Origin: Basidiobolus meristosporus CBS 931.73
Taxonomy: Eukaryota > Fungi > Basidiobolomycota
NCBI GenBank assembly: GCA_002104905.1
Contig: MCFE01000508.1
Location: 950 to 64,949, forward strand
Direction: 5' to 3'
DNA length: 64,000 nt
Part shown: positions 1 to 64,000 of the stretch, one piece after another
Layout of the letters: each line of letters starts with the position of its first letter
Numbering within the stretch: the stretch's first letter is position 1
Notes under the pieces: generated by a model
Databases searched by the model: none
What the model was told of the DNA's origin: nothing
What the model saw: only the letters and a program-made list of their open reading frames with translations
Translations under genes and position numbers: made by a program

Positions 1-534
1 TACCTAAAAGGAACTGCTGATATCCGCTTAAGATACACTTATAAGGATTCAGAACAGGATCTTGTGGGATACTCTGATGCTGATTGGGGACAAAATTTGG
101 AAGACAGAAGATCTACCACAGGATACACCTTTCTTTACTGTAAAGGAGCAATTTCATGGAATTCAAGAAAGCAACCACCCATAGCACTTTCTACTACAGA
201 GGCAGAGTATATGGCAGCCTGTGAAGCTACAAAAGAAGCAATGTGGTTAAGAAAGCTCTTTACAGATTTAGGCCTATGTCAAAAAACGCCTATTACTTTA
301 TTTCAAGATAATCAAGGATGTATACAATTAGGTAGAAATCCAACTTTTCATGCTAGAACCAAGCACATAGTTATTAGACATCATTTCACACGTGAAGCTA
401 TAGAGAATAACATAGTTAGCTTAGTTAACTGTCCTACAGATGAAATTATTGCAGAAATATTTACCAAACCATTAGCTAGAGACAAGTTTGAGTATCTTAG
501 GTCAAAATTAGGACTAGTCAGTATGAACATTTAG
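1..534 (+). pseudogene. pol: Ty1/copia family A pol 3' end (RT tail and RNase H), running off the window start
   Basis: Motifs GYSDADWG, RRSTTGY, ALSTTEAEY and FHARTKHI. About 97% identical to the minus-strand copy at 62791-64000, but with several nonsynonymous changes, including ADIFTK to AEIFTK. Confidence 0.95.
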
Positions 535-545
535 CTGAGTGGGAG

Positions 546-894
546 TGTTGTAAAAATTGGTATTTCCACCTAAATATGCACCTAACTTAGTCACTTGGAT
601 CATCACCTTCAAATACTAGAGAATACTGACCAAATTCCTTGTTGGGATTTACTTAGAATATTTTCACCAAAATACCAGGTACCCAGAACATGAAAATTCT
701 CAAAGTTGTCCAAACAGCCCCAAACTTTGCACACATGTTCTTGGCACCTTCCTTAACCTATTCTACGTGTTTGTAATGCCATGACCAGGTAAAAGTATAA
801 ATACTACTTTTACATTCAATAAATCATTAAGTGTAAACCACATAATCTACTTGTTCTCCAAATCACTTCCAATATCTCCAAGACTCTTACAACA
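546..894 (+). repeat. Copia A 3' LTR (349 bp)
   Basis: TGTTGTAA...TTACAACA termini, directly after the polypurine tract CTGAGTGGGAG (535-545). Homologous to 54727-55074 and 62430-62779. Confidence 0.95.
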
Positions 895-3010
895 CTTGCA
901 TGGTGTGTGGAGAATATTGGGCCTTGCTTCACCTTTTGGTAGTTTCCTATGGAGTGGATATGTGGGAAGATAGGAGACAAGTGAAGTTGAAAGCACTACC
1001 ATATCCCAATATTATCAAGAATATTACCTTAAAGTCTGTCATGGAAGTGATGAGTTGGCACATGGAGGACAGCCAGAAACAGTTAGAAATTACTGAGGAC
1101 AAATGTGCACATGGAGACACCTATGCCTATGGCGTTAAGAAGCTAAGCAGCCCCAATGCGTGGGTAATCAGTTAAGTAATGCAAAGTTGGGTTGGGTGCA
1201 ATAAGCAACTAATGTTTATCAGGAAAGCTCCACCAAGATATACCGGATTTCTTGTGGTCACAAGCCAACTTCTACACTATACAACACAGAATTCACACAA
1301 ACAAAAGCCAGAGCGCACCTATAAGGGGGACTAGAATCCAGCAGGGAGAAGGAAAATATTGGCTAAATACTAAGAAGTTCTTTGCCAATGTTCAGGAGGT
1401 ATTCATGGCAGAAGTGGCAACAACCAAGCATATGCTTGCAAGATGTATATGATACCAGCAGTACAAGGTATATGGCAACCTTGCAAATATCACACTAAAA
1501 AGCTGTAAAGTTGAGGTGATAAAAGAATGACAATTGTGGCAGGTGTGTGCGTTTGTAGAGGTTAGTAAGCTGGAGGCAATAGTTTCTTTTTTGATTTGAA
1601 CTATATGTGGAATACCCAAGGTAGTAGTAGGTACTCAAATAAAGAAAGGTGATTCTACAGTGGAATATATGAATTGCACAAGGGGAGGTAGAAAAAGGAA
1701 ATACCATTTGGTAAATTGGTACGGTGGTATTATACAGAACCAGCAGTGTAGCAGGGTGACAGTGACACCCACTGACAGATGTGCTCATTCCCTTATTTTC
1801 TACTTCCCTGCATCTCTACTACACTTATTTTAGTTTTATCCCATTTGTCTTACCCAATCAGTACTATCCCATAAGCCGGTTCACTATCACACCTGCTTAC
1901 CTTATTGCATAAGTTACCCCTCACTTTATGTAAGATTACTAGCTATAAGTGCTTCTATATTAGGCAAGTACCCGTGCCAGTACCCGTGACACAAGATCAG
2001 CCTGTGTCACCATCCCTACCATTTCCATACCATATATGGTATCCCCATGTTACACAGGTTTCAGAATACTGATTCCTGATTGGTTGGATGTGCTGTGCCT
2101 CTTAGAACCTTCCGGCACCTACTTAGAACATTCTTAGTTCATTCTGATGTCATTAAGATTTCTATTGATATCCAGAACCTTCTGGAACACCATGATTAGT
2201 AATCACTTAGCCAGTAAGAAAAGTACATAAGGGAGGCTATCCCTCAACAATAAATCATCAACCCTTTTATCAATATACCAACTTGTTGATTAGTGTGATC
2301 ACTGCTACCTGCTGCTACCTGAACTTCCAACCCTAGACCACAGGACACTCCCAGGAAACCATGCTGACAGCCAACTGACCTTGGAGGCACTACTTGTGAG
2401 GAATACTCAGAGTAGGTATCTTTTATTATATTTGATTCTTTCCCAAGTTTGTTCTTGTACAGGCAAAGATACTTTTCTGTCTTTGTAACTATTGACCACA
2501 GCTGCATTCTTATCAAGTCCCTGCTGGTGGAGTTTACAGTTGTTTTGACTTTGGAAGCATTAGTACATTGTCATCTCAAAGGACACTGAACCCAGCACAT
2601 ACTTTTGTTAAGAGGCCAACTTAGTTGGGGATTGTAGCTCAATAGTTTTCCCTTGACAAGCTTGTGGCTTTATTTGCCTTCACATTAGATTAGAGACAGA
2701 ACTCAAGTATTCCTAGCAAGCTTTTGCCAGAGGTTATTGCACCCAGTGAACACCCCACACACAAAACACCTGAGAAGTGTTGGATGTATCTCTCCCTTGG
2801 ACCAATACACCACCACAGCGGTAGGCTGGCAAACTGCCAAAAAAATGCCTTCAGAGTCTTGCTGTGAGGCTGCCAAAATACCATCACGTTTCTTGCCATA
2901 TAAGGCAATTGGAAGTCCTGGCCAACTGGATCCACTTAAAATAGTAATAGAGTGCTGAAAGACTGCGCAATACCACGCAAATATTGTCACAGCACCTATC
3001 ACAAATTGTC
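895..3010 (+). pseudogene. CACTA/EnSpm-type transposase C-terminal region, interrupted by a solo LTR; right end approximate
   Basis: Translates as LAWCVENIGPCFTFW*FPMEWICGKI, the DUF4218-like motif. Homology to the minus copies (30130-32400, 38130-38570) resumes at 2818 after the solo LTR. Confidence 0.75.
1747..2817 (+). mobile_element. Solo LTR (1071 bp) of gypsy family T
   Basis: TGTAG...CCACA ends and the same length as 8609-9679 and 49476-50546. Flanks are GCAG/GCGG, a 4-bp TSD differing by one CpG transition. The host sequence rejoins across it. Confidence 0.93.
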
Positions 3011-3278
3011 AAGTTACTAACGGGATCTTGATGGATGATCTGGGTCAGATCCACCTGCAGGACCAAATTATTCTCATAGGGGTTGAACACAGCTGCATTC
3101 TTATCAAGTCCCTGCTGGTGGGGCTTGAAGTTGTTTTGACTTTGGAAGCTTTGGTACATTGTTATCTCAAAGGATGCTGAACCCAGCACATACTTTTGTT
3201 AAGACGCCAACCAAGTTGGGGATTGTAGCTCAATAGTTTACCCTTGACAAGCTTGTGGCATTATTCCCCATCACATTA

Positions 3279-4010
3279 GACTTGTTCCATTGGATAGTGC
3301 CACATTGAGCCATGAGTGCCAAATGATGCCATAGTGTGCCAGAGAGGTAAAGTGAGCCTATACTTGGCCACAGAGTGTGAAACATAGCTCTGCATTGTCA
3401 TGTAAAGCAGCCCCTGTGTTTCAGCCATTGCGCAGGAGAAAATCCATTTTTTGACCTTTTTTTGTGGATCAATGTAGCTCAGGATGTGTAAGAGCACAGG
3501 AGAACAGAAGATATGCGTCTGGTACTCAATACCCATGGCACTCTGAATCTAGCTCCTGTAGCTTGTATCATGTCACAAAAATGAATGGCACTATCTTGGT
3601 CCACTGGTACTATCTGGCACTATAAGTGCTTTGTATAGATCTTACTTTAGGTCTAATATTTAAATATAGTGCCAGATAGTACCAGTGGACCAAGATAGTG
3701 CCATTTGTTTTTGTGACATGATACAAGCTACAAGAGCTAGATTCAGAGTCCCATGGGTATTGAGTACCAGATGCATATCTTCAATCTGCTTGTGCTCTAA
3801 CACATCCTGCACAACATTGATCCAAAAAAAAAGGTCAAAAAGTGGATTTTCTCCAACACAATGGGTGAAACACAGCGGCTGCTTTGCATGAAGATGCAGA
3901 GCTATGTTTCACACTTTGTGGCCAGGTAGAGGCTCACTTGGCCTCTCTGGCACACTATGGCATCATTTGGCACTCACGGCTCAATGTGGCACTATCTGAC
4001 GGAACAAGTC
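3279..4010. mobile_element. Foldback MITE, copy 1 (732 bp, about 345-bp inverted arms, about 40-bp AT-rich spacer)
   Basis: Ends GACTTGTTCC...GGAACAAGTC, with arms that are reverse complements almost throughout. CATTA lies on both sides, while uninterrupted LTR copies (about 2682 and 9545) have a single CATTA. Confidence 0.95.
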
Positions 4011-4149
4011 CATTATATTAGAGAGAGAACCCAAGAATTCCTAGCAAGCTTTTACCAGAGGTTATTGCACCCAGTGAACACCCCACACACAAAACACTTG
4101 AGAAGTGTTGGACATATCTCTCCCTTGGACTTATACACCACAACACACC

Positions 4150-4167
4150 TGGCACCCAACTTGGGGG
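4150..4167 (+). promoter_or_regulatory. Primer-binding site, probably tRNA-Lys(CUU)
   Basis: TGGCACCCAACTTGGGGG sits 4 nt after the LTR end. It resembles the Lys1,2 PBS TGGCGCCCAACGTGGGGC after CpG decay. Confidence 0.65.
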
Positions 4168-4284
4168 GTTCATACAAGCTCCATAGGACCCCACAAGATT
4201 TACCTGAAGATATGATCCGTTATCCACTTATTAAAAAGAGATTCCAATATTATTAAGATTACAACACCAACCTACCTACCCAAA

Positions 4285-4998
4285 ATGAACTCTGTGCCAT
4301 TTTCACTCTCACATGGAGCCCCACAGTTTGATGGAAACAATGTGGAAAGCTTTATATTCAAATGGGAGAAGCTCTGCAAGATGTGTAGCCTATCTGAACA
4401 TGAAATGGCTGAAGACTTCCCCTACTACTGCACTGATGATAGTACCACTAAGCTTCTCAGACAAATAAGACATTCTCACTGACTGGGCCATAATGAAGAC
4501 CTATCTACAGACCAAGTAAGGTAGACCCCAGATATACTATGGAATTGAAGACCTCAGACACTTTGGAAGGACTGGACTTTCCAAGCTACCACTTGAAGAG
4601 TTCATTCAACAGTATGAAGATATGGCCAAGCCACTCCTACAGTCGCAGGCTATAACTGAGTTTACCATCACACTTCACCTTGCACAAGTGCTTCCCCAGG
4701 ACTTGGCAAGCAAAGTTGACTTATATGCAGCAAAGGATGACAAGTCTGGCATCCATGCTTTGCAGAGATGAAATGTGTTCTCCTAGAAGCAAAGTTGACT
4801 ACCACATTCATAAGACTTCTGAAGCCTAATCTGCAAGACAAGGCAATCAAGGAACCAAGGAGTGCTGTTGCTGACAATCAGACTAACACTACTGACAGAA
4901 TTGACCAACTTGCTGAACAGCTACAAAAGCTAGCTCTCAAGATTAATGGCTCAGCTGAAGTAGCTACTGAGAGCCATAGATCTTTGCCCAGACATTGA
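4285..4998 (+). pseudogene. gag: gag remnant of gypsy T
   Basis: Broken ORFs (APQFDGNNVESFIFKWEKLC...) between the PBS and the protease. Confidence 0.7.
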
Positions 4999-5099
4999 AC
5001 ATATGGACACCCATATAATTCAGACAAACCATGAAGACCACCAAAATGATCACTACACTACTGAATATAAGACCTTTTACTCAGTGGCAACTGCTGTGG

Positions 5100-8000
5100 T
5101 GAAAGGGTATATATATCATGACCCTGTAGACTGATATATTGACAGTGGTTCAGAGATTTGTGTTGTACCGCTACACTTCTGGAAGACACTTAGAAACAAG
5201 GAGCTACTGCCTGTGGATAGAGATAATGAATGGAGCATGATTGGTGCAAACTCAGTATCTAGTCCACTCTATGGTGTAGTGATAAGTTCCCTATTGAGGT
5301 GCAAGGAATCAAGGTCTGGCTTCCCCTCTTTATCTGCCGGAAAGCAAACTTTGACCTTCTGCTATGCAGACCATGGGTGACCAGTACTAAGGCTACAACT
5401 ACCAATTATTCCAATGGGTCAGTGTGGTATACTATACAAGGATCAAACCCTGGGCTACAGTCATCATTCTGTGGTGCAACACCCAACAATAAGAGACACA
5501 TCCTACTTGCCAGAAGACACATCTTGCTATGGAAGAAGATGAGGAGCCTCACTACATACACCCCAACATTTGGAGCTGCTCATTAGGTATACAGGAGCAA
5601 ATGGCTATGGATCAAACAAAATACAAGACGGTAGAACAGAAGATTAGACCATCAGTTACACCTTTGACTGATGAATCCTGGCCTACTGATTAGATCATGC
5701 CACCAAACAAAGCACCAGAAGATATACAACTTACACTGGAGAGACTTAAGCAAATTATCATTGGCAATGGAAACCTAACATCAGAGGAGATCTTGTTATT
5801 TGAAGAAACTCTGAAAAGACATGATAAGGCTTTCTCATATGATGACAAGGAGATAGGGCTCTTAAAGACATTGCTGAGAAATCTATCAAGATTCCTTCAG
5901 TGCCCCACACACCCTGGTCATTTAAGACTTACCCACTGCCCAGAAGACTCCAGGCTGAGCTCCATGACCTGCTTAAGAAGAAGATAAAAGTTGGTATCCT
6001 AGAACCTTGCCATGGACCTTATGCTAACAAATGGTTTGTGACCAAAGAGAAGAATGTGAAGCTCCAATTCATTCAAGACATGCAACCTGCAAATGCTGTC
6101 ACTTTCAGAGATGCTGCTATGCCTCCATCTATTGATGACTTTGCAGAAAGCTTTAGTGGCCATTCCATCTAATCAACATACAATCTCTACGCAGGGTATG
6201 ACCAGATCCCCCCTGGTGAGACATCAAGAAATATGTTTGAACTCCAGACACCATATGGACTGTTGAGGATGACAAGACTCACCCAAGGGGCTACAAGCTC
6301 CGTAGCTCAGTTCCAGAGATGCATGGTGAATGTGCTGTACCAGTTTATACCTGAGAAACATGCTGTTTTTGTTAATGACATAGGCATCAAAGTACCAAGA
6401 ATCCGGGACACCACTGAAGTTATGCCTGGAGTAGGTAAGTTTGTCTATGACCATATTTCAGACAATGATGCCATATTGGGAGCCATTGAAGAAGCTGGAC
6501 TCACTATCAGTGGTGAGAAAAGTAGCTTTGGTATATCAGAGATATCCATTGTTGGACAAAAATGCAACACCTTTGGTTGTTCACCTGGAGACTCCAAGAC
6601 ACAAAAAATATGCAATTGGCCTACCCCCACAAATCTAAGACAAGCTTGTGGCATTGTGGCCGCTTGCGGGTTCTTTAGGATCTGGATGCCAAGATTTTCT
6701 GAGACAGCAGAACCAATCTACCAACTACAGAAAAAGAATACCCCATTTTTCTGTGGTGAAGAGCAAGAAGAAGCCATGCAATTACTAAAAGAGTCTTTAG
6801 TATCTCCCTGATTCTAAGACCTCTTGACTATCAGAACACTGACTGCCCACCTATTTTGACAGTGGATGCAAGCCCTATAGGAGCTGGGGCACTACTTGGC
6901 CAAGATGATGAAGATGGCAACTGCTATGCCAGCAGATATGAAAGCTGTCTATTCTCTCCTAGAGAACAAAGATACTCACAGATTAAGAGAGAGCTACTAG
7001 TCATTGTGAAGATGCTGAGGAAGCTGAAGTCACAACTCTACATGACACATTTCATCCTGGAGACAGATGCCAAGCCACATATAGGAATGATCAACAAGCC
7101 TGACCTACCTGATAATGCCACAAAGCAATGAATGGCATGGCTGAGAATGTTTGACTTTGAGGTCAGCCATATCCCTGGCAAGACAAATGTTGTGGCTGAT
7201 GCACTCTCCAGAAAGGGACCACAATTATTTGAAGACTTGGACCCTGGCTTTGATGATATAATTGATGCAGATATCCAACAGATTGCCATCAAAGACCAAG
7301 AAAGAACTGCCTGGAGTCTGATCAAGGAATATCTAAGGACACTCAAGAACCCTAGTAGGATAGAAATTCTGGAGTTTAGAAAACTTGGAAAGAAGGCGCA
7401 CCACTACATTCTCAAAGATGATCTTCTCTTTAAACAAGTGAAGCATGGACTTATGTCAAGAAGAGTAGTCACAACCCCACAAGAGCAACTGAACATCATG
7501 AGAGGTATCCACCAAGGAGAACCAGGAGGACATAGAGGACAAGAAGCCACCTACACAACTACAGCTCAGAGGTACTACTGGGAGAACATGTAATATGATA
7601 TCCAACACTTTGTTGAGTCATGTGCAGCCTGCCAGAGGAGATTCTCTAAGTGTTATGAAGAACCACTGCATCCTACTTACACAATCTGACTATGACAAAA
7701 GGTTGGTATTGACCTTGTCCACATGTCCACAGCTGGATCAATGAAGTACCTGATTGTTGCTAGAGATGTCCTTAGTGGATGGGCAGAGGCTTAAGTCAAA
7801 CTACAAGTGCCATACCATATGGAGATTTATACTTGAAGACATTATCTGCAGGTTTGGCTGCATCCAACAGTTTGTTGCTGACACAGGAGAGATGATATTC
7901 CAAATGATCCAGGAGTAGTGCTCAAAGTACAAGATACACATTGCTTTTACTACAGCTTACCATCTATAAGCCAATAGAATGGTAGCAAGAGGACATGGAC

Positions 8001-8570
8001 CACTGGTAAACTCTCTTGTTAAGATCTGAGATAATAATGCAGCCCTGTGGCCACAGTAATTACATCTTGCACTCTGGGCAGATAGAATTACTACCAAGAG
8101 AACAACTGGATTATTGCCATTTAAGCTACTCTATGGACATGACTGCATACTACCAGTTGAGTTAGACATAGTCACTTGGAACGCATTGGGTTGGAAATCT
8201 AATATACAGACTAATGACATCCTAACCACTTGTATACAGCAACTTGACCACCATGGCCTAAATGTCCACAGAGCTGCCAAACAACTGAAGGATACATGGC
8301 TGAAAAACAAAATACCCTTTGGCAAATTACACTCAACAAGACTAAAGCCACTATCACTAAGAGACCCAGTATTACTCTATGAATCTACCTTGGACAAGTA
8401 ATGGAGTTGGAAGTTTGCCAACAAATGGACTGGCCCCTACCTCATTTCCAAAGTAATTGGAAATGGAAGTTATTACATATCTGAGCTTGACAACACCCAG
8501 TTGAGAGCACCAGTTGCAGGGAACCAACTTAAGTTATTCAAGCATAGGAACTTTGCACATCTGGATTAGT
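5100..8570 (+). pseudogene. pol: pol remnant of gypsy T (protease, RT, RNase H, integrase); ends approximate
   Basis: YIDSGSEIC protease motif; QGATSSVAQFQR and VFVNDIG (decayed YxDD) in RT; TVDASPIGAGA in RNase H; H-x6-H...C-x2-C and GIDLVHM in integrase. Multiple stops and frameshifts. Confidence 0.9.
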
Positions 8571-8608
8571 TTACTTTGACCCAAGCTGAAAGCTGAGAGG
8601 GGGGTAGA

Positions 8609-9679
8609 TGTAGTAGGGTCACAGTGACACCTACTGACAGATGTGCTTATTCCCATATTTTCTACTTCCCTATTTCTCTACTACACTTATTTAAGTTTTA
8701 TCCCATTTGTCTTACCTGTTCAGTGCTATCCCATGTGCCAGTTGACTATCACACTTGCTTACCTTATTACATAAGTTATTCCCTGCTTTACCTAAGAGTA
8801 CTAGCAGTAAGTGCTTCTATTCTGGGCAACTACCCATGCCAGTACCCGTGACACATGATCTACCTGTGTAACCATCCCTGCCATTTCCATACCATATATG
8901 GTATCCCTATGTTACACAGGCTTCAGCATACTGATTCCTGATTGGTTGGATGTGCTGCGCCTTGTAGAGCCTTCCAGCACCTACTTAGAACATTCTTAGG
9001 TCATTCTGATGTCATTAAGATTTCTATTGATATCTGGCACCTTCTGGAGCACCATGATTAGTAGTCACTTAGTCAGTAAGAAAAGTATATAAGAGAGGCT
9101 ATCCCTCAACAGTAAATAATCATCCCTTTTATCAATATACCAACTTGTTGATCAGTGTGAGCACTGCTACCTACTGCTACCTGAACTTCCAACCCCAGAC
9201 CACAGTACACTGCCAGGAAACTGTGCTGACAGCCAACTGACCTTGGAGGTACTACTTATATGGAATACTCAGAGTAGGCATCTTTTATTATATTTGATTC
9301 TTTCCCAAGTTTGTTCTTGTACAGGCAAAGATACTTTTCTGTCTTTGTAACTATTGACCATAGCTGCATTCTTATCAAGTCCCTGCTGGTGGAGTTTACA
9401 GTTGTTTTCACTTTGGAAGCTTTGGTACATTGTCATCTCAAAGGACACTGAACCCAGCACATACTTTTGTTAAGACGCCAACTAAGTTGGGGATTGTAGC
9501 TCAATAGTTCTACCATGACAAGCTTGTGGCTTTATTCCCCATCACATTAGATTAGAGACAGAGCCCAAGAATTCCTAGCAAGCTTTCACCAGAGGTTATT
9601 GCACCCAGTGAGCACCCCACACACAAAACACTTGAGAAGTGTTGTACATATCTCTCCCTTGGACTCACACACCACCACA
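8609..9679 (+). repeat. Gypsy T 3' LTR (1071 bp)
   Basis: Follows the PPT, has TG...CA ends and is colinear with 1747-2817. Confidence 0.95.
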
Positions 9680-10800
9680 GCAGAACCAGATTGTTTTTCA
9701 AAGGGTGAAAGTTCTAGAATCTTCAACTTTGAAGAACAAAAGCCCAAGATCCTAACAGCAGCCCAGCTGCAACTATCATATTATGCAGAGCACTCAGTAG
9801 CCAATATATGTTTCAGATTACAGCTCATTTGAAGCAGAATTTAAGGAGTGATGATCAATAGTGCACCATAGCCAAATATACTAGGCATTTGTTCCTAGGA
9901 TTACCGTTGTTACTTTGATTTCATGTAGCTATTAACCTGCCAATCAAATCATGTGAAGCTTACACAGGTGCTGCATCTATGTCCAATCTGCCCACTGCAA
10001 AATTTTAGCATTTTAACATGTGTATTGCTTGCACAATTGCCCAAAAACTTTGATTCTTTGGAATTTTCATAAACATGACTTCTCTGGTGGAAAAATAAAA
10101 TAAGTACCTCTCCTTAAGAATGCAACAGTACCATTGTAAGATTAAAGGCTATAAGACTCTCCCTGCATCACTGCACTGATGAGTAGTCTGACTCTAATTG
10201 GTACCACATTAGTAAAGAGAATGTAGAGCTCACAAGAATTCAACATAAATTCTGAGCAAAACTACCACTTCTTTGTCAGAGGATTCCTCTTTATGAGACC
10301 CCTTTACTCTACAGACACCCTGTTAGTCTATTAACTGCTCAAGAGGTTCCACTAAAAAACACCTTTACTCTGAAGATTTACCTTTATGCAAATGCACCCC
10401 TTTAGACACCTATTTAAGTCCAAAGTCCCCTTTAGAGACCCCTTTGCCATAACCCTTATGGTTAAGGAGGAGCTCAGACTTTCCCATAAAGGTGATATCT
10501 CTCAGCAATGAAAGCAAACTTCAAATCAGGAAAAGTTACTTTAAAAATCAATAAGCCCAGCAGTAAGCCAAAGGTCAGAACTCTGTTGTAAGAGTGGGAA
10601 ACATTGCCTGTAATATACTTTGAGTCTAAGATGAAGCATATAAGTGAAATTTACTTCTTCTGCTGATATGTTAAAGTCCTAAAAATATATTTCAATAGTA
10701 GAATACCAAAAGTTGCTGTACACCTCAGAACAACCATTGGATTGCAGAGCAAGCCCCAAACCAGTTCTAATACAGCATGCCAGAATTCATACAAGTACAT
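9680..10800 (+). repeat. Unclassified repeat family X, copy 1, containing a 42-bp-unit tandem array; ends approximate
   Basis: Reverse-complement homology to 18976-19860 and 48640-50900. Confidence 0.7.
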
Positions 10801-11460
10801 ACTAGTGTGTACCAGTAAAGTGGACCAGAATTCAGTAAAGAAAAGGACTATACTAGCTAAGTAACAAAAATTACTTTGCTGATATTTAGGAGGTACTTGT
10901 AGCAGAAGTGGTGGCAACCAAGCATATGTTTGCAAGATGTATATGCTGCTAGCAATACAAGGTTTATTGCATCTTTGCAAGTATTGCATTGAAAAGCCCA
11001 AAAGTCTAGGTGATAGAAGTGTGTCAATTGGCAATTTCACAACAGAATACAAGAATGATGCAGGGCAAGGTAGCAGATGAAAATATCAACTGGTAAACTG
11101 GTATGGTAGCATTTTGCGGTGTTAGCCATAGACTACTATGCTACCACTATAATTCCAACAGATGTCTTCTTCAAGGCCATCAAAATATTATAGTGTTCTT
11201 ATGCATGTATGGCAATTGGACGTATTAGCCAGTTGAGTATACTGAAGTCAGTGCAGGCTGCATTCAGACCATCAGAATGCCGTCTAAATCCCAATAACAA
11301 AGCACTTGAACACTATCAAGCTTACCTTCCTATATAGTGGTATAATCACTAAATTACTGTCACAATCCCATCCTAGCAGTACACAGATGATCAGTAATCC
11401 TAAGCTGCCAGCAATATAATAGCCTTATTGTGGGTTCTTGATAGCTGGTCCTGATTGCAT
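10800..11460 (+). pseudogene. Diverged fragment of the CACTA transposase C-terminal region; ends approximate
   Basis: Aligns to 1330-1740 and to the reverse complement of 29880-30130. Confidence 0.6.
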
Positions 11461-11469
11461 TCACATTTA

Positions 11470-12463
11470 GGACCAACTTATTTGTCATAGGTTATTTTCA
11501 TCAAAAGCATCTGGTATATAGTAGACTTGTTCTGTTTGATAGTTCCCCATTCAGCCATGAGTGCCAAATAGTGCCATTGCATGCCAGAAAGGCATAGCAG
11601 ACCTAAACTTGCCAACAGCGTGTGAAACATAGCTCTTCATCATGAGGCAAAGTAGCCCCTGTGTTTCACCCAATATGCTGGAGAAAATCTATTTTTTGAC
11701 CTTTCTTTTGTATCAATGTTGTGCAGGATGTGTAAGAGCACAGAAGGACTGAAGACATGCATCTGGTACTCAATACCTTTGGCACTCTGAATCTGGCTCC
11801 TGTGGCTTGTATCATATCACCAAACTGCATGGCTCCATCTTGGTCCACTGGTACTATCAGACTCTATAACTAAATATTAGCCCTAAAGTAAAACTTATAT
11901 AAAGCACTTATAGTGCCAGAGAGTATCAGTGGACCAAGATAGTGCCATGCATTTTTGTGACATGATACAAGCTACATGAGATAGACTCATAGTGCCATGG
12001 GTATTGAGTACCAGATGAATGTTGTGATTTCTTTTGTGCTCTTATATTTCCTACATAGCATTGGTCCAAAAAAAAAGTCACAAAATGGATTTTCTCCAGT
12101 ACAATGGGTGAAGCACAGGGGCAGCTTTGCATGAAGATGCAAAGCTATGTTTCACACTCAGTGGCCAGGCATAAGCTCACCAGGCCTCCCTGGCACACTA
12201 TGGCATTATTTGGCACTCATGGCTCAATGTGGCACTATCCTACAGAACAGGCCTAGTACATGAAGTAACTCAAAAAAGCCCAATGAGCCCCAGACCTTGC
12301 ACACATACTCTTAAGACCTTTTGGACAGCACTTATGTGTTTGCTTTGCAAAGACTATGTATGAGCATAAGTACTAATCTTATGTTCAATAAATCATCAGG
12401 TGAAATCCACATTAGATACTTGTCCTCCTAATAACATCTAGTATCCCCACACACTTACAACTG
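11470..12463 (+). repeat. Old copia-A-like LTR remnant split by MITE copy 2; ends approximate
   Basis: TTATTTTCATCAAAA...|CATGAAG...TTCAATAAATCATC...CTTACAAC aligns to the 3' two-thirds of LTR 546-894. Confidence 0.6.
11524..12253. mobile_element. Foldback MITE, copy 2 (730 bp)
   Basis: Colinear with 3279-4010, has long inverted arms and is flanked by TAGTA on both sides. Confidence 0.93.
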
Positions 12464-12738
12464 TAATCAGCATTAGATATCAGGCTGTAGCACCACCTAC
12501 ATATGCATATGAAATACTATTTCTGTTGTGTTGTATTCTTATTAGCTTGAAGCATCTAATACAATAGACATGTTCCGTTGGATAGTGCCACATAGTACCA
12601 GCCTGTTTATAGTGCCATATCAATCTGGCACTATCTGGCACTATAACTTCTACCATCATGTTAGTGGTATGTTATAGTTACTGGTAATTTTACTCAATCT
12701 TACTTATGCTGCTAAGAGTAGTGCTTTCCTTGCTTTAT

Positions 12739-13530
12739 TTACTCTTCATAATGCTCCAGCCACATTTCTCTGAGTGGATGTCTTCTTGTATGAATATACT
12801 GTGCATTGATAAGTATCTTAACTATATTGCCTATTCTGCTGTTTTCTCCTATATATGACTTTCCTCTGTATTTACCTGCCAATAAGCTGAATTTCTTCAG
12901 ATATCCAAATGTATGCTCTACCCTCACTCTGAAATGCTTAAATATCTCATTGTAGAGCTTCTGCTTCCTGCTAAGCACACCATTCTGTGGCTTCCTATAA
13001 GCTGTGATACATCCTAATCTCTGACAATCCTCTCCTATATGGGCTAAGTCTGCCATACATTTCTCCCCTCTACTGAGTTCTGGATGATTCTCTACCCAGA
13101 GTGCTTTGTTATGCCTACTTCCAGCAAATGGCCTACTAAACCAGATGATGTTACCCTCTATGCCAGACAGTGGTTGAAACTTCACACAGTGTGCCTTGTA
13201 CTTGCCAGCATAGAAGTGTCTCTGCCCTCTAGAAGGTCTGTTAATCCTGACTGGGAAGGTATCCAAAATACTCCTTATATGGAACCTGTTGCTGAGCAAT
13301 CTGTGATATGGAAGTCTATTGGAGCTTCTGAACCTAGTATTCCAAGCTTGCTCTAAGTCATTGATACCCTCTGCAAGGTGGTTCTCCATTGCTGTCAGCT
13401 GGGAATGAAAGCTTCTAGGACTTTTGTTGCCATGGATAGTGGGATGAAACCTTGTAAGGCAATAGTTCTTGTGGTAGCAGAGAAGCTTTACATGGGATCT
13501 CCTTAAGTAGATTGGGGTAGATGGACCGCA
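12739..13530 (-). pseudogene. DDE_Tnp_4-type (PIF/Harbinger, ISL2/IS5-like) transposase, N-terminus cut by the copia B insertion
   Basis: The frame is open for 263 codons up to the LTR junction. Motifs ILDTFP...RP...FYAGKYKAHCVKFQ, GSRHN (usually GSxHD), ADLAHIG, RKP...L...YN and RVRVEHTFG. Confidence 0.85.
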
Positions 13531-13534
13531 TTAC

Positions 13535-16500
13535 TGTTGAAATAATTGGGAGTCCACCTAATTATTGATATATTATGAGCTAGCACTTAGTGAAATGATA
13601 TATTTTAGATTATCAACATGGAAATTAGTTTGTAAGATATTTACCAATTATTAGTAATTAGAGAAGTACAAAATTTTAGGAAAGTCTGAAACTTGTCCAA
13701 ATGAGCTGAAACTTGGCACATGTACTCCTGAGACTCCCCTAATAATGGCCAAATAGTCACATTTACGCAGTTCTGCAATAAGTATAAATACTGTGTTGCA
13801 ACTCAATAAAACATCAAGTGAATATCATGGAAATCTTCAAATTCTCCAATTCACTTCCAATATATCTCTCTAATATTTAAACAGGTTATGAGCCCCAAAC
13901 TTGCTTTATCTTGGTTGCCTACTTTGCTTTAGTACTGTGTCTTTATTCTGGAGAAAGACCGCCTGGTCTACCTGAAGTTACAAAAGACAGAAAAGTACTA
14001 CCGCTGCAAAGAGCTGCTAGATGGATATATTGTTTTGGAGAGAGAGGCCTTTGCCCTTAAAGAAGACACTAAGCAAAGAAAAAGGTCATATGTCAAGGAG
14101 ATTATGTTGGACAAATTTCAAAAGTTATGGAATATGCAGAACAATGAAGGTTTGAGAAAATGCGTAATCCCAGCAAGGAGTCAACATCAATAAGGGGCAT
14201 CTTACATGATATATGTATTAATGCTATGATCCTTATTATCACCACATGATGGATCTATATTGAAGATCCACAGTTGAGTTTGCTGACAGATATATGGATC
14301 AGCTTGCCCAAACTCTGAGGATCAAAATGATATATAATACCTATATATTTGGCCAAAGATCAGGGATCTCAGATATGCCAACTTAGGAGTGGTACGCATG
14401 ATATATCAGTGGTACTATTTCCATTACCAATGATCCTGAGGCTCTGTGAGACACTTATTAGACAAGCTACATGTCTACATCAAGTATCAGATACAGTGGG
14501 AGGAGATACATCCATATTTGTTGAAGCATGGAATTTCTACCGCCATCAAGAAAAGTGCTGCCGGAGACCTTGACCAAAGTATATGCATATAGTCTCTATA
14601 TACACTACAGAATATGCATGAAGTACTATCAAGGAGTGTACTAGTTGCCCTACACTAGTACATATATCACATACATACAGTGATGAAGGATCATTTATAT
14701 TAACAAGGATCAGATGTTAATCATGCTATTTTGATCAGATCAAGTTACTGACAGCTCCCAGCTATGGGCCAAACTGCAATGATGATATCTGCCACCAAGA
14801 TGCTGAGAGAAATGGCTTTCTAAGGTAGTTTATTTGATCAAACTTGATCAAGCCTGTCAAAAGTTATGCCAGATCTAAATGGATGACTGATTTGGTGGAA
14901 ACATCTCAGAATAGATATGTTTTGAGGACAGGAGGTTCCTGAACACTCTGGGAGATCTAACAAACCATGGATATGATACCTGTATGGTCCAGATCTAGAT
15001 CAATAAGGAAATTCCAGCAACCAGCATCTTTAAGACCAGATACGGAACAAAAACCTACCGCCAATAAGTTGCCAGTTTCTAAATGGGAAGGTGATATGTA
15101 GGCCAGATTTGAACTATCTAGCACACCAGATATGATCCAGCTATCCTACCACACAAGGATAGTGGAGTATTGTTGCTAAGGAAAGCAGCAGAGCAGTCCA
15201 AGAGAACCTATGTACTCAGAGGCAACAGCACAATTATGGTAAACAATGAAGTCAACTTACTTGCAGTGGAGGCTAGAGAAGTGGTACAAAGGGCCAACCT
15301 AAGGGTTATAATGGGTCCAGTAGAGCATGGACTTGTCTATTTGCACTGTCAACCAAGCTCTATGCTGGAAAGTTCTATCAGAAGTAACAGTGGCTTATCA
15401 GAGCCATTATGGTAGATTTACGCAATTGGAAAGTGCCAGATCAGGTTGTACTATTCAAGTGCAATAGTACATATGAGACCATATCTATCCTGTTTAGGAT
15501 TAGGCCTCTATGAATAGCTGCCAATCAAGCTGTGGTATGCTGTGATACCAAATCAAGCCTATCAAGATGCAAAGGGAAGATCTGAATACCGTAACAGTGA
15601 TATCAGTCCAGGAAAGTTATGCCTAGATCAGAAGGATATATATGATCTATCTCAGTCAGTTTTAGAAGGTAGGAAGCACCAGAAGACATAGCTTCAGTGG
15701 GAGTACAATATCCCAGATCAGGAATGGAGAAATGCTAGGCTAGATACCATTGAAGGGACTAGTCTGGAAGAGGAAATACTTTGTCAAGCGTCAAAGAATA
15801 AGGCAACTACAATGCTGACCAATTGTTGGTCTCAGCAGATCATATATGGAGTATATGAGGAAAGTTACTATCCAGATCCAGTTATGGATATACGGAGGAT
15901 AGTCTAAGTGAATTAGACTATAGACCGGAACTGTGGATGATCCAGATCTACTGGAGAAAAGACCACATCCTAACTTTGCCAATTATTGACCAATTTTACT
16001 CGAATAAGAAATAGCAGATAGCCTGAGAATGCAGCTCTCTGATGATACAAACTATGCTGGGATTCAATCAGTATCTAAAAAGTTTTACTCCGATCAAATT
16101 GATGATTCTCATTCATAGATATTTGTGATGAGATCAGAGTTCAGACTCAAAGCAATTTGATCTGAAGTATGTAATTAACAGTATGGACTTATACTTAGTT
16201 ATTACAGATAATATGCAATCATTAACATATATTGGAGAATACATTAGTCCAATGGGTTAGATGGTTAATTGCAGGTTTAATTTCAACCGCAAGATACAAA
16301 ACACCACAGCAGTTCATAAGTATATGAACATATTATGTGAGTGGGAGTGTTGAAATAATTAGGAGTCCACCTAATTATTAATATATTATGAACTAGCACT
16401 TAGTGAAATGATATATTTCAGATTATCAATATGGAAATTAGTTTGTAAGATATTTACCAATTATTAGTAATTAGAGAAGTACAAAATTTTAGGAAAGTCT

Positions 16501-16638
16501 GAAACTTGTCTAAATGAGCTGAAACTTGGCACATGTACTCCTGAGACTCCCCTAATAATGACCAAATAGTCACATTCACGCAGTTCTGCAATAAGTATAA
16601 ATACTGTGTTGCAACTCAATAAAACATCAAGTGAATAT
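13535..16638 (+). mobile_element. Ty1/copia family B, non-autonomous derivative; 3' LTR truncated
   Basis: 5' LTR 13535-13883, PBS GGTTATGAGCCC, PPT GTGAGTGGGAG, 3' LTR 16348-16638. The 2.46-kb interior has no long ORF but keeps an RNase H trace (HRYL..D...KQFDLKYV). Confidence 0.88.
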
Positions 16639-16886
16639 TTGGCGCAATCAGCTTTATTTATCTGATTTGCCATGCATTATGATTAAATCTCCACCAAATG
16701 CCATGTATCCCATCATTATGTTGCAAAAATCATCCTTAAACGATGACTGGGTATTTTTACTGATGTTTTATTTACAAGTCTATAATCAAATAGGAAATCT
16801 TCAATGCAATCCAAGATGCATCATGCATAATATATGGAAAATTCAACAATCACTTTGTTTTCCAATATATTTTATATAAGACCAGG

Positions 16887-17330
16887 TTGATGCCAATACA
16901 CCCCTGTATAAGTATCCAAATCTGTTACTATGGTCCCTATACCAAGTCTCAACTCATCATTAGTTCAACCAGACAAAACCCATCCCCCAGCTCTGAAGCA
17001 TGGTCCAAACCGGAAAAGACAATGTTGGATCCGTTCAAGTTCTTGCCAAATGATTTCAGTATGTCCCAAGTGTCTATGATGAGCCTTCATCCAGATATTT
17101 GGGCACTACTCATTAATCTAGCAGAACCAGATACCTTGGAGAGTTGACAGAGATGGAAGAACCTGAGTAGAAAGCTGTGGCATGAGTTCTACATCAAGAT
17201 GCCAGTGGTTGTATGTAAGAAGAAATATAACAATACAAGTATTGAAATCAAGAATGAGGTGAGAGTGGGGGATTTGATCAGGAAGCTGTGCAGGAACAAT
17301 TTTGCACGCAATTTGCACAGTACGGGCTAG
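16887..17330 (+). pseudogene. Second gene of the Harbinger-like element, Myb/SANT (trihelix)-like; right end approximate
   Basis: Reads WSKPEKTML...RWKNLSRKLWHEFYIKMPVVVCKKKYNN with one TGA that could come from CGA. It fits W-x2-L-S-x2-L...C-K-x-K-[YW]-x-N. The same frame is kept in the second copy at 21330-21640. Confidence 0.5.
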
Positions 17331-18975
17331 ACATGTTTGTTTGTGCCTCAACTTTGGGAACCAAAGAGATTTTGAAAGAGCTTTTGCCTCAAACTACTAA
17401 TGTATTACATGATATATTAGTAGAGCAAAGTGGCTTCCAGGAGCAATATACAAAGGACTCATCCAGGCAACAGTTGCAAAGTATTAGACAGAGGGTAAGT
17501 GAATACTTTCAGGAATCAGAAGGTGAGCTTCAAGAGGAAGAATACAGACTGCAAGCAACATTGTCTAGATTGCTCTAACATGCCTTGTTGGATTCCTTAC
17601 CATCCCTTGCAGCTTCAGCACACCAGCGCATGTCAGTCCAAACTACACCAACACCCTTCACAAGAGCGCCTTGCATAGACTCAATGTGTATTGGGTCAAC
17701 TTGTGCACTTCAGAGCAAGACCACCAGAACCTGCCAAGCTGCTCAAAAAGACAAGAGTTGATTGGAGCAGGCCCAGTTGCGTCAACAAGCAGCATCACAT
17801 TGAACTCAGCCAAGGGCCATGCCAGCACATCAAGTTGCATCTGCATGTGCCATTACACCTGACCATCAGCAAGTTTCTTCTGGTGAACTGACAGTTGATG
17901 ACCCACATGAAGTGCCTCCACCACCAGAGCCTTTGGCAAGTAAAAGAATGCATCAGCGCGTAGCACTGCAGGCTGGCTCAGTTGCATCATATGGTGAAAT
18001 TCAGTGCGGCCAAGCTGCAGCATTTGCACTCATCAACTAGGAGACAAAATACTGACTACAAATACATAAGTAGCCAAGAGGATAGTCAACAAGAAAGTAG
18101 TTTAGGTGTGCAAAGTGAATCACTACCAAATGGTTCAGTAGTAATCCCTGTGAGAAAAAAGCCTAGGAGAAGATGATGCAATAGCATTGAATTGCTATTA
18201 TTTGTAATGATCCAAACAACACATTGTTTTGTGATCTGCATCAAGCCATTGCAAATCAGTGATCACTAAATTTTTGATATAAGCAATATTAAGATTGTCT
18301 CACATTTGACACTGGACCCCTATAAATAAACACCCTACATATGTATACATTATCTGTGGCACCAGTGCAGCTATTTGATCTGATTTGCATCATACAATTG
18401 GTTGCATGCTAGCTATGACACCCTGTTCAATCACTAGGATCAGGAATTTACTTGCTTAATGGGCAAAATGGAATATTTGATTGCAAATCAGGTAACTTGT
18501 GTATTGGTCAAAGAGCCAATTGGGGTTGACTCCTTCAGGATACTTTTGGACCAATTAACCCCTAGGATACCATCCAATTGGAGGGTTGGTAACCAAAATG
18601 GTAAGTATCAGTGTAGTTTATAGTGTGATATGCACTTATTTCCATTTACATTAAAGAAACATATCCAAATACCGGATTTTACCTGCCATTATAGCAGTAT
18701 CCAATTGCGCACGTGATGCAAACATTACCAGATTTTAGCTACCACAATAGAGGTATCCAATTGCACACGTGATATAAACATTATAAGTGGGTGCAATCAT
18801 TTATGCCAATCTTGTTGTGTCAGATTGTGCCATAGTGTGTAAATTGTCCCACATGGTGCAAAATTATCCAAGAGAGATCCTGCCTACTGATAGCTACAAT
18901 ATTGCACCCAATTGTTCTTTGAGACTGCGGATTGCGCCATGCGCCCTGGCATAGTACAATGGAACAAGTCTAATA

Positions 18976-19860
18976 TGAGGGCTAGTCAACAGTAAGCAAC
19001 AACTGCCAGTATGCTAATATAGAAATTGTTCATTGGGAATCTGATATACTAATAGATATAACTTTCCCCAATAAACTCAATTTGAGGCACAGATATACTA
19101 TAGCCAGTGTTTCTCACCTCAACAGTAGTGTTGTGACCTTTTGTCAACTATAGGGCTTATTTACCTTATAGTAACTTCTCTGACCAAAATGTGGTAGTTA
19201 TTGTCTAGAACTTAGATTGGATTTTAGTAAGCTTTGCAGTCTCTTTACTAATACACTACCAGTCAAATTTGGATCACTCTACAATGCAAGTGATGCACAT
19301 GAAGTCTTGTAACCAAAAAAATTGCACTTGTAGTGGGACAATTCTGGGTAGAGAAGCTCTCATTCATTTTTCAGCATGAAAAGTTATATATATGGGAGTT
19401 CTGAAGGATCAAAGTTTTGGGGCAAATCTACCAGCAATACACATGATGCAAAGCCAAAATTCTGATGTGGCACAGATTGGACATAGGTGCAGCACCTGTG
19501 TAAACTTCACATGATTGGATTGGCTTGCCAAAAGTTACATGCAATCAAAGTTGCCATAGAAATCCTGGCAACAAAGGTCCAGTATATATGGTTATTAGAC
19601 TCTTTTGGTCACAACTCCATAAATACTATCTCAAAGAGTTGTAGCTTGAAGTATGAGCTGGCTACAGAGTGTTCTGCATGACATAACACTGTTGGGTGGA
19701 TTGCTTGTCAGGGTTTTGAGGTTTTGTTGCTCAAAGTTGGAAATTCTTGATAATTCATCTGTGTGTTACAATAGTAAAAAGCACAACAAAAAAGTGAGTG
19801 CAATATGGTCTTGAGATATAGTAGTAATGGAATACACTCCATTACCTCACTTCTCTTAGA
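18976..19860 (-). repeat. Repeat family X, copy 2 (continues from 12470-12566; lacks the tandem array); ends approximate
   Basis: Direct homology to 48700-49475 plus 50547-50880, with the array segment absent. Confidence 0.7.
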
Positions 19861-19897
19861 TTTGACTCTGCTTTATATATTTGCCCCCAATGAAGGA

Positions 19898-20067
19898 AAC
19901 CTGTTCTGTTAGATAGTGCCACATTGAGCCATGCATACCAAACAGTTCTAGAGTGCACCAAAGTGGCATGGCAGACCTATATTTGGCCACACAATGTGAA
20001 ACATAGTTTTGCATCCTCATGCAAAGCCGCCCCTGTGTCTTACCAGCTACACTGCAGAGAATCTATA
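19898..20067 (+). mobile_element. Truncated left arm of the foldback MITE
   Basis: AACCTGTTCTGTTAGATAGTGCCACATTGAGCC... matches the first 170 bp of the MITE arm. Confidence 0.8.
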
Positions 20068-21698
20068 GACTTGTTCTATTCTACAATGCCAGGGCATGCA
20101 GCACAATCCTCAGTCTCTAAGAACAATTGGGCACAATATTATAGGTACCAGTAAGCAGGGTTGCACTTGGACAATTTTGCACCATGCAAGACAATCTTGA
20201 GCCCTATGGCACAGTCTGATACAATGAGGCTGGCACAAATGATGGTGCCGGCTTGTAATGTTTATATCACATGCACAATTGGATGCTGCTATTATGGTAG
20301 GTAAAATCCTGTATTTGCATATGTTTCTTTGATGTAAATGGAAGCAAATGCATATCACACTATATATTACTATGATACTTACTATTTTGGTTACCATTAC
20401 TCCAATTGGATGGTATCTCAGTGGCTAGTTGGTCCAAAAGTATTCTGAAGCTGTCAGCCCCCTCTTGGCTCTTTGACCAATACACAAGCTACCTGATTTG
20501 GCATCATATATCCTATTTTGCCTATTGAGCAATTAGATCCCTGATCCTAGTGACTGGACAAGGTGTCATTGCTAGCATGCAACCAATCAAACAGGTCCAT
20601 AACGGATCCAATGGCTGCACTGGTGTAACATGATGTATATTTGCAAAGTGTTCATTTATAGAGGTTCTGTCTTAAATGTACAACAACCTTGATATTGCTT
20701 AAATCAAAAATTTAGTGATCACTGATTTGCAATGGCTTGAGTTGGATAGCAAAAAAAATGTGTTGTTTGGATCATGGCAAATATAGCAATTCAATGCAAT
20801 TGCATCATCTTCTAGGCTTTTCTCTCACCGGGATACTACTGAAGCATTTGGTAATGATTCACTCTGTATGCCTAAACTGCTTCCTTGTTGACTGTCTTCT
20901 TGGCTACTTGTGTATTGTAGTCTGTATTTTGCCTCCTAGTTGATGAGTGCAATGCTGCAGCTTGGCCGCACTTAATTGCGCCAGATGATGCTACTGAACT
21001 GGCTTGCAGTGGCATAGTCTGGACTAATGTGTGCTGGCATGCTGAAGTTGCAAGGGATGGTAAGGAATCCAGCAAGGAGTGCTGGCACAATCTAGATGCT
21101 GTTGCTTGCAGTCTGTATTCTTCCTCTTGAAGTTCACCTTCTGATCCCTCAAAGTATGCACTTACCCTCTGTCTAATACTTTGGAACTGTTGCCTGGATG
21201 AGTCCTGTGTATATAGCTCTTGGAAGCCACTTAGCTCTACTAATATATCATGTGATACATTAGTTATCTGAGGCTAAAACCCATTCAAATCTCTTTTGTT
21301 CCCAAAGTTAAGGCACAAACAGATGCATCCAGCTTCTACTGTGCAAATTGTGCACAAAATTGTTCCTGTGCGGCTTCCTCATCAAATCCCCCCACTCCCA
21401 GCTCATTCTTGATTTCAATACTTGCCTTGTTATATATCTTCTTACATACATCTGCTGGCATTGCAATCTAGAACTAATGCCACAGCTTTCTACTCAGGTT
21501 TTTCCATCTCTGTCAACTCTCTAAGGTATCTAGTTCTACTAGATTAATGAGTAGTGCCAAAATATCTGTATGAAGGCTCATCAAAGACACTTGCGCCATA
21601 CTAATTCATTAGGCAAGAACTTGAACAGATCCAGCATTGACTTTCCTGGTTTGGATTACACTTGTGAGCTGGGGGATGATCTTTGTCTGGGTTGTACT
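20068..21698 (-). mobile_element. Second, inverted and truncated copy of the Harbinger-like element (right end plus ORF2)
   Basis: Starts GACTTGTTCTATT and is the reverse complement of about 16963-18970 with deletions. Cut at 21699 by a gypsy LTR. Confidence 0.85.
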
Positions 21699-22124
21699 TG
21701 TTATGATCTGCCACTTGAATGTTTAAGTTAGATCAGTTTTTAGTCAAATCAATTAGTATATGTTTAGGTTATCAGTATATCAGTATTATCTATGAAATCA
21801 GTAGCATTAGTCAGCAAATGAATCAGCAGATCCTTATCAGACAGAAATAGATATATTCAGTAGGATCTTATTGGGTGATGATGATGCAATCAAATGAGTC
21901 ATCAGCCACAACCTACATTAGGAAATACAATTAGTCAGCAATTGATCTGGCAAAATGTATATAAGGAGCTGCTGGAACCTCAATAAAAATTGGTTCAAGT
22001 TTTAGTGAATACAATACTAGCTAAACTCCCTATTCCTCTACAACTCTTATGCCAAGACTTGTAACGTTGGTAGCAGCAATAACCAGAAACCTCCCTCCTG
22101 AAGAAAGAAGAAACCACCCTCAAG

Positions 22125-23123
22125 ATGTTGGACAATCAAAGATGGAAGAATGCCATGCAGCAAATCCTGGCCCAACAGCAACAGTTACTCCAGATCCTCA
22201 GCCAACAGCAACAAGGAATGACTACCATGGCTCAGAGCCAGCAAAGCCCTGTCAAGAGCAACTTTAGTGTGAAGGTTGACTGGTACCATGGCAGAGTCAA
22301 TGAAAACCTGGGAACTTGGCTCTTTCAGATTGAAGAAGCTTTTAAAGCTAAAGGAATTGCTCCAGAAAGCAAGTTGCATTATGCAGCTTCTTATCTGGCA
22401 GATGCAGCTTTACAGTGGTGCCACAACAAGATCAGGTTAGCCACTATGATGGGATGCTCTACAATCTCTACCTGGGATCAGTTTGTCTTGGAAATTCAGG
22501 ATGCTCTTGAACCTCCACACCAGCAGACACTACTAAGAAGGAAGTTAAAGACACTCAGACAGAAAGGAATGGTGCAAGAATGCATCTATGAGTACAGATG
22601 TCTACTTAGACAAACATCTATGAATACAGATGTACTTGGGCAAATTGAAAGAGTGGACCCCTTGGATCAAGTTGAATACTTTATTGATGGGTTGAAAGAA
22701 AGAGCTTGCAAGGAAGTGAATTACCAAAGACCTCAGACTATTGAAGAAGCCATCAAGATTGCCATTGACTATGACTCAGCTATGTTTGGAGTTGGGAAGC
22801 CTACAGTGACTAATCAGAAAGGCTGCAATCATTATGAAAGAAGACAATCAGAAGCAGTTCCAATGGAAATAGATGCTATGCAGAAGAATCCTACCTCAGA
22901 AGAATGTAAGAAGAAAGGACTTTGCTTCAATTGCCACCAGCAAGGACATATTGCAAAGTACTGCCCTCAGAGAAGAAATAGACACCAGCCAACAAGAACC
23001 TTCAACCATATTGAGTCCTATGAACACAGTAATGTGGAAGATGAGCTTGAAGAAGACTTGGAACTCACCTTCCATATGACAGAAGAGTACTTGTCCCAAA
23101 TGACCACAAACTCAGGGAAGTGA
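22125..23123 (+). CDS. gag: Gag with CCHC zinc knuckle
   Basis: 332-aa ORF with a retrotransposon capsid-like region and CFNCHQQGHIAKYC. The terminal TGA is a point mutation, since the other copy has TTA. Confidence 0.9.
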   Translation: MLDNQRWKNAMQQILAQQQQLLQILSQQQQGMTTMAQSQQSPVKSNFSVKVDWYHGRVNENLGTWLFQIEEAFKAKGIAPESKLHYAASYLADAALQWCHNKIRLATMMGCSTISTWDQFVLEIQDALEPPHQQTLLRRKLKTLRQKGMVQECIYEYRCLLRQTSMNTDVLGQIERVDPLDQVEYFIDGLKERACKEVNYQRPQTIEEAIKIAIDYDSAMFGVGKPTVTNQKGCNHYERRQSEAVPMEIDAMQKNPTSEECKKKGLCFNCHQQGHIAKYCPQRRNRHQPTRTFNHIESYEHSNVEDELEEDLELTFHMTEEYLSQMTTNSGK

Positions 23124-26100
23124 TTGTACTTGAATGGAGTAATCAATGGAGTACCTGCCAAGATCATGATTGACTCAGGAGCATCGCATGAGTACATGTC
23201 AGAGCAATTTGCTTTGAAAGCTGGAATCAACTTGGAACCTACCAAATCAACTTCAGTCTCCACAGCTGATGGGAACTCCCACATAATCAACTGTATTACC
23301 CAGCCAGTAAGAATGAAGATCAATGACTATGAAGAAGACCTACAGGCTTATATATTTGGGAACTGCAAATTTGACCTTGTACTTGGAGAAACCTGGCTAT
23401 TTTGTTGTAATCCATCAATCAACTGGAGAACCCATGCAACTCAGATCCAAAAGACAACAAGACCTATGAGCTATTACCTGCCAGGCTGGATTTCAACTTG
23501 GTCAATTCCAGTGTGTGTGAGACAAGTGAACTTAGCAAGACCCAGTACTGTAGAGCACTTAGAAAAGGTACCCAGATGTTCCCCATGGCTGTATTACAGG
23601 AGGATTCTGCGGCCCCAGCACCCCAGCAGGTCCAGACTCTCTTGAAGAAATATATGGACGTGTTTCCAGATAAGCTTGTAAGCCTACCACCAGTCAGAGA
23701 CATGGATCATGCCATTGACACAGGTGATAGCCCTCCAGTGAGCAAGACACCTTATAGAATGAGTCCATTGGAATTGGAGGAAATGAAGTGACAAATTGAT
23801 CAGCTATTGGAGCAAGGATACATCAGGCCCAGCAAGTCCCTCTGGGGAGCACCAGTGCTTTTTGTGAAAAAGAAGGATGGAACACTTAGGATGTGCATTG
23901 ACTACAGAGCCCTGAACTCAGTTACCGTCAAGAATAAGTACACCATACCTTGGACTGATGAGCTTTTGGACCAACTTAATGGAGCCACTATTTTCAGCAA
24001 GATTGACCTCATGTCAGGATACAACCAGATTAGGGTGAAACCAGAAGATATCCCTAAGACAGCATTCAGGACCAGATATGGACATTACAAGTACTTAGTC
24101 ATGAGTTTTGGCCTCACTAATGCCCCTGCTACATTCATGATGCTGATGCAGACTGTCTTTCAGGAGTACTTAAACAAGTTTGTTATAATCTACCTAGATG
24201 ATATACTGTTATACAGCAAGACAGAAGAGGATCACTTGGCGCACATTGAAAAGGTCTTGAAGAAGCTAAGAGAGAACAAGCTTTATGCAAGCTTGCCAAG
24301 TGTGAATTCTTCAAGGAACATGTAGAATACCTGGGACACAAAGTGACTATCACAGGAGTAACCTTAGACCCAAAGAAGGTAGAAGTAATCAAGAATCTGA
24401 AACAGCCCCATAGCATATCAGAGCTCAGATCATTCCTTGGAATGGTTTCCTATAATCAGAGATTTGTCAAGTCTTTTGAAAGTATTGCAGCCCCTTTAAC
24501 TGATATCCTCAAGAAAGACAATACCTACAAGTGGGACATAGCTTGTGAGACTGCCTTCCAGACACTCAAGAATGAACTTGCTAAGCTGCCAAGCTTAAGA
24601 ATACCAGACTTCAGAAAAGAGTTCACTCTGTGCATAGATGCTTCAGATTATGCAATTGGTGGAGTGCTGAGCCAAGAACACAAGGGAAAGGACTACCCAG
24701 TTGCCTTTGAATCCAAAAAAAACTGAACTCAGCAGAACAAAACTATCCAGTCCATGAGAAGGAGATGTTTGCTATAATACACTGTTTGAAGACATGGAGA
24801 TGCTATATTGAAGGAGTCAAATGCACTGTGAAGACTGATCATGCCTCCCTCAAGTATACATTTACTCAGAAGGTACTCTCTAGAAGAATGACAAGAGGGA
24901 GTGAATACATTCAGCAATTTGACCTGGAGACTGTCTACTGCCCTGGAAAAAACAACACGCTTGCTGACGCCTTATCAAGAATGGATCAAGTTGCACAACT
25001 CAACTTGGTGCATGAATCAGATTGGCCTAGCCTATTACCAAAGTACTTGGAGAACCAAGCCATTCCTAATGAGGTGGATGAAGATATCAAGAAGATAATC
25101 CAGGATGAAGCCAGCAAATTTGTAGTACAGGATGAAACACTCTACCAAATTGTTGATGGAAGCCCTATTGCCTATTGTCCTTATGTTGCTCACCTGGATT
25201 TAATACGTAAACTACACAATGGATATGGATATCCTGGGATTGAAGGAACCTATAGCCTTGTGAAAGCCAGAGCATGGTGGCCCAGAATGATACAAGATAT
25301 TGAGAAGCTAGTGAAAACATGCCCAAACTGCCAAATCAATCAAGGCCAGCCACAAAGAATTGCCAAACTCTTTCCTTTTGAGCCTGTAAGACCATTTGAG
25401 AGATGGGGAATTGACTTTATTGGAAGACTGCCAACTACCAGGAAATGCAACTGTTGGATCCTAGTAGCAATTGACCATGCCACTAAATGGCCAGTTGCTA
25501 AAGCTGTACCAATAGCCAGTGAACAAGAAGTTGCAAGTTTCATTTACCATGAGATCCTGATGAACTTTGGATGCCCCATGGAGATCTTATCCAATAGAGG
25601 TGCAAACTTTATGGCAAAGATATTAGAGGCTCACCTGGAAATGCAGCAGATCAGACACTTGAAAACCTTGGCATATCACCCCAGAACTAATGGAGTCACT
25701 GAGTGGTTTAATGGATTATTTGGAAAAATGCTCACCAAGTATGCAAATGGAGTTGTTGGTAGATGGGATGAGTATATAGACCAAGCACTCTTTGCATGCG
25801 GAGTCAGAGTACACAACACCACCCAGCAATCACCATTTTACTTAGTGTATGGATGTGAAACAAGGATTCCAGGAGATCTCACACAACCCAAGCTTACAGA
25901 TGCCTTAGAAGATGAACTTAGTCAGCCAAGTAGACACCAGCAACTGGAACAAAGACGTCAAGAGACACAGACCAAAATATCTGAAAGTGCAGAAAAGATG
26001 AAGCAGAGATTTGATAAGACTATAGCACCAGAAGCATTGACAGTTGGGAACTTTGTATTGCTAAGAAACAACACTTGGAAGAAGTTTGAGCCACAATGGA

Positions 26101-26279
26101 CAGGACCATTCAAGATCATCAGAGAATGTCCATTTGCAACTTACCAACTGGTGGACAAACAAGGCAATATCTGGGAAGACTTAGTGCATAGGGACAGACT
26201 CAAGCTTGCTGATAATACTGAACCATCAAGATATTGGTATCACAAGAAAAGAGATTCAGGAGAACCCTCTCAACTTTAG
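23124..26279 (+). pseudogene. pol: Pol (protease, RT, RNase H, integrase) with a few frameshifts; no chromodomain
   Basis: MIDSGAS, YLDDIL, IDASDYAIGGVL, H-x6-G...C-x2-C, WGIDFIG and GPF motifs. Confidence 0.95.
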
Positions 26280-26657
26280 TAGGGGAGAATATTATGATCT
26301 GCCGCTTGAATGTTTAAGTTAGATCAGTTTTTAGTCAAATCAATTAGTATATGTTTAGGTTATCAGTATATCAGTATTATCTATGAAATCAGTAGCATTA
26401 GTCAGCAAATGAATCAGCAGATCCTTATCAGACAGAAATAGATATATTAAGTAGGATCTTATTGGGTGATGATGATGCAATTGAATGAGTCATCAGCCAC
26501 AACCTACATTAGGAAATACAATCAGTCAGCAATTGATCTGGCAAAATGAATATAAGGAGCTGCTGGAACTTCAAGAAATATCAGTTCAATTTTTAATGAA
26601 TACAATACTAGCTAAACTCCCTGTTCCTCTACAACTCTTTTACCAAGACTTGTAACA

Positions 26658-29341
26658 TTGGTAGCAGCAATGACCAAAAACCTCCCTACTGAAGAAAGAA
26701 GAAGCCTCCCTCAAGATGCCCAAAAATCAAGAATGGAAGAATGCTATGCAACAAATCTTGGCCCTGCAGCAACAAGGAATGACTACCTTGGCCCAGAGCA
26801 AGCAAAACCCTGTCAAGAGCAATTTCAGTGCTAAGGTCAACGGGTGCCATGGTAGAGTCAATGAAATCCTGGAAACTTGGCTTTTCCAGATTGAAGAAGC
26901 CTTTAAGGCTAAGAGAATTGCTCCAGAAAGCAAGTTACATTATGCAGCTTCTTACCTGGCAGGTGCAGCTGAAGTAAGGATATATCAGACCCAGCAAGTC
27001 ACCTTGGGGAGCACCAGTACTATTTGTGAAGAAGAAGGATGGAACACTTAGAATGTGCATTGACTACAAAGCCCTCAGCTCAGTCACTGTGAATAACAAG
27101 TACCCCATACCTTAGATGGATGAGCTTTTGGACTGACTCAATGGAGCCATTATACCCAGCATGGATGACCTCATGCCAGGATACAACCAGATTAGGGTGA
27201 AGCCAGAAGACATCCCTAAGACAGCATTCAGGACCAGATATGGACATTACAAGTACTTTGTCATGAGTATTGGCCTCACCAATGCCCCTGCAACATTCAT
27301 GACCCTGATGCAGACTGTCATCCAGGAGTACTAAGACAAGTTTGTGATAATTTGCGTAGATGATATATTGATATATAGCAAGACAGAAGAGGATCACTTG
27401 GTGCACAATGAAAAGGTCTTGAAGACGCTAAGAGAGAACAAGCTCTATGGCAAGCTACCTAAGTGTGAATTTTTCAAGGAACACATTGAATATCTGGGAT
27501 ACATAGTGACTGGCACAAGAGTAGCCATAGACTCCAAGAAGGTTGAAGTTATCAAGAATATGAATCAGCCCCATTGTATAGCAGCACTTTGATCATTCCT
27601 TGGAATGATCTCCTATTATCAGAGATCTGTCAAGTCCTTTGCAAGTATTGCAGCCCCTTTAACTGATATCCTCAAGAAAAACAATACCTACAAGCTGGAC
27701 ATAGCATGTGAGACTGCCTGTCAGATGCTCAAGAAAGAACCTGCTCAGCTACCAAGCTTAAGAGTCCCAGACTTCAGAAAATAGTTTACTGCAGGCTCAG
27801 ATGCTTCAGACTATGCAATTGGTGGAGTGCTGAGCCAAGAACATGAGGGAAAAGACTAACCAGTTGCCTTTGTATCCAAGAAACCAAACTCAGCAGATCA
27901 AAACTATCCAATGCATGAGAAAAAGATGCATGCTATAATAAACTGCTTGAAGACCTGTAGATTCTATATTGAAGGAGTCAAATGCTCTATAAAGACTGAT
28001 CATGCCTCCCTCAAGTATATATTTACTCTGAAGGTTTTCTTTAGAAAAATGACAAGATGGATTGAATACATTAAGAAATTTGATATGAAGATTGTCTGCT
28101 GCCCTGGGAAAAACAACACTGTTGCTGATGCCTTGTCAAGATTAGAACAAGTTGCACAACTCAACTTGGTGCATGAGTCATATTGGCTTAGCCTATTACC
28201 AAAGTACTTGGAGGACCAATCCATCCCCAATAAGGTGGAAGCAGAGATCAAAAAGATAATCCAGGATGAAGCCAGCAAATTTGTGGAACAGGATGAAACA
28301 CTCTACCAAATTGTTGATGGAAGCCCTATTGCCTATTGCCCTTATGTTTCTTGCCTGGATTTAATACTCAAGCTACAAAATGGATATGAACATCTTGGGA
28401 CTGAAAGAACCTATAGCCTTGTGAAAGCCAGAGCATAGTGGCCCCAAATGAAACAAGATATTGAGAAGCTAGTGAAAACCTGCCCAAACTGCCAAATCAA
28501 TCAACACCAGCTACAAAGAATTGCCATACTTTTTCCCTTGGAGCCAGTAAGACCACTTGAAAGACGTGGGATTGACTTTATTGGAAGACAGCTAAGACCA
28601 GGAAAAGCAACTGTTGGATCCTAGTAGCAATTAACCATGCCACCAAATGGCCAGTTGCTAATGCTGTACCTATAGCCAGTGAGCAAAAAGTTTCAAATTT
28701 CATCTACCATGCAATCCTTATGAAGTTTGGATGCCCTGTAGAGATTCTAACACATAGAGGAGCAAACTTGATGGCAATGACACAAGAAGCTTACCTGGAA
28801 ATGCAGCACATCAGACACCTGAAACCTTGGCATATCATCATAGAGCTGATGGAGTCACTGAGCAGTTTAATTGATATTTGAGAAAATCCTGACCAAGTAT
28901 GCAAATAGAGCTGTCAGTAGATGGGATGAGTATATAGATAAAGCACTTTTTGCATGCAGAGTTAGAGTATACAACACTACTAAGCAATCATCATTTTACT
29001 TTGTGTATGAATACTTAGACAACTCAATTAGTTTTATGGTTTGCCTATCAGTACATCAGCGCTATCTATCAAATCAGTATTGTTAGTCAGTAAATGAATA
29101 AGTGGATCCTTATCAGACAGAAATAGATATATTAAGTAGGACCTTGTTTGGTGATGACAATGCAATCAAATTAGTCATCAGCCACAACCTACATCAGGAA
29201 ATACAATAAGTCAGCAATTGATCTGGCAAAATGTATATAAGGAGCTGCTAGGACCTCATAAAAATCAGTCCAAGTTTTAGTCAATACAATACTAGCTAAA
29301 CTCCCTATTCCTCTACAACTCTTATGCCAAGACTTATCACA
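26658..29341 (+). mobile_element. Second, internally deleted family G unit in tandem, sharing LTR 26290-26657
   Basis: A PBS and gag start follow the shared LTR. Gag joins RT at about 26972, and integrase joins a partial LTR (about 29015-29341, ending TTATCACA). Confidence 0.88.
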
Positions 29342-29344
29342 TTA

Positions 29345-29880
29345 TTAAATGAGATTAATAGAGGAGCCATGGCTCAAACCAGTAGCTCCTCCAAGGCAAT
29401 GATAAGCAGGCACAAAAGCCTCAAACAAGCAGCAAAGGAACATTAGTTAGCCAGAAGTGTGCCAATAAGGAAGAAGTAGGCAAAAACTGATGCACTAGCA
29501 GAGCATCCACTCAGGATGAAGCATAGTTGCATTCAAGAAGCACTTAATCAATGCTGCAGTGAAGGAACTGGCAGTGATAGACTGGAGGCTTCTATAGGTG
29601 CCTATCCTGGTCTAGGCTCAAAGCTCAGACAAGCAGTATAGATACATCAGGTTGACAGACCAGTGCTGGTAGGGAATAAACAGACAGAAAAGGATACACC
29701 AGTGCAGTATTCCTTGATGAGCAAGTATAATTCAATCCAGGAAGTAATCAGTCTAAGTGGTAATGAAAGAAATGGCAGTGATGAAGGAAAAGATGAAGGG
29801 AAAAGTCTAGCCATGCCAGAGAAAGGGAAGTGTGGGCAAAAAGTGGCAGATTCCTTCAATTTGGATCTCACAAGTAGTCT
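29345..29880 (+). pseudogene. Fragment related to ORF2 of the CACTA-like family; ends approximate
   Basis: CAAGAAGCACTTAATCAA...GGCAGTGAT blocks match the repeats at 35050, 46955 and 53210. Confidence 0.55.
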
Positions 29881-31250
29881 ACCATAATGCTAGTAGCTTG
29901 TAGTCAATGACCCTATGTACACTCTTATGATGGGATTGTGATAGTGCTTTGCTAATTTTACTGCCAAATAGAGGTAAGTACTCGACAGTGTTTAAGCAAT
30001 CTTTTGACAAGATTAGCATGGCATTCCAATAGTCTTGATGCACTATATTATTGAGTTGACCTAACCGTCCGGTATATCCCATTATACAATATTGCAACAA
30101 ACTTGACAGTGTTTTCAATGCCCTCATAGCAAACCTCTGCTGGCATAATGAAGGCAGTATGGTGGCCTACATCTAGTTGTCTAAATGTTACTGTACCAAT
30201 TTACAAATGCCATTTTCTTTCTCTACCACCTTTTGCTCCATTGATACTGCCACTATGGTTCACTCCTCTTTATTTGCTTATCCATTACAACCTTGGGTAT
30301 TCTACATGTAGTTCAAATCAAAGCACACTATGGCCCTTGCAAACTATTGTCTACATGCATACACACCTGCTACTAACCAAACACTTCTGTCACCTCAACT
30401 TTTAAGCTTTTCAGAGTGGTACTTGCAAAGCTGCCATGTATGTTGTACTGCTGGTAGAGTATACATTGTACAAACATATGCTTGGTTGCTGCCACTTATG
30501 CAATGAGTACCCCTGAGCATCCTTAACAAACATCTTGGCATTTGGCCAGTGTGTTCCTTTCCCAGCTTGATTCTAGTCCCTCTTGTAGGTGTGTTCTGGC
30601 TCTTGTTTGTGTGAATTTCATATTGAATGGTGTGGAAGCTGTCATGTTACCAAGAGAAACACAAAACACTTTGATAAGTTGTGCCAACAGAAATTAGCAG
30701 ATTGTTGCGCCCAACCTATCTTTGCATTACTAAGGTGATTACCCATGCATTGGGGCTTCTTAGCTTCCCAGTGCCATAGGCATTGATGTCTCCATGGAGA
30801 CATCTGTCCTTAGTATTTTTCAACTCTTCCTGGCTGTCCTCCATGTGGTAACTCTTTGCCACTCTGACAGACTGGAAGGTAACATTCCTGATGAGATTGG
30901 GATATGATGGTAACTACAACTTTACTAGTCTTCCTCTCTCCTTGCACATTTGCTCCATAGGAATTCCCAGGAGATGAGGCAAGGCCCAGTTTTCTATACA
31001 CACCCAGCAAGATGGAGTAGAGAATGTGTACAGTAGCAGTAGAGATCTGTGCATTCAGCTTTATGCCTATAGCTCAGCGGCTTACATTCCATTACAAACT
31101 ACCTGCGTAATGGCAGTAGATGCATCAAGCTTGCATTGGTGATCTGCTATTGGATAAGTTTTCCTACAATCTAAGCATTTGGCTCCAAAGGCCTCCAATG
31201 TCTATGTACACTATAGCTATTCTAAATGGATCTAAATAACCAGAACATCC
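29880..31250 (-). pseudogene. CACTA transposase C-terminal fragment; ends approximate
   Basis: Reverse-complement homology to 895-1746 and 2818-2950. Confidence 0.65.
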
Positions 31251-33938
31251 TGCTGCCTTGTATGGCACAAAACTTGACAGTGTTTCAATGGCTTCATTGT
31301 GGGTCTCTAATGGCAGTATTACTGTGGTATAGTGGACTACAGCTAGAACTGTAAAATACCCCTACACCAACTCACCAAATGATATTTCCTTTTTCTACCA
31401 CCCCTTGTGCAATTCATATATTCCACTGTAGAATCACCCCTCTGTATTGTGCCACCCAATACTATCTTGGGTATTCCACATATAGCTTGAATCAAAAAAT
31501 ACTATGGCCCCTTGCTTACTTACCTCTTCAGACATGTACACCTGCCACAATTGACATACCTCTATAACTTCAACTTTACAGCTTTTTAGTGTAAATACTT
31601 GCAAAGTTGCCATATACCTTGGACTACTTGTAACACAAACATCTTGCAAACATACTCTTAGTTGCTGCCACTTCTGCCATGAGTCTCTCTCAAATTTTTC
31701 CACAAACTTTTTGATATTTAGCCAATATATTCCTTCTTCCTGCTGGATTCTGTTCTCCCTTGTAGGTGTGCTCTGGCTCTTGTGTGTGTGAATGGTGTAT
31801 TGAATGGTGTAGAAACTGACTTATGAACCAGAGAAACCTAGCGTATTTTGGTAGAGTTTCCTAATAAAAAATAGTTGCTTTTTGCACCCAGCCTAACTGT
31901 GTATTACTCAACTGATTACCCATGCATTGGTGCTGCTTATCTTCTTAATCCCAAGAGCATAGGTATCTCCTTGTAAACATCTGTCCTCAGTATTTGCCAA
32001 CCCTTCCTGACTGTCCTCTATTTGTGAACTCATTGTATCAATGATGGACTCAAAGGTAATGTTCCTGATGAGAGAGTGATACAGTAGTACCTGCAGCTTG
32101 AATTCTCTTCCTCTCCCCCTACACATCTACTTGATGAGAAACTCCCAAAGTGTGAAGCATGGCCCAATGCTCTCCACCCACCAAGCAAGATCAAGTAGAG
32201 AATGGGTACTGTAAGAGCAGAGATCTATGCAATCAGATTTATGGTTGTAGTTAAGACGCTCAAGTCCCATCACAATTTCCATGCACAGCAGCTGTAGATG
32301 CGCCATGCTGGCACAGGTGATCCACTTCTGGAAAAAAACTCCCAGAGTATCCACCTATGTAGCTCAATGCTTCCAATGTACTCTTGGTGGAAATGGCTTC
32401 AGAATGCCACTTGACTAAATACATATCAAGTTCATCTAGTCTTTGAATTTGTATTGTTGCATATGTGTATAAACATTGATTGCAGCCCAGGCAAAGTACT
32501 TAGGATAACAAATACCTTGGAATATTGTGCCCATACTTTCAAATTTCTCAGGTATCTCAAATGGTGCATTTAGCTTGTAATGCCCAATGTGCAACTTGGT
32601 CATAGGTAGAGGGATATTGTTCAACAGTGAATGCATTGCTTTCAATAGTAAGCTTTTGCTCCTGCAGATACCTGCTATCTTGAGTATCTCTAGTTTCCAT
32701 CTGATTTCATATTCTGGCCAATGGCTTACAGCTTGCCTGCATTGCTGCAATTGCATGCTGACTTCTGTCCATTCTCTTGGTGGGAGGATGATGTTCTTAG
32801 TGCTGGTGTTTGGGTAATAATATTGTGTGTGTGTTATGGAGTGAACACCCTGGATCTCAGACACTTGAAAGCAACATTGTCCATTGTGCCAGAATGGCCG
32901 GCTATCTTGCTGATGGTAGGGGTATCTCCAATGCAGATAATAATATGCACTTTAACATGATGGCCATTAACTATTATTCCGCAGGAAAGCATGCAAAATT
33001 CATTCAGCAATGGATACAGGTAACTATCTAGGTTGGGCAGGCATTTGTGCCCAAAGACTAGTGAGACTACCATCAGATTTTTGCTCAGATACCAAAAGAT
33101 AGACATTGGCATCAGGTCAATGAGAATCAGTGGGAAGCAGGATTTGTTGGTAGTGCAACTATTAACATATGCTGGTATCAGGAGAGTCTCTGGGTCTAAT
33201 GTTGCCAGCCACATGATGGTTGTCTACTTGTACCATTTACAAGGAAAGTTGCATCCCAGACTGATTTTGGCAAGAAGTAATTGTAAATTCTCAAAGCCTC
33301 CATGCCTAATATAAATAGAAATTTGCCACTTGTGTAGCATAACATCATGTTACTCATCAGAAAATGAGTTACTGGGCTCACTTGGCTCCATAGGGTATCC
33401 TTGGAATTTGTTTTAATGGATTTTGTCTCATTGCATACTGTGATTGTACTAGGCTCATGCAGGGTACAGTTGTTGGGGGAGATAGCTCACAACTCATCAA
33501 TGAGCCTTCTTTGTCAGAGTCATCACTTTGTCTGCCATATTCAGAAGGCTGCAGTGAGCCTAAATGTATCACAAACTCACATGAATTGGCTTATGCACAG
33601 TGTCAAGTATGGCCAGGTGCCAATATGGAAGCATCAACTGGCTGGCAAGATGTAATTGGTACAGTAGTGACTAATAAATGGTCAAATATGAATTGTGTGA
33701 CAAAACACTAGCCATGATCTGTGTAATGCTTCCAATGCTGTTTGCATGCATAATGGCTGAGAGGCTGGCTACTTTGGCCACATGGTCTTTTTTCTCTGCT
33801 CTTGCAGCATGGAAACAAAGTAGCTTTTTACATGAGGCAAACAGTTTGCCTTCAAGCACATGGTACTGTTATATCACTTTTTGGGCAACACTCATGTAAA
33901 TTTATGCCAGTTTTGTATATAAGACATTGCACCTACAT
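31250..33938 (-). pseudogene. Transposase_21 (tnp2)-like CACTA transposase; left end approximate
   Basis: SCFPLILIDL...LDSYLYPLLNE...HIIICIGDTPTISKIAGHSG and C-x2-C...IQG motifs. Inferred start ATG at 33938. Confidence 0.8.
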
Positions 33939-34054
33939 GAATGTAAGATTCAATGATGGCCCACCATGGTAAGCATTTCAAATAAAGTTGTGTCACCACA
34001 TATACACTTATACATACTACTATATTGCCTTTGGTTTGACTTGCTGATATATAT

Positions 34055-35720
34055 ATGCCACCAAAAAATAAAGCAAAGCTGTCTGATTTGCAACAAAACC
34101 CCACTGCTGGTGGTACCAGAAGAACAGTTGGACAACAGCCTGCTTTGACATTCAGTGCAACAAGCAGGGCTACATCTGACAAAGGACATATTGACAGTGT
34201 GTCTGTGGAAGGTAATAATGGGGACCTCTCAGGCTCTCAGACATCTAGGTCATTATGAATCTCTGTAGGGATGCAAGCAGACCATCATGCTAAGGTAGAT
34301 GAGAATGTTGCAAATGTAATACCTTTGGCTGAAGTCCAGCAAGTTGCTGTTATAACAACACCTTTACCTGTATAAGCAAGTATTCTTTCAGCTCTTACTA
34401 AGGCATTGTTGAGGCAATTAGATGCAGTGGCTGACAAAATAGACTTAATGGCTGACGGGATAGATGCAATGACCTAGAGAATCTAGGAAATAGTCAACAA
34501 GCATATGAGCAAGTAAAATGTGTAGAGCAATCAATATTGCTGGTAGTAAACACAATCTCTGTGCTGCAAAGAAGGAACCCAGGTAGTGCAAAGCCATAGC
34601 CAGGAACTGAGCCATTTCTCAACTTAACAGTACAGGTATAATCTATAGTCTTTGAAGCACAGCAAGGGTGCCAATAAACAATGCGCACAGAAAAACCTAT
34701 TGCAGCATGGGATGGAAGCTTGTGGTATTTATAGCCATGCCTGAATGTTAAAAGACATTAAAGATGCAAGAAGCTTCTGAATGCAATGATATAGGGTGGG
34801 CTCATAATCCAGAGGCCTAAGATATCTAGCACACCATCACCTTAAGGCTAGCATACCATAGGACTATCAGGAACTCAAGGCCAGGTAAAATGCACTTTAT
34901 CTGTTCCACAAGCATTATCCTGGATTCAAATGAGCAAGCAGATCTTAGGTCAATATTGATGTGCTAAGAGAATACCAAAATAATAGTAGAAAATATCTAA
35001 GGCAGACAAACAAGGGTCCCATAGCTAAAAGTCTGCAGCATACTCAGTACAAGAAGCACTCAGACAAAGCTGCAGTGAAAGGCCTAGTGGTGATAAAGAA
35101 AAAGCAAAAGGAAAAATATTGACCCAAGCCAGAGCCAGGGAAAGATAAGAAACAAGCCGTAGTTCTTGCTAATTAGTGCCATAAGCCCAGAACAGGCTGA
35201 ATCCTATTGTAGCCTAGAGGAATACCAAGAAGACAAAAGTAGCCTTCTCAGGAAGTGCAGCTAATAGAGCTACACACTAGTGAGGTGGATGAGCTTGCAG
35301 AGATGGGCAATTTGTCTACCACAGCCTCCACATCCTTCATTGTAGACATAGCAGAGATCCCACTGAAGCACAAAGCAACAATGCCAACAACTCAAATGAC
35401 TACCACAATCCTTAGAGTGGAACTTGGAACATTAATATGCGTACCAAGAGGTTGCAGCAATTCTTCAAGAGCAGTTCTTAAGAAAACACACTTGAATATT
35501 AGAGGGATCTATTGCAATGATTGGTAGATGAGATGCTAGACCTGCAGTGACACCTGACAACCTGGACATGGGAACCAGTGAATGAGAAATGGCATAAAGC
35601 CATAGGAATCCCACCAAAGTCATTGAAAAGAGGTATTTTGGCAGGAACACTTATTGAATGGTGGATTTTAGAAGAGATGCATGTTGAAAGCAAAATTGGG
35701 CTTGATGATAGTGCTGTGTA
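34055..35720 (+). pseudogene. ORF2 of the CACTA-like element, function unknown; right end approximate
   Basis: MPPKNKAKL start is conserved at 45856 and 52098. It has a heptad-like segment and repeated QEALSQ...GSDK blocks. Confidence 0.6.
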
Positions 35721-36099
35721 TGGGTAGTTATGAAGGTCAGTTCAAGTAGCATTCAAGTTACAACTGAGGATTGAAAAGAAATAAACCAGGTCTTATGTAT
35801 GGAAAGCTAAAGCATTATTTGAGTCAGGAAGTAAAGAGGGTGAAGATGAGGCAATAGTAACTCATTATTCAAAAGTATACAAGATGATCTAGTGTCTGCA
35901 ACAAGGAAGTCAGAGAAGTGGAAGAGAAAAAATCAAAAGCCACTTCTGTATCTTAATTTAACTTTTGACCCGATGTCTTGTGAAATCTGAGGTACAGTGT
36001 TTGTTAGTGGTCTTTGCGTAGTGTCCTCACAGCATCAGTACCTCTTTGTCACAGGATTTAAATTTCGTGACAGCCTTTGGATATAATCCTCAAAATGAA

Positions 36100-37900
36100 T
36101 TCTGATGGTGCCATTCTGGCCTGGTTGAGTCTCTTGCTTTGTAGTACTGGAGCAATCACTTCTGGGACATTGCAAGGTACTCATTCAGGCTGTGCCATGG
36201 TTGTAGAGCTCTTAGGGGTGGAATAGTCATGTTGTTTTGCTCTGATTCAATGCTGACCAATAGCATACTTGAGGTTGAATTTAGTCACCAATTAATTTCA
36301 TTCTTTGTGATAATGATGAACTTTCATCAAGCAATAGATTGCTGAATTTGCACAGTCTCCTTGCTCTAGTATTGTAGAGTCTGTATGCCTTAACTTTATT
36401 TTAATTGCTCAGAATTAATCATTTTACTCATTTTGACTCATATTTTGACTAATTTCTGGCTAATTTTCTGTTATAGTCTAAAGTGCCCTGCACTTAGTTT
36501 GCATTCATAGTTTGCCTTAATGGGAGGCATATTGGTAAGTATTGTGCTACACATGTTATGTTAATGTACACAGCTGCAGCAACTGTTTACACCCAAAAAT
36601 CATATATATGCCAAATTGGCTATTGATCTCTCTGCCCATTCTTACAGTCAATTTTGCAGTGAGAAGCATGACTCTGTAGTCCCTTGCTTAATGCCATGAG
36701 CTTTGGAGAAGTGGAAGAAGAGCTCCTGGTTATATTCACCGCCACAGTTGGAGCATTTTTGCTTGATTTGCCACCATATCCCTCTCCACCATGACTTTTA
36801 ACTCCCTGGACTTAAACAGGGTCTCTTCTTTTCTTTCCATGAAGTAGATATGGATGTATCCAGGATCATAGTTAAATGTTTATGACTACTGTAGTTCCAC
36901 AAAGGAAATTTTGCAGAGGTTCACCCAAATCTGAGTGTATTATAATTAACTTTTCTAAGTTTTGATAAGCGCAGAGCTCTTGAACAGTTATCTGGCTTGA
37001 TTCCCATACATATAAGCTTTGCAGTGCTCTAAATTAGCTGGGGATCAATTTTTAATATGGAGATTAGCTAATCTCTGATCATCTTACTCAAATAATCCAA
37101 ATTGATATGTCCAGATCCCCTGCACCAAAGCTTTAATGTCTCTACATTTTAGTTACTTGTGTTGGCTCCCAGCTATGATAAAATATAAGGCAATTTATAT
37201 AGATTCTGATATGTGATACTCAAAGCATTACAGGCATGATCTTGATCAGCAATCCTGCATCCAGAATTGTCAAAACTGAAGCGGAATACTTCTGCTGTGG
37301 CCTTGCTTACAGATAGTGGGTTTTTGGCTATTGCTGATACATGAAGTACCTGGTTGAAGGTGAGTGTGTGGCTTCTGCCACCTTTTCTATGGCATACTTC
37401 AATATTTACTTCTCCAAATGCATCAAGTTCTATTGTAACACATGAAATCCTTCTCAATTGAAATTTCTTGATATAGGGCAAAATATTTTTTGTGGTATGT
37501 AGATTATTGAGATGTTCCAGATTCAATATACTATATATGCATATCCTTTTTTGTAGTTATTTTTGGCCCAGATATGAGCTGCCCAACTTCAATTGTTGCA
37601 GTATTTCCATATTAGGGCTTTTTCTGCTGACTATCTCTCATTTTGAAGCACTAGTCTGATGTTTGCTCTTTCCTTTTGGAGTAGTTGCAAAATAAGATTT
37701 TATTGCCTTTCAAGGGTCTTGGGCTTCTCCATTGTTGGTTGTTATTGCTTATTAAAGCATCATATACTTCCTTCTTACTGGAGCTTGATTTTCTTAAATC
37801 TTCATCCAGCAGCGTTCTCCCTATAAAAAATAACTTGGTCCCACAGGTGGATCCAATCCAGAACAGCCATCAAGATCCCTTTAGGGGACCAGAATAATAC
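36100..37900 (-). pseudogene. Copia-A-related fragment (gag end, protease, GAG-pre-integrase, integrase); ends approximate
   Basis: NPLSVSKATAEVFRFSFDNSGCRI...YQNLYKL is homologous to 62045-62430, and DNA homology extends to 61170-61900. Confidence 0.8.
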
Positions 37901-38572
37901 CAGCAGCTTGCAATTAATGCCCATCCACAAAATCTCATGAAGAGATCACAATGTCATTTTGCTAATTTTACCACCAAATAATCTTAAAGAACATGCCAGT
38001 ATCTGTACAGTGTTTTAGCAAGGGTGGCATGGCATTGTTGCAGTCTTAGTGTGCTCCACAACTATTTAAGTGGATCAAATTCACCAGTACATTGAATTGT
38101 CCAATATGGCAAAAAAGTTGGTAGTGCTTTAATGGCCACCTTGCGGGCCTTAGATGGTATTGTGTTGGCAGTACAGCAGCCTACAGCTAATTCCATATAA
38201 AGCTACAGTACCAATTTACCAGAAGGCATTTCCTTTTTCTACCTCCCCTTACAATTCATATATTCAACTATGGAATCACCCACCTTTATTTGCTCACCCA
38301 CTGCTACCTTGGGTATTCCACATAAAGTTTGAATCAAAAAATACTATGACCTCCAGCTTACTAGCCTCTACCAATGCACATACCTGCTGCAATTGACATA
38401 CTTCTACCACCTCCACTTTACAGCTTTTTAGTGCAATACTTGCAAAGTTACCATATAACTGGTATTGCTGGTAGCATATACATCTTGCAAGCATATGCAT
38501 GGTTGCTGCCACTTCTGCCATGAATACCTCCTGAATATCTGCAAAGAACTTTTCAGTATTTAGCCAATATAT

Positions 38573-41500
38573 TGTTACAAGTCTTGGTATCAGAGTTGAA
38601 GAGGAATAGGGAGTTCAGTTAAAATTATATTCACTAAAACTTGAGCTGATCTTTATTGAGGTTTCAGCAGCTCCTTACATACATTTTGCCAGATCAATTG
38701 CTGACTAATTGTATTTCCTAATGTAGGTTGTGGCTGATGACTCATTTAATTGCATCATCATCACCCAATAAGATCCTACTTAATATATCTATTTCTGTCT
38801 GATGAGGATCTGCTGATTCATTTGCTGACTAATGCTACTGATTTGATAGATAATACTGATATACAGATAAGCTAAACATATAACTATTTGATTTGACTAA
38901 AAACTGATCTGACTTAAACATTCAAGCAGCAGCTCATAATGTTCTCCCCCAATAGAGTTGAGAGGGATCTCCTGAATCTCTTTTCTTGTGATACTAATAT
39001 CTTGCTGGTTCAGTATTATCAGCAAGACTTGCAAGCTTGAGTCTGTCTATATGCACTAATTCTTCCTGGATATTGCCTTATTTGTCTACTAGTTTGTAAG
39101 TTGCAAATTGTCATTCTTGCATGATCTTGAATGGTCTTGTCCATTGTGGCTCAAAATTTTTAAGAGTGTTGTTTCTGAGCACTACAAAGTTCCCAACTGT
39201 CAATGCTTCTGGTGCTATAGTCTTATCAGATCTCTGCTTCATCTTTTCATCACTTTGAGATACTTTGGCCTGTGCCTCTTGGCACCTTTGTTCCATTTGG
39301 TGGTGTCTACTTGGCTGACTGAGTTCATCCCCTGAGGTCTCTGTAAGCTTTGGTTGTGTGAGATCTCCTGGAATCCTTGGTTCACATCCATACACTAAGT
39401 AAAATGGTGATTGCTGGGTGGTGTTGTGTACTCTGACTCTGCATGCAAAGAGTGCTTGGACTATATACTCATCCCATCTACTGACAACTCCATTTGCATA
39501 CTTGGACAGCATTTTGCCAAATAGTCCATTAAACTGTTTGGTAACTCCATTAGTTCTGGGGTGATATACCAAGGTTTTCAAGTGTTTGATCTGCTGCATT
39601 TCCAGGTAAGCTTCCAGTGTCTTTGCCCTAAAGTTTGCACCTCTATTGGATAGAATCTCTATCTGGCATCCAAACTTCATAAGGATCTCACGGTAGATGA
39701 AACTTGCAACTTCTTGTTCACTGGCTGTTGGTACTGCTTTAGCCACTGGCCATGTAGTGGCATAGTCAATAGTTACTAGGATTCAATGTTTGCATTTCCT
39801 GGTAGTTGGCAGTCTTCCAATAAAGTCAATTCCCCATCTTTTGAATAGTCTAACAGCCTCCAAAGAAAGAGTTCAGCAATTCTCTGTGGTTGGCCTTGGT
39901 TGATTTGGCAATTTGGGCATGTTTTCACTAGCTTCTCAATGTCATGTTTCATTCTAGGCCACCATGCTCTGGCTTTCACAAGGCTATAAGTTCCTTCAAT
40001 TCCCAGATGTCCATATCCATTTTGTAGCTTGAGTATTAAATCCAGGCAAGAAACATAAGGGCAATAGGCAATGGGGCTTCCATCAACAATTTGGTAGAGT
40101 GTTTCATCCTGTACTACAAATTTGCTGGCTTCATCCTGGATTATCTTCTTGATATCTTCATCCACCTCATTAGGAATGGCTTGGTTCTCCAAGTACTTTG
40201 TTAATAGGCTAGGCCAATATGACTCATGCACCAAGTTGAGTTATGCAACTTGTTCTAATCTTGATAAGGCATCAGCAACCATGTTGTTTTTTCCAGGGCA
40301 GTAGACAATATCCAAATAAGATTGCTGAATGTAATCACACCTTCTTGTCATTTTTCTATAGAGTACCTTCTGAGTGAATATATACTGAGGGAGGCATGAT
40401 CAGTCTTCACAGTGCATTTGACTCCTTCAATATAGCATCTCCATGTCTTCAAACAGTGTATTATAGCAAGCATCTCCTTCTCATGTACTGGAAAGTTTTG
40501 TTCTGCTGAGTTCAGTTTCCGGGATTCAAAGGCAATGGGGTAGTCCTTTCCCTTGTGTTCTTGGCTTAACACTCCACCAATTGCATAATCTGAAGCTTCT
40601 GTGCACAGAGTAAGCTCTTTTCTAGAGTTGGGTATTCTTAAGCTTGGCAGCTTAGCAAGTTCATTCTTGAGCATCTGGAAGGCAGTTTCACAAGCTATGT
40701 CCCACTTGTAGGTATTGTCATTCTTAAGGATATCAGTTAAAGGGGCTGCAATACTTGCAAAGGACTTGACAAAGCTCTGATACGCTGTGGGGCTGCTTTG
40801 ATTCTTAATAACTTCAACCTTCTTAGGGTCTAAGGTTACTCCTGTGCTATTCACTATGTGCTATGAATAGACACAAGGCAGGAGAGTAGGACTAGGCAAG
40901 GCAGGACCAGGAAAGGACTTAGGTGTGGATCAACAAGGCAAGGCAGATTTTGAAGGCAAGGCTGTTTATTCAAGACCTGTGTTTATCATACTGAGGAATA
41001 CTAAAGGGGGGATAGGACTATATATACTTTTGGCTATACTGATGCCAAGATATTAGCTATTACTAAAGGGGTTGTGGGGTGAGGCACAGCAGCAGTGCTG
41101 GGGATAATAATATAGAAGGCAAGGCACTGAGACAGGATGGGGAAATAAATTGGGTCAACTGATCATGTGACCTGGTACTTCCATATATGGAACTAGACTA
41201 TGAAAAACCCAATGGGAAGCTTCCATGGAATGTTCCATTGTGTAACAATGGTTTGGGATGGTCAGGAACTTTCTGCAAGGTGGTGGAAGGTTCCAAAAGG
41301 AATCTGTTAGAAATTGAGCTAGGAAGCTGAAACTTGGCATGGGTGTTAATCCTTACTGGCTGAGTATATGGTTGATTATATGAGAGTTCCCATCAGCTGT
41401 TGTGACTAAGGTTGACTTGGTGGGTTCCAAGTTGATTCCAGCTTTCAAAGCAAATTGCTCTGACATGTACTCATGCATTGCTCCTGAGTCAATTATGATG

Positions 41501-42750
41501 TGGGCAGGTACTCCATTGATTACTCCATTTCAGTATAATAACTTTCCTGAGCTTGGGGTCATCTGTGATAGGTATTCTTCTGTCATATGGAAGGTGAGTT
41601 CTGAGTCTTCTTCAAGTTCATCCTCCTTGTTACTATACTCCAGGGCCTCAATATTGTTAAAGGCTCTTGATGACTGGTGTCCATTTCTTTTCTGAGGGCA
41701 GTACTTTGCAATATGTCCCTGCTGGTGGCAATTGAAACAAGGTCCTTTCTTCTTACATTATTCTGAGGTAGGATTCTTCTGCATAGCATCTATTTCCATT
41801 GGCACTGCTTCCAATTGTCTTCTTTCACAGTGATAGTAGCCTATCTGATTAGTCATTTTGTGCTTCCCAACTCCAAACATAGCTGAGTCATAGTCAATGG
41901 CAATCTTGATGACTTCTTCAATAGTGTGAGATCTTCAATAATTCACTTCCTTACAAGTTCTTTCTTTCAACCCATCAACAAAGTATTTCACTTGATCCAG
42001 AGGGTCCATTCTTTCAATTTGCCCAAGTACATCTGTATTCATAGATGTACTCTTGGACCATTCCTTTCTGTTTGAGTGTCTTCAACTTTCTTCTTAGTAG
42101 TGTCTATTGGTGTGGGGGCTCAAAGGCATCCTGAATTTCCAACACAAACTCATCCCAGGTAGAGATTGTAGAGCATCCCATCATGGTGGCTGACCTGATC
42201 TTGTTGTGGTACCACTGTAAAGCTGCATCTGCCAGGTAAGAGGCTGCATAATGTAACTAGCTTTCTGGAGTAATTCCCTTAGGCTTGAAAGCTTCTTCAA
42301 TCTGGAAGAGCCAAGTTCCCAGGTTTTCATTGACTCTACCATGGTACCAGTTGACCTTCACACTAAAGTTGCTATTGACCAGGTTTTGCTGGCTTTGGGC
42401 CATGGTAGTCATTCCTTGTTGCTGCTGGCTAAGGATCTGGAGTAATTGTTGCTGCTGGGCCAGGATTTGTTGCATAGCATTCTTTCATTCTTGATTTTTG
42501 GACATCTTGAGGGAGGCTTCTTTCTTCAGGAGGGAGGTTTTTGGTCATTGCTGCTAGCAATTTTTCAAGTCTTGGTATAAGAGTTGTAGAGGAACAGGAA
42601 GTTTAGCTTGCATGATATTCACTAAAACCTGAACTGATCTTTATTTAGGTTCCAGCAGCTCCTTATATGCATTTTGCTAGATCAAATGATGACTAATTGT
42701 ATTTCCTAAAGTAGTTTGAGGCTGATGACTCATTTCTTTGCATCATCATC
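38573..42750 (-). mobile_element. Degenerate family G gypsy element; RT core missing, 5' LTR truncated
   Basis: 3' LTR 38573-38941 with PPT complement TTCTCCCCC, then integrase, RNase H, protease and gag ORF pieces. PBS at 42550-42560, partial 5' LTR 42561-42750. Confidence 0.93.
40859..41290 (-). repeat. LTR fragment of the chromovirus family inside gypsy G; right end approximate
   Basis: TGCTATGAATAGACACAAGGCAGG... matches the LTR ends at 56693 and 60698. Confidence 0.8.
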
Positions 42751-44313
42751 TTGAAGTGATTGGGATATAGTAGTAGCTGCAATTTGACTTTTCTTCCTAT
42801 CTTCCACGTTTCTGCTCCATAGGAAACTCCCAAAAGGTGAAGCAAGGCCCAATATTCTCCACGTACCATGCAGGATGGAGTGGAGAATGGACACAGTAGC
42901 AGCAGAGATCTAAGTATTCAGCTTTATATTTGTAGTATAGCCATTCAAATACATTTACAAACTCTTCACACAACAGCTATAGATGCATCAAGTAGGCATT
43001 GGTGATCTGCTTCTGGATAAGCATTCCTACAATGTCCACATATGACTCCCAATGCTTCCATTGTACTCTTGGTTGCAATGGCTTCAGAACACCACTTGAA
43101 TAAATACGTAACCAGTTTATCGAGTCTTTGCATTTGTGTTGTTGCACATGAATATGAATATTAATTGGAGCTCATGAGAAGTACTTAGGGTAGTGGATAC
43201 TCTGTAATATCTTGCCAATTCTTTCAAATTTCTCTAGTATCTCAAAGGGCTCATTTAGCTTGAAACGCCCAAGGTACAACTTGATTATCAGTATAGGGAT
43301 ATTGTTGAAAAGCAAATGCATTTCTCCCAGTGGAAAGTGTTTGCTCCAACAGATATCATCTATCTTAAGTGTCTCCAGTTTCCCATTGATTCCATATTCT
43401 GGCCAATGGTATATAGCTTGCCAACCTTGCTGCAATTGCATGCTGACTTCTGTACATTCTCTCTGTGGAAAGATGATGTTCTTAGTGCTGGTGTTTAGGT
43501 AAGAATAATGTGTGTGAGTTATGGAGTAAGTCCCCTGGATCTCACACATTTGACAGCAATACCGTCCATTGTGCCTGAAAAAACCTGCTATCTGCTGATG
43601 GCTGGGGTATTTCCAATGCATATAATACTATGCACTTTTATATAATGGCTATTAAATGTTATCCTACTGGAAAGCATACAAAATTCATCCAGCAATGGAT
43701 ACAGGTTGCTACCCAGATTGGACAGTGATTTAGGTCCAGATACCAGTGGGACTACCATCAGATTATTGCTCTAATACTGTAAGATGGGCAGCAGATTCAG
43801 ATCAATGAGAATCAGTGGCCAGTAAGATTTGCTGGTAAAGTACTTGTTTAATGGGAATCTATCAATTGCTAAGGCAAAGGCATGGCCATACATACCTTCA
43901 AAGTAGCCCTTGCTTCCTAGCTGCTTGTAATGTTTGCCATCAAATATATTGGATATGTTTTTGCTTGATTTATACTGAGTGTGGTACTGTATAGCTTTCC
44001 AATATTTATTGGACTACATCAGCTTCCTCAGACAGGGAATGACTGGAATATATCCAGAGTGTGAACAATGTTTTCTCTTAATGGTGGTGGATTTCTGAAA
44101 ATTTGGGCATGTTGCAATGGTAGCATTTTTGAATGTGAATGCCATGCAACTGTTACACATGCTGGAATTGAGACAGTCTCTGGATCACATGTTGCCATCC
44201 ACATGATGGTTGTCCACTTATACCATGTACATGCTATGTTGCATCCTGGTATGACTTGGCAAGAAGTAGTAATAAATCCTCAAAGACCCCAATACTGATA
44301 TTAGTGGAAACAC

Positions 44314-45118
44314 TGTGATAGGGTAAACATACCTCCCACAGACAAGTTTATTCATATAGCCATTATGATATACTTATTCATATTTTATCTTATCAGTATT
44401 ATCCCATTCTTCTTTTGCCCATATTATCAGTATTATCCCCGTATGATGTTTACCCTGATTAGTTATTAGCATTAGTTATCCCAGATGTTATTCAGCTTTG
44501 TGATCAGTATATGTATCTACATAAGGCAAGTACCGGTGCCGGTACCTGTGACACATGACCTAGGTCTGTGTTACCATCCCTACCAATTCAATACCATATA
44601 TGGTATTTCTATATTGCACAGGTTTCAGACTGCTGATTCCTGATTGGTTGAATGTGCTGTGCCTTTTAGAACCTTCCAGGACATTCTTGGCATACTTTTA
44701 GCTCATAGTGATGTCACCAAGAATTCCACTGATGCCTAGAATCTTCTAGATCCTTGTCATTAGTAATCACTTGACAATCAGGAAAAGTATTTAAGGGAAA
44801 GCAATCCCTCATCAATAAATCATCCCTTCTATCAGTAACACTTCTCCCTTATTGATTAGCAGTGGATCGCGGCACCTACCTTTAACAGTTACATCTCAGA
44901 CTTGCCATCAAGGGGCTTTTCAGGGTAGTGAACAAGACACACAGAGACCTTTGAAGACACTTGGAGCATCTAGGAAGCTAGAGAAGCAGGAGCTTTTACC
45001 ATAGTGGCATATTGACAAAGACACCAGCAGTTTTGACACAGAATTTATTGCACCCATCAGACACCTCACACACCTTAAGTTGTGTAACTTCTCCCAGGAG
45101 CATCTCTACACCACCACA
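44314..45118 (+). mobile_element. Solo LTR (805 bp) of a diverged family T subfamily
   Basis: TGTGATAGGG...CACCACCACA ends and a central block shared with the T LTR. ACAC lies on both flanks, and the host rejoins as in the homolog at about 51355-51380. Confidence 0.85.
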
Positions 45119-48100
45119 ACACGCCACTTCTCTAGCTGCAACATTAAATCATTCACCAGTAGATGGATTACTAGGCTCACGTGGCTCCATAAAGTATCCT
45201 TGGCATTTGCTTCAATTGGTGTTGTCTTGTTGCATATGGTGATTTTACTGGGCTCATATGTGGTACTATTGTTAGGAGAGGTAGGCTCAAAATCCATCAG
45301 TGAGCTGTCTTTGTCAGAGCTATCACTCTGCATGCCATATTCAGAAGGTTAAAGTGATCCTAAAGGTGTCAAAAACCCACCTGACTCAGTTTGCACAAGG
45401 TGACAAAGATGACCAGGTGCCAATATAGAAGTATCAACTGGCCAGCAAGATAATGTTGGTACAGTAGTGACCAAGGAATGATCAAATATGACTTGTGTGG
45501 TAAAACACTGGCCATGATCCTTGTAATACTTCCTACACTGTCTGTGTGCTTCATGGCTGAGCAGCTTGCCACAATAGCCACATGATCTTTTTTCTCTTCT
45601 CTTACAGCATTGAGTCAAAGTAGTCCTGTCCAAGGGGCAAGCAGTTTGGCCTTCAACAACATAATACTATTACATCATATTTTGGTCAATACTCATGTAA
45701 GCTTAAGACAGTCTTGTATTTAAGACATTGCACCTGCATGAATGTAAGATTCAATGATGACTTGCCATAGTAAACATTATTAATATAGTTGTGGCACCAC
45801 ATACACATGTAAGTGTAACACTATTTCCCCTTTGGTTTGACTCACTTCCATATATATGCTGCCAGAAAATAAAGCAAAGTTATCTGGTTCCCAATTAAAT
45901 CCACCGCTGATGGCAACAGAGGAATGGTTGGACAACAGCTTGCTTTGACATTCAGTGCAACAAGTGGGGCTACATCCAAAAAAGGCCCTGTGGACAGTGT
46001 GCCCATTGAAGGTAATAATGCAGACTCCTCAGGCTCTCCGTCAAGTAGGCAACTGAGAACCTCTGCAAATCCACAAGCTAACTGTTATGCTCAGAATGAT
46101 GAGAATGTAGCAAATGCAGTACCCTTAGTTGAAGACCAGCAAGTGGCTGGCATAACATCACCACCACCCATATTAGCAAGTATGTTGTCAGCTCATACCA
46201 AAGCATTTGGGTGTAGTGAGTGATAGGATAGATACAATGGCCCAGAGAAATCAGGAAATAGCCCAGAAACAGGAGGAGGTGATAATATATGTAGAGCAGT
46301 CAATGTTCTGGTAGAGAAAGCAGTATCTTTGCTGCAAAGAAGGAACTCAAGTAGCTCAATGTCACAGCCAAGAACTGAGCCATTTCCTAATGTAACAGGA
46401 GAGGAGCACTGTACAGACTTTGAAGCACAACAACATGCCCAAAGATGAAGCCCATAGAAGAACCTACCACAGCATGGGAGGGGGACATTGTGACATCCAT
46501 ACCAGAGCCTAAAAATCAAAAGACATTGAAGATCTGTGATGCTGCTGAGTGCAATAATGAAGAGTGGGGTAATATTCAGGAAGCTCTCAGAAGTCTAGCA
46601 CACCATCACCTTAAGGCCAGCATGCCTTGGGACTATCAGGTACTCAGGCCAAGCAGAATGCCCTTTATTAGTTCTGTGAGCATTATCTTAGACTCTGACA
46701 GGCAAGCAGACTTTGGGCCAGCATTTGTATGCTAAGAAAGTATTGTAAGAATAGAAGAAACTATCAATGGCAGAAGAACAAGGGTGCCATGGCTAAACGC
46801 CAGCAAGTTCTTCAAAGCCCATTACAAGCAGGGCCAAAAGCTCCAGACAAGCATCAAAGAGATGTCAGGTAACTGTAAGTGTGCCAATTATGGACAAGCA
46901 GGCAGACACAGATGCACTAGCACAACACTTAACAAGAAAAAAGCGTGATACCACTCAAGAAGCACTCAGTCAAAGTAGCAGTGAAGGACCTGGCAGTGAT
47001 AAAAACAAGCAGCTTTTACAGGAGCCCTTAACAATGATAGTTCAGAGATTGAAACAAGCAGAAAAGAAATGTCACATTGCCAGAAGAGCGCCAGCAAGGG
47101 ACAAGCAGGGCAAAACAGATGTGTCAGAGCGGAATTTATCCAGGAGAAAACAAGTTCTTTACAAGAAAAATCAGACATAATAGTAGTGAAAGACCTGACA
47201 GTGATAAAGGAAAAGGGAAAGGGAAAAACATCTACCCAATCCTGAAACAGGGAGGCATGAAAAAAAACTGCAGTTCTTGCCAATTAAAGCTGCAAGTCTG
47301 GAACAGACTGAATCCCATCATAGCCAAGAAGAATTACCAACAAGAAAACAGCTGTTTTCACAAGAGTTGGAAGCGCAGCCAGTTGAGTTATACTCCAGTA
47401 AGGTAGATGAGTTTGCTGTAAAAGGCAACTTGTCTACTACAGCCCCCACATCCTCCAGTGATGACATATTGGAGATCCCACTGACAGACAAGGCTACAAT
47501 GGCAAGAGCTTGATACACTATCACAATGCCTTCAGTGGAATTCTGGAACATTAATAGGCACACCAAGAGGTTGCAGCACTTCTTCAAGTGCAGTGCTCAA
47601 GAAAACCCACTGGAATATTGCAAGGATTTATTGCAAAGACTGGCGGATGAGGTGTTAGACCTTCCAGTGCTGGCTGAAGACCGGGATGTGTGAGAACCAG
47701 TGAATGAACAGTGGCATAAAGCTGTTGGGTTCCCACCAAAGTTGTGGAAGTAGAGTATTACATCAGAAATACTTTTTTTGAGCAGTGGATTTTATGGAGT
47801 TACTTGTTGAGCATAGGGCTAGGCTTAATGTTAGTGTAGGGTATAGGAACTTGTATAGGTCAATTCAATTGGCTATTGAGGTATAACTGAAGTTTCAATG
47901 GAAATAAATCAATATGTATGCATGGAAAGTAAAAGAAATGGTTGAGTCAGGAAGTAAGGAGTGTGAAAAAGAGGCACTAGCCAATCAATGCACACAAATG
48001 TAGGAGGTGATAGCATGTCTGGGATCTGAAGGTGAGCAAATTTGCAGGGAACCAATCAAAAGTCACTTATATATTATTGTGATGAAAAAATTTCACTAAG

Positions 48101-48639
48101 CTTTTTGTGAAATCTGGGGTGCAATGATTTTTCAACAGTCTCTGGACAGTGTCCTGACAGGATCAGTACCTCCTAGTCATGGGACTTTAACTTTGTGATG
48201 GTCTTTTGATGGGATCATTACAATAATTTTCCATAGGGCTCTGTACATTTTCTCTGCAGACCAATGACGTTCCTAGTGTTGGTGTTTGGATAATAGTAAT
48301 GTGTGTGAGTTACAGAGTAAGTCCCCTGGATTTTGCATATTGGACAGCAATACCATCCATTGTGCCCTGAAAAGCTGGCTACCTTGCTGATGGCTGGTGT
48401 ATGTTCAATGGAGATAATAATATGCGCTTTGATATAGCCACCATTTTTCATTATCCTGCTGGAAGCACACAAAATTCATCCAGCAATGGATACCAATAGC
48501 TATCCTGGTTGGATGGCAATTTAGGCCCAGATAACCTTGAGACTACAATCATATTTCTGCTCTGATACCATGAGATAGGCAGCAGATTCAGGTTGATGAG
48601 AATCAGTGGCCAGCAGGATTTGCTGGTAGAGTACTTGTA

Positions 48640-50900
48640 TTGCAAGACTTGTTCTGTTGAGTTATAATTAGCTTGGGGTGTGTTCTACAATGTAGAGGCT
48701 AATCAACAATGTACAACAACTTCCAGTAAGCTAGTATTAAAATAGTTTATTGGGTGCTTGATATACTGATAGAATATAAAACTCTCACCAATATCTTCAA
48801 TCTTAGGCTCAAAATATATTCTAGGCAATGTATCTCACTTCTACAGCAGTATTCTGACCTTCTGTTGACCATAGGGCTTATATACTTTTATAGCAACTAT
48901 TCCTTATATGGAAGTCATTTTTTTCTTAGAAAAAAATATTTCCTAATGTGGAAGTCCTGAACTCCACTTTAAACTGAAAGGGTGTCTAAAGGGGTGTCTT
49001 TAAAATAAAGGGGCTTCTTGTAGTGGTCTCTAAAGTGGACTTTACACTACAGGGTGCCTACAGGGGCTACTTTAGAGTAAGGGGGCTTCTTAAAGGGGTC
49101 TCTAAAGGGGTCTTTAGAATAAAAAGGTGTGTTCAGAGTGAAGGGGTTTCTTAAAGGGGACTTTTCCAACAGAAAAGTAGGAGTTTTTGTAGAGCTTTTA
49201 TTGGAATCTTGTGAACTTTGCAATCTCTTTACTGATGTAGTTTTAATCAAAGTTAGATTACTCAACAGAGTAAGTAATGCAGGCAAAGTCTTTTAACATT
49301 TGGACTAGTAATTATAGTGTGGAGACTCTGGAAAGAGAGCTCCATTATATTTTTCAGCTGGGGAAGCCATATATACAAAAATGTGAAGGATCCAAGTTTT
49401 TGGGCAACTGCACTAGCAATGCATGAGATACAAGGCTAAAATCTTGCAGTTGCAATGTTAAGACATAGGTGCTGCTGTGGTGGTGTATAGGTCCAAGGGA
49501 GAGATATGTCCAACACTTCTCAAGTGTTTTGTGTGTGGGGTGTTCACTGGGTGCAATAACCTCTGGCAAAAGCTTGCTAGGAATACTTGGGTTCTGTCTC
49601 TAATCTAATGTGAAGGGGAATAAAGCCACAAGCTTCTCAAGGGAAAACTATTGAGCTACAATCCCCAACTTAGTTGGCATCTTAACAAAAGTATGTGCTG
49701 GGTTCAGCGTCCTTTGAGATGACATTGTACTAATGCTTCCAAAGTCAAAACTACTGTAAACTCCACCAGCAGGGACTTGATAAGAATGCAGCTGTATTCA
49801 ATAGTTACAAAGACAGAAAAGTGTCTTTGCCTGTACAAGAACAAACTTGGGAAAGAATCAAATATAATAAAAGATGCCAACTCTGAGTATTCCATGTAAG
49901 TAGTACCTCCAAGGTCAGTTGGCTGTCAGCACGGTTTCCTGGGAGTGTCCTGCGGTCTAGGGTTGGAAGTTCAGGTAGCAGCAGGTAGCAATGATCACAC
50001 TAATCAACAAGTTGGTATATTGATAAAAGGGTTGATGATTTATTGTTGAGGGATAGCCTCCCTTATATACTTTTCTCACTGGCTAAGTGATTACTAATCA
50101 TGGTGTTCCAGAAGGTTCCAGATATCAATAGAAATCTTAATGACATCAGAATGACCCAAGAATGTTCCAAGTAGGTGCTGGAAGATTCTAAGTGGCACAG
50201 CACATCCAACCAATCAGGAATCAGTATTCTGAGACTTGTGTAACATAGGGATACCATATATGGTATGGAAATGGTAGGGATGGTGACACAGGTTGATCAT
50301 GTGTTACAGGTACTGGCGCGGGTACTTGCCAAATATAGATGTACTTATAGCTAGTAATCTTACATAAGGTGAGAGGTAACTCATGCAATAAGGTAAGCAG
50401 GTGTGATAGTCAACTGGCTTATGGGATAGTACTGATTGGGTAAGACAAATGGGATAAAACTGAAATAAGTGTAGTAGAGATATAGGGAAGTAGAAAATAG
50501 GGGAATGAGCACATCTGTCAGTGGGTGTCACTGTCACCCCACTACACCGCACCTGTGGTAATATCATGAAACTTGATTGGCTGGTTCAGAAGTTACATGC
50601 AATCAAAGTCACCATAGTAATCCTAGCAATAGAGGCCTAATATATATAGTAATTGGACTCTTTTGATCAAAACTCCCTAAGTACTGCCTCAAACAATCTG
50701 TAATTTGAAACATGTGTGTGCTACCGAGTGTTCTGCATGACATTATTTTCCTTGGTGGATTACTTGTTTGGGTCTGAAGCTTTTGTTCTCAAAGTGAGAA
50801 ATTCTTGATCTTTCATTTGTGGGTTACAATGGCAAAAGCAAAATAAAGAAATAAGTGTAATATTAGTTTTGAGATATTGTGGTAATGTAATACTTTCAGT
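48640..50900 (-). repeat. Repeat family X, copy 3, with the tandem array at about 48965-49165; ends approximate
   Basis: Homologous to X copies 1 and 2, and splits the C3 transposase. Confidence 0.7.
49476..50546 (-). mobile_element. Solo LTR (1071 bp) of gypsy family T
   Basis: Reverse complement of 1747-2817, with flanks CTGC/CCGC. The host rejoins as in 19480-19500. Confidence 0.93.
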
Positions 50901-53900
50901 TACCACAGAATCTATCAAGTGCCAAGGCAGAGGCATGCTGGTATATTCCTTCAAAGTAGCCCTTGCTTCTTAGCTGTTGGTAATGTTTACCATCAATTAT
51001 TGAATATGTTTGTGCCTGATTGATACTGAGTTCCATACTTTACAGCTTCACAATATTTCCTGGACTGCATGAGCCTCTTTAGACAGGGTATCACTGTTAT
51101 ATATCTGGAGTGTGAGCAACATCTTCCTGCAATAGTGGTAGATTCTTGGCAAATTGGACACCTTGCAATGGTGGCATTTTCTGATGTGAATGCCATGCAA
51201 CTGTTATCACATGCTAGTATCAGGACAGCCTCTGGGGCATATGTAGCCAGCTGCATGATGGTAGTCCATTTATATCATATACCTGGTAAGTTGCATCCTG
51301 GGATGATTTTGACAAGAAGTATTAGTAAGTCCTTAAAGCCCCCATTACTGATATCAGTGGAAATGTGCCACTTCTCTAGCCACAACATCCCATCATCCAC
51401 CAGTAGATGGATTACTGGGCTAATATGACTCCATAAAGGATCCTCAGCACTTTTTTCAACAGGTGTTGTCTTATTGCATGATGGGATCTTAATGGGCATA
51501 TGCAGGGTACTGTTGTTAGGGAAGATAGGGTCACAATCCTTCAATGTGCCTGCTTCTTTGGAGCTATCACTATGTGTGCCATATTCAGAAGGGTGGTGTA
51601 GCCTAAAGGCTTCACAAACTCACCTGACTTAGTTTGCACAAGGTGACAAGTATTTCTAGGTGCTGTTTTAGAAGAATCAAGTGGCCAGCAAGATATTTTT
51701 GGTACAGTAGTGACTGATAAGTGGTCAAGTTTGACTTGTGTGGCAAAACACTAGCTGTGATCCTTGTAATACTTCATATGTTGTCTGAGTGCTTCATGGC
51801 TGAGAGGCTTGCTATAATAGCAACATGGTTTTTTAATCCTCTCTTACAGTGTTAAATCAAAGTAGTCTTTTCCATGGGGCAAACAGTTTGACACTCAGCA
51901 ACTTAGTACTATTATATCAATTCTTTGTCAATACTCATGTGAATCTAAGAGAGTCTTGTATTTGAGACATTGTACCTACATGAATGTAAGATTCAATGAT
52001 GACCTGCTATAGTAAGCATTATAAATAAAGTTGTGGCACCTCATACACAAGTATATGTAACACTATTTCACCTTTAGTTTGACTCACTTCCATATATATG
52101 TGGCCATAAACAAAGTAAAGTTGACTGGTTCCCAACCAAAACCCACTACTGACAGTAGCAGAAGAACAGCTGGACAACAGTTTCTCTGATATTCAGTGCA
52201 ACAAGTGGGACTACAAACAAAAAAGACCCTGTGGAGAGTGTGCCCACTGAAGGTAATAATGCAGACTCCTCAGGCTGTCAGTCAAGTAGGTAATTATCAA
52301 TCTCTGCAGAGCCACAAGCTGACCATAATGCTGAGGCAGATGAGAGTGTAGCAAAAGTGGAACCTCCAGTTTAAGACCAGCAAGTGGCTGACATGACACC
52401 ACCACCTTTATTAGCAAGGATGTTGTCAGCCCATACCAAAGCATTACTGGGGCAATCAGGTGCAGTGGCTGATCAGATAGATGCAATGGCCCAGGGAACT
52501 CCAGAAATAATCCACAAACTGGATGAGCAGATAATACATGCAGAGCAATCAATATCCCATGTAGAGAGAGCAGTATCTTTGCTGCAAAGAAGGAACTGAA
52601 GTAGCTCAATGTCACAGCCAAGAATTGAGCCATTTCCCAATGTAACAGCAGAGGAACACTATACAGTCTTTGAAGCACAGCAACAGTGCCCATAGATAAA
52701 GCCCACAAAGATTACCTATCACAGCATGGGAGGGACAGAATGAAGAGTTTATACCAAAGCCTAAAGATCAAAAGACTTTGAAGATATGTGAAGTTGTTGA
52801 GTGCAATAATGAAGAGTGGGCTGTTGTTCAAGAGGTTATAAGAAGTCTAGCATGCTAACACTTCAAGGCCAGCATACCATGGGATCATCAGGAGCTCAAG
52901 GCCAAGCAGGATGAGCTGGAATTGCTCCATAAACATTATCCTGGATTCAGACATGCAAACAGAATTTGCGCCAGCATTTGTAAGCTAAGAAAGTATCTCT
53001 AGAATAGCTGAAACTACCATAGGCAGAAGAACAAGGGTGCAATGGCTAAAAACCAGCAGCTTCCTCAAGGGCCTATTACAACCAGGGCTGAAAGCTCCCA
53101 ACAAGCATCAAAAAGACATCAGGTAGCTGGAAGTGTGCTAATAAGGGAAAAGCAGGCATACACAGATGCACCAGCACAATATATTTCAGGGAAAAAGCAT
53201 AGTTCTATTCAAGAAGCACTCAGTCAAAGTGGCAGTGAAAGATCTGGCAATAATAAAGGAAAAGGTAAATGGAAAGAAGTCTTCCCAAGCCAGAGACAGC
53301 AAAATATAAGAAAAAAGCTACAGTTCTTGCAAGCCAATCCTGAAAGTCTTAAATAGACTGAATCCCATCATAGCCAAGCAGAATCCCTAACAAGAAAATG
53401 GCTGTTTTCACAACAATTGGAAGTGCAGCCTGTTGAGCTACACTTGAGTGAGGTAGATGAGTTTGTAGAGAAAGACAACTTGTCTACCACAGCCTCCATA
53501 TCCTCTATTGTTGAGAGAGTGGATATCCCACTACCATACAAAGTGACAACACCAAGAACCCAAAAGGTTATCACAATGCCTTCAGTAGAGTTTGGAACAT
53601 CAACAGGCACACTCAGAGGTTGCAGCCCTTCTTCAAGAGCAGTGCTCAAGAAAACTCACTTGAGTATTGCAAGGATTTATTGCAAAGACTGGCAGATGTG
53701 GTGCTAGACCTTGCAGTGCCAGCTGAGGACCAGGACATATGGGAACCAGTGAATGAGTGGTGGCATAAAGCTGTAGGGTTCCTGCTAAAGTCATGGAAAC
53801 AGGGCGTTAGAGCAAAAATACTTTTTTTGAGTGGTGGATTTTAATGGAGTTACTTGTTGAGTGTGGGGTTAGGCTTAATGTTGGTGTAGGGTATAGGGAC

Positions 53901-54299
53901 TTGTATAGGTCAATACAGTTGGTAACCAAGGTACAACCAAAGTTTCAATGGATATAAATCAATTTGTATGCATGAAAAGTCAGAGAAATGGTCAAGTCAG
54001 TAAATAAGGAGTGTGCAAAAGAGGCACTAGCCAATCAATGCACACAAGCATAGGAGGTCATAGTGTGTACAGTATCAGAAAGTGAGAAAATTGGCAGAGA
54101 ACCAATCAAAAGCCACCTTTACATTGTTGAGATGAAATATTTTGACTAAGTTTTTGTGAGATCTAGGGTGCAATCATTTTTTGACGGTCTTTGTATGGTG
54201 TCCTGATTGGATCCTTACATCTCAGTCACAGGACTTAGAATATGAGAAAGTATTTTGATGGGATCATCACAATAATCTCTCCTAGGGTTCTTTATACAC

Positions 54300-54726
54300 A
54301 ATTAAAGGCCATATCCTCAGTTGTAGACTCTATGTCTGTTGCTGGGCCTTGGAACTTGTCTGTCAGGCTATTCAGGATGATAACTATAATATCCTCATCA
54401 GTAGTTGGTGCACCCGTGAATTCCATCTCATCCACCAGCAGGGTATTTCTGTAAATTGAAATTTTTTACTTCATCTACTGGCAGCACCTTTGTAGTACAG
54501 AATTTTTGTCCAAGATGTGTTTTCTTAGCAGCTGAGCATGACTCATATGGGCTTTCTAATGCCTTCCAGGCATTCTTTGTCACTTTTGCTCTTAATAATT
54601 GAGTTAGCAACGGGTCTTAAACATTAAGGCAAATGCAGTTAAAGGCACTTTGTTTCTTTCTAGCACCTTAAGCCTTCCTCTCCCACATTTAAATAGCACA
54701 TTCTTCTCCTATGACAATATCCTAAA
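54300..54726 (-). pseudogene. gag: Copia gag N-terminal fragment, target of the next copia; left end approximate
   Basis: DIVIGEE...QSAFNCICLNV*DPLLTQLLRAKVTKNAWKALESPYE is a Retrotran_gag_2-like pattern. Confidence 0.7.
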
Positions 54727-56692
54727 TGTTGTAAGAGTCTTGGATATATTGGAAGTGATTGTGAGGACATGTAGATTATGTGGTTCTCACTTACTGAGTT
54801 ATTGAATGTAAAAGTAGTATGTATACTTTTACATGCTCTGGGCATACCAAGCACATGGAAAAGGGTTAAAAAGATCCAAGTTCATGTGTGTAATACTTGG
54901 CACTGTTTGGACAACTTTGAGAAGTTTTATGTTCTGGGTACCTGCTATTTTGGTGAAAATATTGTAAGTGAATTTCAACAAGGAATTTGGTCAGTATTCT
55001 CTATGATTTGAAGGTAATGATCTAAGTTGCTAAGTTAGGTGAATACTTAGGTGGGATTACAATTTTTTACTACACTCCCACTCAACTAAATGGCCATACT
55101 GACTAGTTGTGATTTTGACCTAAGATATCAAACGTGTCTCTAGCTGATGGTTGGTAAATATTTCTACAATTGTTTCACCTGCAAAACAGTGGGCCAAGCT
55201 AACTAAGCTATTCTCTAAAGCTTCTTGTATAAAATAATGTCCAATATCTATGTATATAGTTCTAGCATAAAAAGTTGCATTCCACCTATTTTTATACATT
55301 CTTGGCTAACTTGAAATAAAGTAATTGGCTTTTTTTTGACATCAATCTAAATCTCTTAGAAGCGTTCTCAACCACATTGCTTCTGTTGTAGCTTCACAGG
55401 CTGCCATATACTCTGCCACTATGGTGGAAAGTGCCATGGCTGGTTGCTCCCCTAAATTCCATGAAGTTGCTCCTTTACAGTAAGGTAGGGTGTATGCTCT
55501 GGTGGATCTTCTAACTTCCAAATTTCATGCCTAATCAGCATCAAACTATCCCAAAGGATCCTGCTCTGAGTCCTCATAGGTGTATTGTAAGCAGATATTA
55601 GCAGTTTCTCTTAGGTACCAAAAAATCCACTTAACTGCTGCAATATGATTAGATCTATAGTTCTGATTATGCTGGCTGACAACTCCTACTGAATATCAGA
55701 TATCTGGACATATTCCAAGCATGATATGCCTCATATAAACAGCAGTAGACTGATAAAAAAGCCAGAGCTTTTAGATGGCACCAAGCTTTCCTGATTTGGT
55801 TGTATTTTGATCAAGTTAAGATTTGTCTTCATTTGGGTAGCTACCAGTTTACAGTCCTCCATTAGATACTTCTTTACTATATCTTGAATATACCTAAACT
55901 TGCTTAGGATAATAGCCTGGGTACTTCTGTCTATAGAGAACTTTACCCCTAAGTGGCAACTGAGTTCTTGTAAATCAGAAATTCTGAGCTCTTCAGATAC
56001 ACTGGATTTAGTCTCTTTCAATGTTTCTGGGTTGTTGGTGGCTCTAATAAGATCATCCACATATAGAGCTAATAAAACTGGACTTACTCTATCTGGCTTA
56101 CAGTATATGCAATAGTCATCATTACTACTTTTGAGACTCAAAGATTCCAGATAGGAATCTATCTTGCTATTCCAGGCTCTTGGTGATTGTTTGAGGCCAT
56201 ATAGAGATTTGTTCAGCTTGCAGACCAAATGGGAGATATCTTGGTCAGCAAACCCATTGGGCTTGTTCATATACATGTCCTTATCAAGTTCTTTATTCAA
56301 AGGTGTAGTTTTTACATCCATATGATGTAAAAAAACTTATTTTTGGCAGCAATAGCCAATTTTAATCTGATGGTATTAAGCATGGCTATCTGTGCAAAGG
56401 TCTCAGTATAGTCAAGTCCTTTTGTTTGAGAGTATCCTTTGACCACAAGTCTTGTTTTTTACCTCTAAACTGTACCATCAGCCTTGTACTTTGTCTTGAA
56501 GATCCATTTCCATCTAATTGATTTTTGGTTGATTGGCAATTTGACTAAGTCCCAAATTTGATTTTCCATTAGGGCCTGATATTCCTCAGTCATTGCAGAT
56601 CTCCAAAGCTGTGTCTGAGGGCTATTTAGGGCCTCATTTACTGTCTGGGGTTCATTGTTATTGAATAAATAGGCATAAGTTAAGTTTGTACC

Positions 56693-59600
56693 TGTTGTGA
56701 ATAGACACAAGGCAAGAAAGTAGAGATAGGCAGGGAAGGACCAAGAAAGAACTTGGGTGTGGATCAACAAGACAAGGGGGATTTCCAAGGCAAGGCTGTT
56801 TATTCAAGACCTGTGTTTATCAGATTGAGGAATACATACAGGGGTATAAGACTATGTATACTTTTTGGCAATATGGATGCCAAGAGTTATTGGCTAACAC
56901 TGATGGGGCTCTGGGGTGAGGCACAGTAAGTGTGCCAAGATAGAAATATACTAAAGAACAGACTAGAAATTCAAATGGGGATATGCCAAGAGTCAGCTGA
57001 TCATGCAACTAGGTAATGTGACATGCAATTGTAATATATGGTATTGAGCTACATATATTTCAAAGGGAAGCTTCCATAGAATATTCCATTGTGTAACATT
57101 GACTTGGAGCTTTCAAGAAGTTGCTAGAATGTAGTAAAACTTTCTAGAAGGAACTGGGACTTCTTCACTCTTTTAATTCAACTGGATCAACAAAAGGTCA
57201 TGGATGTCATGTGATCATGACACTATTCTCCTCTTCTGAGGGGCTTTCCTCAGGCTTTTGGCTTTGGCTTGCTGGGGTATGTATGGTAAAATTGTACAAC
57301 TAGATCTTGGTGGTTTGTTAGGTTAGTTGCTGGTTCCCTAGTTTGATTATTTGGGCCATAACCAACCCAATTTACTAGATAGTGAAGCTTGAATCTGATG
57401 TACTTTGAATCTAGTACTTGCTGAACCTCAAACTCTTGGTGTTTTTCTACTTTAATGGCTGGAGGATTTACCAGTGCTGGTTTGATGGAGTATTTTCTGA
57501 ACAGGGCATCAGGTTTTTCTTGTTTTACACCTGGTCTATAGGTGATGACAATGTCAAAGCTGGACAAGAAGTGGGACCATCTGTCTTGTCTCTGTTTTAG
57601 TCCTTTTAAGGTGGTAAAGTACTGAAAGTTCTTGTGATTACAGAAGATCTTTATCTTCTGGACTGCACCATCAAGGTAGTGTCTTTGTTGTTGAAAGCAA
57701 CAATGATTGCAAGTGATTCCTTGTCAAAGATATCATAGCTTACCTCAGTTGGTGTAAATATCTGAGAGTAGAATGCAATATGGTGTGGCACATTCTTGTC
57801 ATCATACTGGGAAAGGATGGCATCAAGGGCAAAGCCAGAGGCATCAGTTTCTATGATGAAAGGTCTCTCATAGTTGGGGTGGGCAAGCAGGGGGGCACAC
57901 TATTCCTTGGTAGAATCAAAGGGCTCAGACTGTTCTTCATTCCAAGTAAAGGCCAGATTTGAAAGAGCTCCATATATATATCTAAGAAAACCTCCAGAAA
58001 GGCTTTACTCAGCACTCCAAGTCCCCAGCTGATGCCCCAATCCTCATTGTCAGAAAACAAATGGAACCTTTAGGATGTGTGCAGACCACTATTCCCTGAA
58101 TAAGATCACAATCAAGAACTATTACCCTTTGTCTCTGATCAACACCCTGCTGGATCAACTCTCTGCTACCAAAATATTTACCAATATTGATCTCAGAGGG
58201 GCTTTTAACCTTGTCAGGATTAAATCTGGCAAGAAATAGAACACTACCTTGAAAACAAGATATGGTCATTTGAGTATGGAGTTATGCCATTTGATCTCAC
58301 CAATGCCCCAGCTATCTTTCAACACCTGATGAATGACATACTCCATGAGTACCTTGACCAATTTGTAGTTATCTATGTTGATGAAATCCTAATCTACTCC
58401 AAGACTCAAGAAGTGCATAATTCATGTGTAAAAAAAGTCTTGACCAAGCTTGACACTGCTGGCCTTTATACCAAGCTGGAAAAATGTGAGTTGGACCAGA
58501 AAGAAGTCAAGTTCCTAGATTATCTGATAAGCTCATTTGGAGCAAGAATGGGCTTCAAGAAAGTAGGAGCCATTCAGTCCTGGCAAACCTCCTGCTCCAT
58601 AAAAGAAGTACAATCCTTCCTTGGATTTGCCAACTTTGACTGTATAATCAGTGCCAAACACTACAAGATATTCACTCCTATGACAAAGCTCACCCAGAGA
58701 ATTCAGGCTGTGGGAGGTTTTAGATAGGACCAGATGGTGGGATTTTTCTTCTTTAAGGTCAATGGGACAATCATAGGGACTATGTGCCATGAGTAGTACT
58801 TCTTTCTACTTATCAAAGACCAAGGAAAACTCTTGATACTTGGCAGGTACTCCATTAGAGGGGGCTTCTTTAGTGATGATGGGCTCCTGGGTCTGGGAGA
58901 ACTTGGGAAAAGATCCATCTTTACCAGGAAAGTCAGGTGCTTTCATGGTGTTGAAATGATGGATTCTGGGGAATGTCAGGGTTTTGGTCTTCCAGCTGAT
59001 AGCTGAGTCATGGTGACTATACCATGAGCTTCCAAGAACTATGGGGTGGTGGGGAGAGCTGAGTATGTTGAAGGCTAGTGTCTTAGGGTGGCCAGTACTG
59101 GACAGCTGGAGTAGACATGTCTCATGGGTACAGCACCAGAGGTAAGAGATCTTCCATTGGCAACTTCTTCTTGGACAGGGCAAGATTTCAGGATAGTGAG
59201 GATTTTGTGCTTCTGGACAAAGGACTGGTCAATGAGACATAAGGAAGCACCAGAATCTATGAGGGCAAGGACTTGGACAGGACTGGATTCAGGGTTATGT
59301 ATGCTGACAGGCATGCTCAAGGACTAGATGGACTTGGTAGCATATGAGGTGTCTTCAATGTGTTAATTAATCATTGGAAGGTCCAGAGGCAGGCCTGTCA
59401 TTGTAAGTAGACACTGGAGTTTCCCAACAATTCTGGAGAATGTTGTTCACTGGACAATTGCAGGAGTTTGAAGCTGGACTTCTTGTTAGTACAAGACTTG
59501 GCAAAGTGACCTTCTGTTGTAGGTTTCTTGTATTTGGCACTGTCAATTTGCATAGGATCTTGAGGCTTATTACTGGGTGACTGAATTACTGGGAAGGAGG

Positions 59601-61148
59601 TTGGCAGATAAGTAAGTTGGAACTTCTGTTTCTTCTGGAAAAGGCAATTGTCATATCAGATTGCTTGATGTATAGCTTCACACAAGGTAGCTGGGGCAGG
59701 GAGTGTGAGTAGTAGGTCACTGACTTCATCATTAAGTCCATCTTGAAACTGGCTAATTAAGGCAGCATCACCCCAGAGGTTCAAATCACTGACTAGTAGC
59801 TGGAATTAGGATGCATACATGGATGCAGGTCTGTTTCCTTGCTTCAAGCTTTTGATCTTGTTGGCAGCAATTCTGGCATTATCAGTGTTACCAAATGTTA
59901 ACTCCATTTCTGTGAGGAAGGCATGGTAGTCACTGAGTAGGGGGGAGTTGGTTTCCACCCAAAGGGAGAACCATTTCTAGGCAGCTCTGGTGAGCAGGTC
60001 AGAGATATAACCAAATTCTGTTTGATCTGTTGGGAACCAATTGGGCTGTAGCAACAAGTGGTGTTTGACTATGTTTATGAAGCCCTGGAGCTCATATTAA
60101 GAGTCACTGAACCTGGTAGTGAAGGTTATCTTGTGATCATGGTAAGAGGGATTCTTGACAGGCTGTTGAGTATTTTGGCTGTGAAGCCAAGCAACAGAGT
60201 TTCTGAGCTCTGCATTGTCTTGTTGCAGCTGGGCAAAGGCAGCCATGAGGCTTGCAAGGTTGTACTTGGGACTGGACATGTCAGGGTAGCAGGAGATGCA
60301 GAGGTTTCTTGAGCTTGTTCAGGAATACTGCATACTACTAGCTAAAATGTGGTTTATAAAGCCACTGGTTTGCCAATGATGAAATAACTGACCTACAATT
60401 CCCAGCTTTGATTCAGTTGGTGTCACTTCAGAAGGTACTGGCTCTGAAATTCTTTGATAGAGTATTGTACTAAAGCTTCCAATACCTTAACAACTGTAAA
60501 CTACACTAGCAGGGTATTAAGTGAATGCAGCTTTGGCCAATTGTGTTACAACAATAAAGTATCTTTGCCTTCAGAGGACAAGAATAGGGAAAGATTCAGG
60601 GTGATACTTATTTTAGGTATCGCTTTACAAGTTCTTCCCAAGAACTTTGGGTACAAGGCAGAGATCTGCAGGTAAGTCAAGAGCCGTCTGATAATACTGT
60701 TATCAATAGACACAAGGCAGGAGAGTAGAGCTAAGCAATGCAGGACCAGGAAAGGTCTTAGGTGGGGTCACCAAGACAAGGTGGATTTCTAAGCCAAGGC
60801 TGTTTATTCAAGATAATTGACTAATACTGATGGGGTTCTGAGGTGAGGCACAGTAAGTGTGCCATGATAGAAATATACTAAAAAACAGACTAGAGATTCA
60901 AGTAGGGATATGCCAAGAGTCAGCTGATCATGTGACTAGGTAATGTGGCATGCACTTATAAAATATGGAATTGAGCAGCATAAATTCTAAAGGGAAGCTA
61001 CCATAGAATATTTCATTGTGTAACATTGACTTAGAGCTTTCAAGGAGTTGCTGGAATGTAGTAGAACTTTCTAGAAGGAACTGAGACTTCTTCACTATTT
61101 TGATTTGACCAGATCAAGAGAGGTCATGGATGTCATGTGATCATGACA
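56693..61148 (-). mobile_element. Chromoviral Ty3/gypsy element (4456 bp), integrase core deleted, RT segment inverted
   Basis: LTRs 56693-57222 and 60698-61148 with a perfect 5-bp TSD GTACC. Contains gag, LIDSGAS protease, ETDASGFAL RNase H and a chromodomain (EFEVQQVLD...YLVNWVGY). Confidence 0.95.
57961..58699 (+). pseudogene. Inverted RT core of the chromovirus
   Basis: KSPADAPIL...MPFDLTNAPA...YVDEILIYS reads on plus, whereas the protease and RNase H read on minus. Confidence 0.9.
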
Positions 61149-62429
61149 GTACCCTCATTTATATAGTAATTTGGGCTATTTCTTGTCCAATTGGATCTCC
61201 TGGCATTTAATACTGGGATGATCACTTCTGGGATACTCCTGGGCCCTTATTCAGGCTAAACCACAGTTGCCAAGCCCTTTAGAAGGAAAAAACTCTCATT
61301 GTTTTGCTCTGATTCAGTCCTGAAAATTGGTGGACTGAAAATGAGAATTTTGTCATCATCTGATGTGATTCTTTGTGAAAATTTTGATATTTCATCAAAC
61401 AGCACATTCCTGGATTTGACCAGCTTCATTTCTTTGGAATTGTAGAGTCTGTATGCTCAACATTCATTGCAGGAGCCCAAAAATATGCATTTTACACTCT
61501 TTGACTCATATCTTAACTTATTTGTAGTTTGTTTCTAGGCATATGCTCTACAACCAAATATTTTTAGATGCTCTGCACTTGGTCTGTATCCATACCATGC
61601 TTCAATTGGTGTAAACACATAGAGTATACTGCTGTAACTCCTATTTGTTAGGTATACAGTGGTGGTAACTGAGTGCACCCAAAAATAATAGGATAATTTT
61701 TGATCATGGACCATCAATCTTGTAATATCAATTATTGATCTGTTTGTCCATTTTGCAGTGCAGAGGATGGTACAGTAGTCTCTTGCTTTATCCCATGAGT
61801 TTTGCAGAAGTGGATGAAGAGTTCTGAGGTATATGTTCCATCATTGTCAGAATGTATTTTCTTGATTTTAGCACCAGTTTTTCTCTCCACTGTGGCTTTA
61901 TATGCCCTGAACTTAGACTGAAGTTCTTCCTTTCTCTCCACAAAGTAGACTCATATGCATCTTGTATAAGCATCAATAAAGTGATCAAATGCTTCTTCCT
62001 ACTTGAGGATTAATTTCGCATAGTTCCACATAAATCTGAGTGAATCAGATACAATTTTTTCTCAGTTTTGATTGACCCAGAGCTCTTGCACAGTTGGCTG
62101 GCTTGTTCCTCATATATGCTGGCTCTACAGTGCTCCAAATTTGCTGAGGATCAGTTTTTACTCTGGAACTTAGATACTCTTTGATCAATTTGCACAAATA
62201 ATCAAAATTGATGTGTCCAAATCTCCTGTGCCAAAGCATGGGTGTTTCTTCATTTAAGTTATCCATATTGGCTTCCAGATATAATAGAATATAAGTCAGC
62301 TTGTATAGATTCTGATCTCTGATACCCAAAGCAATATGGGCACCATTTTGATTGGTGATCCTGTATCCAGAATTGTGAAAACTGAAGCTGAGTCCTTCTG
62401 CTGTGGCCTTGCTTATAGATAGCAGGTTC

Positions 62430-62779
62430 TGTTGTAAGAGTCTTGGAGATATTGGAAGTGATTTGGAGAACAAGTAGATTATGTGGTTTTCACTTAATGA
62501 TTTATTGAATGTAAAAGTAGTATTTATACTTTTACATGGTCTTGGCATTACAAACACGTAGAATAGGTTAAGGAAGGTCCCAAGAACATGTGTGCAAAGT
62601 TTGGGGCTGTTTGGACAACTTTGAGAATTTTCATGTTCTGGGTACCTGGTATTTTGGTGAAAATATTCTAAGTAAATCCCGACAAGGAATTTGGTCAGTA
62701 TTCTCTAGGATTTGAAGGTGATGATCTAAGTGACTAAGTTAGGTGAATATTTAGGTGGAAAATACGAATTTTTACAACA
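62430..62779 (-). repeat. Copia A 3' LTR (350 bp) of the youngest copy
   Basis: Reverse complement of 546-894, with the PPT complement at 62780-62790. Confidence 0.95.
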
Positions 62780-62790
62780 CTCCCACTCAG

Positions 62791-64000
62791 CTAAATGTTC
62801 ATACTGACTAGTCCTAATTTTGACCTAAGATATTCAAACTTGTCTCTAGCTAATGGTTTTGTAAATATGTCTGCAATCATTTCATCTGTAGGACAGTAAA
62901 CTAATCTAACTAAGTTACTCTCTATAGCTTCACGTATGAAATGATGTCTAATATCTATGTGCTTGGTTCTAGCATGAAAAGTTGGATTTCTACCTAATTG
63001 TATACATCCTTGATTATCTTGAAATAAAGTAATAGGCGTTTTTTGACATAGGCCTAAATCTGTAAAGAGCTTTCTTAACCACATTGCTTCTTTTGTAGCT
63101 TCACAGGCTGCCATATACTCTGCCTCTGTAGTAGAAAGTGCTACGGTTGGTTGCTTTCTTGAATTCCATGAAATTGCTCCTTTACAGTAAAGAAAGGTGT
63201 ATCCTGTGGTGGATCTTCTGTCTTCTAAATTTCGTCCCCAATCAGCATCAGAGTATCCCACAAGATCCTGTTCTGAATCCTTATAAGTGTATCTTAAGCA
63301 GATATCAGCAGTTCCTTTTAGGTATCTAAAAATCCGCTTAACTGCTGCAATATGATCAGATCCATAATTCTGATTATGTTGGCTGACAACTCCCACTGAA
63401 TATGAGATATCTGGACGTGTTCCAAGCATGATATACATCAGACTGCCGACCATAGATTGATAAGGAAAGTCAGGGCTTTCAGATGGCACCAAGCTCTCTT
63501 GATTTGGTTGAGTTTTGACCAAGTTAAGGTTTGTCTCCATTGGGGTAGCTGCCGGTTTGCAGTCTTCCATTTTGTACTTCTTTAGTATATCTTGAATATA
63601 CTTGGATTGGCTTAGGGTAATAGTCTGGGTACTTCTGTCTATGGAGAACTTAATCCCTAAGTAGTAACTAAGTTCTCCTAGATCGGACATCTTGAACTCC
63701 TTAGATAGGCTGGATTTAGTCTCTTCCAATGTTTCTAGGTTATTGGCGGCTATAATAAGATCATCCACATATAGAGCTAATAGAACTGGATTTGCTCTAT
63801 CTGGCTTATAGTATATACTATAGTCAGCATTACTCCTTTTGAAACTCAAAGATTCCAAATAAGAATCTATCTTGCAATTCCAGGCTCTCGGTGATTGTTT
63901 GAGACCATATAGTGACTTTTTAAGCTTGCAGACCAAATGGGGGTTATCTTGGTCAACAAACCCATCAGGCTGGTCCATATACACGTCCTCATCAAGTTCT
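62791..64000 (-). CDS. pol: Copia A pol, RT and RNase H, open to the window edge
   Basis: Uninterrupted frame of at least 397 aa with LYGLKQSPRAW, LYVDDL, GTRPDI, YSDADWG, STTEAEY and ADIFTK intact. Confidence 0.95.
   Translation of the reverse strand, partial: ELDEDVYMDQPDGFVDQDNPHLVCKLKKSLYGLKQSPRAWNCKIDSYLESLSFKRSNADYSIYYKPDRANPVLLALYVDDLIIAANNLETLEETKSSLSKEFKMSDLGELSYYLGIKFSIDRSTQTITLSQSKYIQDILKKYKMEDCKPAATPMETNLNLVKTQPNQESLVPSESPDFPYQSMVGSLMYIMLGTRPDISYSVGVVSQHNQNYGSDHIAAVKRIFRYLKGTADICLRYTYKDSEQDLVGYSDADWGRNLEDRRSTTGYTFLYCKGAISWNSRKQPTVALSTTEAEYMAACEATKEAMWLRKLFTDLGLCQKTPITLFQDNQGCIQLGRNPTFHARTKHIDIRHHFIREAIESNLVRLVYCPTDEMIADIFTKPLARDKFEYLRSKLGLVSMNI

Follow-up and report, generated by a model that had tools for sequence, protein, structure and literature searches.

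A dead two-gene transposon, most probably of the Pangu group, with an apparent 3-bp ANT target duplication

The 64-kb stretch of DNA analysed here (the window) carries, at 12566-18971, a dead two-gene cut-and-paste transposon which very probably belongs to the Pangu group (Harbinger2 in Repbase; PMC12730594) of the PIF/Harbinger-ISL2EU-Spy (PHIS) superfamily and which would duplicate ANT upon insertion. The element is a new family of an already described group; we set it against Pangu by published traits and not by named reference sequences. A preceding sequence-only reading had described a two-gene DNA transposon related to PIF/Harbinger and IS5, and our analysis supports this description. 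It had also proposed a 5-bp Y-A-N-T-A duplication, which does not hold, and a possibly undescribed lineage, a proposal that conflicts with ANT being the published trait by which Pangu is defined (Han et al. 2015, PMC4482050).

The element and its family in the window

Inverted termini bound the element at 12566 and 18971. The degenerate end AGAC[A/T]TGTTCY has six exact matches in the window versus 0.21 expected, and two of these form the inverted pair at the element's borders; read inward, the ends are AGACATGTTCCGTTG and AGACTTGTTCCATTG. The terminal pair of the sequence-only reading is thus confirmed, one base further out than it had been placed. The same-length empty site it had described was likewise recovered: the joined flanks of the element give a gap-free alignment with 48650-48898, to which they are 75% identical, and the single AAT of the empty site lies in TAC AAT GTA, which is consistent with an extended target A-Y-(ANT)-R-T (parentheses enclose the duplicated triplet). 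We sought the far end of the host repeat holding the main element, and it could not be delimited. A terminus-like AGACTTGTTCT at 48645, with flank GCA, marks where the host repeat itself begins.

Inside the ends, 16 occurrences of the motif ATAGTGCC were counted in the window versus 2.3 expected, every one within a family member, and the motif recurs in the element end on the contig of the relative P0001 (L001). Its subterminal repeats are therefore listed as candidate binding sites. A right-end motif, ATTGCRC, was considered as a family feature and dropped, because the truncated copy C does not conserve it.

After subtraction of a foreign insertion, the main element is about 3.3 kb long. Its minus-strand open reading frame at 12742-13530 (263 codons) matched Pfam DDE_Tnp_4 with an E value of 5e-18, the sole significant Pfam match, and it contains the motifs GKYKAHCVKFQ, ADLAHIG and RVRVEH, so that the minus-strand transposase reported from the sequence alone stands. 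The catalytic D/D/E residues are intact in the window protein and invariant in 17 relatives. Its closest relative, P0001, is an intact protein of 294 aa from a Logan assembly with 56% identity, and comparison with this protein shows that the window transposase lacks its first ~32 residues. The plus-strand second gene was also borne out, as decayed pieces. Seven such pieces gave no Pfam hit, and none at E <= 1 to a Myb/SANT or MADF family, which for a gene in this state is a weak negative. No similarity was detectable between the second open reading frames (ORF2) of the relatives and that of the window; compared with one another, the ORF2s of the relatives share a weak N-terminal motif only.

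The foreign insertion has the layout of an LTR retroelement. Its direct repeats of 291 bp (13535-13825 and 16348-16638) are 97% identical, TG..CA is found in the 5′ repeat and is followed by TGG, and a purine tract lies ahead of the 3′ repeat. The interior of the insertion is GATC-rich. We looked for a target duplication around it, and none was visible. The start of the transposase was presumably removed by a deletion that accompanied or followed this insertion. Because the transposase start is lost, an in-frame TAA and the LTR-type insertion adjoin what is left, and ORF2 is frameshifted, the main element is a dead copy and is not autonomous.

MITE A is built from two left-type (transposase-side) ends, and its last base is C, not T; MITE B is likewise a foldback of two transposase-side ends. 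Copy C lies in the opposite orientation to the main element, has the flank TAT and is cut at 21699 by another repeat; its ORF2 region is broken too. No copy in the window could be active. Thus, of the autonomous, truncated and MITE members that had been proposed, the truncated and MITE members are present together with a long copy of the coding type, and the autonomous one is not.

Table 1. Features of the transposon family and its target sites in the window
Feature	Position	Strand	Remarks
Foldback MITE A, 734 bp	3278-4011		Arms 88% identical; ATT at 3275-3277 and 4012-4014
Foldback MITE B, 732 bp	11523-12254		82-84% identical to A; AGT at 11520-11522 and 12255-12257
Left target duplication copy, AAT	12563-12565		Same as AAT at 18972-18974 and empty-site AAT at 48689-48691
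Left terminal inverted repeat, start AGACATGTTCC	12566-12580	+	About 15 bp, 2 mismatches to right repeat
Four subterminal ATAGTGCC motifs	12582-12644		2 direct and 2 inverted; candidate protein-binding sites
Transposase remnant, 263 codons and stop, DDE_Tnp_4	12739-13530	-	Retains catalytic D/D/E; lacks ~32 N-terminal codons
In-frame TAA	13531-13533	-	Tyr codon at same place in relative; directly before first retained residue
Foreign insertion, LTR-retroelement type, 3.1 kb	13535-16640	+	Begins one base beyond TAA
Second gene, ORF2	about 16887-18176	+	Head-to-head with transposase; pieces in several frames, frameshifted
56-bp subterminal tandem repeat, two copies	18670-18783		
Right terminal inverted repeat, end GGAACAAGTCT	18957-18971	-	
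Right target duplication copy, AAT	18972-18974		
MITE fragment, 168 bp	19899-20066	+	74-77% identical to MITEs A and B; insertion site of copy C
Truncated copy C, ORF2-side end and ORF2 region	20067-21698	-	80-86% identical to main element
Paralogous empty site, TAC AAT GTA	48686-48694		Within 75%-identical copy of host repeat

Relatives and placement in the superfamily

A word-based protein search yielded a single relative, and we therefore turned to an exhaustive one. Run against 1.84 billion representatives, a profile search returned 2127 relatives, of which 30 had E <= 1e-30, and the proteins nearest to the window transposase all come from environmental or Logan contigs. At the DNA level, we compared the contigs of eleven relatives and three short loci from a metagenome scan (a 5-sequence alignment). 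Each element end visible in these relatives begins AGA[C/G]TTGT, and the distant relative L027 has its first 11 bases (AGACTTGTTCC) in common with the window family. A terminal AGACTTGT of 8 bp is shared throughout the sampled clade. The contigs of P0003, P0009 and P0010 showed no recognisable terminus, and L026 showed one end only.

A quick IQ-TREE analysis was run on 85 proteins, three of them bacterial and IS5-like, and covered no named Pangu, Harbinger, Nuwa, ISL2EU or Spy references. In this tree, a branch with support 96 splits 60 rows, which hold the window protein and all relatives with AGAC/ANT ends, from 25 rows, which hold the three bacterial proteins. The window protein and P0001 pair with support 99.

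In Han et al. 2015 (PMC4482050), groups are defined by the composition of their target duplication. For Pangu, the same text gives a 5′-ANT-3′ duplication, inverted repeats of 11-40 bp which usually start with AG or GG, lengths mostly of 2-8 kb, and two open reading frames, encoding a transposase of 216-537 aa with the DDE domain alone and a mostly motif-less ORF2 product. It also reports that bacterial IS5 has the same ANT target and that Pangu adjoins IS5 in trees, and there are 15 published host species. The supplement lists no terminal sequences.

The 60-cluster clade is nearly all environmental, and it might be marked by the terminal AGACTTGT, by the 7-bp target A-Y-(ANT)-R-T and by transposases fused to a chromodomain or to a possible Tudor-like tail. 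We nevertheless think it unlikely that the clade is a distinct PHIS lineage and not Pangu proper. The fusions in clade members were suggested by eye from the alignment.

It is also improbable, in our judgement, that the element represents a separate, undescribed PHIS lineage which reached ANT independently of Pangu/Harbinger2. The environmental and Logan origin of the nearest proteins, the lone relative from the word search and a comparison that included no named reference would all fit such a lineage. However, since groups are defined by duplication composition, an element which shows all of the Pangu traits listed above falls, on duplication and on structure, into a group already described as making this duplication (PMC4482050). 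In addition, the number and closeness of the relatives found by profile search show that the clade is not isolated, and the published Pangu already adjoins IS5 in trees, as the window clade does. We therefore retain the placement in Pangu/Harbinger2. If the host is indeed Basidiobolus meristosporus, its phylum would be new for Pangu, which would not be surprising in a group whose hosts already span plants, fungi and animals.

The target-site duplication

The flanks quoted in the sequence-only reading are exact: CATTA/CATTA at MITE A (3274-3278 and 4011-4015), TAGTA/TAGTA at MITE B (11519-11523 and 12254-12258), CAATA/TAATA and CTATA. When the element is registered as AGAC...GTCT, the complete copies in the window instead read ATT/ATT (MITE A), AGT/AGT (MITE B) and AAT/AAT (main element). 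Judged by the window's own copies, the two models are tied. A 3-bp duplication fits the main element, where a 5-bp duplication needs one mutation; MITE A, taken alone, fits 5 bp, and the 3-bp model has to assume that its last base changed from T to C. The empty site cannot settle the fifth position, since it differs there from the occupied right flank as well. Because of this tie, relatives were brought in, and the decision between 3 and 5 bp rests on these relatives from other organisms.

Of the 18 termini examined, 7 lie in the window and 11 on contigs of relatives with 35-56% protein identity. Positions 1-8 of the element read A-G-A-[C/G]-T-T-G-T; the first two bases are AG in 17 termini and GG in the remaining one. 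Outside the element, position -1 is T in all 18, position -3 is A in 16, position -4 is a pyrimidine in 17 (C in 11) and position -5 is A in 15, and the flank reads ANT in 16/18. None of the termini in the AGAC register has a TAA or TTA flank. Exceptions to ANT are copy C (TAT), L002/L005 (GGT) and the distant relative L027 (AAC/ATC).

The base adjoining GAC separates the two models. Under a 5-bp duplication this base would be the complement of the far-side -4 base and hence mostly G, with A expected at 6/18 termini; A was found at 17/18 (Fisher p = 3e-4). Thus, this base does not track the target but is fixed, and the last base of the left 5-mers and the first base of the right 5-mers are the terminal A/T of the inverted repeat. 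The complete 5.9-kb element L003 is instructive in this respect: its triplets agree (ATT/ATT), whereas its outer bases differ (TATTA vs TATTC). These flanking sequences indicate that the target duplication is 3 bp, ANT, and that the wider target is a palindrome of roughly A-Y-(ANT)-R-T, about 7 bp long. The appearance of Y-A-N-T-A arises because the element starts with A and ends with T and because in the target ANT is usually preceded by Y and followed by R, so that the junctions read Y-ANT-A and T-ANT-R.

The sequence-only reading had also allowed termini of TAGAC...GTCTA, with a 1-nt stagger that duplicates the middle N of an A-N-T target. At A-N-T targets, the strings and the empty site are identical to those of the 3-bp parse, so that where the target is ANT the two are indistinguishable by sequence, and the invariant T at flank -1 in the first 18 termini would suit the longer termini. 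However, the left flank of L027 ends in C, not T. In addition, the complete pairs that differ in their middle base, L011 (ATT/ACT) and L027, differ at N, the sole base a 1-nt stagger would duplicate; these mismatches may reflect chimeric metagenome assembly. The PHIS groups named in PMC4482050 and PMC12730594, moreover, duplicate 0, 2 or 3 bp and none 1 bp. The 1-bp geometry is thus unsupported and, in our view, very unlikely, and we keep the 3-bp description because of these duplication sizes and because ANT is the convention in the literature.

A 5-nt stagger duplicating Y-A-N-T-A between GAC...GTC termini has in its favour the perfect 5-mers at both MITEs and a mismatch at just 1/5 positions of the main element, but it is highly improbable, given that A adjoins GAC almost invariably where the far-side target base seldom is A, that the main element, L003 and L011 are mismatched at their outer positions, that copy C carries A where the host-repeat paralogs carry T, and that it is simpler to take the A/T pair as a fixed extension of the inverted repeat.

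Annotators should enter the family under Pangu/Harbinger2, giving it AGAC...GTCT ends and a 3-bp ANT duplication, and not as a new target-site geometry. The conserved terminal 8 bp and the ~7-bp palindromic target could be useful for recognising Pangu elements and their MITEs in other genomes and for setting their boundaries.

Proposed transposition and comparison with known systems

We propose that in an active copy a DDE transposase of ~290 aa would recognise the AGACTTGTTCC termini, probably with the ORF2 protein as a partner. Harbinger elements offer an analogy by which the latter might bind DNA or serve in import. Recognition probably extends to the subterminal ATAGTGCC repeats. As the flanks suggest, excision by the transposase would be followed by reinsertion of the element at the palindromic A-Y-(A-N-T)-R-T with a 3-nt stagger, and repair of the stagger would leave ANT duplicated. 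The window copy was disabled when the LTR-type insertion came in and the start of the transposase was lost, and further by the stop codon and by the frameshifts in ORF2. The foldback MITEs share the ends only and were therefore probably moved in trans, with the shared ends and the ATAGTGCC repeats as the likely means. The intact P0001 is a possible starting point for a transposition assay.

ISL2EU, Spy and Nuwa elements have the same superfamily catalytic domain as the window element and differ from it in their targets. ISL2EU elements make a 2-bp (AT) duplication and usually encode THAP or YqaJ (THAP or HTH_Tnp_4 often on the transposase, YqaJ as ORF2), whereas the window element duplicates 3 bp and its proteins gave no match to THAP, HTH_Tnp_4 or YqaJ. 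Spy elements insert between AAA and TTT without duplication, in contrast to the 3-bp repeat found at 3/3 complete copies in the window. NuwaI uses CWG and NuwaII uses TNA within C(TNA)G, and neither is seen in the window family.

Canonical PIF/Harbinger elements are closer: they have a DDE_Tnp_4-type transposase, two genes, a 3-bp duplication, short inverted repeats and MITE derivatives, as the window element does. However, their duplication is TWA and their ORF2 carries Myb/SANT or MADF, whereas the window element has ANT and an ORF2 without such a domain.

Bacterial IS5 resembles the window element in its catalytic domain, and the window protein is 25-38% identical to IS5-like proteins of Streptomyces and cyanobacteria. 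The nearest NCBIfam model, transpos_IS5_4, scored 33 bits on the window protein against a cut-off of 140 bits. Unlike IS5, the window element is a two-gene element in a eukaryotic setting, with extreme CpG depletion and nested among retrotransposons, and the well-supported branch described above lies between the two.

The closest agreement is with Pangu. The window family is new at the sequence level, its nearest protein being 56% identical, and in the text of PMC4482050 we found no mention of a conserved terminal AGACTTGT, of an A-Y-(ANT)-R-T target or of foldback MITEs made from two transposase-side ends. In all of the following respects, however, the window element is like Pangu: the 3-bp ANT duplication, inverted repeats of ~15 bp starting with AG, two open reading frames, a transposase with a bare DDE_Tnp_4 domain, a motif-less ORF2, a length of ~3.3 kb and an affinity to IS5.

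Probable loss at the retroelement-like insertion

No target duplication was found at the LTR-type insertion, a retroelement-like sequence (13535-16640) that lies within the main Pangu-type transposon and adjoins its transposase remnant, and the 3′ repeat of the insertion ends in TT as compared with CA in the 5′ repeat. Because the duplication is absent and the repeat ends differ, these data suggest that there was a deletion at the insertion junction, and that the start of the transposase gene was removed in the same event. The interior of the insertion (14228-16162) is dense in GATC sites, with 31 in 1.9 kb, or 16 per kb, versus 3.8 per kb across the window.

CpG depletion is extreme across the whole window (1-64000), with an observed/expected ratio of 0.07, and the figure for TG and CA is 1.37. 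Together these are the signature of methylation-driven C-to-T decay in a window that consists only of repeats.

Termini shared beyond the family

The first bases of the host repeat, the repeat that the main element entered, are themselves AGACTTGTTCTGTTG, identical to the terminal 15 bases of the main element's family. Compared with the copy at 43847, the host repeat is a 2.2-kb insertion; it is flanked by GCA rather than ANT, and no inverted copy of its start is present at its other end. A GC-rich relative on contig L027 has 22-bp inverted repeats, of which the first 11 bases are the same as those of the main element's family, and its flanks are AAC and ATC, not ANT.

Positions of the host repeat and the L027 relative
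Feature	Location	Remark
GC-rich relative	L027 71-3905	transposase a distant match in the profile search, E 6e-16
Host repeat of the main element	48645-50893; also 12517-12565 plus 18972-19843	

Additional genes and domains in relatives

A 5.9-kb relative (P0011 family) is repeated in near-identical form on ten contigs, which come from soil or peat metagenomes and Logan assemblies (L002-L006, L014-L018). It carries a transposase, ORF2 and a third gene of 724 aa, for which no Pfam family was found.

In alignment A2 of the transposase relatives, C-terminal extensions are present in P0015, P0006, P0010, P0018 and P0045. That of P0015 matches the Pfam chromodomain (E 9e-11), and the other four have in common a W-rich tail which, judged by eye from the alignment, might be Tudor-like. 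Either kind of tail, chromodomain or Tudor-like, would hint at chromatin-targeted insertion.
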